Source: Phormidesmis sp.
GTDB taxonomy: Bacteria > Cyanobacteriota > Cyanobacteriia > Leptolyngbyales > Leptolyngbyaceae
Assembly (NCBI GenBank): GCA_965248535.1
Contig: CBDFJR010000002.1
Location: 704,001-768,000 of the forward strand
Length of the DNA stretch: 64,000 nt
Direction: 5' to 3'
Under the pieces are notes generated by a model that worked only from the letters and a program-made list of their open reading frames with translations, was not told where the DNA came from and did not search any database. Both the position numbers and the translations under genes were made by a program. Positions 1-64,000 of the stretch are shown here, piece by piece. Each line of letters starts with the position of its first letter. Within the stretch, counting starts at the first letter, position 1.

Positions 1-1557
1 TTTGTGGGACTGAAGGCTGCTGAGAGCGAGATCAACACATTCTTCGAGGGGCAACGGTTCGAGTCGCCACTCAATCCGCCCGCTCTCAAGACGAGACAGG
101 GTGAGAAAGTCTTGAATTAACTTTCGCATTCGATCGGCATCGGTGAGGGCTGAGTTGAGCATCACTTGCCGCAAATCGAGGGACATATCGGGTTCGCTAG
201 CCAAGCTTTCAAGGCAGACTTGAATCGTGGAGAGCGGCGTTCTTAACTCGTGCCCGGTGATGGCGATCAGGTTGCTGCGGGTGCGATCGAGGGCGGCTAG
301 CTGCTGGTTGAGATCTTCTAAATTCGCGTAGGCTTCGGCTTGAATCAGGGCGACCCCGATCTGAGTGGCGATCGCTTCGACCATTTCTAACTCGCTGCGC
401 TCTAGCTTGTGAGGTGCAGAATCGCAGTAGTGTAGCTCAACCATGCCCAATAGCTGGTTTTGATTGAGGACGGGCACCATCAGCCACGATCGAATCTGTC
501 TATCTGGAGTCAAGGCACGCTGCGTTTCGCTGAATCGCCCATCAGCTTGAGTGTCTTCAACATAGACAGGTTCTTGCTTTTGCACGACTTCTTGAAACAA
601 CGGGTTTGCCCGCAGCGACCAAGATTGACCCACCAAAGAGTGGGCTTCAAAACTCGCAGGCTGACTCTTCGGTAGGCTAGCGGCGACCACGCCACAGCTT
701 CCTAAAAACTCATGCTCTAGAGGCGCGATCGCATCGGTTGATTTGCAGCGATAAATCAGACAGCGCCCTGCTCCTAGGGCTTTGCCCAACTCTTGCACCG
801 CCACTTGCAAAATCTCGTTGGGATTTAGCGATCGCCGCACCGCTGCCGTGATCGAGTTAATCAAGCGCTCTTTGCGTTCTTTTTCAGCGATCGAGCGGTA
901 GGCTTTAGCCAGTTTGTATTGCCCGGCTTGCAGGTAGGTGACGAGCCGTTCGGCAAACGGGCCCGGATCGACTTGATTAAAGCCAGAGGTTGCATCTATC
1001 TGAATCTGAGCCAGCATCAGGTCAGTTTTGGGAGCTAAATCCGGACGGTAGACCTGAATCCGTCTCAGCAAAAGATTTGCCGACTCACAGACAATTTGAC
1101 GATCGAACGTCCAGATTCCTTCAAACCGCCGCGACTGATCCACATGCAGGTCTTGAATATTGGCGGGGGGATCAGGCTGTCGTCGCTCACGGCAAATCAA
1201 GCAAGATGCGTAGTGCGCGCCCAACACCACGAGATGCCATTCTTGGCTCAGAGCATCGGCTGGCTCAAAGGCGATCGTTTCATAATCTTGAGCACGATCA
1301 ACAAAATCGGTTTCAGGAGCCGCTAAGACATAAACCTGGTCGGTGCGCTCTGCAATTCGCAAATATCGATGGGCTTCTTGCCGATAAAACCGCTCTCGCT
1401 GAAAGCTAGCAATCACCAATGGGCGATCAACCCCTGCCAAAACCTGGTCTTCCATTGCGTGAGAAAGGGCCGTGAGGGAAGACTTGAAATAGATTTGGGG
1501 ATGAGCTTGGGGAAAGGCTTTTAGAAGTTCTTCAAGGACGGATTCGGGGATGATCAT
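1..1557 (-). CDS. DICT-GAF sensor histidine kinase (3' end runs off the window)
   Basis: Not in the ORF track because no stop lies inside the window. ATG at 1557 gives MIIPESVLEELLKAFPQAHPQIYFKSSLTALSHAMED (DICT-like N-terminus). A GAF-like region follows, then the H-box LIAITGHELRTPLSTIQ near 250 in the same frame. Confidence 0.85.
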   Translation of the reverse strand, partial: MIIPESVLEELLKAFPQAHPQIYFKSSLTALSHAMEDQVLAGVDRPLVIASFQRERFYRQEAHRYLRIAERTDQVYVLAAPETDFVDRAQDYETIAFEPADALSQEWHLVVLGAHYASCLICRERRQPDPPANIQDLHVDQSRRFEGIWTFDRQIVCESANLLLRRIQVYRPDLAPKTDLMLAQIQIDATSGFNQVDPGPFAERLVTYLQAGQYKLAKAYRSIAEKERKERLINSITAAVRRSLNPNEILQVAVQELGKALGAGRCLIYRCKSTDAIAPLEHEFLGSCGVVAASLPKSQPASFEAHSLVGQSWSLRANPLFQEVVQKQEPVYVEDTQADGRFSETQRALTPDRQIRSWLMVPVLNQNQLLGMVELHYCDSAPHKLERSELEMVEAIATQIGVALIQAEAYANLEDLNQQLAALDRTRSNLIAITGHELRTPLSTIQVCLESLASEPDMSLDLRQVMLNSALTDADRMRKLIQDFLTLSRLESGRIEWRLEPLPLEECVDLALSSLQSHK

Positions 1558-1713
1558 CGATAGTGCTCTACCAGCCAGACTGGATAACATTCGGCAAGCT
1601 AGGGCAAGACCCAACCAGCGAATCGAATAGGTAGGAGGTTCTCAGCACGAACCATAGCAGAACTGTTAAACCCACTCTGCCTAAAATTGTAAAGGTTTAA
1701 CGCCATTCCGCCG

Positions 1714-2238
1714 CTATCGCCGGGTGTTTCTTAATCCAGAGTCGAGATGGGGCAAAGTTTCCTGCTGTTCTAATAAAACGACGGCATGAGCCGCGATCGC
1801 TTCTTCGCGCCCCACTGCATCCAATTTTTCGTTAGTTGTGGCTTTGACCCCGACCCGATCGGGCGACAAATTGAGCACGGTGGCGAGGCGCGATCGCATC
1901 GCTTCAATATGAGGCTTGAGTTTAGGACGTTCAGCAACGATCACCGAGTCGATGTTACCAATCTGCCAGCCTTTTTCTTGAATCAACTGATGCACCTGCG
2001 CCAGCAGCACCAAGCTATCAGCCCCCGCCCACTTTGGGTCAGTCGGGGGAAAATAGTGCCCAATGTCTCCTAGGCTCAAAGCTCCCAGCATGGCATCCAT
2101 AATGGCGTGGGTGAGCACATCGGCATCACTGTGCCCTAATAAACCCGTTTCGTGATCGATTTTGATGCCGCCTAGGATCAAATCTCGCCCAGCGACAAGG
2201 CGGTGAATGTCATATCCGTTGCCGATTCTAAGGGTCAT
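1714..2238 (-). CDS. ispF: 2-C-methyl-D-erythritol 2,4-cyclodiphosphate synthase
   Basis: [28 protein letters not shown] and [11 protein letters not shown] motifs. Confidence 0.97.
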
Positions 2239-2326
2239 GGGCTGTTAGCAATTAGCACTCAGTGTTTAGCAGGGGTCTAGGGTCAGGGGCGGGTGTAAGT
2301 TTCCTATTACTCTGACTGCTCAGACC

Positions 2327-3344
2327 TTAAATGGAGTAGTAGAGGGGGAAAGATTTTGCGTCTTTGGGTTTGACATAAACGCGCTGCTCAGGTTCGAGCT
2401 TTAATTCGTCAAAGCGATCGCGGGTGAGATGAGCGGTCACCACTTGACCATCATCCAGCGTCAACTCAGCTTGAATCTCCCAACCCAGGTGAATTAATCG
2501 ACTGACTCTAGCGGCAACGGTGCTGCCGTTGGGCGAGGTTTCAATTAAAACGTCTTGAGGCCGCAGAAACATATCGGGATGAACCGAGTCAAACCCGTTG
2601 TTTTGAAAAAGCCGCGACGAACTGGGCAACACGTTGACCGGGCCGATAAAGCTCATCACAAAAGCACTGGCTGGGTGGTCATAAATCTCAGCCGGGGTGC
2701 CCACTTGCTCGACTTTGCCTTTATTCATCACCACGATTTCGTCTGAGACTTCCATCGCTTCTTCTTGGTCATGGGTGACAAAGACGGTCGTGACGTGCAC
2801 TTCATCGTGCAAGCGCCTCAGCCAGGCTCTCAGGTCTTTTCGCACTTTGGCATCAAGGGCCCCAAAGGGTTCGTCGAGCAATAGCACCTTGGGTTCGACG
2901 GCCAGTGCTCGCGCTAAGGCGACTCGCTGCCGTTGTCCCCCCGATAATTGGGAGGGGTAGCGATCGCCCAGCCCAGCTAGCTGCACCAGATTTAATAGTT
3001 CTTCGACGCGCTGTTTGACTCTAGGGGCAGCAGTCTTGCGAATCTCTAACCCAAAAGCAATGTTTTGCCGCACGGTCATGTGCTTAAACAGCGCATAGTG
3101 CTGGAAGACAAAGCCGATGTTGCGATCTTGCACGCTGCGATCGGTGGCATCTTCGCCCGTGATTAGAATCTTGCCCTCGTCGGGAGTCTCTAACCCTGAG
3201 ACCAGTCTCAGCAGACGTAGACTTACCCGACCCAGAAGGGCCCAGTAGCGCGACGAGAGAGCCGCTCTTTACATCTAAATTAACTCGATCAACGGCTTGA
3301 AAGCTGCCAAACCGCTTTGACACGTCTTGTATGAGGATGCCCAC
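2327..3344 (-). pseudogene. cysA: Sulfate ABC transporter ATP-binding subunit, split by one extra base at ~3215 (frameshift or sequencing error)
   Basis: The Walker [10 protein letters not shown] is in ORF 3084-3344; [15 protein letters not shown] and a TOBE tail are in ORF 2327-3133. Removing the base at 3215 restores [15 protein letters not shown]. Confidence 0.88.
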
Positions 3345-3452
3345 CGCAATCTCCGGTTTTTCGATGAGATTACTGTAGATTTATAGCACAAACTCAGCCG
3401 CAAATCTGCAAAAGTTTTACTCAAATCTTTGCTCAAATCAAGATTTTTGGGA

Positions 3453-3492
3453 GCGTTTGTAGCGGTGCAGGCTAGCACACCGCTACAAACGC
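3453..3492. terminator. 15-bp perfect stem-loop between ribH and cysA
   Basis: GCGTTTGTAGCGGTG-N10-CACCGCTACAAACGC. Confidence 0.5.
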
Positions 3493-3511
3493 CTAAAACT
3501 TACCCTCTGTC

Positions 3512-4093
3512 CTATTCACTAGACGGGTCAGCGCCGGCCCCCTGAAAGGAGGCTGTCAAAGTGTGGTGAGCCGTGGGAGCGATCGCCGGGTTGCCAGAAT
3601 GATGACCTGCTGCCGCCCCTTTAACTTGACGCATGAGACTGGCCATCTCTAGCGCATCCATCCCATAGCCCCAGCCATGATTGCTCTTGATTCCAGCCCG
3701 CTCTAAGGCTTGCTGCATGGTGTCTGCCGTAATCACACCAAAAATTACCGGAACCCCTGTTTGAAACCCCGTTGCCGCGATGCCTTTTGAGACTTCTGCC
3801 GAGACATATTCAAAGTGGGGCGTTTGCCCGCGAATCACAGCGCCGAGACAAATGATGGCATCATAGCGATCGGTGATGGCAAGTTGACGGGCAATCAAAG
3901 GCAACTCAAAGCATCCCGGCACCCAGGCATAATCGACCTGCGTGCCTTGGGGGTTGATATCAACTCCGTGACGCTTGAGGCAATCTTGACACCCTTCTAC
4001 CAATTTGTTTGTGATCAGGTCATTAAATCGAGCGATCACCAAAGCAAATCGCAGCGATTCTGTCTGTGAAAACGATCCTTCAAAAATAGTCAT
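3512..4093 (-). CDS. ribH: 6,7-dimethyl-8-ribityllumazine synthase
   Basis: [28 protein letters not shown] and QALERAGIK motifs. Confidence 0.97.
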
Positions 4094-4296
4094 TATTTTG
4101 TCTTGAGCATTAACATGTCACAGCTACGATCGGACGTAAATCGCCCGCCCCAAGTTTAACCAAAGGGTATTTGCTCAAATTACCAGGATCATCTGCCTTT
4201 GAACAGAGTTGACCTAGTTGATCGCTTGCAAGGATCGCGTATCGTGACGAAGTTTAGCGCCTGCTCAAGCCGTCTTAGCGGGCAAGACTCTAGTTT

Positions 4297-4349
4297 AAAA
4301 GGGAGTTTAGAAGGGGTCGAAAGCATCGCGTTTCCTCCCCCTAGCTCCC
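4297..4349 (-). terminator. Probable intrinsic terminator after psbZ
   Basis: On the minus strand, an imperfect stem GGGAGCTAGGGGG...CCCCTTCTAAACTCCC is followed by TTTT. Confidence 0.45.
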
Positions 4350-4356
4350 AAGCTGC

Positions 4357-4545
4357 TTAGGCAACCAAGAAGTTGAGTGCCCCAACTGTAACCACTAGCA
4401 GAGTCCAAATGCCAGCCCCTAAGTAGAGTAGACGCTTTGACTGATCCCAGTTTTGAGGAGATGCGTAAGCAACGGGCACCCCAACCACCATCACAAATGA
4501 GAATATTACTAGAGCAGCCAAGGCGGCTTGAAACAAAATTGTCAT
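4357..4545 (-). CDS. psbZ: Photosystem II protein Z
   Basis: 62 aa, [33 protein letters not shown]. Start moved to the ATG at 4545. Confidence 0.96.
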
Positions 4546-4642
4546 TGTCTTCTCCCTACTACAGCAAATGAAGTTAAATCTAAAATTTGGCGGCATCCAG
4601 GCTGCACGTTTGACAAGCCCTGAGTAGTAACCTATCAGAAAA

Positions 4643-7366
4643 ATGGATCTGATTCTATGTCATATCACGGCAGATTTCGATACATTAGGTGCGGCGATCG
4701 GGCTATCTCGCCTGCTGCCGGGATCACGAATCGTGCTAGCCGGAGGAGCGCACCCTACTGTGCGAGATTTTCTCGCCCTGCATCGCGATGAATATGCGTT
4801 GATTGAGCGGCGATCGGTGAATCCGCAAGCCATCCGATCGCTGTGGGTGGTCGATAGTCAACGACGCGATCGCTTAGGCAAGGTGGCCGAGTGGTTAGAT
4901 TTGCCCGCTATTGCGATCGCCCTTTATGACCACCATGAAGATGCCGAGAGCGATATTTTTGCCCAAACTCGCCATGTTGAAGCTGTTGGAGCCACGACTA
5001 CTCTGATCGTTGAGCAACTTCAGAAGGCACAGATTTCGCTCACGGCGATCGAGGCGACGGCGATGGCGCTCGGCATTCACGTTGATACAGGCTCTCTCAC
5101 GTTTGATCACGCCACTTCTAGAGATGCCCTAGCTCTAGCTTGGTTGATGGATCAAGGGGCTAACCTGGGCACGATCGCCGACTATATCGACCCCAGACTT
5201 TCGCCCCTGCTGCAAGATTTGCTCGGTGTCGCCCTCACAAATTTGCAATCTGAAACCATCTACGGCTACACCCTGGCTTGGGTGACTCTCAAAACCGATG
5301 ACTATGTGCCCGGACTTTCTAGCCTCGCCTCTCGATTGATGGAAGTCACTGAAAGTGATGCCCTGCTGCTGCTGCATCGCTATCGTCGCGGAGTCGATCG
5401 CCAAAGGCCCGAAGGAAACGTCTTGAGCGTGATTGGGCGATCGCGCATTGAAGGCACCAATCTCAACGACTTGTTTAAGCCTTGGGGCGGAGGCGGACAC
5501 CCCAAAGCCGCCGCCGTGACGCTGCGGGGGGATTTTTCAGACATTTTGACGCAGCTTCTCGCAGGATTCAAGGCTCAGATTCCGCCTGCGCCCACTGCAC
5601 GAGAGTTGATGTCATCGCCCGTTCGCACCCTGCGCCCTGAGACGACGATTGACGAAGCCCAGCGAATTCTGCTGCGCTATGGCCACTCTGGGCTGTCAGT
5701 GGTCAACCCCAACGGTCAACTGGTGGGCATGATCTCGCGTCGTGACTTAGATATTGCTTTTTATCACGGGTTTGGTCATGCCCCCGTCAAAGGCTATATG
5801 AGCACAAACTTGAAGACGATCGCGCCCGATGCTCAACTGCCCGACATTCAGTCATTGATGGTGACCTACGATATCGGTCGCCTGCCTGTCTTAGATCAAG
5901 GGCAACTGATCGGCATAGTGACTCGCACAGACGTGCTGCGGCAACTGCATCACTCTGATCACCACGAGAGATTTGAGCATCATCCCTCACGTTCCAAGAT
6001 TCAAAATCCAAAATCTAAAATCACCCTCGATCGGCTGGCTCCGATTTTGCAAGATCTTTTGGCGATCGCGGCCAGCCAGGCAGAAAAAAACGGCTGGCAC
6101 CTCTACTTAGTGGGCGGAGCCGTGCGCGATCTGCTGCTGACCGATGCTGATCAACCCGTGCTATTGACCGATCTGGATCTGGTTGTGGATGGGTTTCACC
6201 GCTCGGCTGACGTGGGCGCAGGGGTCGAGCTAGCCCGATCGCTCCAAAGTCTCTATCCCGATGCGCGTTTAGAGATTCACGGCCGGTTTCAAACGGCGGC
6301 GCTGCTGTGGCACAACGATCCCATCTTAGACTCTCTGTGGGTTGACATCGCCACCGCCCGCACTGAGTTTTATCCCTACCCGGCCGCAAACCCAGAAGTT
6401 GAGGCCAGTTCGATTCGTCAAGATCTCTATCGTCGAGACTTCACCATTAATGCGATGGCCCTGCGGTTGACCCAGCCTCGTTCAGGCGAATTGCTGGACT
6501 TTTTTGGCGGAGCGCTAGACTTGCAGGCAAAGCAGATTCGAGTCTTGCACCCCAACAGTTTTATCGAAGACCCGACCCGAATTTATCGAGCCGTCCGGTT
6601 TGCGACTCGCCTGGGGTTTGAGATTGAGTCTCAGACCGAACGCTATATTCGTCATGCGATCGCCAGTGGCATTTATGAACAAGTTCAGGCTCGCCACGGC
6701 TCAAGTCGGGTCGGTGCCCCAGCTTTGCAAACTCGTCTCAAATCAGAACTCAAATACATTCTGCAATCGTCTTATTGGAGAGCGGCTCTCGACCAGTTGG
6801 CCTATTTAGGAGCCTTGCGCTGCATTCACCCCACCTTAGAGCTAGACGCTGAGTTGAGATGGCAACTGCGGGCAGCCGAGCGCTGGCAGCATCGGTTTGA
6901 TCCTTTGCCACGGCTCCCGTCTTGGCAGTTTTTGCTAGAAGTGCTGATCGCGTATCTTGCCCCTGACGATCGGGCCCCTGTCGCTCAAACCCTGCAACTT
7001 TCTGCCGATGGCATCGATCGATTAGTTCAGCTAGCTGCCGTTCAGTCTCAGTTGACATCTTTTGCCACCCGTCAGCCGCCGAGCCAGGTCGTGAGGCAAT
7101 TGCAGCACTACGATCGTCCGCTCTTGATGCTTGTGGCAGTCAAAAGTCCTCGGTCAATTCGTAGACAAATTTGGCACTATTTAACAGTTTGGTCTCACGT
7201 TAAATCGCCCCTAGACGGCAATGATTTAAAGGCTCTAGGCTATCAACCGGGTCGGCAGTTCAAACTCATTTTAGAGGATCTGCTAGCAGCCGTTTTAGAC
7301 GGGAGAGTGCACGATCGCGCTCAAGCAGAGGACTATTTAGCCCAGCACTATGCTCAAACCTCGTGA
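4643..7366 (+). CDS. DHH/DHHA1-CBS-tRNA nucleotidyltransferase (likely the cyanobacterial A-adding enzyme)
   Basis: DHH and GGGGH motifs, a CBS pair, and [24 protein letters not shown] and EDPTRIYRA motifs. Confidence 0.9.
5993..6022 (+). repeat. Heptamer short tandem repeat (STRR-type, TCCAAAA/TTCAAAA) inside a coding linker
   Basis: tccaaga ttcaaaa tccaaaa tctaaaa tc, encoding [10 protein letters not shown]. Confidence 0.75.
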
Positions 7367-7404
7367 GTCCTGATTCTTGAAAATCTCTTTGAACAAAATT
7401 TGAG

Positions 7405-7446
7405 CGCAGTCCCCAACCAGAATCTTTGATTTGGTTGGGGACTGCG
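7405..7446 (+). other. IS left-end subterminal hairpin (TnpA binding site)
   Basis: CGCAGTCCCCAACCA-GAATCTTTGATT-TGGTTGGGGACTGCG. Confidence 0.85.
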
Positions 7447-7471
7447 AAAACGTAATTGAGAACGTCTTGGA

Positions 7472-7900
7472 TCACGATTCAGGGCGTTCTTGATTTTGGA
7501 CATATTCGATCAATTTTTCTAACGGTGCTTGCGCTCCAACACTTATCAAAGCGTAACTCCCACCCCAAAACATCGGTTTTTCAGACCAGTAAAATTTTTT
7601 CAGTTCAGTCGAGTATTCCTTACGCATTAGCCGCGATGAAACTGTTTTGAGATTATTTACAAGCTTAGAGAGATCAACGCTAGGAATGCTCTCAAACAAA
7701 ATGTGAATATGATCACCTTCGCCCCCGAACTCAATGATCTCACAATCCCATTTTATCAAGACAGAACGGATGATTTCTTCTAATCGATTGAGCATTTCCC
7801 CGGTTAGACATTTTCTACAGAACTTACTCACCAATACAAGGTGAAAAATTAAACGAAACGCAGAGTTAGAACGGGTTTTGAGACGGGTGGAAGTTTTCAT
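7472..7900 (-). CDS. tnpA: IS200/IS605 HUH (Y1) transposase
   Basis: FHLVLVSK, HUH motif DHIHIL, LKTVSSR, FWGGSY and catalytic EYVQNQ. ATG at 7900 chosen as start. Confidence 0.95.
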   Translation of the reverse strand: MKTSTRLKTRSNSAFRLIFHLVLVSKFCRKCLTGEMLNRLEEIIRSVLIKWDCEIIEFGGEGDHIHILFESIPSVDLSKLVNNLKTVSSRLMRKEYSTELKKFYWSEKPMFWGGSYALISVGAQAPLEKLIEYVQNQERPES

Positions 7901-7919
7901 AACTAACTTGTTAACTAAC

Positions 7920-7948
7920 TTGACAACTGAATTGTAGCAGGTTAACAT
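7920..7948 (+). promoter_or_regulatory. Candidate sigma70-type promoter for tnpB
   Basis: TTGACA-N17-TAACAT, overlapping a 10-bp direct repeat AACTAACTTG (7901, 7913). Confidence 0.5.
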
Positions 7949-7976
7949 TGTTATTGTAAGTAGCGAGGTCGAAGCT

Positions 7977-9389
7977 ATGGTTTCTAAACGAACTAAATCA
8001 AAATCTAAAAAGAAAAAAGTCACTCATGATCTGGGTATTCGTAGTGATATCTGGCAACTCGACATGACATCTGAACAGAAAGATTTGGCGCGTTTAACCG
8101 TAGCTGAATATCGTTATTTTCTAAAACCTCTTGTGTTAATCACATATTGGAACTGGGATCAATTGTCTGCGTTGACAGCGAAAGATCGAGTTAATTTCCT
8201 TGAGAAGTTGTTTAATCGGACTGCCGTAAACACAGACCCTAAATACGCTTGGTTTTTCGAGAAATCAATTGTCAATCATCCATCGTTTCGTAAATTCCCA
8301 AGCTATTTGCGACGTGCTGCAATTCAGGATGCAATCGGTATTGTGTCGAGTTTTGTAACCCGTTGGGGTATGTGGAAACGTGGTGAACGGAAACATCGTT
8401 ATGATAAAGCTCCTAAACTCACCTCAATGTGCAATAGCTATCCAGCTTTGTATCGAGGTCAACAAATCAGGTACAACGCTAACCACAGATCGGTAGATCT
8501 AAAGGTTTGGAACGGATCTGATTGGGTGTGGATCAGCGACGTGAAAGTTAAGAGTTACGGTAAGAATCGTCATTTGGTTGTTGGAAACGAAATCCAGTCG
8601 CCAAGTTTGATTGCAAACCGAGAAGGCGTTCATCTTTCGATGCCAGTGAAAGTTGCGATATCTCCTATCGAAAATGCAGACTTTGTGTGTGCAGTAGACT
8701 TAGGGATCAATAACGCTGCAACTGCTTCCATCGTGGGTAAGGACGGTACTGTAAAGGCGCGGAAGATTATCAACCCCGCTAGAGACATAGACCGAAGAGA
8801 TCAACGCAGAATGCAGGTCAAGAAGAAGTCAAGACAAACCGCAAAAATAACCGGAGAGAAACTTCCAAAAGGTTTCTGCAAAGGTTTGTACCGTAAATCA
8901 TCAAACATCAATGAAAGCATTGCTCAACAAGTTTCATTGCAAATAATCCGTTTTGCAAAAGAGCATGGTGTCAGTGTGATCGTGTTTGAGGATCTATCAA
9001 ACTGGAAAGCGAAGGCTGGAAAGAAAGGTACGTTGCACAAGCAAAAGTTTCATCAATGGTGCAAAGATCGCACGGTTGATTTAACGATGATGAAGTTTTC
9101 GGAATTGGGTGGAACCGTATCAAAAGTGAATGCAAAATACACCAGTGCATACGCCTTTGACGGGTCGGGTAAACTGAAGCGTGATAGTAAAAATTATACT
9201 CAAGCCACGTTCAGTACCGGAAAGCAATACAACGCTGATCTGTCTGCGTCGTATAACATCGGTGCTAGATATTGGTACGCCGTTCTAACCAATTCTAAGT
9301 TCATTAAGGTTTGGGAAGACAAAAGTTCTTCTCATTCACAGAGGACACCTGTAACGCTCAGTTCCTTATGGGATCTGGTTGCGACTTAA
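7977..9389 (+). CDS. tnpB: RNA-guided endonuclease TnpB, zinc-finger-less variant
   Basis: RuvC I CAVDLGINN, RuvC II IVFEDL and RuvC III YNADLSASYNI. The CxxC pairs are replaced by YTSAYAFDGSG...TFSTG. Confidence 0.9.
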   Translation: MVSKRTKSKSKKKKVTHDLGIRSDIWQLDMTSEQKDLARLTVAEYRYFLKPLVLITYWNWDQLSALTAKDRVNFLEKLFNRTAVNTDPKYAWFFEKSIVNHPSFRKFPSYLRRAAIQDAIGIVSSFVTRWGMWKRGERKHRYDKAPKLTSMCNSYPALYRGQQIRYNANHRSVDLKVWNGSDWVWISDVKVKSYGKNRHLVVGNEIQSPSLIANREGVHLSMPVKVAISPIENADFVCAVDLGINNAATASIVGKDGTVKARKIINPARDIDRRDQRRMQVKKKSRQTAKITGEKLPKGFCKGLYRKSSNINESIAQQVSLQIIRFAKEHGVSVIVFEDLSNWKAKAGKKGTLHKQKFHQWCKDRTVDLTMMKFSELGGTVSKVNAKYTSAYAFDGSGKLKRDSKNYTQATFSTGKQYNADLSASYNIGARYWYAVLTNSKFIKVWEDKSSSHSQRTPVTLSSLWDLVAT

Positions 9390-9455
9390 TTCAAGAATCC
9401 CCATCTAAATCAAAGATTTTAGATGGGGAGTGTTCAAAGGGTTAGCATGGTTGGG
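9250..9455 (+). ncRNA. Predicted TnpB omegaRNA/reRNA (scaffold to 9437 plus flanking guide); 5' boundary is a guess
   Basis: Inferred from known TnpB biology: the right-end RNA overlaps the tnpB 3' end and reads through TCAA into the flank. Confidence 0.45.
9398..9437 (+). other. IS right-end hairpin and TCAA cleavage site
   Basis: GAAT-CCCCATCTAAATCAAAGATTTTAGATGGGGA-GTGTTCAA. Confidence 0.85.
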
Positions 9456-9473
9456 ATTGTGCGAGGGGCAAGC

Positions 9474-11147
9474 ATGGATTTAAAACCAGGAACAGCGCTG
9501 CAAAACGGCAAATATCTCTTCAGTCAAGCTTTGGGAGACGAGGGGTTTGGGGTGACTTATCGGGCGACCCAAACATTCTTAAACCAAGCTGTGGTGATCA
9601 AGACCCTTGATCCTAGTTTGCAGGTAACGCGCAGCTTTCCCCAGTTGCATCAGCGCTTTGTCGAAGAAACGCGCCTTCTGGCCCGCAGTCAGCATCCCAG
9701 CCTGGTTCGAGTGCTCGATTTTTTTCAAGAAGAGAATCTGCCCTTTTTAGTAATGGACTATGTGCCGGGGCAAACGCTGACAGAGCGGGTGAAGTCTCAG
9801 GGGGCATTGCCTGAAGCCGAAGCCGTTCACTACCTTCAGCAGATTGGCTCGGCGATCGATACGGCTCATCAAAATGGATTGATTCACCGCAATCTCAGCC
9901 CTGACTCAATCATTCGCCGCCCCGGAACGAACTTGGCAGTGCTGGTAGGTTTTGGCATTGCTCACGAGGTGTCGAGGGCCGTCAGTCCCCCGCAAGCCAA
10001 CCTTTTTTCTGATCAGTTTGCGCCACCCGACGAGCGTTGGAGTGCTGACGATCGATTTGCGATCGACCTCTATGGGCTGTCGGCCATTCTCTACTATCTG
10101 TTGTCTGCTCGCGCTCCGGGTGTGTCTCCCCAGCTAGATTTAGAACCGTGGAACCCGGCGCTCAAGCAAGCGATTTTGCGAGGCATGTCCTCTGATCTGA
10201 CCCGTCGCCCCTCGACGATCGCGGCGTGGCTTCGCCTGCTGCCCAGTGAGGCAGTTCCGCTCCGGTCTGTTACGGCAGCGGTGGCTCCGCCGTTGAGTCA
10301 ACCTATTCAAAAAGAGCTCGCGATCGCAGAACCCATTTCTAGCCCTACACATTCGAGCGCTGCCAAACAGGTTTCTCCGCCGCTTGATCCCTCTTTGCCC
10401 ATTCTTCCTAAACCAGAATTGGCTCAACCTACCCTCTCTGAGGGCGACGATCGCTGTGTGGTGACCCCTTTGGCGATCGCGCCTGCCATTCATCAAACTC
10501 ACCCCGTTCAAAAATCTTTGCCTGCGCCCCAATCTATGTCAGCTTTTTCCCGTCACAAGCTGGCGTTCACCTCCCTGATCATCCCCCCTGAGATCAGCAA
10601 ATATCTGCCTAAATTTGTGGGGCTGACCAGCGCCGCCGCTGTCTCGATCGGCGTTGGCTTTGGGTTAGCGCTGCGCTTTAGTGCGGCTCAGGCTCCGGGT
10701 GCCAGCTTTTTTCACCCAGACCAGTCCTTCCCCTCAAAAGATTGGAAAGGGACGCTCACCCCTCCCGGCGATGTCTCTGATGTGCCGATCGAGAAACCAG
10801 GCATCACGCCAAGCGCTAGTCGCAACCGTTTGGCATCTCCTCAAAACAATCCCTCTGCTGCAACGTTTTCAGATGACGCGCCTCCCAAAGGGATTTCCTC
10901 TGAAGAACTGATTGCTCCCCCAATTCGCTCAGAAGCTCCCCAGCAATCGACTGCCGCAAAATCGGTTCCGATTGCCCCAGCCCCAAAGCCTGCCCCGATC
11001 CCATCTGCCCCTGCCAGGGTGTCGCCGAGCCTTCCTACCTCAGATTCTGCGCCGATCACCGACCCTGCCCCCCCTGCCAAGCCCTCATCGGGCACAAATC
11101 GCAAGTCAATAGGGGTACCAACTCTCAAAGGAGACCCCAAACTTTAA
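9474..11147 (+). CDS. Hanks-type Ser/Thr kinase-like protein, predicted pseudokinase, with Pro-rich regions and one TM helix
   Basis: GFGVTY and VVIK are retained, but HRD->HRN, KPxN->SPDS and DFG->GFG. TM segment AAVSIGVGFGLAL. Start moved to ATG 9474 because the track's start lies inside the IS end. Confidence 0.8.
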   Translation: MDLKPGTALQNGKYLFSQALGDEGFGVTYRATQTFLNQAVVIKTLDPSLQVTRSFPQLHQRFVEETRLLARSQHPSLVRVLDFFQEENLPFLVMDYVPGQTLTERVKSQGALPEAEAVHYLQQIGSAIDTAHQNGLIHRNLSPDSIIRRPGTNLAVLVGFGIAHEVSRAVSPPQANLFSDQFAPPDERWSADDRFAIDLYGLSAILYYLLSARAPGVSPQLDLEPWNPALKQAILRGMSSDLTRRPSTIAAWLRLLPSEAVPLRSVTAAVAPPLSQPIQKELAIAEPISSPTHSSAAKQVSPPLDPSLPILPKPELAQPTLSEGDDRCVVTPLAIAPAIHQTHPVQKSLPAPQSMSAFSRHKLAFTSLIIPPEISKYLPKFVGLTSAAAVSIGVGFGLALRFSAAQAPGASFFHPDQSFPSKDWKGTLTPPGDVSDVPIEKPGITPSASRNRLASPQNNPSAATFSDDAPPKGISSEELIAPPIRSEAPQQSTAAKSVPIAPAPKPAPIPSAPARVSPSLPTSDSAPITDPAPPAKPSSGTNRKSIGVPTLKGDPKL

Positions 11148-11213
11148 CCTTTCTATCTCTCATCCCCTTCTTAAGCAAGCTATAATTTTGGCAGCGCGCT
11201 TGGTAGATTTTTG

Positions 11214-11540
11214 ATGAATAATTCCCTGATCCACGCTTTTTTTGTCGGTCGGGCGATCGCCGAGATTGCCTACGAGCAATTAGAAAATGGGGTGACAAAT
11301 GCCCTAAGTGAGTTGGGTAAGTTTGATGCCGAGCAGAGAGAAAACCTACGGGGGTTTGTCGATCAGGTGGCTGAACGGGCAGCCCGCGAAGAAGAAATCG
11401 CCATGCAAACAAGAGCGGCTTCGACAAGTGGGCGGTCAGAGACTCAAGCTGAAGATCTGCAAGCTACGATCGATGAGCTTCGGGCTGAAATTGCTCAACT
11501 CCGGTCAGCCCTTCAAGGCTATCGCAGTCGCTCTATTTAA
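11214..11540 (+). CDS. Conserved cyanobacterial coiled-coil protein (Sll1769-like)
   Basis: HAFFVGRA...LSELGKFDAEQRENLR and LQATIDELRAEIAQLR. Sits upstream of the ABC1 kinase and PP2C, as in the Synechocystis sll1769-1771 order (from memory). Confidence 0.75.
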   Translation: MNNSLIHAFFVGRAIAEIAYEQLENGVTNALSELGKFDAEQRENLRGFVDQVAERAAREEEIAMQTRAASTSGRSETQAEDLQATIDELRAEIAQLRSALQGYRSRSI

Positions 11541-11592
11541 CGAAAACCTAGCGTGGTTCAACACTGCCGCTCATCAAGTCAGCCCTCTTTAG

Positions 11593-13557
11593 TTGGAAAG
11601 TCGAGTGTCTGTTTCTCCAAATGACTCCAGTAAGCCCCAGCGCTCACCTAGCAAAACCCTCGCAGAACCGATGGAGCCAGTAGTGGGCGATAACCTGCCA
11701 GATCTCCACTCTCTAACCGAAGAGCCGTCACACCACCCAGTCAGCCCCACCTCTGAGCTTGAGGCGCAGGGTGCCGATCGCCCAGGCTTGGCTGACGTTG
11801 AGCACATGATGCGCCCATCAGATCAGGCTACAGCGCCCACCACGACGACTGACAGAACTCGTAAGCTAGGAGGGAAACCCCACTCAGCCAAAGCCTATCG
11901 CTGGAGTCGAGAAAGCTACTCACGTCGAGGTCGTTTTCTCGACATTTGGACGTTTGTGCTGAAGCTGTTGGGGGCGAGATGGCTCTATAAAAAGCCTTGG
12001 AGCTACAAAGGTGGCATCTCAGACGAGAAAAAGGCCGCTAGACGCAGAGCTTTAGCCGTCTGGATTCGTGAGACCCTGCTCGATCTAGGCCCTACGTTCA
12101 TCAAGATTGGACAACTGTTTTCAACCCGCGCCGACTTGTTTGCGCCAGAGTTTGTCGAAGAGTTGTCAAAGCTGCAAGATCGAGTTCCAGCGTTTAGCTA
12201 CGAGCAGGTGGAATTGATCATTGAGCAAGATATGGGAAAGACGATCGCCGATCTCTTTCGCAGCTTTGACCCCATTCCGCTGGCTGCTGCCAGTCTAGGG
12301 CAGGTTCATCGTGCCCAACTGCACTCTGGCGAAGAAATCGTTGTCAAGATTCAGCGCCCCGGGCTTCGTAAGCTGTTTGAGATTGATCTACAAATTCTCA
12401 AGGGCATCACTCGCTATTTTCAAAATCACCCAGAGTGGGGCAAGGGTCGCGACTGGTTGGGCATCTATGACGAGTGCTGCAAAATTCTTTGGGAAGAAAT
12501 TGACTACCTGAATGAGGGACGCAACGCCGACACCTTCCGCCGCAACTTTAGAGCGATGAATTGGGTAAAAGTACCCCGGATCTATTGGCGCTACACCTCT
12601 CCTCGCGTCTTGACCTTAGAATATGCACCGGGGATCAAGATCAGCCACTATGAGGCCATCGAAGCCGCAGGACTCGATCGTAAAGAACTCGCCCAAATGG
12701 GGGCTAGAGCCTACTTGCATCAACTGCTTGACAATGGCTTTTTTCATGCCGATCCCCACCCTGGCAACATTGCGGTCAGCCCCGATGGGTCTCTAATTTT
12801 CTACGACTTTGGGATGATGGGGCAGGTGCAGGCAATCACCCGTGAAAAGCTGTTAGACACCTTTTTTGGGGTTGCTCAGAAAGATGCCGATCGCGTCGTT
12901 GAATCCCTGGTTGCCCTAGGGGCCTTAGCGCCGACTGACGATATGGGCCCGGTGCGGCGATCGGTGCAATTCATGCTAGACAACTTCATGGACAAGCCCT
13001 TTGAAGATCAGTCGGTCAGCGCCATCAGCGACGATCTCTACGAAATTGCCTACGATCAGCCCTTTCGCTTTCCGGCCACCTTTACCTTTGTGATGCGTGC
13101 TTTTTCGACGCTAGAGGGCGTAGGAAAAGGACTAGACCCAGATTTTAACTTTATGGAGGTTGCAAAACCTTTTGCAATGCAGCTTATGACCAATGGAAAT
13201 TCTTCGTCTGAAGCCAGCAGTCTGTTGAATGAATTAAGCCGTCAGGCGGTGCAGGTTGGCAACACTGCTCTAGGGCTGCCCCGCCGCATTGAGGACACGC
13301 TAGACAAACTAGAGCGAGGCGATATTCGCGTCCGGGTGCGCTCTACTGAAACCGATCGGGTCTTACGACGCATCAGTGGGGTCAATCTAGGAACCAATTA
13401 CACCCTGCTGACCTGTGCGTTTACGGTTTCGGCGACGATTTTGTTTGTCAATCACTATCTGTGGTTAGCGATCGCGATGGCCGTGGCGGCTCTTGCTGCC
13501 GCGATCGTGTTAATTCGATTGCTGATTAAGCTCGATCGCTATGAGAGAATGCCCTAA
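11593..13557 (+). CDS. AarF/ABC1/UbiB-family atypical kinase (start uncertain)
   Basis: LGPTFIKIGQLFSTRAD, AAASLGQVH, HADPHPGN, YDFGMMG and C-terminal TM helices. Confidence 0.95.
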   Translation: MESRVSVSPNDSSKPQRSPSKTLAEPMEPVVGDNLPDLHSLTEEPSHHPVSPTSELEAQGADRPGLADVEHMMRPSDQATAPTTTTDRTRKLGGKPHSAKAYRWSRESYSRRGRFLDIWTFVLKLLGARWLYKKPWSYKGGISDEKKAARRRALAVWIRETLLDLGPTFIKIGQLFSTRADLFAPEFVEELSKLQDRVPAFSYEQVELIIEQDMGKTIADLFRSFDPIPLAAASLGQVHRAQLHSGEEIVVKIQRPGLRKLFEIDLQILKGITRYFQNHPEWGKGRDWLGIYDECCKILWEEIDYLNEGRNADTFRRNFRAMNWVKVPRIYWRYTSPRVLTLEYAPGIKISHYEAIEAAGLDRKELAQMGARAYLHQLLDNGFFHADPHPGNIAVSPDGSLIFYDFGMMGQVQAITREKLLDTFFGVAQKDADRVVESLVALGALAPTDDMGPVRRSVQFMLDNFMDKPFEDQSVSAISDDLYEIAYDQPFRFPATFTFVMRAFSTLEGVGKGLDPDFNFMEVAKPFAMQLMTNGNSSSEASSLLNELSRQAVQVGNTALGLPRRIEDTLDKLERGDIRVRVRSTETDRVLRRISGVNLGTNYTLLTCAFTVSATILFVNHYLWLAIAMAVAALAAAIVLIRLLIKLDRYERMP

Positions 13558-13589
13558 GCTAAGATGTCTCTAATTACCCTCGCCTAGCT

Positions 13590-14333
13590 ATGAAACGTCT
13601 CTTTACAGGGATGACCGACACGGGTTTGATCCGTGCTGCTAACCAAGATGCCTATCATCTCGACCCAGATGGGCGTTTTTTTATTGTGGCAGACGGTATG
13701 GGAGGTCATGCAGGCGGGCAAGAGGCGAGTCGTTTAGCAACCCAAGCGATCCAGTCTTGTTTAGACATCAGTTGGGACTCAACCATTCCCTCGCAAGACC
13801 TGCTAGAAAAATCGCTCTTAGAGGCAAATCAGGCGATTTTAGCAGACCAAAGGCAGCACCCAGAGCGATCGGACATGGGCACAACGGTCGTCGTCGTCAT
13901 TTTTCGCGATGAACAGCCGCTCTGCACCCACGTTGGAGATTCTCGCCTCTATCGTCTGCATGGCTCAAAACTAGAACAACTGACCGAAGATCATACCTGG
14001 GTAGCACGGGCGATGCGTTTGGGAGAGATCACCCCCGATCAAGCCCGAACCCACCCCCTCAGACATGTGTTGGCTCAGTGTTTGGGGCGAGAAGACCTCC
14101 AGCAAATCGAGGTGAAATCGCTCTCTGTGCAGCCTGGCGATCGTCTTCTCCTCTGTAGCGATGGCTTAACCGAAGAACTCTCTGATCAGCTAATCACCAA
14201 TCAGCTTAAATCGATTCGAGTCTGTGACAAGGCCGCGTCTGCTCTCATCCAGGCGGCCAAAGATCACGGTGGACGAGATAACATCACCGTCGTCATCGTG
14301 GCGATCGAGGGTCTGTCCCGCAGCGACTATTGA
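13590..14333 (+). CDS. PP2C/PPM Ser/Thr phosphatase (PphA-like)
   Basis: NQDA, VADGMGG, MGTT, HVGDSR, LCSDGL and GGRDNIT motifs. Confidence 0.95.
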   Translation: MKRLFTGMTDTGLIRAANQDAYHLDPDGRFFIVADGMGGHAGGQEASRLATQAIQSCLDISWDSTIPSQDLLEKSLLEANQAILADQRQHPERSDMGTTVVVVIFRDEQPLCTHVGDSRLYRLHGSKLEQLTEDHTWVARAMRLGEITPDQARTHPLRHVLAQCLGREDLQQIEVKSLSVQPGDRLLLCSDGLTEELSDQLITNQLKSIRVCDKAASALIQAAKDHGGRDNITVVIVAIEGLSRSDY

Positions 14334-14557
14334 GCACACCTCCGACGAAACTGTTTATCTCAGACATCTTGAGAAAACCTCATCATGCCGCCCTCAGTTA
14401 AAGGACTTATCTAATCAATCAGTCCTCAATTTGTGGCGGCTGCTACTAAACTAGCTGTCAATTTGTCACAACGCACACCGTTCTCAAGCTCCTCTCTAAG
14501 GAGGTATAGTCCCTTTATTCAAGTAAGCCGACTGGGGTATGGTCGTTTTGTCAAATA

Positions 14558-14575
14558 CTTGTTATCTTTTGTAAT
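14558..14575 (-). promoter_or_regulatory. Imperfect HLR1-like (RpaB) direct repeat upstream of nblA
   Basis: Minus strand ATTACAAA-AG-ATAACAAG resembles (G/T)TTACA(T/A)(T/A)-N2 repeats. Confidence 0.35.
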
Positions 14576-14707
14576 AAGAAATGGATAGATTGATTGATTC
14601 TTAGGGTATCTTTGAACAATCAACCGAGTCCAACCAGAATCTACCCACGACCTCCCAAGTCGATGATTCTGCGACTCACCCTACTCTCTCTTACACTGGA
14701 GTTTGTT

Positions 14708-14905
14708 ATGAACCAACCTGTAGAACTGTCCTTGGAGCAAAAATTTAGCATCCGATCGTTTGAAACACAAGTTGAGAAGATGAGCCACGAGCAAGCTCAA
14801 GACTTTTTAATCAAGCTCTACGAGCAAATGATCATGCGTGAAACGATGTATCGTCATTTCCTCAAGCATCAGTGGGGCTTAGAGCCTAACCCCCAAATGC
14901 CCTAA
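14708..14905 (+). CDS. nblA: Phycobilisome degradation protein NblA
   Basis: MNQPVELSLEQKFSIRSFETQVEKMSHEQAQDFL...FLKHQWG. Start at ATG 14708. Confidence 0.95.
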   Translation: MNQPVELSLEQKFSIRSFETQVEKMSHEQAQDFLIKLYEQMIMRETMYRHFLKHQWGLEPNPQMP

Positions 14906-15198
14906 GTTCTGCTCAAGCCATTGGGCGACCTCGATCTCTCGCTTTGTTCTAAGCCAGAAAGAAGCTAGGGTGCTGGGGCGTTCAGCCAAGCTCGTGTTAA
15001 AAAACAGTAAGTTTGACTCCTGAATTCTTTTTTGATAGTTGTGCTTTCGCTTCAGAGCAAACTATGGAAATTTCAACTGATTCGCGCCTTAGACTTTTGC
15101 ACACTGGTAGGCGCTGAGACCCACCACCGCTCACTACAGTGCTGAGTCATCTCTCTAGGGTTGACTCCTAGCGCAGGCTCTTAATCATCACGTCCGTT

Positions 15199-16326
15199 TC
15201 AGTGCACTTGATAGCGCATTCCGGGGAGCTGTGAAACGAGTCCCAACATTTCTAACTGGATTAATGCCCCTGACACTGAGCCTGCTGGCATTTCAGTTTG
15301 TTGGACGATCGCGTCAAAAGCCGCCGCCTCGACCTCACCACCTTGAACGATCGCTTTCACCGACTGCAACACTTGACTGAGGTCAGCGCTGAGATCAAGT
15401 AAAGATAACTGTGTCTCTTCCATCACGGGGTAGTCTAGCTGAGGCATCGTTCCAAGCATTTCCAGCAGTTCTGCTTCTCCTAAGATCATTTGTGCGCCTT
15501 TGCTGATCAGAGTGAGACAGCCCTTCGATTTGAAATTGTCTAAACTGCCGGGCAGGGCATAGACATCTCGCCCATAGTCATTAGCGAGATAGGCGGTAAT
15601 CAGAGAACCTGACTTTTGAGGAGCCTCAAGCACCAAGACAGCGCGACACAGCCCCGCCACAATGCGATTTCTGCGAGGGAAGTGGGTGCGATCGGGCTGA
15701 GTTCCGGCCGGATATTCGCTGATAGCCAACCCATTTTCTAGCACTTCTTGATAAAGGCGGCGATTTGTCCAGGGATAGACGACATCAACGCCAGTTCCGA
15801 GAACAGCGACGGTTTTGCCCCCAGACTCAATGCAGTTGCGGTGGGCTTCGCTGTCGATGCCGTCTGCTAACCCAGAAACGACGATAAAGCCGTTTTGGGC
15901 TAGAGCAGAGCTAATTTTGCGCGTCCAGCGTCTGCCATAATCTGAGGGATCACGAGTGCCGACGATGGCGATCGCAGGCAGAGTGCCTAGATCTTTGACT
16001 AGATTAGAGTCGCCGCGATAATACAACACCGGGGGCGGGTCAGGAATTTCTCGCAGCAATCGAGGATAGTCAGCCTCGGCCGGAGTCCAAAAGTGCTCGT
16101 TTTTCTGCTCGTGGTCTTGCAAGAGGCGATCGGGCTGACACTTGGCTCGCTGGGGCAGAAATTCCCCTATAGTTTGGTTTCCAATTCCTTCGACTTCGAT
16201 TAACTCCTTGGGGCTGGCTTCCCAAGCTAATGCCAAGCTGCCAAAATGCCGATATAGTCGCTTAATCAGCACCGGGCCAATGCCCGGAAGTTGCGACCAT
16301 GCCAGCCAAAACGCACGTTCCTCCAA
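15199..16326 (-). CDS. dprA: DNA-processing protein DprA
   Basis: PDPPPVLY, AIVGTR, VSGLADGID, FPRRNRIVAG and C-terminal LIQLEMLG. Confidence 0.96.
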   Translation of the reverse strand: MEERAFWLAWSQLPGIGPVLIKRLYRHFGSLALAWEASPKELIEVEGIGNQTIGEFLPQRAKCQPDRLLQDHEQKNEHFWTPAEADYPRLLREIPDPPPVLYYRGDSNLVKDLGTLPAIAIVGTRDPSDYGRRWTRKISSALAQNGFIVVSGLADGIDSEAHRNCIESGGKTVAVLGTGVDVVYPWTNRRLYQEVLENGLAISEYPAGTQPDRTHFPRRNRIVAGLCRAVLVLEAPQKSGSLITAYLANDYGRDVYALPGSLDNFKSKGCLTLISKGAQMILGEAELLEMLGTMPQLDYPVMEETQLSLLDLSADLSQVLQSVKAIVQGGEVEAAAFDAIVQQTEMPAGSVSGALIQLEMLGLVSQLPGMRYQVH

Positions 16327-16399
16327 TTTCCCGTCCTCACGTTCAGGTGATTCTCGGTCAAGTGTTCCCTTAATTTAACCGTGATGAATAAATTTTTGG

Positions 16400-17077
16400 T
16401 TAGTCTACTGCTTTAAATAAAAGCGTGTAGAGATAACTGATAGATTCAGAAATAACGATTTTTACGCCTGCACTTGAAGTCCACCAGCGGCGAGAGTCAT
16501 AGTCTAGATCGCTGGCTGCAATAATGCCGACTTTAACAGGATCTAGAGCCTGTTGGTAGAGTAGCTGACTTCTTCTTGCATGAACTCCATCTGTATAAAG
16601 ATTGACTGATTGAAGGGTTGATTTTGACTCAGTTAACCACTGCCTCACGGCGATCGCGTTGGCATAGGTGCGATCGCGAATCACATATTTAGCCGGAACG
16701 GCCACTAGGTGAGCAGGGTCGAACCCGATCGCCACCAAGGTTGCCGCAGAAAGCTCTGCATAGGTTTTATATTTAGCCAGATAAAAGCCTCGCGGCACCG
16801 CCCCGCCCGTTGTGATCAGAGTTTTATAGCCCCCTGTTTTAAATTCTGCAATCGCTTTTTCAACGCCTTCATCGGTCAGCCAGCCTTCAACAACTAGTGC
16901 ATCTGCTTTCACTGGGGCAGTCACCGCTAAAAAGGAATGGATGTTGACTAGAATTCCCAGCCACAAACCAGTCAAAAAAACGAGACTTAAGATCCAACCT
17001 TGGGCGGTTAGCACCCACTTTTCTCGACGGCAAAAGAGCGGAAGCTTAATTTTTGGAAATCGCTGACTTTGAGGCAT
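16400..17077 (-). CDS. YdcF/DUF218-family protein with N-terminal TM helix
   Basis: DALVVEGW, LITTGG, DRTYANA and HARRS motifs. Start probably ATG 17077. Confidence 0.7.
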   Translation of the reverse strand: MPQSQRFPKIKLPLFCRREKWVLTAQGWILSLVFLTGLWLGILVNIHSFLAVTAPVKADALVVEGWLTDEGVEKAIAEFKTGGYKTLITTGGAVPRGFYLAKYKTYAELSAATLVAIGFDPAHLVAVPAKYVIRDRTYANAIAVRQWLTESKSTLQSVNLYTDGVHARRSQLLYQQALDPVKVGIIAASDLDYDSRRWWTSSAGVKIVISESISYLYTLLFKAVD

Positions 17078-17732
17078 TATTTCTGAGGTGCTGCGAGTGC
17101 AAATATTCAAACACGCTCTTATCACCAATATCCGGAGGAATGGGTTGGATGACTTTACGAATGGCAAACACCATAAATAGAACAGCCCAAACTCCCAGCA
17201 AAAATCGCTCCCACTGAGGCAACAAGAAACCTGTCAGATGTCCCAAAAGCAAGATCGGAATCAACGGCGTGAGAAGCTTGGTTTCTAAACGATCAAAGCA
17301 AAATGCCTCTTTAAAAAAGATTCCGGTCAAGGCTGCAAAACCAAAGCCAACCCCAAAAATGGTCAATGGATAGCTGTAGATATAGAGCGCAAGCGGCTCA
17401 GACCCTCTGACTGCAAAAATCAGCGAGGCGATGCCTCCGATCGCCCAAAATGCTTGCAGTGTTTGGTGCAAGGGCTTTAGATAAATATGAATGGTGAACA
17501 AACTCACGCCTAACCCAACCCAAAAAACCAGATAAAGCAGCGTCAGCGTGTTGAGAATAACCGGGTCAGTTCCCTTCCAGAGCACTAGGGCAGTCGCGAT
17601 CGCGAAGCTCAAGGCTGCTACCAGCAACCCACCCCGATAGATAATCACTCCACGGCGATCGTGGGAGTCGATCGTAAACTCGCCAAACTGTCCCTGATAA
17701 ACCTCTGGTTCGGTCATGTGCAGTTGAGTCAT
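17046..17732 (-). CDS. DUF2301-family membrane protein
   Basis: YQGQFGEFTI, IHIYLKPLH, FKEAFCF and DIGDKSVF motifs; multiple TM helices. Confidence 0.8.
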   Translation of the reverse strand: MTQLHMTEPEVYQGQFGEFTIDSHDRRGVIIYRGGLLVAALSFAIATALVLWKGTDPVILNTLTLLYLVFWVGLGVSLFTIHIYLKPLHQTLQAFWAIGGIASLIFAVRGSEPLALYIYSYPLTIFGVGFGFAALTGIFFKEAFCFDRLETKLLTPLIPILLLGHLTGFLLPQWERFLLGVWAVLFMVFAIRKVIQPIPPDIGDKSVFEYLHSQHLRNNASKSAISKN

Positions 17733-17763
17733 AAGTCAGGCGTGATTTACATCTGCCCCTATC

Positions 17764-18003
17764 CTACTGTGCTTCTGCCTGTTGCGCCTCGTCTTCAAGG
17801 GTTTGAATGGCTACCAGCAACTCTTCTTCTTGACTCTCAAATTCTTCTTCAGGAATGTCGCCCATGTCGAAGGCCAACTGCAAGGCCAATAGGCGTTTTC
17901 CTAAATTTTCTTTGTCATCTAATTCAGTGTCGGCTCGTTCTTGAATTTGTTCGGCGATCCAGGCAAGTCCGGTGACGGGGGCAAACAGTAGGCGAAATAT
18001 CAT
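17764..18003 (-). CDS. gvpG: Gas vesicle protein GvpG
   Basis: APVTGLAWIAEQI...LQLAFDMGDIPEEEFESQEEELL, in the gvp cluster. Confidence 0.9.
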   Translation of the reverse strand: MIFRLLFAPVTGLAWIAEQIQERADTELDDKENLGKRLLALQLAFDMGDIPEEEFESQEEELLVAIQTLEDEAQQAEAQ

Positions 18004-18008
18004 AGGAT

Positions 18009-18752
18009 TTAGTTCAGCCGTTCAAACTGGGCGAAGTTGTAGGGAGCCGTAAAGTCGTTGTAGCGAATCTTTAAGCGCTGGTCAAACTGCTGATCCAATG
18101 CTTCGACCTGGGCACTAAAGGTGGCTTCTTCATCCCAATGAATCAGATAAGCCGCGTTATAAATCATCGCTTCGGTGAGCAAATCGTTTTCGACCACTTC
18201 GACCGCGAGGGAGTTGAGACTTGATTGAAATGCCTCAATAATTTGGCGTTTGCGATCGCTCATTGCCCGCTCGATCGCTTGCCCGATCGCCACAATTTCA
18301 TCCATGCTCAGAGATTTGCCCTCTAAGCGATCGCGCCGCTCTCGCAGATCAGGATCGTCTGCCATCAGCGCTTGAAGCTCTGTGTCTGCATCCCAAAACA
18401 GTTTGACGCTCACCTCACGCCGCCCGTTCAATCGTTGAAACAGCACTTCTAACGTTTCACTATGGGGAGCCGTCAACTGCTCAGTCACCGTTTCCCAATC
18501 TTCAATGATCAGCCCAAACTGAAGGGGCAAGAGAGTCCGATGACCTGCGTGCATGGCTTGTTCTAAGACTTTTTCGTGCCCTAGCAGATTTCGACGACTG
18601 GCTAAGTATCGGTCTTGTTGCGCTTCTGAATAGAGAAACGTGAACCCATCGACAATGCGCGTTTGCACGGGTTGACGATCGAGTCCTTCTAAGGCTAAAT
18701 CTTCGGGGCCGGGGGTGGGAAAAATGCCGTACAGATAAAGTCTGGGGGTCAT
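18009..18752 (-). CDS. gvpF: Gas vesicle protein GvpF/GvpL family
   Basis: LYLYGI, HEKVLE, LLPLQFG and APYNF motifs. Confidence 0.88.
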   Translation of the reverse strand: MTPRLYLYGIFPTPGPEDLALEGLDRQPVQTRIVDGFTFLYSEAQQDRYLASRRNLLGHEKVLEQAMHAGHRTLLPLQFGLIIEDWETVTEQLTAPHSETLEVLFQRLNGRREVSVKLFWDADTELQALMADDPDLRERRDRLEGKSLSMDEIVAIGQAIERAMSDRKRQIIEAFQSSLNSLAVEVVENDLLTEAMIYNAAYLIHWDEEATFSAQVEALDQQFDQRLKIRYNDFTAPYNFAQFERLN

Positions 18753-18772
18753 AAAAATAGGGGCTAGGGGGC

Positions 18773-19228
18773 TTAGATTGGCTTTGCTGTTAGAACTAGC
18801 TGAAGCTTTGCGTGGATCAAATCTAACTGGGCCACTCCGATGTCAACGCTGCCTTCGAGCACAACGCCTGTGTTGAGAAGACGATCGAGCAATTCTAAAA
18901 TAGAAGGGCTGGCAGAGGTTTGACCCGGATAGTATCCTCCCGCTTTGGGTAATAGCGTGCCCACTTCGCCCAAGTCAATATTCAAATCGGCGGGATTGAT
19001 CTCAAAAATGTCGCAGATCTCAACCACCTGTTCTTCTAGCTTTTGCAGACTTATAGAGGCGCGATCGAGTTCTTCATCCGTGAGTTTTTCTTCTTCCATC
19101 CGCCGAATGATTTGAGCTTCCATTAACTGCCGAACTAGCTCGACCACTGTTAATAAAAGTGGAGCAAGACCCGCATCTTTACTCGATTTAGGCGCATCAA
19201 CAAAGGTCTTAGTAGGAAGATCTGTCAC
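18773..19228 (-). CDS. gvpK: Gas vesicle protein GvpK with C-terminal GvpA-like segment
   Basis: GLAPLLLTVVELVRQLMEAQ, DLNIDLG and LLDRLLNTGVV motifs. Confidence 0.92.
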   Translation of the reverse strand: MTDLPTKTFVDAPKSSKDAGLAPLLLTVVELVRQLMEAQIIRRMEEEKLTDEELDRASISLQKLEEQVVEICDIFEINPADLNIDLGEVGTLLPKAGGYYPGQTSASPSILELLDRLLNTGVVLEGSVDIGVAQLDLIHAKLQLVLTAKPI

Positions 19229-19270
19229 TCGTTTTCTCGGCTGTAATGTCCTCTCATTTTATGGGATCGC

Positions 19271-19465
19271 CTACAAGCTTCTGTCTAAATACAGTTGATG
19301 GAGCCATTGACGACGATCTTGTTGAGCGCGAAGCTGGGCAACTCCCGCAGAGATGCGGGCCCGATCGCTGCTTCTCAAAGACAGTCGGCTGAGTCGATTG
19401 ACCGCCTGACCACTGGCAATCACGCGGCTTGTTGCAATCTGCTTCATCGTTTTGACGGTGATCAT
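19271..19465 (-). CDS. Small basic helical protein (64 aa) between gvpJ and gvpK
   Basis: Its ATG overlaps the gvpJ stop (ATGA at 19462-19465) and it fills the gap to gvpK. Confidence 0.6.
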   Translation of the reverse strand: MITVKTMKQIATSRVIASGQAVNRLSRLSLRSSDRARISAGVAQLRAQQDRRQWLHQLYLDRSL

Positions 19466-19863
19466 AAATCTCCCAAAAGTGACTCAAGGGTGCTGGGGCT
19501 AGATTCGATCAGTTCTTTTGGGGAGGCGGGACGGAGCGATCGTAGCTCCGTTTCTAAACTCTCAACTCGCTCCATCAGTTGGCGGTTGGCATCTAGCAGC
19601 GTTTGAGACTGTTGACTAAAGTGCGGATTGTTTTCCCACCAGTTGATCCCCATTTCTCGCGCTTTATCAACTGACGCAATTAGTAGACGAATCCGAATAT
19701 TAATCAGTTCAGTCGTGGCTACCGAAATCGAGATATCGCCCGCGATCACGATGCCTTTATCTAGCACCCGCTCTAGCACGTCTGCCAACGTCGAACCTTG
19801 AGTTGACGTGGACATCGCCCTAGATGCGTCTCGTCCCATTTTGATCGGCGTGGTGGCGGTCAT
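19462..19863 (-). CDS. gvpJ: Gas vesicle protein GvpJ
   Basis: [21 protein letters not shown]...[22 protein letters not shown] overlap with gvpN. Confidence 0.93.
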
Positions 19864-21116
19864 GGTTTCACCTCGATCGGAACGGGTTGAGCCACAAATA
19901 AGCGATCGTTCTGCATCACTTGCCCTTTTTTGACCAAAATCCGAATCGCTTCGAGGGCTTGCAGCCGCGTCAAACCTAGATCGCTCTCAATCTGAGAAAG
20001 CTTAACGCCCTCTGATTTCAGCAGATATTGGTAGATGTCTTGTTCATAGTCAACCAACTCACGAGCCGCGCTGGGCGTGACTTCGGTTTCTAACTCAGTC
20101 AGTTCTCGAAAAAGTTCAGCGAGTTGCTCTTGAACGATCAAATCAGGAGTCGGAGTGGTGTCTGGGAGCGGCTTGAGCGCAGCCCCAAAGGAATCGGTGA
20201 CCAGCGTCTGTTTAGGAACGTCTATCAAGTCGTTGTGAATCAGGTCATTGAGCAGTTGCCACAGAATTTTAGTTGCCTCGTCGATCGGGATCGTGATCCG
20301 CGACAGCAAGATATCTGAGCAAATTTCTCGGAAATCAACATCCGTAGGTGAAACGGCGATCGTGTGCTCTTTGCAGACCTTGCCGATCACCAGACACGAT
20401 CTCAACCCAGAAATTTTGTCTCCCTGAGTTTTGGTGCGAAACGCCTTGACTAATCGCACAATCAACAGCGCACTGACGCGATCGATCTCGGTTTTTTGCA
20501 CCACGATCTCTTGCTGAGTTAGCTCATCAGGTTCTGGCATACTGATCGTCACCAGCCGATCCATCAAGGCATCTTGAGTAGCGTGCACCCCGTAATACTC
20601 TTCAGGATTAGAGGTGAGAATGGCGCGAAAATTCGGATCAACTCGAATATATTCGGTCTGATTGCTGCTTGGCGGCAACACCAAAAGCTTTTCTTCTAGA
20701 GCCGACAGCAACACATTGTTCACTTCAGGTCTAGAACGATTGAATTCGTCATAAATCAGGGTGAATCCTTCTCGACACGCCAGCGTCAAGCGAGAATCGA
20801 CCCAGTTTTGCCGCAGTTCGTCTTCAACTTTAATAACACTGTGAATGTAGTTATCGACGACTTTTTTGCGCGTGTAGCCAGACTGAGACCCAATTAAATC
20901 AGAACTCTTGGCCTCATCGTCGCCAAAAACCAGCATGATCGGGCGAGTCAACAGGTCTGCGAGGTGAAGCGCTAGCGTTGTCTTGCCCGTTCCGGCTGGG
21001 CCGCGGAGGTGGACTGAAAAACCAGATTGAAGATAGCGCAACGCTCGAATCGTAATCCGATCGATGGCGGGAGTGCTCACAAATCGGCGGGGGCTGGCAC
21101 GAAGAACGGTAGTCAC
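19860..21116 (-). CDS. gvpN: Gas vesicle AAA+ ATPase GvpN with extra C-terminal wHTH-like domain
   Basis: [24 protein letters not shown] and TQDALMDR motifs. GTG start at 21116 follows an AAGGA RBS. Confidence 0.95.
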
Positions 21117-21131
21117 GGGCAATCATCCTTG

Positions 21132-22310
21132 TCAAACAATAAAGTCTTCTTGAATTCGATAAACGCGATCGCGCTGAGTCACTAACCCTTTTTGCAGCAG
21201 CGATCGCAGCGTATCGACTACTTGAAAACGGCTAATTCCCATCGCTGACTCGATTTCAGTCAACCGAACCCCCTGCATCACCTCAATGTATTGATAAATT
21301 TTTTCCTCAAAAGCCGGATCGCTAATCGCGTTGATAGCAGGCTTGACCTCAGCCAGAGAAGCGGGTTGAGGCGTTTGAGTTGCAGGGCGGCTAACGGCTT
21401 TTTGCGCTGGTTTTTGCCCGATCGTTATGGGGGCGATCGCGGTCGGTGCCGGGCGAGTGGACAAAGCGCTTAAACCAGAAGACGACTGACGAGCAACAGG
21501 CTCAGAGGTCAGATCATGAGAAGCATCGTCTCCCCAAACCGTGCTTTTTAGCTCGGCTCGATAGTGGCGAAGCTGCGATCGAAAGTCTTCTAACCGCGAA
21601 AACAGAACGCGATGCTCGGTTTCTCGGTCAAGACGGCTCTGATCAAGGGTTTCAGCTAGCCGTGCAGCTTGCTCATGCCGCGCAGTTTGCACATCTGATA
21701 AATAATGGTGCACTTCAAACCGCAGATTCTCTGTAAAAGCCGCAAGATTGCGAGTCAGACGAATCTGAATTTTGAGGCGCTGCTGCCGACCTTGAGATAA
21801 GAGAGAATGCGTTTCTAGCTGCAAGTCTTGAATCTCTGCTTGAACATCTTGCCTCAAAGCCGTGACGGTTTCGTCAAGAACTGCCCGAAAGGTTTGCAGG
21901 TCGTCTGCCAATTGTTGAGCCATCATCTGCCGATCGGCTTCGGCGACGGTCAAAAAATCGGCTGTTTGATCCTGAAGTGCCTGGACAAATTCACGCAGTT
22001 GACTTGCGACTCGCTGAGATTGAGAGTGACGACGATCGCTGACGGTGGTGAGAAAGTCTTGAATCTCGCGGTGCCGTTCCATGCAGTGTTGCTGTAATTC
22101 TACAGAGAAGCGTTGAAATTCTATTGTGCGATCACGATCGGCACTGGCAAGCGTGACGCGAACTTGGCTGAGATCGCTACGCAGCGCAGAGGCAGACTCT
22201 TGACGGTCTTTTTGAACGATCGTCAGGGTCTCAAAAACCTGTTGGCGGCGTTGAGTAGCTTCGTGCTGGCGTTGCTGGCGTTGCTGCTGCCAGGAATCTT
22301 TCAAAGCCAT
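21132..22310 (-). CDS. gvpC: GvpC-like protein with degenerate 33-aa repeats, Pro/Ala linker and C-terminal wHTH-like domain
   Basis: Lies between gvpA and gvpN. Q/R-rich helical repeats with DFL recurring at 33-aa spacing; the repeat region ends in STVWG. Confidence 0.8.
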   Translation of the reverse strand: MALKDSWQQQRQQRQHEATQRRQQVFETLTIVQKDRQESASALRSDLSQVRVTLASADRDRTIEFQRFSVELQQHCMERHREIQDFLTTVSDRRHSQSQRVASQLREFVQALQDQTADFLTVAEADRQMMAQQLADDLQTFRAVLDETVTALRQDVQAEIQDLQLETHSLLSQGRQQRLKIQIRLTRNLAAFTENLRFEVHHYLSDVQTARHEQAARLAETLDQSRLDRETEHRVLFSRLEDFRSQLRHYRAELKSTVWGDDASHDLTSEPVARQSSSGLSALSTRPAPTAIAPITIGQKPAQKAVSRPATQTPQPASLAEVKPAINAISDPAFEEKIYQYIEVMQGVRLTEIESAMGISRFQVVDTLRSLLQKGLVTQRDRVYRIQEDFIV

Positions 22311-22352
22311 GATGGTGGGCTTCCTTATTAAATCTGGCGGTTACTCATGCTG

Positions 22353-22382
22353 AAAAACTGAGGAGCAAGTCTGCCCCCCAGT
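22353..22382 (-). terminator. Stem-loop plus U-tract directly after gvpA (partial terminator or mRNA stabiliser)
   Basis: Minus strand ACTGGGGGGCAGACTTGCTCCTCAGT-TTTT. Confidence 0.6.
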
Positions 22383-22397
22383 CGTTAGGATCGATCC

Positions 22398-22616
22398 CTA
22401 GCTTGCAGGAACGGCTGCTTGAGAGGTCAAACCGACTGCTTCTGCATATTTCAAGTAGGTTTCGACGGATGCAATCACGACACGAGCCTCGATCGCCAAT
22501 AGCTCAATGCCTACGAGAGAGACGCGAACCCAAGCATCAATGACAATGCCTTTGTCAAGAATGCGATCGACCACTTCAGCCAGACTAGACGAAGAGTTTA
22601 CTTTTTCAACAGCCAT
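22398..22616 (-). CDS. gvpA: Major gas vesicle structural protein GvpA
   Basis: [40 protein letters not shown]...YLKYAEAVG, 72 aa from ATG 22616. Confidence 0.98.
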
Positions 22617-22887
22617 GGTTGTAATTCCCTGAGAGTGCGGTGATTTTAATCGGCCTAGCCTTCGCTTTAGACTTGCTTCAGAGGTTTCGGCTTCTACTGT
22701 TAAGGTAAGCTTCACATCCCCCAAACTCGCATAGCGCAAACACTGAACCTACCGAGGTAAGCTTTTCGATAAGTAGCGAAATCACTGACTCTTTTCGTTT
22801 GATTCCAATCTCAATTCTCACTTTTCACCGATTGCTTAAGCTCAGTGCAGGTATTTTCAACGAGAAACCCCCTACTGATTTATCTAG

Positions 22888-24708
22888 CTAAGATGAACCA
22901 GTCCGACGCTGACTGAGCAGGGTTTGATAAGCCGCCATAAAGTCAGCCATTGTGATTTGAATGCAAAGCGGGTCGGTTAGCCCTTGGGTGCGATAACGAC
23001 GAATGGCTTCTAGCGCCGCTTGGTTGCTGAGAAGGGCCAAGTCTGCACCGTTCCAGCCTGTGGTTTGATGCGCTAGGCTCGTTAAGTCAACGTCTGCGAG
23101 GGGACGATCGCGGTTATGAACTTGCAAAATCGATCGCCGACTCGTTTCATCTGGCAAGTCTACTTTTAGCTGAAGATCAAGCCGTCCGGCTCTCAATAGG
23201 GCTGGATCGATCGCGTCAGGGCGGTTGGTGGCTCCGATCAGCAGTACATCCACACAGGCTTGCAGACCATCTAGCTCTGTCAAGAGTTGACCGACCACCC
23301 GATCGCTCACGCCAGAATCGCCATTAAATTTTCCGCGCACCGGAGCTAACGTATCAATTTCGTCAATAAAAATTACGCAGGGAGAAGCTTGGCGCGCTTT
23401 GGCAAAGAGGTCTCTCACCTCTTGTTCGGCTGCGCCCACCCAGCGACTTAACAACTCAGCCCCGTTGATGGCGATAAAGTTGGCTCTGGCTTGAGACGCG
23501 ATCGCTTTAGCCAGCAATGTTTTTCCAGTTCCTGGCGGACCCCACAGCAAAATTCCACGAGGAGCCTTTGCGCCTGTCTGCTGATAGAGTTCGGGATACA
23601 GCAACGCCCCTTCGACCGATTCTTGCAGGGTTTGCTTAATGTCTTTTAAGCCACCAATTTCATCCCACGAGAGATTGGGCGACTCGATTTCGACCGATCG
23701 CAGCACCGAGGGTTTTATCTCTCTCAGAGCGTGCAGAAAGTCAGATGGCTCGATTGTCATCACCTCTGGGAGCGGCGCTTGAAGTGACGGCACTTGCCGA
23801 CGCAGCGCGGTGTAAGCGGCTTTCTGGCAGACTGCTTTGAGATCAGCGCCCACCATGCCCACGGAGAGATCGGCGATCGTGCCCAAGTCTACGGCTCGAT
23901 CGAGCGGCATTGCACGAGTGAGAATCGTGAGAATCTCTAGCCGCCCGTTGCGATCGGGCACCCGATATTGCACTTCACGATCAAACCGACCCGGCCGACG
24001 CAATGCCGGATCGAGATGATCGGGGCGGTTGGTGGCAGCCAGCACGATTACGCCTTCGGTGCGCGCAAAGCCATCCATTAACGTCAGCAGTTGGGCAACG
24101 ACGCGCTTTTCGACTTCGCCTTCGACTTTGCTGCGATCGGGGGCGAGACTGTCTATTTCATCAATAAAAATCAGGCAAGGAGCCGCTTTTGCAGCTTTCT
24201 CAAACACGCCTCGCAAGCGCGTTTCGGCCTCTCCGTAATATTTGCCCATGATTTCCGGCCCGGCGATCGCGATGTAGCTCACGCCCAATTCTTCAGCTAA
24301 AACGCGAGCCGTCAAGGTTTTTCCAGTTCCCGGCGGGCCGACCAGCAAAACGCCTTTGACCGCTTCTAACCCCAGCCTCGCCAACAAATCAGGACGCTTG
24401 AGAGGAATCTCAATCAGTTCTTTGAGTTCTTTCATGACCTCTCCCAATCCCCCCACATCCTTTAAAGAAGCCGGGTTGTCTTGACTGGGAGGAGTCACCA
24501 CCACCTCTGGCTCTTTAACCGAGGCGGCATCGTCTACTCGGATGCGACTCACGCCAACACTGCTGGGACTATTGCCCCGACGCGGAATGCTGCTGAGATG
24601 GCGGGAATTAATCTGAATATCCGTCTTGAGTTCTCCCTTCTCAGCTTTTTCTTCTAACGCTTTAGCTAGTTCTAATAACTGCTCGAACCCTTTAAAAAAA
24701 TCACTCAT
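22888..24708 (-). CDS. Cdc48/p97-like tandem AAA+ ATPase lacking the usual N-domain
   Basis: Two GPPGTGKT Walker A and two FIDEID Walker B motifs, ATNRP, RRPGRFDRE and RAGRLD. Start probably ATG 24708. Confidence 0.9.
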   Translation of the reverse strand: MSDFFKGFEQLLELAKALEEKAEKGELKTDIQINSRHLSSIPRRGNSPSSVGVSRIRVDDAASVKEPEVVVTPPSQDNPASLKDVGGLGEVMKELKELIEIPLKRPDLLARLGLEAVKGVLLVGPPGTGKTLTARVLAEELGVSYIAIAGPEIMGKYYGEAETRLRGVFEKAAKAAPCLIFIDEIDSLAPDRSKVEGEVEKRVVAQLLTLMDGFARTEGVIVLAATNRPDHLDPALRRPGRFDREVQYRVPDRNGRLEILTILTRAMPLDRAVDLGTIADLSVGMVGADLKAVCQKAAYTALRRQVPSLQAPLPEVMTIEPSDFLHALREIKPSVLRSVEIESPNLSWDEIGGLKDIKQTLQESVEGALLYPELYQQTGAKAPRGILLWGPPGTGKTLLAKAIASQARANFIAINGAELLSRWVGAAEQEVRDLFAKARQASPCVIFIDEIDTLAPVRGKFNGDSGVSDRVVGQLLTELDGLQACVDVLLIGATNRPDAIDPALLRAGRLDLQLKVDLPDETSRRSILQVHNRDRPLADVDLTSLAHQTTGWNGADLALLSNQAALEAIRRYRTQGLTDPLCIQITMADFMAAYQTLLSQRRTGSS

Positions 24709-24862
24709 TGGCTCATAGCGCTCTACGCAAAATGGGTTGATCAAAGAATCTCGATCGCCGTCTCCTTTCAGCCCGAAGCATGGGGAAACCTAAGATCAAG
24801 TGTTCCCCGAAAGACTTTTCCGAGATCCTTCTCCCTGTTGCAGACCTTATCAAAGCGCCCTT

Positions 24863-26758
24863 ATGAACCAATTTGACTCGCTGAATCTCGTCATGTTTAG
24901 CGGTAAAGGAGGAGTCGGAAAAACAACGATCTCCTGTGGGTTTGCTCGACGATGGGCAAAACAGTTTCCTGACGAAAAGATTTTGCTGCTGTCTACCGAT
25001 CCGGCTCATTCTCTAGGGGATGTGCTGCAACTAGAAGTCAGCAATGCTCCGCAGTCAGCCCAAGATTTGCCTAACTTAAGCATTAGGGCGCTAGATGCCG
25101 AAGTGCTGCTGCAAGACTTTAAAACGCTCTATGGAACCGTGCTAGAACTGCTGGTGGAGCGAGGCAGCTTTGTTCAAAAAGAGGACTTGTCGCCGATTTG
25201 GGATTTGAGTTGGCCTGGGCTTGACGAACTCATGGGCATTTTAGAAATTCAGCGATTGCTGCGAGAAAAAGTCGTCGATCGCGTCGTTGTAGACATGGCT
25301 CCTAGCGGCCACACATTAAATCTCTTCAGCTTGATGGATTTTCTAGATGAATTTTTGGCCGCCCTGGCGCTATTTCAAGAAAAGCATCAAGTGATTCGTC
25401 AGACTTTCACAGGGCGCTACACGTCAGATGAGGCCGATCAGTTCTTATCAGAGATGAAATCAGATCTCGCAAACGGGCGGCAACTCCTGCAAGATCAAAC
25501 CCAAACCGCCTGCTTAGTGGTCGCGATCGCTGAGTGGATGAGTCTCTTAGAAACTAAGCGATTTCTAGAGGCGCTAGAAGTGCTTCACATTCCCTTCGGG
25601 GGCTTGTTCATCAATCAAATTCTGTCGCCCACCAGCAGCGCCGAGCCATACGGCGATCAGCAGCACATTATTGTTAAGTTTCTCGATTTGATCAGATCCG
25701 AGCCAGTTCTGATCTCCTTTCAACAGCCTTCAGAGCCGATCGGGGCGGTGGCGATCGACCAATTAATCAGCCAAGTCCAGATCCCAGATACGCCATCTTC
25801 TCAGCTAGTTTCGCAACCGACTGAGTTTCCCCAACCCCTTTCACCGGGTCTGGGAGACTTTATAGCCGAAGGTCGGCAACTGATCATCGTGGGTGGAAAA
25901 GGCGGAGTGGGCAAAACGACGGTAGCGGCAGCGATCGCTTGGGGCATGGCACACCAGCATCCTGAAAAGAACGTTCGGGTGATCTCGATCGATCCGGCTC
26001 ATTCCTTAGGCGACGCACTGGGAACTCAGCTTGAACATTTGCCGACATCCGTGACCGCAAATCTGAGCGCTCAAGAAATCGATGCTCATCAAGTTCTTGA
26101 ACAATTTCGAGAAGACTATCTCTGGGAACTTGCAGAGATGATGAGTGGTGAATCTAGCACAGCAGACAGCAGCCTCAAGATTGCCTATGCCCCAGAAGCG
26201 TGGCGAAGAATCGTTTCTCAAGCACTTCCAGGCATTGACGAAATGCTGTCTCTGATTAGAGTCATGGAGTTATTAGAGTCTAAAGAACAAGATTTAATTG
26301 TTCTAGACAGCGCTCCTACTGGGCATTTGCTGCGATTTTTAGAAATGCCAACCGCTCTGGGTGACTGGTTGTCGTGGATCTTTAAACTGTGGATCAAATA
26401 TCAAGACGTGCTGGGACGCACAGAGTTAATGGGGCGGCTCCGCACTCTGCGCCAGCGAGTGATGCAGACTCAAAAAAAGCTGAAAGACCCTCAGCACACA
26501 GAGTTTATTGGTGTGTTTCAGTCACGATCGGCGATTGTTGCCGAAACAAAACGACTCTCAGACTCTCTGACAACCCTGGGCATTAGCCAGCGCTATCTAG
26601 TCAACAATCGGTGTGAACCAGAGAATCTGATTTCGGCGAGTCTTTTTCCGAGTCAAGCGATCGTGCATTTGCCCCGGCTGCCGCGCTCAATTCCTCCCGC
26701 CGAACAGGTTGCAGGAGCCGCTCATCTGCTTTTCTCTAAGATTGACGATAATCGATGA
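24863..26758 (+). CDS. Tandem ArsA/Get3 (TRC40)-family ATPase
   Basis: Two GKGGVGKTT and two DPAHSLGD motifs, plus DMAPSGH and DSAPTGH. Start probably ATG 24863. Confidence 0.9.
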   Translation: MNQFDSLNLVMFSGKGGVGKTTISCGFARRWAKQFPDEKILLLSTDPAHSLGDVLQLEVSNAPQSAQDLPNLSIRALDAEVLLQDFKTLYGTVLELLVERGSFVQKEDLSPIWDLSWPGLDELMGILEIQRLLREKVVDRVVVDMAPSGHTLNLFSLMDFLDEFLAALALFQEKHQVIRQTFTGRYTSDEADQFLSEMKSDLANGRQLLQDQTQTACLVVAIAEWMSLLETKRFLEALEVLHIPFGGLFINQILSPTSSAEPYGDQQHIIVKFLDLIRSEPVLISFQQPSEPIGAVAIDQLISQVQIPDTPSSQLVSQPTEFPQPLSPGLGDFIAEGRQLIIVGGKGGVGKTTVAAAIAWGMAHQHPEKNVRVISIDPAHSLGDALGTQLEHLPTSVTANLSAQEIDAHQVLEQFREDYLWELAEMMSGESSTADSSLKIAYAPEAWRRIVSQALPGIDEMLSLIRVMELLESKEQDLIVLDSAPTGHLLRFLEMPTALGDWLSWIFKLWIKYQDVLGRTELMGRLRTLRQRVMQTQKKLKDPQHTEFIGVFQSRSAIVAETKRLSDSLTTLGISQRYLVNNRCEPENLISASLFPSQAIVHLPRLPRSIPPAEQVAGAAHLLFSKIDDNR

Positions 26759-26844
26759 TAGTTCGGAAGAGCACTTGGTTTCTACTACACGATCGCCCTT
26801 TTGAGAAACATGAGAAGACCTTTCTACAAATATTGTGAGAATCC

Positions 26845-26873
26845 TTTACAAAGCTTAAAGTCTCGTTTATTGT
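26845..26873 (+). promoter_or_regulatory. Candidate psbA promoter
   Basis: TTTACA-N17-TATTGT about 60 nt upstream of the ATG; TTTACAAA is also an HLR1 half-site. Confidence 0.55.
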
Positions 26874-26933
26874 AGAGAGGTAGGTCGGGAAACCGCCCTG
26901 CCACCCATACATTCCAAAGCACTCATTATTACC

Positions 26934-28016
26934 ATGACAACTACGATTCAAAGACGCGAAAGCGCCAACCTGTGGGAGCAGTTTTGCTCTTGGGTCACCA
27001 GCACCGACAACCGCCTGTATGTAGGCTGGTTCGGGGTTCTGATGATTCCCACCCTACTTTCTGCGACCATCTGCTTCATCATCGCGTTCATCGCAGCGCC
27101 TCCTGTAGACATCGACGGCATCCGCGAGCCAGTAGCCGGTTCCTTAATGTACGGCAACAACATCATCTCCGGTGCTGTGGTTCCGTCCTCTAACGCCATT
27201 GGCTTACACTTCTACCCGATTTGGGAAGCCGCATCCTTAGACGAGTGGCTGTACAACGGCGGACCTTACCAACTCGTGGTTCTGCACTTCCTGCTCGGCA
27301 TCTTCTGCTACATGGGACGTGAGTGGGAACTGTCCTACCGACTCGGCATGCGTCCGTGGATCTGCGTCGCTTACTCCGCACCTGTGGCGGCTGCAACGGC
27401 GGTCTTCTTGATCTACCCGATCGGACAAGGGTCTTTCTCGGACGGCATGCCCCTCGGCATCAGTGGCACGTTCAACTTCATGTTAGTGTTTCAAGCCGAG
27501 CACAACATCTTGATGCACCCCTTCCACATGTTGGGAGTCGCTGGAGTCTTCGGTGGTAGCTTATTCAGTGCCATGCACGGTTCGTTGGTGACCTCCTCGC
27601 TAGTGAGAGAGACGACCGAGAACGAATCGCAGAATGCAGGCTACAAGTTTGGGCAAGAAGAAGAGACCTACAACATCGTGGCAGCGCACGGCTACTTCGG
27701 TCGGTTGATCTTCCAATACGCGTCGTTTAACAACTCACGTTCCTTGCACTTCCTGCTCGGCGCATGGCCAGTCGTAGGCATCTGGTTCACGGCACTGGGC
27801 GTGAGCACGATGGCATTCAACCTGAACGGGTTCAACTTCAACCAGAGCATCATCGACTCTCAGGGTCGAGTGGTGAGCACCTGGGCAGATGTGATCAACC
27901 GTGCCAACTTGGGGATGGAAGTGATGCACGAGCGGAACGCTCACAACTTCCCTCTAGATTTGGCATCGGGAGATGCGGCACCTGTCGCACTCTCTGCGCC
28001 TTCCATCCACGGATAA
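26934..28016 (+). CDS. psbA: Photosystem II D1 protein (Glu130, high-light D1:2 type)
   Basis: 360 aa canonical D1 with [10 protein letters not shown] and [13 protein letters not shown]. Confidence 0.99.
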
Positions 28017-28045
28017 TCTCAGCTTCGGTTGAGTGAGTCTGAATC

Positions 28046-28079
28046 AAAAAAGCCCTCCACATCGCGTGGAGGGCTTTTT
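28046..28079. terminator. Bidirectional intrinsic terminator between psbA and miaB
   Basis: AAAAAAGCCCTCCAC-ATCGC-GTGGAGGGCTTTTT. Confidence 0.9.
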
Positions 28080-28096
28080 AGGTTTTTTAATCTGAT

Positions 28097-29464
28097 CTAA
28101 GGCTGTAGACAAGCTGTAACTAAGGGTTCTGCGGTGAGGCTGAACGATCGTACCTGAGTGATTTTGACTTTAACTAACTGGCCTCTTAGGTTGCTGATAT
28201 CCCCTGCAAAAAAGGTGAGACGATTGCCACGAGTGCGTCCCATGACTTGAGTCGGATCTTTAAGATTTTGATCTTCGACTAAGATCTCTTCAACCCGATC
28301 GTGATATCGCTGCGATCGCTCTGCTGCTTGAGTGCTGCCCAGATGATTAATGCGTTGCAGTCGGTCTTTTTTTACGTCTTCACTTAGCTGATTGTCCCAA
28401 AGGGCGGCTGGGGTGCCGGGTCGAGGCGAGTAGGCGGCAGTGTTGATCAGGTCGAAGCCGATGTCTTCAATTAGCTTGAGGGTGTTTTCAAATTGGGCTT
28501 CGGTTTCGCCAGGGAACCCCACGATCGCGTCGGCACTGATGGAGGCATCGGGCATATAGCTGCGAATGGTTTCAATAATGCGGCGATATTTTTCGTGGGT
28601 GTAGCCCCTTGCCATTGCTTTGAGGAGATCGTTGTCACCGGACTGAAAGGGAATGTGAAAGTGTTCGCAGACTTTGGGCAGTTCGGCACAGGCGCGGATC
28701 AGGCGCTCGGTGAAGTAGCGAGGATGACTAGTGGCAAACCGAATGCGATCGATGCCTGGCACGTCGTGAACGTGGTAAAGCAAATCGGTCAGGGTGTTTT
28801 TGTGTCGTCCTTCGGGGGTGGTTCCGGGCAAGTCGCGACCATAGGCATCGATATTTTGCCCTAATAGGGTGATTTCTTTGTAGCCTTGTTGCCCCAATTC
28901 TTCCATTTCGGCTCGAATCGCGTCGGGGGTGCGAGATTGTTCGACTCCGCGCACGCTGGGAACTACGCAGTAAGTACAGCGCTCGTTGCAGCCGTAGATG
29001 ACGTTGACCCAGGCGCTAACGCGGCTGTCACGGCGGGGTTTGGTGATGTCTTCAACAATGTGAATGGGGTCGGTGGCGACGACTTGGTTGCCGTTAAACA
29101 CTTGCTCTAACAGGTCTTCTAGACGGTTGGCGTGTTGGGGGCCCATTACGAGGTCGAGTTCTGGAACGCGGCGCAAGAGGGTTTCGCCTTCTTGTTGGGC
29201 GACACATCCCGCCACGATTAACGTGAGGTTGGGATTTTCGTGCTTGCGGGCGGCTTGTTTGCCCAGGTGAGAATAAACTTTTTGCTCGGCGTTGTCGCGA
29301 ATTGAGCAGGTGTTATAGAGAACGAGATCTGCATTGAGGGCTTCTTCTGTCCACTCGTAGCCCATGACTTCTAGGATGCCAGCCATGCGCTCGGAGTCGG
29401 CTTTGTTCATCTGACATCCGAAGGTGGTGATATGGTAGCGGCGACGATCGGGCATGGGGTTCAA
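28097..29464 (-). CDS. miaB: tRNA-i6A37 methylthiotransferase
   Basis: TFGCQMN, NTCSIR, radical-[11 protein letters not shown] and a TRAM domain. Confidence 0.97.
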
Positions 29465-29497
29465 AGATAACAGTCAGCGATCCATTCTAGAGTGTTT

Positions 29498-30829
29498 TTA
29501 GGGGTCGTTGGGATCATCTGTTGCGGGTAGTTTAGGGCGACTGTCTTTTCTCCTTCGACTTGCTTTGATATACCACTGAGCAAAGAATTGACTTGCGATC
29601 GCCGTTGACAGGGCTAAACTAATCAGAATTAGCTCTGACTGCCAGTTGGGTGAGATCAGTGTCAAGATGGCTGACATGACTGCCAAACTGAAACCAGTTG
29701 TGAGGATGCCGACACTTGAGCGGTAAAGCCAAGCGTTTTTGAGGGGCAAGAAAAAGCGGTTGGTTAGAAAAGCCATTAACAGTCCATTCAGAAAGCCTAC
29801 CCCTAAACCAATTGCCCCTCCTAAGATTGCCGTGTAAACGACGCTGCTCAGCAATGGATAATAGTGTCCGTAATATCTCGCTGAAGTAAGTAGAGCCAAA
29901 ACTGCGTATGAAGAGGCTCCAGCGATCGCTCCCGCGCAGCTGCTGCGCCAGACTGCATTCCAAAAAATCTGATCTTTGGTGATTTGAGGAACGATGCTGT
30001 CTTTTTCTTTTGTGAACTGCGATCGTGCTCGTCCTTCTTGCAAAACTTGCAGTGCTTTTTGAGCAGATTGTAAGCGGCGATCGAGGGCAGGTTCAGTCAA
30101 CCATTCCAGCCAGTCAGCCACCGACTCGTCAAGAACGGCACTAGGTTTGAACTGAATTTGCAAATTCTCCTGCGGCAAGTCGGCGGGATGTCTGCCCGTT
30201 GCTATACAAATTAAAGTCGCGCCTAAACTGTAGAGATCAGACGCAGGAGTTGCCCGTCCGCCATATTGTTCAGGCGGCATATAGCCGTAGGTGCCGACGA
30301 CTGTAATGGTGCTGCCTTCGTGGGCAACGAGGGTTTGAACTGAACCAAAATCGACGAGGTAAACCTGTCCGACCGTGTTGCCGGAGCGATCGCCCAATAA
30401 AATATTGCTGGGTTTAATGTCACGATGAATGACGGGTGGCTGCTGACTGTGGAGATAAATCAGAATTTCTAGCAGCGATCGCCCTAATTCTTGCACGTCG
30501 GTTTGGCTAAACGATCGACCTGCTTTAAGATGCTGTTCTAAAGACTTTGCATTGATATAACTTTGCACTAAAGCCACCCCTTTGTAAGTTGGAGACTCTA
30601 GCTCAAACGAGTCGAGATAGCGAGGAATAGCGGGATGGTTCAGCGATTTTAAAGTTTCTGCTTCTCGTTCAAATAGTTTCAGGTCGTCCCATTCAAAGTC
30701 GTGATTAAAGGTCAGCAGTTTGACGACGACGAGTTCTTGAGTGTGCAAGTCTCGTGCCAACAGGGTTTGTCGTCCGGCTTTTTTACCCAGTGATTGCTCA
30801 ACTTGATAGCGATCGTGCAGCAATTCCAT
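29498..30829 (-). CDS. Ser/Thr protein kinase with C-terminal multi-TM region
   Basis: VVVKL, HRDIKPSN, DFGS and GTYGYMPPE motifs; hydrophobic C-terminus. Confidence 0.92.
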   Translation of the reverse strand: MELLHDRYQVEQSLGKKAGRQTLLARDLHTQELVVVKLLTFNHDFEWDDLKLFEREAETLKSLNHPAIPRYLDSFELESPTYKGVALVQSYINAKSLEQHLKAGRSFSQTDVQELGRSLLEILIYLHSQQPPVIHRDIKPSNILLGDRSGNTVGQVYLVDFGSVQTLVAHEGSTITVVGTYGYMPPEQYGGRATPASDLYSLGATLICIATGRHPADLPQENLQIQFKPSAVLDESVADWLEWLTEPALDRRLQSAQKALQVLQEGRARSQFTKEKDSIVPQITKDQIFWNAVWRSSCAGAIAGASSYAVLALLTSARYYGHYYPLLSSVVYTAILGGAIGLGVGFLNGLLMAFLTNRFFLPLKNAWLYRSSVGILTTGFSLAVMSAILTLISPNWQSELILISLALSTAIASQFFAQWYIKASRRRKDSRPKLPATDDPNDP

Positions 30830-30949
30830 AAAACAAACCTGGGGACAAAAAGAGCTAAATCTCTGGGGTTGCGAGTGACCACCACATTATGTGGTAAATC
30901 AACGGTATGGGTTTGATGCCCACCTTCTTCAAATTACACACCTAATTTT

Positions 30950-32158
30950 ATGAAACCGACTTTTTTGTGGCGAACAACCTTATTCATGCTGTTTAGTTTG
31001 CTGTCTGCTTGCACCCAATCTAGCCCAACCAGTTCGCCATCGCCTGCCAATGGCGGTGCATCGGGGGCGATCCCGATCGGGATCGCCGTGGCGCAAACCA
31101 GCAATGTGGCGCTGCTAGGTCAAGAGCAAGTAGCGGGGGCAAAAATCGCTGAGAAATATTTTAATGATCAGGGCGGTGTGAATGGAACGCCGATTCGTCT
31201 CGTGTTTCAAGACACGGCGGGAGATGAGGCAGGAGCGATTAATGCGTTTCAAACCCTGATCACTAAAGATAAAGTTGTGGGCATTGTCGGGCCGACGCTC
31301 TCGCAACAGGCGTTTGGGGCAGACCCGATCGCCGATCGCTCCAAAGTTCCGGTGTTGGCTCCCTCAAATACGGCCAAGGGGATTCCGCAGATTGGTGATT
31401 TTATTGCGCGGGTGTCGGCTCCGGTGGCGGTGGTTGCGCCCAACTCTGTTAGAGCAGCGCTGAAGATCAATCCTCAAATTAAGCGAGTAGCGGTGTTGTT
31501 TGCTCAAAATGATGCCTTTAGCAAGTCTGAAACCGGAACATTTCAGCAAACTGTCAAAGACCAGAATTTAGAGTTGGTGACGGTGCAGAAGTTTCAGACG
31601 ACAGATACTGATTTTCAAACCCAGGCGACCTCAACTCTAAACCTTAAGCCTGATTTAGTGATTATTTCTGGCTTGGCGGCAGATGGTGGAAACTTGATCA
31701 GACAGTTGCGAGAGTTGGGTTATAAAGGTCTGATTATTGGCGGCAATGGCTTGAATACGTCTAATGTCTTTTCGGTCTGCAAAGCCCTCTGCGACGGGGT
31801 TTTGATTGCTCAGGCCTACAGTCCAGAACAGCCGGGTGCGATTAATAAAGCCTTTCGAGATGCCTATCAAGCTCAGTTCAAGAAAGAGCCACCGCAGTTT
31901 AGCGCCCAGGCATTTACCGCCGTGCAAGTGTATGTAGACGCTTTAAAGATTATCGATAAGCAGACAAAAATTGCTCAAAAAGCGTTGCCAGAATTGCGGG
32001 TTGCGTTGAATCAAACTCTGCTAAAGGGGCAGTATGAAAGCCCGATCGGGGCCATTTCTTTCACCCCAGAAGGCGAGATTGTGCAAAAAGAGTTTTATGT
32101 GGCCCAGATCAAAATGGATGCAAGTGGTAGCAATGGCAAATTTGCGTTTTTGAAATAG
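30950..32158 (+). CDS. Branched-chain amino acid-type ABC transporter substrate-binding lipoprotein (LivK-like)
   Basis: Lipobox LLSAC, GGVNGTPI and VVGIVGP; upstream of livHMGF-like genes. Confidence 0.88.
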   Translation: MKPTFLWRTTLFMLFSLLSACTQSSPTSSPSPANGGASGAIPIGIAVAQTSNVALLGQEQVAGAKIAEKYFNDQGGVNGTPIRLVFQDTAGDEAGAINAFQTLITKDKVVGIVGPTLSQQAFGADPIADRSKVPVLAPSNTAKGIPQIGDFIARVSAPVAVVAPNSVRAALKINPQIKRVAVLFAQNDAFSKSETGTFQQTVKDQNLELVTVQKFQTTDTDFQTQATSTLNLKPDLVIISGLAADGGNLIRQLRELGYKGLIIGGNGLNTSNVFSVCKALCDGVLIAQAYSPEQPGAINKAFRDAYQAQFKKEPPQFSAQAFTAVQVYVDALKIIDKQTKIAQKALPELRVALNQTLLKGQYESPIGAISFTPEGEIVQKEFYVAQIKMDASGSNGKFAFLK

Positions 32159-32167
32159 GTAAACTCG

Positions 32168-33242
32168 ATGCGATCGCTCTGCTCTTCTCTGATCGGAATT
32201 TGGGCATTTTTGGCAGTCTTATTTTGGGCAGCACCTGGTTATGCGAATGCACCCGCACCCCCATCTTATGTCTGGCTTAGGTTTGAGGGTGCTCGGTCTG
32301 CATTTCAGGGGGCCCAGTTAGCCGAGTGTCATACCCAAAAATGCACCCAACCGATTTTGCTGATGCAGAGTGGAACTTGCGCTGATGCAGATTGTCTGAA
32401 GTCGTCTCCAATTCTCAGTGCGCCTCACCGGTTTGACTGTGCTGGCGATGCTTGTTTATTTGTAGAGCCGTCATTTAGTCCGCGATCGTCGGGCCCCTAC
32501 TACAAATTGATCGCTCAGTTTAGCGATCGGGTTCGCACAAGTGAAGCAGTTGCTTTCAATATCAAGAATGATTTGGCAGGCTATGCGGCTCGAAATCTGC
32601 GGGTGAAGGTTCAGGCGAATGATCTAGCGATCGTGCCTGACACAAATCCGATGAAACCCAGTCGATGGGAGGTGTTTGGCACTGCTTTGGCGCTGACGGA
32701 GATCTCAGAGTTAGCGGTGGCGACCCTGTGGCTATGGCGCATGAACGTTGAAAAGCAGCAGGCTGGCAAAGGACTGGTCGCGATCGCGTTTGTCAATTTG
32801 CTGACGTTTCCGGTGGTCTGGTTTTTCTTTCCGGCGTTGCAGCCTTTTCAATACAGCGCGTCGCGGGTGTTTGGGGTGATGATTCTCGGCGTTGCGGGTT
32901 TGTTTGGGGTGACTGTTGGCGAGTCGCCCGATCGTCACTCTCAAAACGCTGCGAATCATGTTTATCGGCTGGCTGTTATCATTGCCTACAGCATTCGTAA
33001 TCGGAATCATTTTTGCGTTTATTTTGGGTTATGGTGAGTCTCTTCCGCCCGTGATTGGAGTTTCATCACTGATTACACTTCCTGCTTCAGAGATATTTGC
33101 GGTAGTGTTTGAGGCTTGGTTAATCTATCGTTCTAATCAAGAATCAATATCTCTTAGACAGGCAAGCTTATTAAGTCTAACAATGAATGTGATCAGTCTG
33201 ATTTTGGGTTTATGGTTACTTCCGACAACTCAATTATTTTAA
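32168..33242 (+). pseudogene. Uncharacterised protein (signal peptide, Cys-rich domain, multi-TM tail), split by one extra base at ~32910
   Basis: ORFs 32168-33037 and 32916-33242 join (GLFGGLLASRPIV) if T32910 is removed. Confidence 0.65.
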
Positions 33243-33261
33243 TTTCTATTGAGAATATTTT

Positions 33262-34212
33262 ATGAATCTCACTCTATTCTTACAGAGTTTTCTCAACGGA
33301 CTCTCGATCGGCAGCATCTATGCAATTTTTGCATTAGGCTACACATTAGTCTTCTCGATTCTTGGAATTATTAATTTTGCTCATGGAGCCGTTTTCACCC
33401 TCGGAGCTTATTTCACTTATGCTCTAATGGGCAATGCGTTTGGATTTAATGGATTGTTAGCTAATGCAGCCTTGCCGATTCGCCTACCGTTTGCGTTGGC
33501 GCTAGTTTTTGGCAGTGTAATCGCGGGTTTAGTTGGAGTACTGATCGAACGATTGGCATTTCGTCCACTCCGCCGTCAAAAAGCCGATTCTCTGCTGACG
33601 GTGGTGTCTAGTCTGGGCGTTGCCGTTGTGATTGTCAATCTGATTCAATATTTGGTTGGCGCAGAGATTTACACCTTTCCTCCCGACACTTACGGCACGT
33701 TGCCGCCTGCAATCAACTTTGGCAGTGCAGAAAATCCGATTCCGATTCGCAGTGTGCAGGTTGTGATTTTCGTGGTGTCGGGCGTGATTCTCAGCTTATT
33801 AACCTATCTGATTAACGCCACAAAATATGGCAAAGCAATGCGGGCAGTGGCAGAAGATCCGACGACTGCGAGTTTGTTGGGCATCGACCCCGATCGCTTC
33901 ATTGTCCTGACGTTTTTTGTCAGTGGCTTTCTAGGCGGATTGGCTGGAACCCTTGTCGGCTCTAGCGTCAGCATCGCCGGCCCTTATTTTGGCATCGGCT
34001 TTGGACTGAAGGGATTAGCCGTGATCGTGCTGGGCGGATTGGGCAGCATTCCGGGGGCAGTCGTGGGAGGGTTAACGATCGGGCTGGTCGAAGCCTTTGT
34101 TCCCGGTGATTATTCCGCTTATAAAGATGCGGTTGCGTTTGGCATTCTATTTATCATGCTATTGGTGCGACCGCAGGGATTGTTAGGTCGATCGCTGGTT
34201 CAAAAAGTTTAA
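33262..34212 (+). CDS. livH: Branched-chain amino acid ABC permease (LivH-like)
   Basis: GIINFAHG, TKYGKAMRAV, GGLGSIPGA and RPQGLLG motifs. Confidence 0.9.
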   Translation: MNLTLFLQSFLNGLSIGSIYAIFALGYTLVFSILGIINFAHGAVFTLGAYFTYALMGNAFGFNGLLANAALPIRLPFALALVFGSVIAGLVGVLIERLAFRPLRRQKADSLLTVVSSLGVAVVIVNLIQYLVGAEIYTFPPDTYGTLPPAINFGSAENPIPIRSVQVVIFVVSGVILSLLTYLINATKYGKAMRAVAEDPTTASLLGIDPDRFIVLTFFVSGFLGGLAGTLVGSSVSIAGPYFGIGFGLKGLAVIVLGGLGSIPGAVVGGLTIGLVEAFVPGDYSAYKDAVAFGILFIMLLVRPQGLLGRSLVQKV

Positions 34213-34225
34213 TCACATTAATGTT

Positions 34226-35143
34226 ATGACTGATTTTATTTCAACCTATGGGTTTCTATTCGTCTCAATGATTTTAGGTGCATTGCTAGGATTATCGCTT
34301 TATTTACCTCTCATGGCCGGGCAATTATCCTTAGCAAGTCCTGGGTTTTATGCGCTAGGTGGTTATATTGCAGCAATTCTCTCGACAAAAGTGTTTCAAG
34401 TCACAGAGGCTTTCCCAATTCCTCTGCTGTTGTTAGAAATGTTAATAGCAGGACTAGTCTGTGGCTTATTGGGCGTTGTGGTTGGTGTTCCGGCGCTGCG
34501 ACTGCGAGGAATCTATTTAGGGATCGCCACCATTGCTTTTGTCGAAATCCTGCGCGTTCTAGCGCTCAATCTCGATATCACAGGCGGAGCCGTTGGCATT
34601 TTTGGCATTCCGCAGCCGTTCCAGACTCCGATCGAGTATTTGTGGATTGTCCTACCACTGCTGCTGGTCAGCATGGCGTTTGTCTACCGATTAGAAAAGA
34701 TTCGCGTCGGGCGCGCTTTGATTGCGATTCGAGAAGATGAACTTGCTGCCGATGCGATGGGCATTAATCCCACTTATTACAAGGTGCTGGCCTTTACGAT
34801 CGGTGCAATTTTAGCGGGCGTAGTCGGTGCTATTAGTGCTCACTTTCTCAACACCTGGAATGCTCGTCAAGGCACCTTTGATGCCAGCATTATCTATCTT
34901 ACCTTCGTGCTGATTGGTGGCTCTAGAACGTTTCTAGGCCCCGTTTTGGGCGGAATGGTGTTTACGGCACTGCCAGAGGTTTTGCGGGCCGTTGCCGATA
35001 TTCCAGGTTTACCCGTTTGGTTGGCGCAATTTTTGCGGGATGGTCGCCTAATTATTTTTGGATTGTTGATTGTGGTGGGCACGATCTTCTTTCCTCAGGG
35101 ATTGGTCACTCCTCAGTTGTTGAAACGGCGATCGCTATCGTAG
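34226..35143 (+). CDS. livM: Branched-chain amino acid ABC permease (LivM-like)
   Basis: GQLSLA, LRLRGIYL, AIREDELAA and PQGL motifs. Confidence 0.9.
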   Translation: MTDFISTYGFLFVSMILGALLGLSLYLPLMAGQLSLASPGFYALGGYIAAILSTKVFQVTEAFPIPLLLLEMLIAGLVCGLLGVVVGVPALRLRGIYLGIATIAFVEILRVLALNLDITGGAVGIFGIPQPFQTPIEYLWIVLPLLLVSMAFVYRLEKIRVGRALIAIREDELAADAMGINPTYYKVLAFTIGAILAGVVGAISAHFLNTWNARQGTFDASIIYLTFVLIGGSRTFLGPVLGGMVFTALPEVLRAVADIPGLPVWLAQFLRDGRLIIFGLLIVVGTIFFPQGLVTPQLLKRRSLS

Positions 35144-35171
35144 CCCGATCCTGCAAAGACCCAGTAGAATT

Positions 35172-35819
35172 CTAACCTTGGGATTGCCACCACGATCGCA
35201 GCGATCGGACTGCCTCAATTTCATCCTCTTTCGCCTCTTCCAGGAATGTATAAAGACGCTCCTTTGGCACTTGAGGAAACGTAGGGCTAGCCTCAACTTC
35301 TACATAAACGTCTTCTTGAAGCTGGTAGATCCGCCAGATGTTTCCATTAAACCGCCACAACTCCGACACTCCAAGGCTAGAGTAAAATCGATTTTTAGCA
35401 ATATCTGTGGGGGTAATATCTACCTCCACCACCAAATCTGGCGGCGGATCTTGACTAAAATCGACCTCACGACCTTTGACTAAATCCTGATTTTGAATGT
35501 AGTAGGCGTTATCAGGCTCTGCACCTTTTTTAAGATTTGGGTAGTTCATCGTTGTTGAACCCATTGTCTTCATTCTCAAGTCCATTAATTCAATCAGCGT
35601 CGAGATGAATCGCTCAATCAAACGACCCGAAAATTCATGCAGTTCTGAAGGCACAGTAATTTCCAATATTCCATCGTCATAGGTCAATCGAGAGCCACGA
35701 GATTGAGGCAAGGCGTTCAAAATTTGCAGATAAGCCTCCCAAGACAAACCCCGCAGCGCAACCCGTTGTTCTCCTACGATAGGCAATTCGATTTTTGGTT
35801 CTGGTGCCGCAATGACCAT
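35172..35819 (-). CDS. Uma2-family (PD-(D/E)xK) endonuclease-like protein
   Basis: SWEAY, LTYDDGILEI, AEPD, PPDLVVEVD and GVSELWRF motifs. Confidence 0.9.
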   Translation of the reverse strand: MVIAAPEPKIELPIVGEQRVALRGLSWEAYLQILNALPQSRGSRLTYDDGILEITVPSELHEFSGRLIERFISTLIELMDLRMKTMGSTTMNYPNLKKGAEPDNAYYIQNQDLVKGREVDFSQDPPPDLVVEVDITPTDIAKNRFYSSLGVSELWRFNGNIWRIYQLQEDVYVEVEASPTFPQVPKERLYTFLEEAKEDEIEAVRSLRSWWQSQG

Positions 35820-35913
35820 CGATCGTTCTCCTAACTCTCAGCGCAAATGTGAACGTGGGCACTCCTATTGTAAATCGTGACAACTAGCTGGATTATAGGG
35901 GTAAGTTTCCTGA

Positions 35914-36717
35914 GTGACTGAATTGCAGTTGGCTGACTCTCAAAAAAACCTCGATCGCCCCCTTTTAGAAGCCAAAGCCTTGACCCGGCGCTTTGGTGGA
36001 TTGGTGGCGGTTAACAACGTCTCCTTTAGCGTTAACGAAGGCGAAATCTTTGGGCTAATCGGCCCCAATGGTGCCGGAAAAACCACCTTGTTTAACTTAG
36101 TCACCGGATTGATCTACCCATCTGACGGACAAATGCTTTATCGAGGCAACAAAATTTCTAACTTACGTCCCCATCAAATCGCTAAAAAAGGGATTGCCAG
36201 AACGTTTCAAAATATTCGCCTCTTCGCCGATCTTTCAGCCTTAGAAAATGTGATGATTGCTCAACATATTCACACCAAAAGTGGATTGTTTGCGGGGGTG
36301 TTGGGGTTGCCTCCTGCGCCTCGTGAAGAACAAAAAACCCGATCGCGGGCCTTTGAGCTACTAGAATTAGTCGGCTTAAGCGATCGCGCTGACGAAAAAG
36401 CCACTAACTTCCCCTATGGCGATCAGCGTCGCCTAGAAATCGCCCGTGCGCTGGCTCTCGAACCGCAGGTGCTCTTATTAGATGAACCTGCCGCCGGAAT
36501 GAATCCTAGCGAAAAGCAGCAGTTGAGTCACTTTATTCGTCAAATTCGTGACCAATTCAGTCTGACCATTTTGCTGATCGAGCATCATGTGCCCCTAGTG
36601 ATGGGATTGTGCGATCGCATCGCCGTTCTCAATTTTGGGCAGCTAATCGCGATCGGAAACCCCGCAGAGGTGAAGTCCGATCGGGCGGTGATAGAAGCCT
36701 ATTTGGGCACAGAGTAA
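35914..36717 (+). CDS. livG: ABC ATP-binding subunit (LivG-like)
   Basis: GPNGAGKTT, ARTFQNIRLF, LDEPAAG and VIEAYLG motifs. Confidence 0.92.
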   Translation: MTELQLADSQKNLDRPLLEAKALTRRFGGLVAVNNVSFSVNEGEIFGLIGPNGAGKTTLFNLVTGLIYPSDGQMLYRGNKISNLRPHQIAKKGIARTFQNIRLFADLSALENVMIAQHIHTKSGLFAGVLGLPPAPREEQKTRSRAFELLELVGLSDRADEKATNFPYGDQRRLEIARALALEPQVLLLDEPAAGMNPSEKQQLSHFIRQIRDQFSLTILLIEHHVPLVMGLCDRIAVLNFGQLIAIGNPAEVKSDRAVIEAYLGTE

Positions 36718-36721
36718 CCCC

Positions 36722-37435
36722 ATGCAAACCCCTTTACTTGACATTCAAAAACTCAGCGTTCACTATGGCGGCATTCAGGCGCTTCAGGCGATCGATTTGA
36801 TGATTTACCCTGGCGAAGTGGTGACGTTAATCGGCTCAAATGGGGCAGGAAAAAGCACAACACTCCGAGCCATTTCTCGCATCATCAATGCCCGTCAGGG
36901 CCAGATTTTTTACGGGGGTGAAAATATCACGCAGCGTCGTCCCCACGAAGTCGTGAAACTAGGGATTGCTCACAGTCCTGAAGGGCGCAAAGTGTTAGCT
37001 CGTCAGACCGTGTTAGATAATTTGGAACTAGGCGCTTATACCCGATCGTCGCGTCTCAGCATCAAGTCCGATATTGAACAACAATTTCTATTATTTCCCC
37101 GTTTAGCAGAGCGTAAAAATCAACTAGCAGGCACTCTCAGCGGTGGTGAACAGCAGATGTTAGCGATCGCTCGTGCGTTGATGAGTCGGCCTAAATTATT
37201 GCTGTTAGACGAGCCGAGTTTGGGGTTAGCTCCGACGATCGTGCGCGAGATTTTCACGATTATTCAAAATCTGCGCGAGACAGGAGTCACGATTCTCTTA
37301 GTCGAACAAAACGCGAATTTGGCTTTGCAGATCGCCGATCGGGGCTATGTTTTAGAAGCGGGTTGTATGATCCTAACCAATCAAGCTGCTGAATTGTTGC
37401 AGGACGATCGAGTTAGAAAAGCCTATTTAGGTTAA
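36722..37435 (+). CDS. livF: ABC ATP-binding subunit (LivF-like)
   Basis: GSNGAGKST, LSGGEQQM, LDEPSLGLAP and VEQNA motifs. Confidence 0.92.
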   Translation: MQTPLLDIQKLSVHYGGIQALQAIDLMIYPGEVVTLIGSNGAGKSTTLRAISRIINARQGQIFYGGENITQRRPHEVVKLGIAHSPEGRKVLARQTVLDNLELGAYTRSSRLSIKSDIEQQFLLFPRLAERKNQLAGTLSGGEQQMLAIARALMSRPKLLLLDEPSLGLAPTIVREIFTIIQNLRETGVTILLVEQNANLALQIADRGYVLEAGCMILTNQAAELLQDDRVRKAYLG

Positions 37436-37441
37436 TTGACA

Positions 37442-38038
37442 ATGAATCTAGATATTTTAGTTTCTAACTATCTGCAAATCGATGACTTTTTGACCAGAGA
37501 AGATAAAAGAAGATTGCTGAATTATGTGTTTGCAGAAGAGGCAAAGTTTGTGCCGACTAACACATCAACCGATGAAGTGAACTATCGACGATCGAGCGTT
37601 CTTTATTTCTTTCCTGACTTTGCAGAATTGATCCGCGATCGTATCCAATCCATCACCTCCGAGGTCTTCAAGAAATTAGACCTAGCTCCATTTTCTGTTT
37701 CTCAGATAGAGGTTCAGCTAACGGCTCACAATGATGGAAATTACTATAAGGTTCATAACGATAACGGCAGTCCTGAAACAGTAACTAGAGAACTCACCTA
37801 TGTCTATTATTTCTATCGAGAACCCAAGGCTTTTATGGGCGGAGAATTGGTGATTTACGACAGCAAAATTGAGAATGCTTATTTTGTTAAGGCAGACTCA
37901 TTTAAAACCGTCGAGCCTCGAAATAATAGCATTGTCTTTTTTCTCAGTCGCTCAATGCACGAAGTTTTACCCGTGCGGTGTCCGTCGCGATCGTTTCCCA
38001 ATAGCCGCTTCACCATCAACGGCTGGATTCATCGCTAA
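37442..38038 (+). CDS. 2OG-Fe(II) oxygenase (prolyl-hydroxylase-like)
   Basis: HxD (HND), distal His (MHEV), RFTINGW and GGEL motifs. Confidence 0.85.
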   Translation: MNLDILVSNYLQIDDFLTREDKRRLLNYVFAEEAKFVPTNTSTDEVNYRRSSVLYFFPDFAELIRDRIQSITSEVFKKLDLAPFSVSQIEVQLTAHNDGNYYKVHNDNGSPETVTRELTYVYYFYREPKAFMGGELVIYDSKIENAYFVKADSFKTVEPRNNSIVFFLSRSMHEVLPVRCPSRSFPNSRFTINGWIHR

Positions 38039-38043
38039 TCAGT

Positions 38044-39180
38044 CTAAAATTTGCAGACCAGCAGTTGCCGAATCAATCGCGCTAACTGTTCGGCGCTGTC
38101 TACGATCGCTAAAGATGCCGTCTGCTTTGACATTTGCTGTAGGCGATCGGGCGATTTTAACAGCGCCAACACTTGCGTCTTGAGAATTTCTGGCGTGAGA
38201 TCGGCTTGTCGGTAAACCTCGGCGGCTCCTGCGTCAGCAAAGATAGCAGCATTAAACGCCTGGTGATCTTCAGCCGCAAAGGGATAAGGCACCAAGATCG
38301 AAGGCGTGTGGGTAATCGCCAACTCTGTCAGCGTGCCAGCCCCCGATCGGCTAATCGCCAACGTTGCCCGTTGAAAAAGAGCCGCCATATTGCCATAAAA
38401 CGGCAAAGCCACATACTGAGGATGCTGAAGGCTCTGGGCATCCGCATCACCCTCCCCCGTCAGATGCACCACCCAAGCGCCCACGCTAAACCAGTCTGGG
38501 GCAGCCTGTCGCACCAATTTGTTCAGGGCCACGGCTCCCTGACTGCCGCCTACCACCACAATGAGCGGCACGTCTTTAGGAATCGATAAATCCTCTAGAT
38601 CCGCGTCGTTTAGGGCCGATCGAAACTGCGATCGCACCGGAGTTCCGACACAAATCGTTTTGCTGCGCGGCAAATAGTGAGCAGCGGCTTGAAACCCGAT
38701 CGCGACCCCATTGCACCAAGGCGCAAACCAGCGCGTCACCTTGCCAGGTAGAGCATTGGACTCGTGCAAAATCACGGGCAAACCCAGCGATCGGGCCGCC
38801 AAAATAGCCGGAGCCGCAATATAGCCGCCCGTAGTGAACACGCCATCAAATTTGCCTTGTTTCAGCAGTCGTCTGACTTGCCAAATCGAGCCGATCAACC
38901 GCAGCAAAATCTTGAGCGTCCCTAGTCCTAATTTTTGTTGAAACCCTTCTACAGAAATCGTGTGCAGCGGATAGCCCTTTTCGGCACCCTCGCCCACAAG
39001 CTGCGTTTCTAAGCGATCGGGCACCCCTAACCACTCGATCTGATAGTCAGAAAGCTGCTCGGCGGTGGCGATCGCTGGGAAAACGTGCCCCCCCGTGCCG
39101 CTAGCAGCAATCAATAAACGAATCGGGTTTGAAGAAGACTGCACGGACTTTTCTAAACGAGGGTCAGATGCACTTTGCAC
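38044..39180 (-). CDS. murG: Undecaprenyldiphospho-muramoylpentapeptide beta-N-acetylglucosaminyltransferase
   Basis: GTGGHVFP, GGY, HESN, GGSQGA, RSGAGT and DHQAFNA motifs. Confidence 0.97.
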   Translation of the reverse strand: MQSASDPRLEKSVQSSSNPIRLLIAASGTGGHVFPAIATAEQLSDYQIEWLGVPDRLETQLVGEGAEKGYPLHTISVEGFQQKLGLGTLKILLRLIGSIWQVRRLLKQGKFDGVFTTGGYIAAPAILAARSLGLPVILHESNALPGKVTRWFAPWCNGVAIGFQAAAHYLPRSKTICVGTPVRSQFRSALNDADLEDLSIPKDVPLIVVVGGSQGAVALNKLVRQAAPDWFSVGAWVVHLTGEGDADAQSLQHPQYVALPFYGNMAALFQRATLAISRSGAGTLTELAITHTPSILVPYPFAAEDHQAFNAAIFADAGAAEVYRQADLTPEILKTQVLALLKSPDRLQQMSKQTASLAIVDSAEQLARLIRQLLVCKF

Positions 39181-39326
39181 AGAGATTTTGCCAATAACAG
39201 AGTGATTTTACCGCTAATGTTGCCCTGTGGTCACCTCCCCAACCCACGCCAAATGACATAGAGTTGCTTAAATTGATTAATATCTTAAGTGGCTGACCTT
39301 TGCCCCAATAGTTTGAGCGATTTTCT

Positions 39327-40154
39327 ATGCGTCACTTTTTGCCCGATCGATCGACCCTCGCTTCTATGCCTCAAAATATTAGACAGCCGTGGCGATCGCT
39401 GTTTTTGCTGACGCTGGGGCTAATGGTCTCAGGCAATTGGAGTGGGCACGATCGGGTCATGGCAGCTACGCCAGAAACCGCGCCTGCCCCTCTCCGACAA
39501 GCGTTGACCCAGATTGATGCAGCGGCCAGCAAAAAAGATTTACAGGGCGTGCTTCAGTTTTATAGCCCTAATTTTGCTCACTCAGATGGGCTAAATCGGC
39601 GATCGCTCGAACAGGCATTAACTCAGCTTTGGCAACACTATCCCAATTTGACTTATCGCACTGAGCTAAAGTCTTGGCAACCCGATGGGCGCGGCATTCG
39701 GGCTGAGACGGTGACCCATATTTCAGGAATGCAGACGGTCAACGGGCAATCTTCAAAACTCGATTCAACCGTGCAGTCTCGGCAGCGATTTGAAGGTCAA
39801 ACTATCGTTCAGCAAGACGTTTTAGCAGAGAGCAGCAAAGTCACGTCGGGTGAAAATCCGCCTGATGTCAAAGTGAATTTGCCCGAACAGGTGCAAGTCG
39901 GACAAGACTTTAATTTTGATGCGATCGTGCAAGATCCCTTAGGCAGCGACTTGCTATTAGGGTCAGTCTTAGAAGAACCCGTTAAACCGAGCGGCTATTT
40001 GACCCCCACCACTGCCGATTTAGAGTTGCTCACTTCTGGGGGCATCTTTAAGGTAGGTCGCGTTTCTACGCCCGAAAATCGCTGGATCTCGGCAGTTTTG
40101 GTGCGCTATGGTGGCACGACAATGGTGACGCAGCGACTGCGAATCATCAAGTGA
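39327..40154 (+). CDS. Secreted NTF2-like domain protein
   Basis: Signal-like N-terminus and YSPNFAHSDGL NTF2/SnoaL-like pattern. Confidence 0.6.
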   Translation: MRHFLPDRSTLASMPQNIRQPWRSLFLLTLGLMVSGNWSGHDRVMAATPETAPAPLRQALTQIDAAASKKDLQGVLQFYSPNFAHSDGLNRRSLEQALTQLWQHYPNLTYRTELKSWQPDGRGIRAETVTHISGMQTVNGQSSKLDSTVQSRQRFEGQTIVQQDVLAESSKVTSGENPPDVKVNLPEQVQVGQDFNFDAIVQDPLGSDLLLGSVLEEPVKPSGYLTPTTADLELLTSGGIFKVGRVSTPENRWISAVLVRYGGTTMVTQRLRIIK

Positions 40155-40318
40155 CTTGACGCGGGGTCGGCCTTTTTGGAGTTGTTTAGTCCACGATCGT
40201 GAGCAGATCAGAGAGTAGAGAAACAACTTCTTAAAGCTTATGTAATTTTACGGTAGAACATTATTTTGCTACCGTGAACTTCGATCGCAAAAATCAGTAG
40301 TGTGGGATCTTCTCATCT

Positions 40319-43300
40319 TTGATGAATACAAGAACTAGAGTTTTCCAGTCTTGTAGGAGTCTTATGACCATTTCATCCACCTCTCCTGACTTGCTCAGAA
40401 GCCCGCTGCAAGTTTCTGCTGATCTACAGCAGCTAGATCAAAAAAGCGCCTCACCGTCTTTCACAACGCCGCCGTTTCTCTCTCAAACTCCTCGATCTGC
40501 AACGTCGCTGCTGTTTGTCGATCGGGGGGTTGATCATTACCAAGATTTAATTGCCGAGGTCAATCCTGACACAGAGGTGCATCTACTCGATTCAACGCAA
40601 GATGCTATTTCGCAAATCACCCAGACGCTGATCGGGCGCACGGGCGTTTCTAGCCTGCATATTCTCTCTCACGGGGCCGCAGGGCGCTTAGAGCTTGGCA
40701 CTCATTGGGTCGATCGCGGCGCTCTAGAGAATCATGGGGCTGAGGTCAAGTCTTGGAGCCTTGCTCTGACTGAGAATGCCGATATTTTGCTCTATGGCTG
40801 CGAGGTTGCCGACGGTGAAAGCGGCAGTGCCTTTGTACGATCGCTGAGTCAATTGACCGGGGCAGATGTTGCCGCCTCTAACAATTTGACGGGTAGCGCT
40901 GCGCTGGGTGGAGACTGGACTCTAGAGATCGCCACCGGAGGGATTGAATCGGCGATCGCGTTCCAGCCAGAGGTCATTGACTATCGCGGTGTGTTGGCTC
41001 CCGTCGTGACCCTGCCGAGTGAGTCTATTACCTACACCGAAAATGGAGTAGCGATCGCCGTGGGCGCTGGGGCAACGGTGACGGCCCCTGACAATTTTAA
41101 TGGGGGCAGTCTCACGGTGGGTCTAAGTGCGACGGTTAACTCTGATCGCACTGCCGATCGGCTCTCGATTCAAGCTGGGGGACTGATTAGTGTCGATGGA
41201 AAATCGATTCAGTATAGCGGGGTCACGATCGGAGAGTTCACGGGTGGTTATGGCGCTGAAAATTTAGTCGTTCAATTTACCAATCCGGCTGCTAGCGCGA
41301 TCGCAGTGCAGGCATTGCTGCAAACTATTACTTATAGAGACGCATCAGATAATATTCCGGCAACAGATACCCGCACGTTATCGATCACGCTGAATGATGG
41401 TATTGACAACAGTCAAACAGTCACTAAAACCATTAATTTAATAGGCGTTAATGACGCACCCGTTATTAATACTCTTTTATCGCTAGACAAAGATACTGGA
41501 TTGCCCAAAAACGGCACCTGGCTGGCTTATCAAGATTCTACTAGCGTGGCAGGTGGCACTGCAACCGTGACGGCGGGCGCTAACGGACTGACGCTTAATA
41601 GTGACGGAACGGCCTATGCAGGGTTTAGCAACTATGCCGTTAATTATTCGCTCAACCCGCTCAACCCCAGCATCACAATCAGTCTGCGAAATCCTAACTT
41701 TCCGGTGCTCGATCGCAGCAAAGGCTTTCTCTTAAGTTTTTCTGCTCAATTAAATAGTGAAACTTCTGGTTTGGTCGATCGCAATTTGGATGGTAAAACT
41801 GACCGATCGGGCTTTAGCGTTGTCCTTCTCAGCAACGACCTAAAAGGCATTGAACTGGGCTTTCGGAGCGATCGGATCTTTGCCCAAGAAGATGGCACAA
41901 CTCAGATCAATCCTGCCCTAGAGCCAGACGGCACTCAGGCAAACAAAACCCGCACCCTCTTCACTCAAGGAGAATTCACGACCCGTGTCACGACTACTTC
42001 GCCCACCCATTACAGCCTAGGAATTTTGGGAGATCTCTACACGCTTTATAGTGGTGGAGTGGCGATCTTGAGCGGTCAGTTGCGCGACTATAGCGCCTTT
42101 CAGCCTCAGACCATCACAGCAAATGTTCCCATTATTGGTGCGGTCAGTGTCGTTCCGCCTAGCCCTTATCGGCAAAAGAATCTGATCTTTTTGGGTGACA
42201 ACACCTCGTCAGCCGGGGCAAGTGTCACCTTATCTGGCATTGACATCGTGACTAATACGGCGCTGCCAACGCTGACTGTTAAACAAAATGCAGCGATCGT
42301 GATTCCCAATCTGCAAATTAATGACTTTGATGGGGGCACGAATGCTTTAACCGTGACTCTGACGGCTCTGAATGGAAGAATCACCGTCAAGAATAACTTA
42401 ATCAATGGCGTGACTGACATAGCAGGAAACGGTACTAACATCGTCAAGGTTAAAGGCACGGTTAGCCAAATTAATACCACTCTACTTAATTCAGGATTGA
42501 GCTATAAGAGCAACGTTACGTTTAGTGGCACTGATACGATCACAATTAATGCTGATGATGGCGCACCTGCAACTCCTTCTAAAACGCTGACGATGACGGT
42601 GACTCCTGATCCTACGGTGGCTCAGAGACACGATATCCTCTGGCACAATAATCAGTCTGGTGAGACGGCGATCTGGCAAATCAATGGCTTAAGTTTTACG
42701 GCTCCGGTGAGTCTGGCGACAGGGCCCGATCTGAGTTGGAAAATTGCCGCAACTGGAGACTTTGATCGCAATGGCACCACTGATCTGTTGTGGTTCAACG
42801 ATCGTAGTGGTGAAGTCGCTTTCTGGAAGATGAACGGCACCACCCTAGAAAAAGTGGTTTCTGTCGCAACAGTCGGTCTGGAATGGAAGATTCAAAGCAC
42901 GGGCGACTTTGATGGCGATGGTAAACTCGACGTTCTGTGGCGTAATTTTAATACCGGAGAGATCGCGTTTTGGAAAATGGACGATATGAGGCTCGATCAA
43001 GGAGTCTTTTTATCGCCGATCGTCAAAGATACCCAATGGCAGATTCAGGGCACGGGCGATTTTGATGGCGATGGCAAGCTCGATATTCTCTGGCGCAACT
43101 TTGGCACAAGTGGAGAAATTGGCTTCTGGAAGCTGAACGGGATGAGTTTTCAGTCGGCTACCATTTTGGCACCCGTGGTGCGCGATGCGTCGTGGGAGAT
43201 TAGCGGCATTGGCGATTTTGATGGCGATGGCAAGCTCGATATTCTCTGGCACAACCGTCAAACGGGTGATAATGCTTTCTGGAAGCTGAATCGGATGAGC

Positions 43301-43534
43301 TTTGATCAGGCGATCTTTACCTTAAAAACGGTTGGGTGGCAGATCGAGGGCACCTCAGACTTTGATGGCGATGGCAAACTCGATATTCTCTGGCGCAACC
43401 TTGGGAGCGGTGAGATCGCCCTGTGGAAGATGGACGGTATGACGTTGAAACAGGGGATTGTGCTGTCGCCCAATGTTAAAGACCCGGCTTGGACGATCGA
43501 GGGGATCGATCGTTTTGATCAAGTGATTTGGTAA
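40319..43534 (+). CDS. Large surface protein: DUF4347, cadherin-like, choice-of-anchor-Y-like and FG-GAP/VCBS repeat domains
   Basis: LHILSHG, ILLYGC and GADVAAS (DUF4347); GVNDAP; GFSVVLLS..GIELGF..IFAQ; repeated GDFDGDGKLDILWRN. Start may be ATG 40364. Confidence 0.85.
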   Translation: MMNTRTRVFQSCRSLMTISSTSPDLLRSPLQVSADLQQLDQKSASPSFTTPPFLSQTPRSATSLLFVDRGVDHYQDLIAEVNPDTEVHLLDSTQDAISQITQTLIGRTGVSSLHILSHGAAGRLELGTHWVDRGALENHGAEVKSWSLALTENADILLYGCEVADGESGSAFVRSLSQLTGADVAASNNLTGSAALGGDWTLEIATGGIESAIAFQPEVIDYRGVLAPVVTLPSESITYTENGVAIAVGAGATVTAPDNFNGGSLTVGLSATVNSDRTADRLSIQAGGLISVDGKSIQYSGVTIGEFTGGYGAENLVVQFTNPAASAIAVQALLQTITYRDASDNIPATDTRTLSITLNDGIDNSQTVTKTINLIGVNDAPVINTLLSLDKDTGLPKNGTWLAYQDSTSVAGGTATVTAGANGLTLNSDGTAYAGFSNYAVNYSLNPLNPSITISLRNPNFPVLDRSKGFLLSFSAQLNSETSGLVDRNLDGKTDRSGFSVVLLSNDLKGIELGFRSDRIFAQEDGTTQINPALEPDGTQANKTRTLFTQGEFTTRVTTTSPTHYSLGILGDLYTLYSGGVAILSGQLRDYSAFQPQTITANVPIIGAVSVVPPSPYRQKNLIFLGDNTSSAGASVTLSGIDIVTNTALPTLTVKQNAAIVIPNLQINDFDGGTNALTVTLTALNGRITVKNNLINGVTDIAGNGTNIVKVKGTVSQINTTLLNSGLSYKSNVTFSGTDTITINADDGAPATPSKTLTMTVTPDPTVAQRHDILWHNNQSGETAIWQINGLSFTAPVSLATGPDLSWKIAATGDFDRNGTTDLLWFNDRSGEVAFWKMNGTTLEKVVSVATVGLEWKIQSTGDFDGDGKLDVLWRNFNTGEIAFWKMDDMRLDQGVFLSPIVKDTQWQIQGTGDFDGDGKLDILWRNFGTSGEIGFWKLNGMSFQSATILAPVVRDASWEISGIGDFDGDGKLDILWHNRQTGDNAFWKLNRMSFDQAIFTLKTVGWQIEGTSDFDGDGKLDILWRNLGSGEIALWKMDGMTLKQGIVLSPNVKDPAWTIEGIDRFDQVIW

Positions 43535-43782
43535 ACTTGGAAAACAAAACTCGGAGGGTTTTAATCTGGCGATCGCTCTTGGGAGAGAGCCATCCCGATG
43601 TGGCAACCAGCCTCAACAATTTGGCAGTGCTTTACGCCAACCAAGGACGATTGACCGAGGCAGAACCCCTGTTGATGCAGGCGCTAGAACGATTTCAGCA
43701 AACTTTAGGAAATCAGCATCCCGATACGGTAGGAACGCAGCAGAGTGTGGTGTATTTGCGGCAAATGATTCAGGATGTTTAG
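43528..43782 (+). pseudogene. Fragment of a kinesin-light-chain-type TPR protein
   Basis: LGESHPDVATSLNNLAVLY and LGNQHPDT: only the last ~1.5 repeats, with no convincing start. Confidence 0.6.
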
Positions 43783-43789
43783 CAGAGCC

Positions 43790-43910
43790 GACCTTTGAGC
43801 TTAAAACTTCGACCTCTAACCTCGGAAGTTTGACTTCTGACCTCAAAACTTTGAGCTTTGAACACGAAACTTCGACCTTTGAGCACGAAACTTCGACCTT
43901 TGAGCACGAA
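43790..43910 (+). repeat. 21-bp tandem repeat, about 6 degenerate copies (AAACTTCGACCTTTGAGCACG)
   Basis: Two exact copies at the right end, with more diverged copies to the left. Confidence 0.85.
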
Positions 43911-43961
43911 CGAACACGCCGTGAAGCAAAGCCATCGTGTTCTGAACCATTAAGCCGATCT

Positions 43962-44744
43962 CTAATCGTGAAGCAACGTCTCGATCGTGTCCCCCACTTG
44001 CAAACGTTTACCGACTTCAGACGGGGCAATGCGAGTGTTGACGGCGAGACGATAGAAGTGGTTAAAGCGCGAAACGGGGGCCCAAGCTGGCAATTCTGCT
44101 TTGCGATTGGCGACAAACGTTTTTTGAAACTGAGCCGTCTTTACTCCCGATCGGGCATCACGAGTCGGCACCAGACAGCGCTGACAGGGGTTGATTCCTG
44201 CAATCTGCACGTCACCTAGCTGAAACTCAACGGGCTGATCGTCAGAATATAAGCGATCTTCCCAAAAAGCAGGCACGTCTGCAATTTCTAAATTAGTCCG
44301 AAAGCGGTTTCGCACCCCCTCTACTGAGAGGTCAGGAAACCACGAAGCAACCTGCTCGATCGAGGCAGCACTGACGATCGTCGGCCCCGGTGAATCTGGA
44401 TCGTCAGGAAACCCAGTGACTAGATTTTGCTGAAGCTCAACCGCAAACCCAAAAAAATCACTCAACCAAGCCCCGATCGCCGATCGCCCATGATCTAAAT
44501 GAAAGCTCACCGGATTCTCACCCTGAACTGAAAGCGTCACCACTCTAGCGCTGAGATGAAACTGCGATCGTAGGTGATGAATCGCTGCGGTGCGTTTGCC
44601 GTTCACCCATTCTCCCTGGCGATCGACGATGGCAAATTCCCGATCGTGGGCCAAAGATCCGCCGGGCAAAATTTTGGTCTGCGTCACCGAAACGCCATCT
44701 AGAGATTTAATTGGGTAAACAAAAATCTGGCTCAAGCGAGGCAT
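43962..44744 (-). CDS. MOSC domain protein
   Basis: IFVYPIKS, DREFA, RFRTNL and PCQRC motifs. Start moved to ATG 44744. Confidence 0.9.
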   Translation of the reverse strand: MPRLSQIFVYPIKSLDGVSVTQTKILPGGSLAHDREFAIVDRQGEWVNGKRTAAIHHLRSQFHLSARVVTLSVQGENPVSFHLDHGRSAIGAWLSDFFGFAVELQQNLVTGFPDDPDSPGPTIVSAASIEQVASWFPDLSVEGVRNRFRTNLEIADVPAFWEDRLYSDDQPVEFQLGDVQIAGINPCQRCLVPTRDARSGVKTAQFQKTFVANRKAELPAWAPVSRFNHFYRLAVNTRIAPSEVGKRLQVGDTIETLLHD

Positions 44745-44833
44745 AGGGCGAGTGACTACTGAAGTGGGGTTGATTTTTGCCTGAGAATCGTAGCGTTCAG
44801 GAGTCCCGATCGCCGCGATTCTCCTAAACGCTT

Positions 44834-45883
44834 TTAGGCGGTTCTCGGCTTTTTGAGTTGGCGAGAAAGCACTTGAGATTTTAGACCGACCACGATCGCT
44901 TCGATCAATCGGGCCATGCCCGTCGTGTTGACATAAGTCGGAGTTTTGCCGCACTGCTTGGTGGCTTTGACAATCCCTTCAGTGTGTCGGTGCGAGGCAT
45001 ACCCCGTCAGCACTATGACTAGATCGGCATCCAAAATTTGCTGTTCTGCCTGGGCCCAAATCTGAGGGCCGGTTTGTGTAGTTGCCCAAATCAGTTCAAT
45101 ACCAGAGCCACGAAACCGATTGCGAATCGCAGTTTCGAGGCGATCGTGCCCACCCACAATCACCACTTTGCCGTCAAGGTCAGAATAGCTTTCGGGGCGG
45201 CTAGACGATTGAGTGCGCCGGGGCGTAAAAGACGTGGTTCGCCCTTCAAAGTTGAGTCGATTTCGCTGCGCCTGGTCTGCAATAAAGGTGAGGGTTTGTT
45301 CATAAGTGCCCCGCAGTCGGGCCGTGGGGAGCGCATTTTCACTGGCTTTACGATCGTAAGCATTGATCTGCGCCATCAGCGCATCTACGACTTCTGTTAA
45401 TGCACCAATGGCTTTGAGATCTTCGATAAAGCCTTTAATCGCAATAGCGGTATCGGTCGCATTGTAGAAATCAGTCTGGTCGTGAATCAGATCGAGTAAG
45501 TCAGCTTTTAATTGGGTTCGCCACCGAGTTAGGGCTTGCGTTTCTTGCTGAGAAATCAGTTGCTCTTCTTGGCGCAAAAATTCTGCGTCTACGAGCTTTT
45601 CGGCGTTGAGTTCTACGTCTTGAAGCTGTTGACGAAGGTTATCTGCCTGCTGCTCTAGCTTTTTGCGGTTTAGGCTGTCACTGATTTGATTGGTCTCATA
45701 ATCAGCGATTAAAGATTCTATTTGGGCCAGCAGGGGGGTGAGGCGACCAGTCAGCGCGTCTGCGGCTTCCTGAATCTTGCTATCGCGCTCTTTCTGAATT
45801 TGGTGTTCTTTGAGTTCTACTTGTCCGTTTTCTAAAAGTGATTGCGTTAACTGCTCAATTTCGTCAAGGTCTGAGAAATTCAT
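44834..45883 (-). CDS. Coiled-coil protein with C-terminal DUF2325 domain
   Basis: KVVIVGGH...ADLVIVLTGYASH...TTG pattern after a long helical N-terminus. Confidence 0.7.
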   Translation of the reverse strand: MNFSDLDEIEQLTQSLLENGQVELKEHQIQKERDSKIQEAADALTGRLTPLLAQIESLIADYETNQISDSLNRKKLEQQADNLRQQLQDVELNAEKLVDAEFLRQEEQLISQQETQALTRWRTQLKADLLDLIHDQTDFYNATDTAIAIKGFIEDLKAIGALTEVVDALMAQINAYDRKASENALPTARLRGTYEQTLTFIADQAQRNRLNFEGRTTSFTPRRTQSSSRPESYSDLDGKVVIVGGHDRLETAIRNRFRGSGIELIWATTQTGPQIWAQAEQQILDADLVIVLTGYASHRHTEGIVKATKQCGKTPTYVNTTGMARLIEAIVVGLKSQVLSRQLKKPRTA

Positions 45884-46022
45884 AAATCACCGCTCATCCA
45901 AAAGGGTGACTTTATTTTACTAGATCGCCTCACGTCACCCCTTCAAAATGTCGATCGTTTCTGCCCGATCAAGGCAGTTGAGGGGCAAAACCTGAAACCA
46001 AGATGCACCTAATCTAGACCAA

Positions 46023-46107
46023 CGGAGAGGGGGGGATTCGAACCCCCGTTGAGTTGCCCCAAAGCGCATTTCGAGTGCGCCGCATTCAACCGCTCTGCCA
46101 CCTCTCC
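46023..46107 (-). tRNA. tRNA-Ser(CGA)
   Basis: GGAGAGGTGGCAGAGCGG...GCGCA-CT-CGA-AA-TGCGC, long variable arm, GGTTCGAATCC; CCA not encoded. Confidence 0.97.
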
Positions 46108-46141
46108 AAGAGAGCTGATAACTCTCCGATTACCCATAATA

Positions 46142-48412
46142 CTATATGGATCGAGCATTGCTCTCAGAAGATTCTGAAGTCTTTTCAAACCCGGTTGCCG
46201 GAGTCCAGCGGATGGCTCCATCTTGCCCCAGAGCGAAGATCTGAGTTCCCCGATGCTGAAGTTGAGCCAGCGTCTCAGGATCGACTCGGTTTGAGTAAGC
46301 GATCGCCACAGTTGGTTTGAGCCGATCGAGCAGAAACGGCTGAAGCGCCTTCCCAGACCACCAAAGCACCTGATTATTGTTTAACGCTGGATTTGACAAC
46401 AGATCGGTTTGCTGATTTTTTGGGCTATCTTTGAGCCAAAGCCAGTTTTGGGCACCGACTTGAAACCGCACTATCTCAGGCTCTCTGCTGATTAGCTGCA
46501 CCGACGTTGAGTGCAGTTGCATTGACTGCCCGACTTCAAACGGCAGATAGCGCCCTTGGTGAGCCTGAACAGTTTGGGCGATCGTGGCCGTTTCGGCCGC
46601 CGTTAAACTCGCCAGTTGATAAAAAGATTTGGCGGGAGTTTGAGTCAGCAGGGCTGACCACCCAGCGCTGGTGGTGGGGGTCGCAAGGGTGGCGATCGCC
46701 CAGTCTAATTGATTAACGCCTTCTTTTTGCAAAAATGGCAACACCGTTGAACTAGCCGTTGATTCATCGCCACTGTTGACTAAGGCCGTTCGTCCATGAT
46801 CTTGAATCACCAGGATTGGATCGCGCAGCGTTGCGAGTAGTGTGATTTGAAGTGAGTTTGTTTTGAGATACCAGGCAGGCCCAAAGACTAAACTGATGGC
46901 GATGATTCCCAGCAGCCATGAATGAGGCTGCACGCTGGGTCGCAGCCAGGGCAAGCAAATCAACGCATATAAGATCACAGCCGAGAATGCTGAAATGGTG
47001 CCAACAGCGATCGAGTTACCAGGCAAATTGCAAAAGAAATCAATAATAATCAGCATTCCATAGGTCGGGTAATGCAGTAGCCAAGCGGATGCACTGCCCG
47101 TGATCGGCACGATCAACGCCAGCAGAGCGCTGACCACTCCTCCCAGACTAATCACAGAGATTAAAGGAGTCACGATCACATTAACGAGAATGCTGTAGGG
47201 AGAGAGAACGCCAAAGGCATATAGCTGGAGGGGTAATGTCCAAATATACGCCGCGATCGGGACGGCGATCACAGACGTAACCATAGTAGGCAGCCAGTCT
47301 AGCCACTTCACTAAGGGCGGGGCGGTGACTTGCAAGCCCATCGTTGCCAAAAAACTTAATTGAAATCCCAAATCCCAAATCCACATCGGGTTAATGATTA
47401 GAAGAATGATTGCTGCGAGTAACAGTCCTCCTAACGGTTTAACGCTGCGCTTCATTAACAGTCCTACTAACAAACCCATGCCCATAATCACCGCTCTTAA
47501 AACGGATGGCTCTAGGCCCGTTAACCCCAAAAATATCAGCAGGGCTGCCGCTCCGATCCCAGCCTGTAGGCGAGTTGAGCAATGCTTCATCAATGCTAAT
47601 ACCACACTCAAAATAAGCGATACTTGAAACCCTGACGCTGCCAGGGCATGAGACAGTCCAATCCGGGTGAATTGATCTTTGATATCAAAGGGCAGATCAA
47701 CGACTCGACTGCCTAACACCATTGAGCTAACGAGTTGCCCTTCTGGGCTGCCGAGCCAGTCGATCTGCGATCGGATAATTTTTTGGCGAATCATCCACCA
47801 GCCCCATGCCCGATCGCTGGGATGCAATATCTCGATCGTTTGTCCTCGCAGTCCTGCAAAACAGCCGTCTTGTGCCAAATAATCCTGAAAGTTAAATCCC
47901 CCTGGATTGGTCGCAGGTTTCGGTTTGTAGAGAATGCCCGCGATCGCGATCTCTTGACCGGGGGTGACTCCCGTGGCTTGCAGCAAAGGCACCGTGACAT
48001 AGAGCTTTCCGCGCACTTGGTCGGGCTGTAGGGTATCAGATCGAGTCGCTCCATCCACGCGACTGACAGACAGCCAAAGCTGTGATTTCCCACTGCGGTT
48101 GAGCCGAGGCAGTTCCATCACCTGTCCCGAAACGGTGACTTGTTGCAGTTGATTTGTGTTGGCTAATAGTCGGCTGATGTCGGTCACGCCGGGATGGGGC
48201 ACTCGCAGTTGAAAATATAAACTCGCGACTAAACCGACGACTCCTGCCCCGATCCAAATTCTAGAGCTAAACCGACCTTTCCAGAGTTTAGGTAGAGCGA
48301 TCGAGGCTCCACAACCCAGCCCCAAAACGACAAGTCCGCCCCAAACCACTCCGGTTGAGAGCAGCCCCAAAATATAAGCCAAGCTTAAGATCACGCCGCT
48401 GGTCAGATTCAC
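46142..48412 (-). CDS. comEC: ComEC/Rec2 competence channel
   Basis: NPGGFNF, GLSHALAASGFQV, SVLRA and GFQLSFLAT motifs. GTG 48412 is the likely start. Confidence 0.93.
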   Translation of the reverse strand: MNLTSGVILSLAYILGLLSTGVVWGGLVVLGLGCGASIALPKLWKGRFSSRIWIGAGVVGLVASLYFQLRVPHPGVTDISRLLANTNQLQQVTVSGQVMELPRLNRSGKSQLWLSVSRVDGATRSDTLQPDQVRGKLYVTVPLLQATGVTPGQEIAIAGILYKPKPATNPGGFNFQDYLAQDGCFAGLRGQTIEILHPSDRAWGWWMIRQKIIRSQIDWLGSPEGQLVSSMVLGSRVVDLPFDIKDQFTRIGLSHALAASGFQVSLILSVVLALMKHCSTRLQAGIGAAALLIFLGLTGLEPSVLRAVIMGMGLLVGLLMKRSVKPLGGLLLAAIILLIINPMWIWDLGFQLSFLATMGLQVTAPPLVKWLDWLPTMVTSVIAVPIAAYIWTLPLQLYAFGVLSPYSILVNVIVTPLISVISLGGVVSALLALIVPITGSASAWLLHYPTYGMLIIIDFFCNLPGNSIAVGTISAFSAVILYALICLPWLRPSVQPHSWLLGIIAISLVFGPAWYLKTNSLQITLLATLRDPILVIQDHGRTALVNSGDESTASSTVLPFLQKEGVNQLDWAIATLATPTTSAGWSALLTQTPAKSFYQLASLTAAETATIAQTVQAHQGRYLPFEVGQSMQLHSTSVQLISREPEIVRFQVGAQNWLWLKDSPKNQQTDLLSNPALNNNQVLWWSGKALQPFLLDRLKPTVAIAYSNRVDPETLAQLQHRGTQIFALGQDGAIRWTPATGFEKTSESSESNARSI

Positions 48413-48460
48413 GGTTACACCCATCTGCAAAGCTTCAGGGTGCCCATTCAACTCGCGATT

Positions 48461-48959
48461 CTAAATAGACAGACCCAGTTTTAACCCCAAAGCACCATGC
48501 AACAGAAGTAACCCGATCGCTGCCGTGCCCAGATAAGCGTGAACCATGCGGAATCCTGCCTTTCTCGCCGCCAAACCCGGAAGCGGCGATCGCGCCATTC
48601 AAAAACAGCAGCCCTAAAACCACATTCCCTGTCCAAAAATGCGGACTTTCTAGAATTGGTTTGTGCTGCATGACGAGGGACAACACGCCGCCTGTGTAGC
48701 CCAGTGTGATGAACAACGTCATTAACGGAGCAGCTTTTCTGTGATCAAGGCGATTTTTAATTGCAACTTCTTTGTCTGCTGCGAGTCTCCCCTGCCAGCC
48801 TGACCACGCGACATAGCTGCCCAGGATCAGCACCACAATGCCCATCATGGCTGGGTGCCCCCAATGCACGATCGGGGCTGGCACGCCCAACCCGCGAAAA
48901 AAAGCCGCGATCGGCTCTAGCGTCTCACTCAAATTCATTCTCGTGTGCTCCAAACTCAA
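48461..48959 (-). pseudogene. DUF4079-family membrane protein with one extra base at ~48560-48563
   Basis: WGHP, HRK and SPHFWTG motifs. Removing one base in GAG AAA G GCA restores AGFRMVHAYLG...LHGALGLKLGLSI with a stop at 48461. Confidence 0.8.
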
Positions 48960-49103
48960 GGGACAGATAGCGTTTTAGCAAATATTAAGAAAATATAACG
49001 TTCTTTCAGGCAAGTCAAATATATCGGACGCTACAAACCCTCAGCCCGATGGTCTTGATGATCCTGCGGCCTCTCAGTTGCAGTACGTTTTGTGTGGGAA
49101 TAT

Positions 49104-50204
49104 CTACGCGGCCCGGTTAATCTTAAACGTCACTTTGTATTTGTAGATCACGTATTTGCCTTTGTTATCCTCAGTCGGTTTCAAGGTGCCTTCTTTTTGA
49201 GCGATCGTGACTAATTTATTGACCTCGCTAGCCGCCAGATCATCCAAGATTCCATACCCTGTGTGCCCGGTGATCGTGAGTCCGCGAGTGACTAGAACAC
49301 CATCAGGAGCCACCAAAAGATTGATGTAGGCTGGCTCAGGTTTCTCAGATAAATTAAATGGCAAATTATAAGGAACGTCGGTTACTTCGATCGGTTTCTC
49401 AGCCAAACTCCCTTCAGGAACGCTGCGATCGGTGATATTTTTCTTAAACCACTCGCCATAGCTATTCAAGTTATTACCCGCCACTTCATTCGGGGTTGCA
49501 CCCGGAGATCGATAGGTAATTTTGTCTCGCAACCGCCGCATATCGTCTATCGCTTTTGCCCCAGGACGTGCTGTAGAGGGAGTAGCAGGCGGAGTCTGCG
49601 GAGTGATGGGCGATTTTGAAGGGTCGCCAGTAACGCCCGATTGAAGGTTGGCAATGCGCGGATCTGTCTGCCCGCTGGAGGGTGGGGGTGGCGTTGAGTT
49701 GGGGGATTGAGTGGGAGTCGGTTGTGCGGGCGATCGGGGAGCCGTCGATTCTGGAACAGGATTAAAGTTCTGGGGAATTTGATTCGGCTGAAAGAAAGTT
49801 GTGGGTCGAGAAGGACGGAAAGCAGGCGGATCAGGAGGCACGATCGGGCTTGAATAAGGCAAAATTGGATCTTGAAACTTATAGAGCGACGCATCTGGAG
49901 GAATCAGTGGATTGAGATCTTGCCCTAACGGAATTTTTACAGTGCTGTTCGGCGTTTTAGGAATCGGCGGCAACCCCACTTGCGAGGTGGCAGCTTGCGC
50001 TTGAGGCAGTGAATTGAGCAACCGCACCACTCGTTGGTTATCGGGCTTGGTCTCCTCAGTAGTAAACAGAGGCAGCCACAAAAAGAAAAATAAATGGGCC
50101 CCCACTGAGCCAATCACCGCCAGCGAAAACGGCTGACGCAAGGTATCCGGCAGGTTATGCAAAAACGCAGATAGGGCAGACTCAGAAGCGATCGGCTGAT
50201 TCAT
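49104..50204 (-). CDS. TonB-like protein (TM anchor, Pro-rich spacer, divergent TonB C-domain)
   Basis: SVGAH (S-x3-H) in the TM helix, a Pro-rich middle, and LLVAPDG...TGYGILDDLA. Confidence 0.6.
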   Translation of the reverse strand: MNQPIASESALSAFLHNLPDTLRQPFSLAVIGSVGAHLFFFLWLPLFTTEETKPDNQRVVRLLNSLPQAQAATSQVGLPPIPKTPNSTVKIPLGQDLNPLIPPDASLYKFQDPILPYSSPIVPPDPPAFRPSRPTTFFQPNQIPQNFNPVPESTAPRSPAQPTPTQSPNSTPPPPSSGQTDPRIANLQSGVTGDPSKSPITPQTPPATPSTARPGAKAIDDMRRLRDKITYRSPGATPNEVAGNNLNSYGEWFKKNITDRSVPEGSLAEKPIEVTDVPYNLPFNLSEKPEPAYINLLVAPDGVLVTRGLTITGHTGYGILDDLAASEVNKLVTIAQKEGTLKPTEDNKGKYVIYKYKVTFKINRAA

Positions 50205-50727
50205 GGCATTCGTCGAGCGACGGTTTTAGGATCTCTACCGCTCAAATCTTAGCGCTAGACTTCTCTATTAGGCGCTGCAATCTTAGGTTTTCTCTGTGAC
50301 TTTGAGGCCCAGAAAAAGTTTCAGCCGTTTCTCTAGGGTGATTTGAGTAAGCTGGCAGTGCGATCGAGATCACACAACCTTTATATAAGCAGCGTTAGAA
50401 CCCCCGCCCCTAGGGGCAATTTTAGTAAAGACGTGCTTGGTGGATTATCTTGAATCTGGTAACAACGGCTCTAGCGTCGATAGATCAGTGGGCGATCGGC
50501 TTCGCTCACCTCCGAAAGATCGGTTCAAATCTCAAGTTGAGGTGGGTGCAGATAAATCTTCGGCTGTTGCTGTTATCAGTGATCGCCAACCCGATCTTGG
50601 GCAAACTAATCACTATGTTGGCAATTGAGACTCTCACAATTCATCGCATCACGACGCAGCGCCCCATCCCGGTCAAAGACGAGGTGGCTGCGATCGTGAG
50701 TCTTTTCCGGCAGCAGGAGCGTGGTGC

Positions 50728-53700
50728 ATGAAACCTCGTGACGTAAACAAGCAAAAACTTCTGGTTGTCGATGACGAGCCTGATAACTTAGACCTCCTCT
50801 ACCGCACGTTTCATCGAGAGTTTAAAGTTCTGCGGGCAGAAAACGGCCCTGCAGCGCTTGAAATTCTCTCAAAAGAAGGCGACGTGGCGGTGATCATCTC
50901 CGACCAGCGAATGCCGATGATGAGCGGCACCGAGTTTCTCAGTCTGACCGCAACACAATATCCCGACATTATTCGGATCATTCTCACCGGGTACACCGAC
51001 GTTGAAGATCTTGTCGAAGCGATTAACGCGGGCAAAGTTTTCAAATACGTCACAAAACCGTGGGATGACGAAGAGCTAAAGCGCGTCGTGCGTCAGGCAG
51101 CCGACACCCACAATGTGCTCAAAGCGAGAACTCAAGAGCTACGGCGCACCCTGCGGCGCGAGTCGCTGCTGAACGCGGTCACCAACACAATTCGCAGTGC
51201 CCTGAGCTATCGGCAAATTTTGCAAACGATCGTCGAAACTGTCGGCAGCATGTTTGAGGTGAGTTGCGGCATTCTGCGACCCTTTCAAGACGGGCAATTA
51301 GACACGGAAGGATTTGTCTATTGGCAAACCCCAAAAATGGCTGAGTTCGGCGCTCAAGATCTGCTCTTTCAAACGATTTGGAAGACTCATCAAGTTGAGG
51401 TGATTCAAGACGCAGCGATCGATGAGCTGATTCAGTCTCAAGGCTTGCCGCGTCAGCAGGCTTATCAAGCGGCCGACATTCGATCAAGTCTGATTGTGCC
51501 GCTAATTTGTCAACAAGAATTAATGGCGGTGCTGGCGCTGCATCAGTGCGGTGAGTCTCGTCAGTGGCAGCAAGATGAAGTCGAACTGATTAGCATGGTG
51601 GCCGATCAGGCGGCGCTGGCGCTGTCTCAGTCCTATGCCTATGAGCAGGTTCGCGCTTTGGCAAAACGGGAAGCGTTGATTAACACCATTACTACCGCCA
51701 TTCGATCGAGCCTTGACCCGCAGGAAATTTTTGCCGCTATCACTCAGCAGTTAGGACAAGCCCTTCACGTCGATGGCTGTGCGCTATCTTTGTGGACGGA
51801 GAACGATGAATTTGTGCAACTGGTGGGCTTACACGATTCCAACTGGCAGCCTAGCGAGGCAGTCGCCCCAAAAATCAGCGGGTTATTGCCTTTAGAGCGA
51901 TCGCTGCCCCGATCGGAGTCTCCGATCGAGGGCAACCCAGTGCTCAAGCAATTGCTGGCTTCTCAGCAGCCCGTGGTGCTTGAAGACTTATCTCAACACC
52001 CAGACATGCAGAGTGGCGACACGACGGTTCACGTCCCGGCTCGTGCGCTGCTGGTGGTGCCCCTGATCTCAGATGGCAAAATTATCGGCAGCATTTCTCT
52101 GCGCCAAAATCATCAGATTCGCCTCTGGAAGACCTCAGAGATTCAACTCGCGCAGTCTGTCGCTGCCCAGGCCGCGATCGCCGTTCAACAATCTCGTCTC
52201 TACCAAAAAACTCGCCACCAGGCCGAGCAACTTTTGGAACTCGATCGTCAAAAAACTGAGTTTTTCCAAAATATTTCCCACGAGTTTAGAACGCCGCTGA
52301 CGCTGATGGTTGGGCCGCTAGAGTCGGCAACGGCGCAACAAGAGGGGTTGACTTATGAGGAAGCCGCGATCGCGCTGCGAAACTCTCGGCGATTGCTGCG
52401 GCTGGTCAATCAGATTCTCGACCTGCAACGGCTCGATGCTGGACGGATGCAGCCTAGTTTTCGCCCTTGCAATCTCGAAGGGGTGATCAGCCAAGTGGTT
52501 GATTCCTTCCGTCCCTACTGCGAGAAAAAGGGGCTGACCTTGCTGACTCAACTCAGTTCCTGCCCTCTGACTTATTTGGATCTAGAAAAATTTGACAAGG
52601 TTCTCTACAACCTGTTGTCTAATGCGATGAAGTTTACGGCAGCAGGCAAGCAAATCACGATCGTGGCCCGGTCAGAAGGCGACCACTGTCTGCTGCAAGT
52701 TATTGATACCGGAATCGGCATTCTGCCTGACCAAATTCCCTATTTATTTGAGCGCTTTAGGCAGGCTGAGGGGTCAGCTAATCGCAGCTATGAAGGCACC
52801 GGGTTAGGACTCTCCCTCGTCAAAGAACTTGTCGAACTGCACAAAGGGCAAATCACCGTCGAGTCAGTTTATGGCGAAGGCACAACTTTTAGCATCTGGC
52901 TGCAAAGCGGTAGAGCGCATCTACCGTTAGAACAGGTGACTGAAGATCAGGCAGAACTGCAATCAAGCCGTGCGGCAGTTGAGCTAGCAGGTTTAGAAAT
53001 ATCCCTTCAAGAAGATTCAGACTCTGCAAATCTGACGGCTGGTTTAGAAGACTCAATTCAAAATTCAAAATTCAAAATTCAGGAGTCTGACGCATCTCCG
53101 ATTCTCGTGGTGGATGATAATGCTGACCTGCGATCGTATGTGTCGGGCATTTTGCGAAAGCAGGGCTATCAAGTCTGGACTGCCCGCAATGGGGCTGAAG
53201 GCTTTCAGGTGGCGCAAAATCGTCGCCCTCATTTGATCGTGACTGATTTGATGATGCCGATCGTGTCAGGGCTTGACCTGATCCAAATGATTCGTCAAGA
53301 TGAGGATCTCAAGGGCATTCCGGTAGTTTTGCTGACGGCCAAAGCCGATGAAGAGACTCGCATCGAAGGGGCTGAACTGGGGGCCGATGCCTATTTGTCA
53401 AAGCCGTTTAACGATCGTGAGCTTTTGGCAGAAGTGCGGAATCTGCTGGCGCTCAAAGCCAATGAGCAGCGAGTGGCGCAACTCAACACCTATTTAACCG
53501 AGTCGGTGCTGAAGCGATTTTTGCCGCCCGCTCTGGTGCAACGAGCCGCCAAAGGTGAACTGCTGCTCGATCTCCGCCCAGAACCTCGGATGATCACGGT
53601 TTTATTTAGCGATATTGTCGGGTTTACTCAGCTTTCTAACACCTTGCGATCGCGCCGCGTCGCGGAGTTGCTCAACGAATATCTGGCCAGCATGACCCGC

Positions 53701-54165
53701 GCTGTGTTTGAGAACGGCGGCACGGTGGACAAGTTTATGGGCGATGCGATTTTGGCCATCTTTGGGGCACCCGAAGAATTGACTCCCAATGAGCAAGTCA
53801 GACGGGCGATCGCGGCTGCCCGTCAGATGTATCGATCGCTGGATGAACTAAACGATCGCTGGCAGGCTCAAGGCATTAGTCGGGTGCAGTTTCGCTGCGG
53901 CATTCATCAAGGAACGGCCGTCGTGGGGATGTTTGGCGGCGAAGAACGAGCTGACTACACGGCGATCGGCCCCAGTGTGAATATTGCCTCTCGCATTCAG
54001 GCGGCCGCAGAGCCAAACTGCATTCTCGTGTCTGCGGCGGTTGCTGACTATCTCGACGAAGATGTGATTACCAAAGTCAGCCCGCTAGAACTCAAAGGCG
54101 TAGATGAGACAGTCTTGACGTTTTCAGTCAATCCTTATTTAGAGGTGCCTTGCAAGCGACCATAG
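50728..54165 (+). CDS. cyaC: Hybrid histidine kinase-adenylate cyclase (REC-GAF-GAF-HisKA-HATPase-REC-class III cyclase)
   Basis: VVDD/ISDQRMP, SHEFRTPL, NLLSNAMK, GTGLGL, LFSDIVGFT, DKFMGDA and VNIASR motifs. Confidence 0.92.
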   Translation: MKPRDVNKQKLLVVDDEPDNLDLLYRTFHREFKVLRAENGPAALEILSKEGDVAVIISDQRMPMMSGTEFLSLTATQYPDIIRIILTGYTDVEDLVEAINAGKVFKYVTKPWDDEELKRVVRQAADTHNVLKARTQELRRTLRRESLLNAVTNTIRSALSYRQILQTIVETVGSMFEVSCGILRPFQDGQLDTEGFVYWQTPKMAEFGAQDLLFQTIWKTHQVEVIQDAAIDELIQSQGLPRQQAYQAADIRSSLIVPLICQQELMAVLALHQCGESRQWQQDEVELISMVADQAALALSQSYAYEQVRALAKREALINTITTAIRSSLDPQEIFAAITQQLGQALHVDGCALSLWTENDEFVQLVGLHDSNWQPSEAVAPKISGLLPLERSLPRSESPIEGNPVLKQLLASQQPVVLEDLSQHPDMQSGDTTVHVPARALLVVPLISDGKIIGSISLRQNHQIRLWKTSEIQLAQSVAAQAAIAVQQSRLYQKTRHQAEQLLELDRQKTEFFQNISHEFRTPLTLMVGPLESATAQQEGLTYEEAAIALRNSRRLLRLVNQILDLQRLDAGRMQPSFRPCNLEGVISQVVDSFRPYCEKKGLTLLTQLSSCPLTYLDLEKFDKVLYNLLSNAMKFTAAGKQITIVARSEGDHCLLQVIDTGIGILPDQIPYLFERFRQAEGSANRSYEGTGLGLSLVKELVELHKGQITVESVYGEGTTFSIWLQSGRAHLPLEQVTEDQAELQSSRAAVELAGLEISLQEDSDSANLTAGLEDSIQNSKFKIQESDASPILVVDDNADLRSYVSGILRKQGYQVWTARNGAEGFQVAQNRRPHLIVTDLMMPIVSGLDLIQMIRQDEDLKGIPVVLLTAKADEETRIEGAELGADAYLSKPFNDRELLAEVRNLLALKANEQRVAQLNTYLTESVLKRFLPPALVQRAAKGELLLDLRPEPRMITVLFSDIVGFTQLSNTLRSRRVAELLNEYLASMTRAVFENGGTVDKFMGDAILAIFGAPEELTPNEQVRRAIAAARQMYRSLDELNDRWQAQGISRVQFRCGIHQGTAVVGMFGGEERADYTAIGPSVNIASRIQAAAEPNCILVSAAVADYLDEDVITKVSPLELKGVDETVLTFSVNPYLEVPCKRP
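53055..53082 (+). repeat. Heptamer STRR (AATTCAA)x4 in the cyaC linker
   Basis: aattcaa aattcaa aattcaa aattcag, encoding IQNSKFKIQ. Confidence 0.8.
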
Positions 54166-54274
54166 TTTGGGGATCGCCAGCAACCTGACCCTGTTTCTCA
54201 AATCGTTACGACCCTTCAGAAATGTCAACCAGCGACTAAGATGAGGTTGACGCTAAGTTTCTAAGTGGTGGACG

Positions 54275-55351
54275 ATGAACCCGGCGACTGATTTTCGGTC
54301 TGGGAGCGATCGGCGACACAGCGATCCCCCCAATCTCTGGCTTGCGGTGTTGGCAGGCTCACTGATAGTGCATTTGTTGCTGTTGCTGTCAGGACGCTTG
54401 TTTTTAGTTCGCACCCCTAATCAAAAATCTGCGGGGGTAGCGGCCCCGATCGAGCTAGTCGATATTCCTGCAAAGTCTTCTAGTCAAGCGACGCAAACCA
54501 CTCGGTCAGCCGCTCCTAAGGTGATCACAGAGTCTACAGCTTCTCAAGGTGCCGTCAGTTCTGAAACGACCTCTCAAAGCAGTGCGCCGATTCAGCCTGC
54601 GGTCATCCCCAAAACCACCCAAAATCCGGTGCGATCGGCTCCCCAAACGCCTCAGGCACCGCCCAAGCCCGATCCTATAAAACAACCTGCGCCTAAACCC
54701 ATTCGTGAGCAGAAGCCAAACCCTCAGGCTACAGTTACGCCTAGTCCCCTAGCTTCGTCTCAACCCAGCCCCTCGCCGATCGCTACACCTAGTCCCCTAG
54801 CTTCGTCTCAGCCCAATCCCTCTCAGCCTGCGACTCCTGACCCTTCGGAGTCGGAAAAACCCCCGGTTTCGTCAGGGAATCCTCTATCAAAACCGTCGGT
54901 TCCGGGTGGGGCAGGGTCTGACTCAAGCGCACCAAATTCTAAGCCTCAAGCGCCTGATCAGCCCTTGGGATCTGTTGCAGTAGGTGAGCAACGAGGCAGC
55001 GGTAGCGGCGTGCAAGTGGCTTTGTCAAATCCTCAGTTAGGAGATGATAGCAGAACGGTGCCTGATCAGCCTGCTCGACCGACGGCGTTGAGGCAGTCAA
55101 TGCCTGAGGCGAACTATCCATCAGCGATCGGGCTAAATTTTGGGCAGAGTGTTCGCCTGAGGGTGTTGGTGAAAAACACGGGTAAGCTCGACCCATTGGC
55201 GATCACGGTGTTAGAAGGCAGTCGCTCGATCGAGTATGACAATCTAGCGATCGAGTTAGTCAAGCAGTGGGCATTTGATCCGGCGCTGCAAGCTGGGAAG
55301 CCCGTTAACTCGCTTCTAGATATTTCTGTGCGGCTAGATGCTCTGCGGTAG
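54275..55351 (+). CDS. TonB-family protein
   Basis: SLIVH TM motif, Pro-rich spacer with a 48-bp duplication (TPSPLASSQP x2), and C-domain YP...VRLRVLV..G...WAFDPA. Confidence 0.78.
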   Translation: MNPATDFRSGSDRRHSDPPNLWLAVLAGSLIVHLLLLLSGRLFLVRTPNQKSAGVAAPIELVDIPAKSSSQATQTTRSAAPKVITESTASQGAVSSETTSQSSAPIQPAVIPKTTQNPVRSAPQTPQAPPKPDPIKQPAPKPIREQKPNPQATVTPSPLASSQPSPSPIATPSPLASSQPNPSQPATPDPSESEKPPVSSGNPLSKPSVPGGAGSDSSAPNSKPQAPDQPLGSVAVGEQRGSGSGVQVALSNPQLGDDSRTVPDQPARPTALRQSMPEANYPSAIGLNFGQSVRLRVLVKNTGKLDPLAITVLEGSRSIEYDNLAIELVKQWAFDPALQAGKPVNSLLDISVRLDALR

Positions 55352-55442
55352 GGCACATTGACCTCTAGAAATTTGTGGGCAAACGGTGCAAAGATTGTGT
55401 TATTGTTAAGAGCGCTTGAACCAAGTCAAGCTATCTAGAAAT

Positions 55443-55513
55443 GCGGGTGTAGTTTAGTGGTAAAACCTTAGCCTTCCAAGCTAATGATGCGAGTTCGATT
55501 CTCGCCACCCGCT
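55443..55513 (+). tRNA. tRNA-Gly(TCC)
   Basis: GCGGGTGTAGTTTAGTGG...TTAGC-CT-TCC-AA-GCTAA...GTTCGATT...ACCCGCT; CCA not encoded. Confidence 0.97.
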
Positions 55514-55722
55514 TTTTATATTTTTTAAGCCTATGTGTTTAAATTCTCTGCTGTGAACAATGTGATGAGTTGAGGAATTGCAATCTCAATCACAGGTTTT
55601 CTATAAGTCGTTAATTTTTTGTTTAAAGCACTGCTCAAGAATGATTAGAGCCAATGTTATCACTGTTAATGCGTTTAGTATAAATAATCTCTATCGCTAG
55701 CAATCAATAACTGACTAAAAAT

Positions 55723-56136
55723 TCATTCTAAAACTGGTTTTCTTAGAGACTTGATCTCTCCTCGCTTGGTTTTACGATCGAGCCGTCGTTTTTGAGAACC
55801 TCGACTGGGTTTAGTTGGTCTGCGAAGGCGGGGCACCACCACGGACTGTCTAATTAACGCTTGCAGTCGGCTTAACGCTTCCTCGCGGTTTTGCTCTTGG
55901 CTGCGGTGTTCTTGGGCTTTGATCACAATGACCCCATCTTGAGTAATGCGGTGATCGCTCAGGTTGAGCAGCGCTTGCTTATAGCGATCGGGCAGCGAAG
56001 ACTCCTGAATATCAAACCGTAAGTGAATCGCAGTAGAAACCTTATTGACGTTTTGACCGCCTGCACCCTGCGATCGGATTGCGGTCATCTCAATCTCGCT
56101 GAAAGGAATGGTGACGTGATTAGAAATTTGTAGCAT
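55723..56136 (-). CDS. arfB: Alternative ribosome-rescue peptidyl-tRNA hydrolase
   Basis: RSQGAGGQNVNKV, RSQEQNR and basic tail RRPTKP. Confidence 0.96.
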   Translation of the reverse strand: MLQISNHVTIPFSEIEMTAIRSQGAGGQNVNKVSTAIHLRFDIQESSLPDRYKQALLNLSDHRITQDGVIVIKAQEHRSQEQNREEALSRLQALIRQSVVVPRLRRPTKPSRGSQKRRLDRKTKRGEIKSLRKPVLE

Positions 56137-56686
56137 ATCTTAATCATACAAAAAAGGAAACCGAACTCTAAATAGATGGCTGCGGGTTAGCGTTGATACT
56201 TTGCTGCATGGTTTCCTTCATAAATATCTAGAGTAAGCGGCTTGAGTCACTCCAGCGCTTATGTAAAAAAACTTATAATTTTGACAAAGGGTAATGCAGT
56301 AGGCTAGCTTTGTTAAGTGTTTTTCCGGTATGCAATTAGACTTTAAGCAAGATGAGTTAACTTCTTGAAGCTTAGATGCCTCCCAACGCTCCGACAACTT
56401 CCCTGCCCGACGCTTGAGTTTCTTTGATAAAGCAGTCTTAGTTTCTGTCAAAGTCACTATTTAAGTGTGTGCTTCGTGCTCTTCTATACAAGAGAGTGAA
56501 AGTAGCCGATCGGGTAATAGTTTCGCTGGTTTAGGTCGAGTTAATTTAACCGTTAATCACCCATTAGGCATCGCCTCGTCTTGCTTTGAGATAAGGCGAA
56601 CGTAGTCCGATGGCTTATTTTGTTGCCTCTAACGCCCCCTAGAGGTGGTTTCGTTGCCCGTGCTCTTCGCGTAAGGATAGAGAATC

Positions 56687-59600
56687 ATGGAATCCGCTCA
56701 ACTGAATTCTGACTTGTCACGATCGCCCCTACAACCCGCTTTTCCAACTCTTCAGTCAGATCTTGAACGTGCGGTTGGAAGCATCGGAGCAAATAAGGGG
56801 GCACCTCAGTCGCAGGAAACCCCCTTATTGGTCAGTCAGATTGCAGCGACTCCGGCGAGTGTCCAGCTTTTTGATTTAACCAGCAATACGGTGACATTCA
56901 CGGGCAGCAACGCCGCAAATGAACTGTACTTAAAGATTGATACCAGTCAACTTTTAGAGTTCAGTATTGATGGAAAAAATTTCTCCAAGCTCGAAGGACT
57001 GCATCTGTCAGCCTCCACAAAAATCACGGTTGATCTGGGTGCAGGCAATGATTCTCTGTTCTTAGATGCTTCTCTAACCAATGCCCTCAAGGGTTTGGGC
57101 GGTAAGCTGATCTTTGCAGGCGGCGATGGAAATGACACCCTGTTTGGGTCGAGTGCAGACACAGTTTGGAACATTACAGGCAACAATGCTGGGAATATTG
57201 ACAACGCGATCGAGTTCAGCGGCGTTGAAAATCTCACAGGGGCAGCCAACAACAAAGACACGTTTGTATTAGCTCCAGGAGGCAGCTTAAGCGGTTTAGT
57301 CGATGGTGGAGCCGGGGGGTTTGATAGCTTTGTAGCGCAGGGAGGCCAATACAATTCGCTGACCCTTGTCTGGACGGGTTCTGATTCAGGAAAGATTGTC
57401 CTTGATAATAACTCGATTCGCTATGCCGGGCTTGAGCCTATCAACATCAGTCCGGGAAGCACGCTACAAAATGTCACGATCGATCTAAGTCTTCTCGATG
57501 TGCAGAGCGTTGATCAAAGTGGAACTTCGGTTCTGTTTCCGTCGGTCGATCGGGCCATTCTTGAGGCAGACACGGCGGGCAAACTCAGGTTTTCAGGAAC
57601 GCACACCGTTTCAAATCTGATTGTCGATCAACCGTTTGAAGCCGCAATCTTCAACAATCCTAGCCAATCTCTAACGATTAAACTTGGGTTTGGGAATGAC
57701 CAACTCGATATTAAATCTCTAGATCCGGCTTTTGCTGCGGCTCTCAATATTCAAGGCGGCGATGGCAACGACACGGTGAACCTCACAGGCACCATCAATT
57801 TTGCTGCCCCCCTCACAATTGATGGCGAGAAGGGGAACGATACCGTCAATATTACGGGCAGTGTCACCCTACCCGGTCAAACTGCCAACATCACAGCGGA
57901 AACCATCAAGCTCGGCGGCACTCTGTCAACAAGTGCCACGACGAAGGCAGGCGATATTAAACTCAATGGCTATAACATCACCTTAGATGCGGGTGCCCAG
58001 CTTTTGGCAAAGGGCGCAACTGCCGGAAAAATTGATATTTCAGCGATCGACACCACCGCAATCTTTACACCTTTAATCAATTACGATAGCTCTAGCGTTG
58101 ACTTTACGATTAATAGCGGGGCCAAGATTGAGGGCGGAGATGTCACGATTCTAGCGACTGCTAATAGTCAACACATTCTCGACTCACAAACCATTGTTGA
58201 ACAAGGCCTCGACACCGTTGCCAAAGTCATTGAAGGACTGACCCAAATCGGTGCGGGTGCCTCGATTGCTAAGGCAACGGCCCATATCAACATCAATGCG
58301 GGTTCACAGATTAGTGCTAACAATTTCATTGCCTACGCCAGCACGATCGCTTATGCTTCGACGGCACCGATTACCTTCATGGTTGGCCCAGCGTTAGGCA
58401 TTGCGATCACTGACTCGACTGTTACAGTCGCGGGGACGGTGACTGCAACTGGAGATGCCACGATTCGATCGACCGCCGATCACACCTTGGATGTCGTATC
58501 TGACACGAGTGGACTTGCCGGAATTGCAGGTTCAATAGCGGTGAGCGTCGTCGATTCTAAAGCGATCGCTAACGTGACTGACCAAGCGAACTTAACGATC
58601 GGGGGCAATCTCTTTGTTCAGGGAGATACGGTCGATCGCAATCGCACCCTAGCCCGCTCAACGGCTGGCAAAGATGGCAACGTCGGTGTCGCGATTTCAG
58701 TCAACGTCGAGAACGGTGAAACTAGTGCTTTCTTAGATGGCACCGCTGCTGTAGCGGGCAATATTGTCGTCAATGCTACTCAGAAAAAAGAGTCACTTCC
58801 GGTCAAAAAACTCTTTATCTTGCCAGCGTTTGGCGACGGCATCTCCGCTAGCGCCGGGGTTGGCAGCAATTCAAAGGGCGACTTTTTAGACGACCAAAAA
58901 GCGGCGGCGATTTCTAAAGTCATCACTCCAATCAAAAACTATGCGACCAAGAAGTGGACTGAGTTTCGCAACAAGACCCCAGAGACGGCAGGCAACACCA
59001 ATGACCCCGGCATCGATGTAGCGGCAGCTTTTGCGATCGTGGTAGACAACAACACTGCAACCGCCCGCATTGGCGATGGCAACCCAACCGATCATGGGGG
59101 CAAAAAAGCTATTGTCACGGCTGACGGCACCATTAGCGTCACCGCCAAGATTGAGAATGTCCCCAACATTTCCGCCAGTTCCGCCGCTAAAAAGAACCCA
59201 GAGGCGACAGCCGAGAGCGGTGCCAATAAATTTGCAGGGTCGCTAGCGGTAGCGATCGGGGTTTATAACAATAATGCCCAAGCCTACATCAACTCTGATG
59301 CCGAAGTGGATGCCAAGAAAGCGCTCACTGTTCAAGCGCAGGCGCTCAATGACTATCAGCTAAAGTTTGGTGTCAATTTAGTCAGTCCTTTCTTGCAGCA
59401 GGCGACTTTTAGCACCGATGATGGCGCAAAACTGGTCAAAAATGGTGACATTGTTGAAGTGCGGGGCGGCCACGTTGGCAATGGCGACACAGGCACCTGG
59501 TATAAATACATCGGCGCGGTTCCTCAGAGGACGATCGACCTCAAAAATGAAGACTTTAGCAGCACAAACAACTGGGAAAGTCTCGGAAATGCGGTGGCCT

Positions 59601-62600
59601 ATATTAGTAAAAACTTTGTCGGCAATCTAACGGGTTATTTGAACAGTAACCTTGGCACTAAGAGCCTCGCTAACTCTTGGAGTCAAGCCACTGCTGAGGG
59701 CGATAAGCTATCCGTGGCGGGCGCTGTGACATTTTTAGATCTCCAGCACACTGCTGAAGCAACTATTAAAAATGGGGCCCGGATCAATCAAAATCGCACG
59801 GACTATTACACGGCTGGCACTCAAGCAGTGGTGGTTGACGCTAAAAGCATCAATGAAGGCGTTCATCTAGGCGGCAACCTCAAGCTACCGGGCATTAAGG
59901 GCGATATCACAGACTTCAAGTTCGATCCGCAGACTTCTTTTGCCCTCGGCTCAACAACAGCAGACGGAAAAGGAGGAAGCGGCGTTGGGTTCACCTTCTT
60001 GATGACTAGCTACAGCAACACGGTGACGGCGAAGATCGAAAACGGAGTTCGGCTCAAGGCAGACAGCCTCACGGTGAATGCAGAAACCTTGGGCATGAGC
60101 ATCACCGTCGGGGCATCAGGCGGAGAGTCTGATAACATCGCCTTTAATGGTGCGTTCTTGGTCAACCTCACGAACAATAAGACTCGCGCTCAAATTGACC
60201 AAGGCGCAATCATTAATGTGGGTGCTCTTGCCCTAACTAATCCCAATGCCCAAGGCAGTTCTGTGTGGGTCAACGCAACAGACACCACCTATGTGATTGA
60301 TGTTGCGGGCGGCGTTGCGCTCTCTGATCACGTTGGCATTGGTGCCACAGCCGCCATTAATATTATCAATCGTCAGACAGAGGCTGTGATTGGCAGCCAG
60401 GTTGGCGATAACTCTTTGGGGGTGCGTGGCTCGTTTACGGCGGGGGGCGCTGTTCTCGTCAATGCTAAAAATGATGGCTTTGTGGGTGCCTTTGCGGTGT
60501 CAGGGTCAAAAACCTCCAGCAATTCGGCAACCGCTCCCCAAGGGGCAACAGGGCTAAGAAAAAGTGATGGCAGCGGCTCGGTGGATGACCCTGGTAAGTT
60601 GCCCAACAACCAGAAGAACTTTGATTCTGTGATTGCAGAACTGAAGAACAATCCTAAGTTTCAGCAAGCCGCCAACGATACAAACGCGGTGGGTGCTAAC
60701 AAAGGCAAGGCAGGAATTTCGATTTCTGGTGCAGTTGCCCTGAATATTCTGGATGACAACGCTCGTGCCTATGTTCGGAACAGTGGCATTCTAACCGTCA
60801 ACGCTGGATCACTCGTTCTCTCTTCTGCCAACACTACTTCAGTCGGATCGCTGGCAGGTGCGGTAGCGATCGCGCTAGGCAACGGCAAAAATACGGCGGC
60901 TGGAATTGCTGGAGCAGTAGGTCTTAACTTTGTCACGGGCACCACAGATGCGTTTGTAGACGGTGCCACCTCCCTGAACACAAAGGGATTGACCCTAGAT
61001 GCGAAGCGGGCAGGCTATATCGTCTCACTGACCGCAGGTGTAGCAGGGGCAACGGGTAAAACGGGCATCGCCATTGGTGGCTCAGTCGGGGTAACGCGAA
61101 CTACCAACACGACTGAAACGGGACTGCGGAACACAACGGGTGTGGTCAGCGGTGCGGTTAGCCTGAATGCCAGTGACGACACAAATATCATTCTGGTTGC
61201 GGGTTCTGGAGCTTTTGGCGGCAAGGCAGGGGTTGGGGCGGCGGTTTCGTTTAGCAGTATTGAGAACAATGTCTTCTCAACCGTTTCAGGAGTGGCTAAC
61301 TTTAAACACACGGGCAACTTTGATGTCAAGGCGACTGCGGATGGGGACATCATTGCTGTGACGGGGGGAGCGGCGGTGTCTACAGGAGGCGGTGGAGATG
61401 GCGGGTTTGGGGCAGCCGGGACGCTTTCGGTTAACCTGATCAGCAGCACCGTTGAAGCCAAGATTCTCAATAGCACCACAACGATCGACTCGACGGGCAA
61501 TTTGACGCTGCTGGCAAAAGATAATTCTGCGATCTTTTCCTTTGCGGGTGCTTTTGGCGCAGGTAAAACGGCTGGAATCGGGGCGGCTCTGGCGCTAAAC
61601 TTCCTCAACAACAAAACCCGCGCCGTGATTGAAGCTTCGACGTTAAGAACAACGGGTGCCTTGAGCGCGATCGCGACCGAGACTGGCAAGGTGGTCACGG
61701 TTTCAGTCGGCGGTGCCGGGGCAGATAAATTTGCGGTGGCGGGGGGCATTGCCGTCAACAAATTGACCAACACGATCGAGGCTCGCGTTTCAGCAGGCAG
61801 TGACATTTTGGTAGGGGGCGCTGTTCTCTTGTCTGCCAAAGATGATGAGACCAGTGTGGCGATCGCTGGAGGCGGAGCAGGGTCTGGAAAAGCTGCCTTG
61901 GGCGCAAGTGTAGGTGCCAACCTGATCGAAAACACGACTATTGCTCAGATTGATGACGCTAAACTGATTTCCACAGGCTCCACGCTGGATGTGCTGGCTC
62001 AGGCAGATCAAGTTCTAGTAAGTGTGGGCATCGGCGGTGCGGGAGCCGGAAACTACGCTTTGGGCGGTTCGATTTCGGTGAATGAGATCAAAAATACCGT
62101 GCAGGCTTCTATCTCAGACAACAATGGGGCAGCCGGAGTTGCCACAACTGTTAGCGCAGCAGGGAATGTTAACCTGCGCGCCAGCGATAACTCGACCCTA
62201 GTTGTGGTAGCGGGGGCCGGGGCTGGAGCTGGTACGGCGGCAGTAGGGGCAGCGATCGCCACCGCCCAAGTGCAAAACACAGTCAAAGCGTTTATTGACG
62301 GCTCAAAGGTGACTTCAACCAATGGCGGCATCAATGTGCTGGCTGGGTTTGAACCACCACAAACGGCGGCTGATCTGACCGCGATCGGCATCGGCACTAG
62401 CGATGTGCCCTTACCGAAAACCAATGGTAAGCAGATTGTCAATGTCACCGTCGGTGGGGCGGGGGCGCAGACCTTTGCGGCGGGGGCAGCCATCTCGCTG
62501 AATTGGATTCGCAACGATGTAGAGGTTTACATCCGCAACGCAGACGTTAACGCGAACAGTGACGTGACGGTTGCGGCTAGCGATAACCCTGAAATTGACA

Positions 62601-64000
62601 GCGCAGCCGCCGGAGGTGCCGGGTCTGGAAATGTCGCCGTGGGTGCTGCCATTTCTTATAACTACATTGGTGGCGACCCTGGCAATCCGTCTCGCAGTGT
62701 TCCTAGGAATCCGGCGGCGGCGGATGTGGGCAAAGTCTTGGCCTTTATTGACAACTCAAACGTGGTTTCAGGCATCGGAAACGTCAATGTCCTGGCTACG
62801 TCTAATCCGCGCATTATTAACGCGACGGTAGGGGGTGCAGGGGCAGGCAGCGTTGCCGTGGGCGGCTCGATTTCGATTAACTTTATGCGAACGATCGTCG
62901 ATGCCGCGATTACAAACGTTAACGCTGGCAAATCAGTCAGAGCGAATGGTAGCGTTAACCTCAATGCTACAGCTACGCCACTGATGATCATTGTCGCAGG
63001 CAACGGAGCCGGAGCCGGAACCGTCGCCGCTACGATCGCGTCTGCTACTAACGATATGCGGAGCGACATCAAGGCGAGAATCGAAGGCTCAACGGTGGTC
63101 GCTACGAATGGGGGGGTGTTGGTCAACGCCGAGGTGAAGCGTCCCAGCACTCTGCCGGGTATCAATGTCAAACAAGCCTTAGATGCTCAAATTTGGGCGT
63201 TTAGCGTCAGTGGTGCCGGGGCGGGTACTGCCTCGATCGCGGGTTCCCTGTCCCTAAACTGGATTCGTAACTCAATCGATGCTCATATTTCTGGGGGGTC
63301 TATTGTTCAAGCCAACAATGGTGCGGTGACGGTGACGGCTGCCGATCGCTCAACCATTAACGCGATCGCCGGGACGGGCAGTGGATCGGGCAGCTTTTCC
63401 TTCGGCGGGTCGGTGGCTTATAACTATGTGGGTGGCGACCCAGACAGTCCGAGTTCTGCAACCAAAAACTTGATTCAAGCCTATGTGGATGCCTCTACGG
63501 TGACTGCAAAATCAGTGAAAGTGGACGCGGCTTCCACGTCGAACATTAACAATTTAGTGTTTGCAGGGTCGGGGGCCGGAGACTTTGCCTTAGCGGGGTC
63601 GATCGGACTCAACTTTATTCGCAAGACGGTAGATGCCCACATCAGTGGGGCTGGGGCTGTGACTGCTAGCGGTGATATTAATCTCAACGCGGCTGATAGC
63701 TCAACCATCAGCGTGCTTTCTGTGCAGGGGGCAGGGGCTGGCTATGTGGCGGGCGGGGTTGCCCTGGCTTACAACGATATCAGCAACACTGTCCAGTCCT
63801 ATATAGATGGGGGTCGGGTTACTTCTAGTGCAGGCAGCATTTTCTCGAATGCGACTTCTGCATCAACGATTAATTCCCTGGCGGCTGGCATTGCGGTAGC
63901 TGGGATTGCAGGTGTAGCGGGTTCTGCGGCGGCTAACCTAATCGCAAATACGGTTCAAAGCAGTATCAATAATGCTACCGTCACTGCTAACAACAATCTC
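56687..64000 (+). CDS. Giant repetitive surface protein/adhesin (>2438 aa, runs off window): RTX-like N-terminus and LktA/haemagglutinin-like Gly/Ala/Val/Ser repeats
   Basis: ATG 56687 follows AAGGA. The frame is the same at the window end, and the track lists no stop for it. Motifs GGDGNDTL and GAGNDSL, then many GGAGA...AVGGSISVN...V.A.I repeats. Confidence 0.85.
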   Translation, partial: MESAQLNSDLSRSPLQPAFPTLQSDLERAVGSIGANKGAPQSQETPLLVSQIAATPASVQLFDLTSNTVTFTGSNAANELYLKIDTSQLLEFSIDGKNFSKLEGLHLSASTKITVDLGAGNDSLFLDASLTNALKGLGGKLIFAGGDGNDTLFGSSADTVWNITGNNAGNIDNAIEFSGVENLTGAANNKDTFVLAPGGSLSGLVDGGAGGFDSFVAQGGQYNSLTLVWTGSDSGKIVLDNNSIRYAGLEPINISPGSTLQNVTIDLSLLDVQSVDQSGTSVLFPSVDRAILEADTAGKLRFSGTHTVSNLIVDQPFEAAIFNNPSQSLTIKLGFGNDQLDIKSLDPAFAAALNIQGGDGNDTVNLTGTINFAAPLTIDGEKGNDTVNITGSVTLPGQTANITAETIKLGGTLSTSATTKAGDIKLNGYNITLDAGAQLLAKGATAGKIDISAIDTTAIFTPLINYDSSSVDFTINSGAKIEGGDVTILATANSQHILDSQTIVEQGLDTVAKVIEGLTQIGAGASIAKATAHININAGSQISANNFIAYASTIAYASTAPITFMVGPALGIAITDSTVTVAGTVTATGDATIRSTADHTLDVVSDTSGLAGIAGSIAVSVVDSKAIANVTDQANLTIGGNLFVQGDTVDRNRTLARSTAGKDGNVGVAISVNVENGETSAFLDGTAAVAGNIVVNATQKKESLPVKKLFILPAFGDGISASAGVGSNSKGDFLDDQKAAAISKVITPIKNYATKKWTEFRNKTPETAGNTNDPGIDVAAAFAIVVDNNTATARIGDGNPTDHGGKKAIVTADGTISVTAKIENVPNISASSAAKKNPEATAESGANKFAGSLAVAIGVYNNNAQAYINSDAEVDAKKALTVQAQALNDYQLKFGVNLVSPFLQQATFSTDDGAKLVKNGDIVEVRGGHVGNGDTGTWYKYIGAVPQRTIDLKNEDFSSTNNWESLGNAVAYISKNFVGNLTGYLNSNLGTKSLANSWSQATAEGDKLSVAGAVTFLDLQHTAEATIKNGARINQNRTDYYTAGTQAVVVDAKSINEGVHLGGNLKLPGIKGDITDFKFDPQTSFALGSTTADGKGGSGVGFTFLMTSYSNTVTAKIENGVRLKADSLTVNAETLGMSITVGASGGESDNIAFNGAFLVNLTNNKTRAQIDQGAIINVGALALTNPNAQGSSVWVNATDTTYVIDVAGGVALSDHVGIGATAAINIINRQTEAVIGSQVGDNSLGVRGSFTAGGAVLVNAKNDGFVGAFAVSGSKTSSNSATAPQGATGLRKSDGSGSVDDPGKLPNNQKNFDSVIAELKNNPKFQQAANDTNAVGANKGKAGISISGAVALNILDDNARAYVRNSGILTVNAGSLVLSSANTTSVGSLAGAVAIALGNGKNTAAGIAGAVGLNFVTGTTDAFVDGATSLNTKGLTLDAKRAGYIVSLTAGVAGATGKTGIAIGGSVGVTRTTNTTETGLRNTTGVVSGAVSLNASDDTNIILVAGSGAFGGKAGVGAAVSFSSIENNVFSTVSGVANFKHTGNFDVKATADGDIIAVTGGAAVSTGGGGDGGFGAAGTLSVNLISSTVEAKILNSTTTIDSTGNLTLLAKDNSAIFSFAGAFGAGKTAGIGAALALNFLNNKTRAVIEASTLRTTGALSAIATETGKVVTVSVGGAGADKFAVAGGIAVNKLTNTIEARVSAGSDILVGGAVLLSAKDDETSVAIAGGGAGSGKAALGASVGANLIENTTIAQIDDAKLISTGSTLDVLAQADQVLVSVGIGGAGAGNYALGGSISVNEIKNTVQASISDNNGAAGVATTVSAAGNVNLRASDNSTLVVVAGAGAGAGTAAVGAAIATAQVQNTVKAFIDGSKVTSTNGGINVLAGFEPPQTAADLTAIGIGTSDVPLPKTNGKQIVNVTVGGAGAQTFAAGAAISLNWIRNDVEVYIRNADVNANSDVTVAASDNPEIDSAAAGGAGSGNVAVGAAISYNYIGGDPGNPSRSVPRNPAAADVGKVLAFIDNSNVVSGIGNVNVLATSNPRIINATVGGAGAGSVAVGGSISINFMRTIVDAAITNVNAGKSVRANGSVNLNATATPLMIIVAGNGAGAGTVAATIASATNDMRSDIKARIEGSTVVATNGGVLVNAEVKRPSTLPGINVKQALDAQIWAFSVSGAGAGTASIAGSLSLNWIRNSIDAHISGGSIVQANNGAVTVTAADRSTINAIAGTGSGSGSFSFGGSVAYNYVGGDPDSPSSATKNLIQAYVDASTVTAKSVKVDAASTSNINNLVFAGSGAGDFALAGSIGLNFIRKTVDAHISGAGAVTASGDINLNAADSSTISVLSVQGAGAGYVAGGVALAYNDISNTVQSYIDGGRVTSSAGSIFSNATSASTINSLAAGIAVAGIAGVAGSAAANLIANTVQSSINNATVTANNNL

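Follow-up and report, generated by a model that had tools for sequence, protein, structure and literature searches.

A Cdc48/VAT-like double AAA+ ATPase accompanying gas vesicle genes in cyanobacteria

Genes and features of the locus

The window, a 64,000-nucleotide stretch of a Phormidesmis sp. contig, carries gas vesicle genes on the minus strand in the order gvpA, a GvpC-like gene, gvpN, gvpJ, a 64-aa open reading frame, gvpK, gvpF and gvpG. The shell protein gene gvpA (22398..22616) matched NF006874 with 137 bits against a cut-off of 100. Directly 3' of it on the same strand, a 12-bp hairpin with a terminal U-run (22356..22383; z only -1.44, weak alone) is a possible attenuating terminator. 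The next gene (21132..22310) encodes a divergent GvpC, recognized from a 33-residue period and from the names of its homologues, and is followed by gvpN (19860..21122; TIGR02640, 387 bits, cut-off 267), whose product consists of an AAA+ ATPase, a linker and a C-terminal winged helix. gvpJ (19462..19863) belongs to PF00741, with NF046090 as its top NCBIfam match. The small basic ORF between gvpJ and gvpK (19271..19465) has no family and zero Pfam matches, and all 4 of its homologues in the fetched loci lie 3' of gvpJ. The block is completed by gvpK (18773..19228; PF05121), gvpF (18009..18752; NF052351, cyanobacterial GvpF, 386 bits, cut-off 350) and gvpG (17764..18003; PF05120, 89 bits); gvpV and gvpW are found in the same genome on a different contig.

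Upstream of gvpA, on the same strand and across a gap of 271 bp, lies the gene of a 606-aa Cdc48/VAT-like double AAA+ ATPase (22888..24708; TIGR01243), here called type A. A divergent region of 154 bp (24709..24862) separates it from the plus-strand gene of a 631-aa tandem ArsA/Get3-like ATPase (24863..26758; TIGR00345). Coordinates and family matches confirm the gene order, the 271-bp gap and the 154-bp divergent arrangement given in the original prediction. In many other divergent loci the two ATPase genes likewise lie 94-476 bp apart. A promoter scan called no sigma-70-like site within the 154 bp, and the promoter and terminator scan of the locus as a whole was uninformative. The neighbors of the ArsA-like gene are the AAA gene and psbA, which is not an ars operon context.

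Two PF00004 stretches with their lids give type A the tandem classical D1-D2 arrangement of AAA+ domains. Its top PDB match is VAT (5vc7, E 1e-169, residues 78-571 aligned), and it scored 651 bits with TIGR01243, under the cut-off of 803, covering model positions 173-676 only. The N-terminal double-psi-barrel adaptor domain is absent and D1 begins near residue 80. The Walker A and B, arginine-finger and aromatic pore-loop motifs are intact in both rings across 59 rows of type A and 10 of type B. The C-termini are variable, and the proteasome-docking motif HbYX is not conserved in them. In the trees, the first of which omitted 24 rows removed by a motif filter, type A forms a cyanobacterial clade of its own. 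Type B is a derived, gvp-independent paralogue of type A; the source genome holds a second, non-gvp double AAA+ paralogue at C5:2175556-2177373. Type B shows that the motor can serve without vesicles, a point against the quality-control reading given below.

Type A begins with a conserved 48-residue arm (24565..24708, minus strand; alignment A1), and homologues share its start Met. The arm comprises an amphipathic helix and an SSIPRxGNIP-type motif, with a hydrophobic moment of 0.46-0.49. It is private to type A and its presence tracks gvp across genomes, which makes it a specific marker separating the gas vesicle form from the free paralogue. In a profile comparison its first 28 residues resembled the N-terminal arm of GvpH/Hsp20, a modest likeness with a probability of 43%; in the reverse search, the arm of the window was not ranked among the 25 best of its genome. 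The arm may have descended from the N-terminal arm of GvpH/Hsp20 of other gvp clusters. Kinship with GvpG, GvpJ, GvpK, GvpF, GvpA, GvpC, GvpN or the winged helices was rejected, every profile score being at most 17.5, as was a likeness of SSIPR to the N-terminal STMPR of GvpV (probability 1.9%, not significant). Against 1.84 billion representatives, the arm profile yielded 35 matches; among the 16 inspected, 14 were its own family or fragments, 2 were unrelated repeats and none was Hsp20. An Atlas search with the arm gave no result. A complex prediction of the arm with the ArsA-like protein scored 0.00 without controls and weighs neither way.

Co-occurrence of the type A ATPase with gas vesicle genes

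Of 251 class-wide cyanobacterial genomes, 130 have intact gvp markers; the type A form occurred in every one of these and in 2 of the remaining 121. The full-length double AAA+ query found matches in 138 genomes, including 131/131 with gvpF or a strong gvpN, and 113 genomes had neither a match nor a gvp marker. With the arm profile, 129 genomes had both arm and gvp, 2 the arm only, 1 gvp only and 119 neither (phi 0.98, with related genomes counted as independent); in the sole gvp-only genome (G026), the arm is present with an insertion. A further sample of 61 genomes had 14 in common with the first; here the arm was detected in 11/11 gvpN genomes, and the one extra match, from a genome that lacks gvpN, was a decayed remnant of 41 codons. 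The homologues of type A are thus gvp-linked and not as common in genomes without gas vesicles; the same was found for the ArsA-like gene. A gas vesicle-related role for both ATPase genes is well supported by these distributions.

The two genes also accompany gvp genes at other positions. Both lie 3' of the gvp block in Anabaena azotica, Dolichospermum, Raphidiopsis and one Nostoc plasmid, so that the expectation that they would be foreign to the Anabaena-type gene set was not borne out. On the Nostoc sphaeroides plasmid, arsA and the AAA gene stand at the end of the gvp block. Of 118 genomes, 33 have type A no more than 10 kb from gvpN and 16 have it at a distance on the same contig, so that the co-occurrence is not explained by physical hitchhiking.

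Outside cyanobacteria, full-length CDC48 was found within or ending three alphaproteobacterial gvp clusters, alongside GvpH/Hsp20, and the tree placed these copies outside the ordinary alphaproteobacterial Cdc48 clade. A possible single origin of all gvp-linked Cdc48 received an SH-aLRT of 95 in a quick tree and 93/94 in a careful one, in which the copy of one genome (G399) was unplaced. In 2 of 4 plasmid gvp clusters that were neither haloarchaeal nor cyanobacterial, no CDC48 was present within 12 kb. The Pseudomonadota sample, with gvpN in 1 of 351 genomes, holds too few for cross-phylum co-occurrence. The Serratia genes gvpY and gvpZ, named in the original prediction as possible parallels, are given as of unknown function in PMC4982088, and neither AAA nor ArsA occurs in the main text of that paper or in three of its supplements.

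These ATPases might be general proteostasis factors of motile or planktonic vesicle-makers, co-selected by lifestyle and without action on Gvp proteins. The persistence of type B without gvp agrees with this, as do two genomes with an intact type A gene and zero GvpA-family matches (G191, 99% complete in 280 contigs; G052, 96% complete in 350 contigs) and a third that retains an arm-less double AAA+ copy without gvp (G015). In archaeal loci that have no relation to gvp, too, an Hsp20 gene immediately precedes CDC48. However, type A and gvp presence varies within at least 8 families and is matched genome by genome; the type A gene decays alongside gvp loss in two genomes (G088, G615); and the plasmid module and the CDC48 genes inside alphaproteobacterial gvp operons also speak against co-selection, which is very unlikely.

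The ArsA/Get3-like ATPase and the winged-helix tails

The ArsA-like protein has two fused nucleotide-binding domains with P-loops at 14 and 345 (predicted structure, pTM 0.83). It passes the GET3/TRC40 model TIGR00345 (339 bits, cut-off 135) and fails TIGR04291 (185 bits, cut-off 650). Its best PDB sequence match is algal ArsA1, with which the long helices 148-183 and 190-210 align, and its best fold matches are bacterial ArsA structures. The three metalloid cysteines of E. coli ArsA (113/172/422) align to other residues. Cysteines occur only at C25, C217 and C584, conserved at 25 and 217 only, and the zinc-binding CxxC is absent; this dimer hook is expected to be dispensable in fused Get3/ArsA forms. 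The gene was present in 100 of the 130 gvp genomes and was not found in 30, including 20 of the 21 in one family (f5). Every one of the 101 genomes positive for ArsA also carries the AAA gene; in 50 of 94, no more than 10 kb separates the two. A link of ArsA homologues to gvp clusters was already published in 2010 (PMC2963123, accessible sections), where the term cdc48 does not occur in the main text.

The GvpC protein is divided into a helical region with a 33-residue period (aa 1-260; z 5.3, against a mean of 2.5 for shuffle maxima), a low-complexity linker and a winged helix, according to a low-confidence single-sequence model. It reached only 7.6 bits with PF01304 (E 4.3, below cut-off); its close homologues carry the name GvpC, one of them with PF01304. 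The tails of GvpC (21147..21311, minus strand) and GvpN (19887..20048, minus strand; also matched by profile A2) share 43% identity over 51 aa (pairwise E 4e-16), as the claim of matching C-terminal modules had held. Both pass the Pfam TrmB winged-helix cut-off of 25.6 bits, GvpN with 30 and the GvpC tail alone with 26. The sole PDB match of the tail was 1sfx (E 0.004), and an Atlas search with it gave sub-0.9 leads only. The tail profile matched GvpC or GvpN in 83 of the 130 gvp genomes, and all 83 tail genomes are gvp-positive.

A ParA-like system, in which the ArsA-like P-loop ATPase and the winged helices would place vesicles on the nucleoid, could be imagined by analogy, since ParA-type systems position other organelles there. 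The helix-turn-helix signature of the tails and weak ParA/MinD matches of the ATPase point this way, but its fold matches ArsA/Get3, it scores 57 against a cut-off of 180 with the ParA model, and 16 of 17 tail rows carry a net charge close to zero (-3 to +1). Moreover, ArsA and the tails vary separately: ArsA comes without a tail match in 25 gvp genomes, and a tail without ArsA in 8. Such positioning is very improbable indeed.

Regulated weakening has also been considered, in which the motor would grip the GvpC winged helix and strip GvpC off, so that collapse pressure falls and buoyancy is actively switched off. The accessible text of PMC9501494 describes ClpXP stripping degron-tagged GvpC from intact vesicles with lowered collapse pressure; the GvpC tail is modeled on a long low-complexity linker, and the tail is confined to genomes with gvp genes. 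However, 47 of the 130 gvp genomes possess the type A motor without a tail match, including all gvp-positive members of two families (f4 and f5), and GvpN bears the tail too. Such weakening is quite unlikely.

The locus is therefore composed of three separate layers, the type A ATPase, the ArsA-like ATPase and the winged-helix tails, and is not a single machine: they occur in 130, 100 and 83 of 130 gvp genomes, and the integrated system originally proposed was not supported. The ArsA/Get3-like gene and the tails are real and limited to some gvp genomes.

Possible roles and comparison with known systems

Gas vesicles determine the depth at which bloom-forming cyanobacteria float, and acoustic reporter genes are built on them. 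Type A follows gas vesicles across genomes as closely as gvpN or gvpF do, no name for it was found in the gvp cluster descriptions consulted, and no mention of a cyanobacterial link between Cdc48 and gas vesicles was found in the literature searched. It is likely an overlooked gas vesicle helper.

In one explanation, both ATPases would be needed in the native host for vesicles to grow normally: the Get3-like ATPase would bring the hydrophobic GvpA and GvpJ to the shell as it grows, and the Cdc48-like motor would drive or reset the assembly complex. A presence as universal as that of core gvp genes, the GET3/TRC40 and ArsA1 matches, and the weak or irregular Anabaena vesicles formed in E. coli are consistent with it. 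In the accessible sections of PMC10344784 and PMC7204071, gvpA with gvpNJKFGWV gives vesicles in human cells (HEK293T), and the PCC 7120 cluster gives irregular ones in E. coli, where vesicles are irregular or too sparse for phase contrast and the PCC 7120 cluster nevertheless floats the cells. In the same sections of PMC10344784, 10 of 15 mined gvp clusters gave no detectable vesicles on heterologous expression, and the authors consider that genes outside annotated operons may be required. Delivery as a required function, as originally proposed, is thus not borne out, and assembly can probably proceed without type A, since E. coli and human cells form vesicles from gvp sets that lack these genes. 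HEK293T and E. coli own unfoldases, which limits this heterologous evidence. The gaps in ArsA-like gene distribution also argue against the assembly explanation, and an elongation-linked ATPase already exists in GvpN, as far as the accessible sources describe it. An assembly role is unlikely.

VAT/Cdc48 hexamers thread polypeptides through a central pore, and the Cdc48 N-domain normally binds adaptors. With somewhat better than even confidence, type A is likely to be a dedicated quality-control or recycling motor that would pull apart mis-assembled, aggregated or collapsed vesicle proteins. It would unfold these proteins for reuse or degradation; the arm would stand in for the N-domain and find a Gvp client or adaptor. 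The ArsA/Get3-like protein may serve this pathway as an optional holdase that uses ATP to hold hydrophobic Gvp segments, and the winged helices may be protein-docking tails in a subset of lineages, not an obligatory motor tag. A bolder reading, with a rather small share of the probability, is a machine dedicated to ATP-driven disassembly, in which a Cdc48 motor joined to a GvpH client-binding arm would dismantle shells or the GvpC coat when required. Bloom-formers would then lose buoyancy by an active, enzyme-controlled step, and type A would be a missing core gas vesicle gene. For knockouts the type A gene is a direct target, and for heterologous vesicle expression it is a candidate add-on.

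Among known systems, Thermoplasma VAT/Cdc48/p97 (PDB 5vc7, 5g4f, 5g4g) shares with type A the tandem D1-D2 AAA+ domains and the Walker, arginine-finger and aromatic pore-loop motifs; type A differs in its lack of the N-domain, its own 48-residue arm, its lack of a conserved HbYX and its clade tied to gas vesicles. GvpH/Hsp20 of haloarchaeal and proteobacterial gvp clusters (PF05455, PF00011), a non-essential chaperone that prevents GvpM aggregation according to partly accessible sources, resembles type A only suggestively, in the first 28 arm residues, and type A has no alpha-crystallin domain. Chlamydomonas ArsA1, Get3/TRC40 (5zme) and E. coli ArsA (1f48) share the fused pseudo-dimer, P-loop and switch motifs with the ArsA-like protein, which unlike E. 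coli ArsA and Get3 lacks the metalloid cysteines and CxxC. Cyanobacterial GvpC (PF01304) has the same position between gvpA and gvpN, the 33-residue period and the helical character, whereas the present GvpC falls below the Pfam cut-off; haloarchaeal GvpC, in the accessible descriptions, also has a C-terminal globular domain, a zinc finger in place of the winged helix common here to GvpC and GvpN. Closest to the ArsA-like protein are clusters 4 and 6 of Castillo and Saier 2010 (PMC2963123, accessible sections), two-domain proteins of ~637 aa in gvp clusters of Anabaena variabilis and Nostoc PCC 7120, without arsenite cysteines and proposed to energize a biogenesis step. The current work adds that the ArsA-like gene is nested within the genomes that have the Cdc48-like gene, usually adjoining it.

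Gas-vesicle locus and its modules

In the window, the gvp block lies on the minus strand in the order gvpA-C-N-J-orf64-K-F-G. Upstream of gvpA, across a 271-bp gap, is a 606-aa double-AAA gene (type A, Cdc48/VAT-like), and 154 bp separate it from a divergent 631-aa tandem ArsA-family gene. All locus elements named in the original prediction were found in place. The window GvpC falls below a match to the Pfam profile PF01304, and a 33-residue period is present in its sequence. Homologues of gvpV and gvpW are located far from the main gvp cluster, on another contig of the same genome (C5:690238-690501 and C5:525682-526344). A basic 64-aa ORF (19271-19465) follows gvpJ; it matched no Pfam family, but 4 other loci share its conserved N-terminus. 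The flanks (13590-17167 and 26934-29464) are ordinary, containing a PP2C phosphatase, nblA, dprA, DUF218, a MiaB-type radical SAM gene and, directly after arsA, a psbA copy.

The C-terminal tails of GvpC and GvpN are 43% identical over 51 residues in pairwise comparison, match TrmB-type winged helices and are near neutral in charge. The tail profile matched 83 of 251 genomes, all gvp-positive and 62 of them matched twice, with no match in families f4 or f5. GvpN in these two families is short (~300 aa) and has no tail. The tails are uncoupled from both ATPases in distribution and cannot be an obligatory tag for the motor. Of the 130 gvp genomes, 100 gave a match to the ArsA-like protein, as did a single genome outside that set, G052. 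The parts of the proposed joint machinery are real, but their differing distributions make type A, ArsA-like and tail modules separable.

Co-occurrence and linkage of the type A ATPase

In the class-wide sample of 251 genomes, matches were obtained for the full-length double-AAA protein (138 genomes), gvpN (131), gvpF (130) and the ArsA-like protein (101). Two genomes, G070 and G131, were left out of the gvp set, as their gvpN matches were partial, 46-47% identical and unaccompanied by a GvpA-family match; the GvpA-family search, negative in both, was positive elsewhere. By full-length search, the ATPase was present in each of the 131 genomes still counted as carrying gvpN or gvpF; 7 genomes had the ATPase alone and 113 had neither. 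Among these 7, 4 carried only type B, a derived paralogue, G015 was arm-less, and G191 and G052 carried type A. G088 was also left out, leaving 130 intact gvp genomes; in its fetched locus (L183), gvpF is accompanied by a remnant of gvpK and fragments of a broken arsA, and neither gvpA nor gvpN was found. Another decaying locus, L185 in G615, retains a 41-codon arm remnant.

Against the 130 intact gvp genomes, a profile of the type A N-terminal arm gave 129 genomes with both, 2 arm-only, 1 gvp-only (G026, whose arm carries an insertion) and 119 with neither, counts that include related and hence non-independent genomes. Five rows of this profile derive from sampled genomes, which makes the arm count partly circular; the full-length search does not have this problem. 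A further 61 genomes, all of one order and 14 of them also in the first sample, included 11 with gvpN; all 11 had the arm, and the one additional match was the 41-codon remnant of G615, a genome without gvpN. Families f1, f4, f5, f9, f11, f15, f16 and f30 each contain genomes with and without the markers, and both markers fall in the same genomes. Type A tracks gvp; that this reflects only co-selection by lifestyle is quite improbable.

Among 118 genomes with listed coordinates, 33 have type A and gvpN no more than 10 kb apart, 16 have them far apart on one contig, and the others have them on different contigs; type A and arsA are at most 10 kb apart in 50 of 94. Among 80 loci fetched with the double-AAA protein, gvp genes flank 17 of 54 from the cyanobacterial clade versus 0 of 26 others. 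In 69 metagenome arsA loci, the AAA gene was present in 28 and gvp genes in 15. The AAA/arsA pair is tandem in Nostocales and divergent in some lineages; a 36-kb plasmid of Nostoc sphaeroides carries gvpA-A-C-N-J-K-F-V-W-arsA-AAA. Genomes of f4 and f5 (such as G003 and G095) have kept gvpN, gvpF and the AAA gene, although hundreds of kb lie between them. The gene immediately upstream of the AAA gene in G144 and G026 is gvpV. The GvpV N-terminal motif K[ILV]S[ST]MP (L102:8612-8926 and other gvpV loci) resembles SSIPR of the arm, and nearly all GvpV proteins compared end in Tyr.

Architecture and origin of the type A protein

VAT and p97 align over type A residues 78-571, whereas their N-domain is absent from type A, which scores under the CDC48 model cut-off. 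Across 69 cyanobacterial rows, both rings keep their Walker A/B, arginine-finger and aromatic pore-loop motifs. The N-terminus is a conserved 48-residue arm, consisting of an amphipathic helix and an SSIPRxGNIP-type motif; of 35 library-wide matches to its profile, 16 were inspected and 14 were of the type A family. All cyanobacterial copies form one clade (support 100), within which type B is a 10-row subclade (support 99) that has a different N-terminus, shows no gvp gene in any fetched locus and is kept in genomes without gas vesicles. The type B copy of the Phormidesmis genome (C5:2175556-2177373, L001) is 75% identical over the AAA part and is flanked by YbjN-family and DUF2267 genes, with no gvp neighbours. 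The type A protein is an intact motor of the Cdc48 type whose arm is gvp-specific, and it is kept with gas-vesicle genes, linked or unlinked.

The arm was compared with GvpH/Hsp20 post hoc, because its likeness to the N-terminal arm of the G399 Hsp20 was first noticed by eye. Compared with 121 members of this family, the arm profile reached a score of 26.8 across 28 columns (probability 43%, E 2.4e-4); 100 column-shuffle controls gave 11.4 +/- 2.2 (maximum 19.5), and ten other Gvp-locus profiles scored at most 17.5. The reverse search, with a short profile, ranked three type A arms top among loci at no more than 12 bits and missed the window's own arm within its genome. In many archaeal loci (L064-L081, L103), the gene immediately upstream of cdc48 is Hsp20-like; it is therefore plausible that the arm stems from an Hsp20-cdc48 deletion-fusion.

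Possible roles and known systems

Judging from sequence, the type A ATPase very probably acts somewhere in gas-vesicle biology, and somewhat better than even chances favor a quality-control or recycling unfoldase over four rivals. A requirement in vesicle assembly is unlikely, since vesicles form without the gene in HEK293T cells and E. coli, according to PMC10344784 and PMC7204071. Regulated stripping of GvpC by the motor is improbable. Intact shells can lose tagged GvpC to the action of an AAA+ unfoldase (PMC9501494). A role in positioning vesicles appears the least probable.

Full-length CDC48 is the last gene of the Methylosinus and Methylocella plasmid gvp clusters and lies within the G399 gvp operon, in each case with GvpH/Hsp20; two other plasmid gvp clusters showed no CDC48 within 12 kb. 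In the tree, these three copies group apart from ordinary alphaproteobacterial Cdc48. In both methanotroph clusters, an unannotated 185-193-aa protein (L173:11080-11661, L174:16663-17220) lies between GvpH/Hsp20 and CDC48; a Pfam search with the L173 copy gave no match.

In a search mostly outside the subscription literature, no paper was found that ties cyanobacterial gvp genes to winged-helix tails or to an ATPase of the Cdc48 kind. Term searches covered three supplements of PMC4982088 and 12 of 22 of PMC10344784, whose remaining files may list cluster genes; PMC6107691 mentions cdc48 once, outside the passages covered.

The ArsA-like protein passes the GET3/ArsA/TRC40 model, fails the arsenite-pump model and, unlike arsenite-pump ArsA, lacks the metalloid cysteines. 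Algal ArsA1 is its best PDB sequence match, and the closest fold to its predicted structure (pTM 0.83) is bacterial ArsA. Such proteins were already placed in gvp clusters by Castillo and Saier 2010 (PMC2963123). The ArsA-gvp link is thus already published, and the strength of the finding lies in the Cdc48-like type A gene. Within a known organelle system, this is a real accessory layer that goes unnamed in the papers searched.

Follow-up and report, generated by a model that had tools for sequence, protein, structure and literature searches.

We find that two gas-vesicle proteins of Phormidesmis sp., GvpC and the AAA+ ATPase GvpN, end in copies of one small domain that are homologous by sequence comparison and predicted to fold as winged helices. 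We speculate that this domain binds chromosomal DNA and tethers gas vesicles and GvpN to the nucleoid, a reading that we hold by analogy with other bacterial organelles and at somewhat short of an even chance; docking to other proteins is almost as likely.

Two carriers in one gas-vesicle cluster

The window, a stretch of 64,000 nucleotides (GCA_965248535.1 CBDFJR010000002.1:704001-768000), contains a complete gas-vesicle cluster on its minus strand, in the order Cdc48-like ATPase, gvpA, gvpC, gvpN, gvpJ, a 64-codon ORF, gvpK, gvpF and gvpG. Its features are:

24800..26758, plus strand: ArsA/Get3-like ATPase, divergent from the cluster (context gene; Pfam/family profile matches)
22888..24708, minus strand: Cdc48-like double AAA ATPase, upstream of gvpA (context gene; Pfam/family profile matches)
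22398..22616, minus strand: gvpA, major gas-vesicle wall protein, 72 aa (PF00741 and NF006874 above cut-off)
21132..22310, minus strand: gvpC, long form, 392 aa, with helical rod, linker and predicted winged-helix tail (HHalign, AlphaFold model)
21531..22310, minus strand: GvpC helical rod, residues 1-260, degenerate 33-residue repeats ending in a VWG motif
21312..21530, minus strand: GvpC Pro/Ala/Ser/Thr-rich linker, residues 261-333 (low pLDDT)
21159..21311, minus strand: GvpC predicted winged-helix tail, residues 334-384 (R361, D381, R382 and Y384 invariant)
19860..21122, minus strand: gvpN, AAA+ ATPase, 420 aa (TIGR02640)
20295..21083, minus strand: GvpN ATPase core, residues 14-276 (TIGR02640 match)
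20049..20234, minus strand: GvpN variable acidic linker, about residues 297-358 (length variation, dN/dS)
19896..20048, minus strand: GvpN predicted winged-helix tail, residues 359-409 (R386 invariant)
19462..19863, minus strand: gvpJ, overlapping the gvpN stop (PF00741)
19271..19465, minus strand: 64-codon ORF between gvpJ and gvpK, conserved, without a Pfam match
18773..19228, minus strand: gvpK (PF05121)
18009..18752, minus strand: gvpF (PF06386/NF052351)
17764..18003, minus strand: gvpG (PF05120)

Several smaller observations concern the neighbourhood of the two carriers. The gvpA gene is single copy, with one full-length match in the genome, and upstream of it (window ~22620-22750, minus strand) lie a short element of conserved sequence and what may be a leader hairpin, both of which recur in part of the Leptolyngbyaceae/Oculatellaceae loci; the element is possibly a promoter or an RNA element. 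A second Cdc48-like ATPase, 71% identical to the copy beside the cluster, is encoded elsewhere in the genome (G000:C5:2175565-2177334). An unnamed protein of ~88 residues is encoded near the Cdc48-like gene (for example L094:11374-11637) in 34 gas-vesicle loci, with and without tails, and the 64-codon ORF between gvpJ and gvpK is present in 15 of the loci examined.

By sequence comparison the 392-residue carrier is a true GvpC, despite the failure of the Pfam scan to match PF01304 in the window protein, a miss that we attribute to the degeneracy of its repeats; a close homologue scores just under the cut-off. The gene occupies the slot of canonical gvpC, between gvpA and gvpN, and its profile aligns with those of short canonical GvpCs (HHalign 99.2%, E 7e-20). 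Its strongest self-similarity falls at an offset of 33 residues, AlphaFold predicts the rod as one helix over residues 2-257, and V258-W259-G260 is conserved in more than 90%. Short GvpCs end directly after the conserved IFG/VWG motif, whereas the long form carries the same motif and then adds a linker and a folded domain. From this homology, the long GvpC may be expected to coat and stiffen vesicles. The other carrier likewise retains the canonical part of its family, with an intact and conserved AAA+ core that scores 387 bits against TIGR02640 (cut-off 267). The likely start of gvpN is a GTG at 21116, because homologues begin there, and a Glu-Glu pair near the GvpC end was disregarded, since it probably just reflects the gvpN ribosome-binding site.

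The initial annotation had described both tails as following flexible Pro/Thr/Ala linkers. This fits GvpC, whose Pro/Ala/Ser/Thr-rich linker is predicted to be disordered (pLDDT mostly <50 over residues 253-327 of the AlphaFold model) and varies from 36 to 134 aa across 81 loci, but that of GvpN has a more acidic composition (14% Glu in the family as a whole) and ranges from 7 to 166 aa in 70 loci. The same annotation had taken canonical GvpC to consist of repeats only, which is accurate for the short cyanobacterial type but not in general, since longer GvpCs with C-terminal domains have been published for haloarchaea and for benthic Planktothrix. In the latter genus, excerpts of Pancrace et al. 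2017 (PMC5259702) describe a 40-kDa GvpC40 of non-planktic (benthic/biphasic) strains, with degenerate 33-residue repeats and a conserved 60-residue C-terminus that is shared with the GvpC of Geitlerinema PCC 7407, and with a 28-residue stretch 64% identical to GvpN. Likened by description rather than by sequence alignment, this C-terminus appears to be the same feature as the tail described here, and the core GvpC-GvpN similarity is thus already in print. That account covers one genus and, in the passages available, names no fold or function; we add a model-based winged-helix assignment, which to this extent is new, together with a phylum-wide survey, a measure of selection and a pattern of loss. 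A search of the open-access literature found no paper naming a winged-helix fold for the GvpC or GvpN tail.

Both 51-residue tails lie on the minus strand at the positions originally assigned to them, and the 22/51 gap-free identities counted there were reproduced, with 39/51 positions similar. Local alignment of the full-length proteins scores 128, a value that 0/2000 shuffles reach (mean 40, maximum 105), and a profile built from relatives finds exactly two strong matches genome-wide, the GvpC and GvpN tails. At the DNA level the tails share only 86/153 positions and are therefore not a recent copy of one another. Recent copying or gene conversion was likewise rejected as the main story for the family, in which identity between the two tails is 0.428 within genomes vs 0.418 across genomes (79 loci); the partner tail from the same genome ranks in the top tenth for 21/79 loci, a mild excess that kinship may explain. 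In the tail tree (56 columns, weak support) the GvpC and GvpN labels change 5 times, vs 40 for shuffles. Because the tails thus cluster mostly by the protein that carries them, the sequences point to an old duplication.

Fold, conserved surface and selection

Both tails are predicted to be winged helices, the GvpC tail from a structural model and the GvpN tail from its sequence, in agreement with the helix-turn-helix-like pattern noticed at the outset. AlphaFold models the GvpC tail as helix-helix-helix-strand-strand (pLDDT 88), that is, three helices and a short hairpin wing, and in the full-length model a compact C-terminal domain (~332-386, pLDDT 92-96) stands behind the disordered linker. 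When cut out, both tails pass the TrmB winged-helix family PF01978 (GvpC 25.8 bits, GvpN 26.0, cut-off 25.6); scanned as full proteins, GvpN passes (30.0) and GvpC falls below (21.4). Across 75 members of the tail family the Pfam matches are mostly to DNA-binding winged-helix transcription-factor families, with TrmB matched by 67/75 and MarR_2 by 39/75, and the best PDB profile matches land on the recognition helix of CodY (E 0.001).

Foldseek returned no match at E 0.001 or better. Structural comparison places MecR2 at the top (Z 11.6, rmsd 1.0, 59 aligned), followed by a Z-alpha domain (Z 11.0), a Sulfolobus DNA-binding protein (10.9), ESCRT-II (10.4) and RPA32C (9.5). DNA- and protein-binding winged helices are thus nearly tied, and the fold leaves the choice between a DNA and a protein ligand undecided. 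The Z-alpha signature comprises Asn, Tyr and Trp. Z-alpha stands second in the structural ranking and gives weak profile matches (E 0.03-0.1); no Z-alpha family is among the family matches listed, and helix 3 of the tail lacks a conserved Tyr. The likeness to ESCRT/Cdv systems raised in the initial annotation reduces to a shared fold: ESCRT-II is one of many near-tied structural matches, and the CdvB family NF041008 scores 15 bits against a cut-off of 370.

The domain also has a conserved polar surface. In 63 GvpC tails, R349, R361, Q363, D366, R369, Q379, R380, D381 and R382 are kept in 87-100%, and they map to the beginning of helix 2, to helix 3 and to the wing, with acidic residues among them as well as several arginines. 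Winged helices contact DNA through helix 3 and the wing, as described in part of PMC5314169. The window tails are nonetheless net neutral, each with 7 basic and 7 acidic residues in 51, and the family medians of net charge are +2 and +1.

A conserved, selected function of both tails is supported by their substitution patterns. In 19 pairs with both tails, picked by hand and in some cases sharing a member, both domains are under strong purifying selection, with a dN/dS of 0.078 in GvpC and 0.089 in GvpN, against 0.164 for the GvpC rod, 0.038 for the GvpN ATPase core and ~0.4 for the linkers (GvpC 0.41, GvpN 0.38). The GvpC tail is thus under tighter constraint than the putatively vesicle-binding rod. 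In 7 similarly chosen pairs from GvpN-only loci, the GvpN tail is at 0.176, which is still purifying. Where GvpC has lost its tail, the GvpN tail retains its hydrophobic core and loses the helix-3/wing recognition surface: the 9 GvpN-only tails, all from one clade, match the GvpC surface consensus at 2.6/13 positions vs 8.0/13 for the 57 GvpN tails paired with a GvpC tail. At the core positions the two sets score alike (9.3 and 8.9 of 15). GvpC-only loci retain the surface (11.5/13, 4 rows), a value that is circular inasmuch as the 13 positions were chosen from the GvpC conservation table.

Distribution and loss across cyanobacteria

Of 401 genomes drawn evenly across the phylum, 51 carry gvpN, at 52 loci. 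Sixteen of these loci have both tails, 9 have the GvpN tail only, none has the GvpC tail only and 27 have neither; counted by genome, the figures are 16 with both, 8 with the GvpN tail only and 27 with neither. The two counts differ because one genome (G395) contains two gas-vesicle clusters (L093 and L130), of which one carries both tails and the other belongs to the short-GvpC type. A set of 80 named loci, chosen by similarity to the window GvpN and biased accordingly, comprises 63 with both tails, 5 with GvpC only, 4 with GvpN only (one of which has a frameshifted GvpC tail) and 8 with neither, and one of its loci with both has a split gvpN. The question of whether the two fusions co-occur thus has a mixed answer: they are mostly found together, but GvpN-only and GvpC-only loci both exist, and with 27/51 gvpN genomes carrying neither tail the domain is dispensable in about half of those sampled. 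Among the loci of the even draw and the window, both-tail loci show at most one gvpA (16/16, one cut off by a contig end), and loci without the GvpC tail have up to eight copies.

All 41 genome-wide tail matches at E 1e-12 or better fall in gvp loci of the even draw. Weaker matches set in at 3e-8, and a Pfam scan of a single one of them identified a DtxR-type repressor. A search of 1.84 billion representatives gave 399 matches, of which the best 150 comprise 125 GvpC, 8 GvpN and 17 that look like linker-plus-tail fragments. Among these best 150 of 399 we found no free-standing tail domain (three short forms lie on contigs <1 kb) and no TrmB/MarR/CodY-type dimerisation or effector domain beside a tail. 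A search restricted to longer proteins gave 96 matches, whose named members are annotated as GvpC, GvpN, ATPase or hypothetical. The three proteobacterial clusters and one haloarchaeal plasmid cluster searched yielded no copy of the tail.

On a tree of the GvpN core (unrooted and built by a quick method, with 89/133 rows left after removal of near-copies), the true GvpN-only loci all belong to a single 19-row clade that has full support and short canonical GvpC, and in which 10 rows also lack the GvpN tail. To explain the distribution, the GvpC tail must change state 5 times and the GvpN tail 12 times. The unrooted tree does not by itself give the direction of these changes, but decayed remnants past the gvpN stop indicate that loss has happened. 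The clearest is in L085, where a decayed GvpN tail, itself interrupted by two stops, sits immediately beyond the gvpN stop (near 8317-8448, minus strand, E 3e-6); weaker GvpN-tail remnants occur in L086, L091 and L109, and decayed or truncated remnants at or past the gvpN stop are also found across L103-L109. The sequences thus suggest that tails were lost in several lineages.

What the tails may bind

We tentatively favour a DNA tether because DNA-binding-type folds have been captured repeatedly at the GvpC C-terminus and because there are precedents in PhaM, PhaF, PhaH and EutK. The first three, described in parts of a 2025 review of bacterial organelle positioning (PMC13052382), are nucleoid tethers of polyester granules, with the N-terminus on the organelle and the C-terminus on DNA; that review has zero occurrences of 'gas vesicle'. 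They share with the long GvpC, as envisaged here, an organelle-binding N-terminus and a C-terminal domain of DNA-binding type, and they serve as our working model, but they belong to another organelle, use histone-like or helix-hairpin-helix folds, have demonstrated DNA binding and are not homologous to the Gvp tails. EutK is a microcompartment shell protein with a C-terminal helix-turn-helix of unknown role, according to a passage of PMC5821096. It too joins an organelle shell protein to a helix-turn-helix, and EutK_C is among the Atlas look-alikes of the tail (rank 27, score 0.92); it differs in its organelle, and that passage mentions no matching copy on an ATPase.

By analogy, the GvpC rod would coat the vesicle as canonical GvpC does and display many tails, and the weak DNA binding of single domains would add up through the GvpC array and GvpN oligomers. 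Such a tether could keep GvpN and growing vesicles in one place at the nucleoid and distribute vesicles between daughter cells, much as PhaM, PhaF and PhaH do for polyester granules. The GvpC copy would be the primary one of the two, with the GvpN copy in an accessory role; once a lineage had dropped the GvpC tail, its GvpN surface would have drifted, and its GvpN tail would often have been lost.

The fold and family matches, mostly to DNA-binding winged helices, the position of the conserved polar residues on helix 3 and the wing, the tighter constraint on the GvpC tail than on the rod, and the Ros/MucR-type domain at the end of Halobacterium GvpC (described below) argue for the DNA tether. 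Against it stand the near-neutral charge of the tails, the conserved acidic residues in helix 3 and wing, the nearly equal fit of protein-binding winged helices such as ESCRT-II and RPA32C, and the 27/51 gvpN genomes with neither tail. So strictly conserved a surface points to a specific ligand, but the searches for a DNA motif recovered none. In the portion of PMC5259702 that compares them, a benthic Planktothrix with long GvpC and a planktic one without it are alike in aerotope size and abundance. The HIP1 repeat was considered as the ligand and set aside: it is denser in both-tail loci (median 11 vs ~3 per 10 kb), but this is confounded with GC and lineage, and there are counterexamples in one both-tail locus without HIP1 and in HIP1-rich Laspinema loci without tails.

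It is also possible, and almost as likely, that the tail is a protein-docking module: GvpC tails could bind each other in a coat mesh or in vesicle bundling, the GvpN copy could dock the ATPase on GvpC-coated shells, or both could bind a third Gvp protein. Docking would account simply for the same domain on both GvpC and GvpN, would suit a near-neutral surface with acidic and basic residues both conserved, and would explain why the GvpN surface decays where GvpC lacks a tail and the core does not, and why GvpC-only loci retain the surface. But the GvpN-only tails all belong to one clade, so that their decay happened once, and it would be expected just as much if a shared DNA function had been lost. 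There is a parallel in haloarchaea, where, as reported in parts of PMC9372576, a non-homologous GvpC C-terminal domain associates with itself and binds GvpN in split-GFP tests, with GvpC, N, O, F, H, I and L all listed as protein partners, which also speaks against the DNA tether. The signal of residue co-variation between the tails disappeared on correction for the tree, and GvpA, N, J, K, F, G, Cdc48 and ArsA contain no convincing co-varying site, the best GvpN sites being no better than control. One of these, D56, was promising as a co-evolving docking site, but a control with deep tail-bearing lineages was similar (2 vs 1 columns); co-variation of single tail positions was not significant on independent pairs. 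That no co-varying site passed its control, and that Cdc48-like, ArsA-like and GvpF proteins do not track the tails, fits the DNA tether. The neighbouring ATPases had been proposed as partners of the tails on the model of ESCRT/Cdv systems. Both genes do flank the cluster here and in many loci, and ESCRT-II is among the structural matches, but we consider this docking very unlikely: among 26 chosen gvpN genomes the Cdc48-like gene is present in 25/26, the ArsA-like gene in 24/26 and gvpF in 26/26 whatever the tail state, so none of them is marked as a partner, ArsA was not found with the query used in one both-tail genome, and CdvB is far below its cut-off.

Autoregulation, also raised initially, would have free GvpC or GvpN bind the gvp promoter or mRNA leader and feed back once vesicle surfaces are saturated. 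The transcription-factor family matches, the strictly conserved recognition helix with its suggestion of a specific ligand, and the conserved leader element in part of the set would suit such a role, which we nonetheless regard as improbable. The helix is conserved in >90% of GvpC tails, yet in the 300 bases upstream of gvpA no shared operator emerged: the best 7-mer occurs in 14/58 loci, against a maximum of 15 in shuffles, and palindromes were not conspicuous in a scan that could miss degenerate or distant sites. A dimerisation or effector domain next to the tail and a free-standing form of the domain were likewise not found among the best matches. That the tails are leftovers without present function, as their absence from 27/51 genomes and the decayed remnants might suggest, is scarcely credible given dN/dS of 0.078 and 0.089 where both are present, vs ~0.4 in the adjoining linkers.

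Returning to the DNA tether, a bolder extension of it, which we rate as conceivable but doubtful, is that many filamentous-cyanobacterial gas vesicles are nucleoid-tethered organelles. GvpC would be a two-ended tether with its winged helix gripping DNA, the GvpN copy would let vesicles be nucleated and grown on the chromosome, haloarchaea would have converged on the same arrangement via a Ros/MucR finger, and short GvpCs would be truncations that gave up the tether. In gvpC of Halobacterium salinarum NRC-1 pNRC100 (L137:2667-3812), residues 317-371 pass Pfam ROS_MUCR (28.3 bits, cut-off 25.4). Ros/MucR proteins bind DNA. Judged by this match, the end of Halobacterium GvpC would be a second DNA-binding-type fold in the same slot. 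Like the cyanobacterial tail it is a small globular domain on a linker after GvpC repeats, but its fold is unrelated, with no profile similarity to that tail, and haloarchaeal GvpN lacks such a tail. The domain is called a zinc-finger motif in passages of two papers, PMC9372576 among them, where it is protein binding that was tested.

Whichever ligand applies, a domain of 55 residues that can be deleted or point-mutated makes vesicle positioning and inheritance testable, and with them the action of GvpN on the shell, a standing question according to a passage of PMC10903477. If the tail is indeed a DNA tether or a docking tag, it could become a handle for engineering vesicle position or clustering; in Bacillus, part of a preprint reports, clustering of gas vesicles is driven by GvpU (bioRxiv 2023.06.01.543273). 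The present survey also suggests that the short GvpCs, which have been studied most, are not the sole and perhaps not the original form. Two further cyanobacterial GvpCs (L126:9586-10608 and L128:7152-8111) carry, after a linker, a different conserved helical domain of ~65 residues, which is not detectably homologous to the winged helix by HHalign, weakly resembles helix-turn-helix models and belongs to an Atlas cluster of 133 members, mostly from cyanobacteria.
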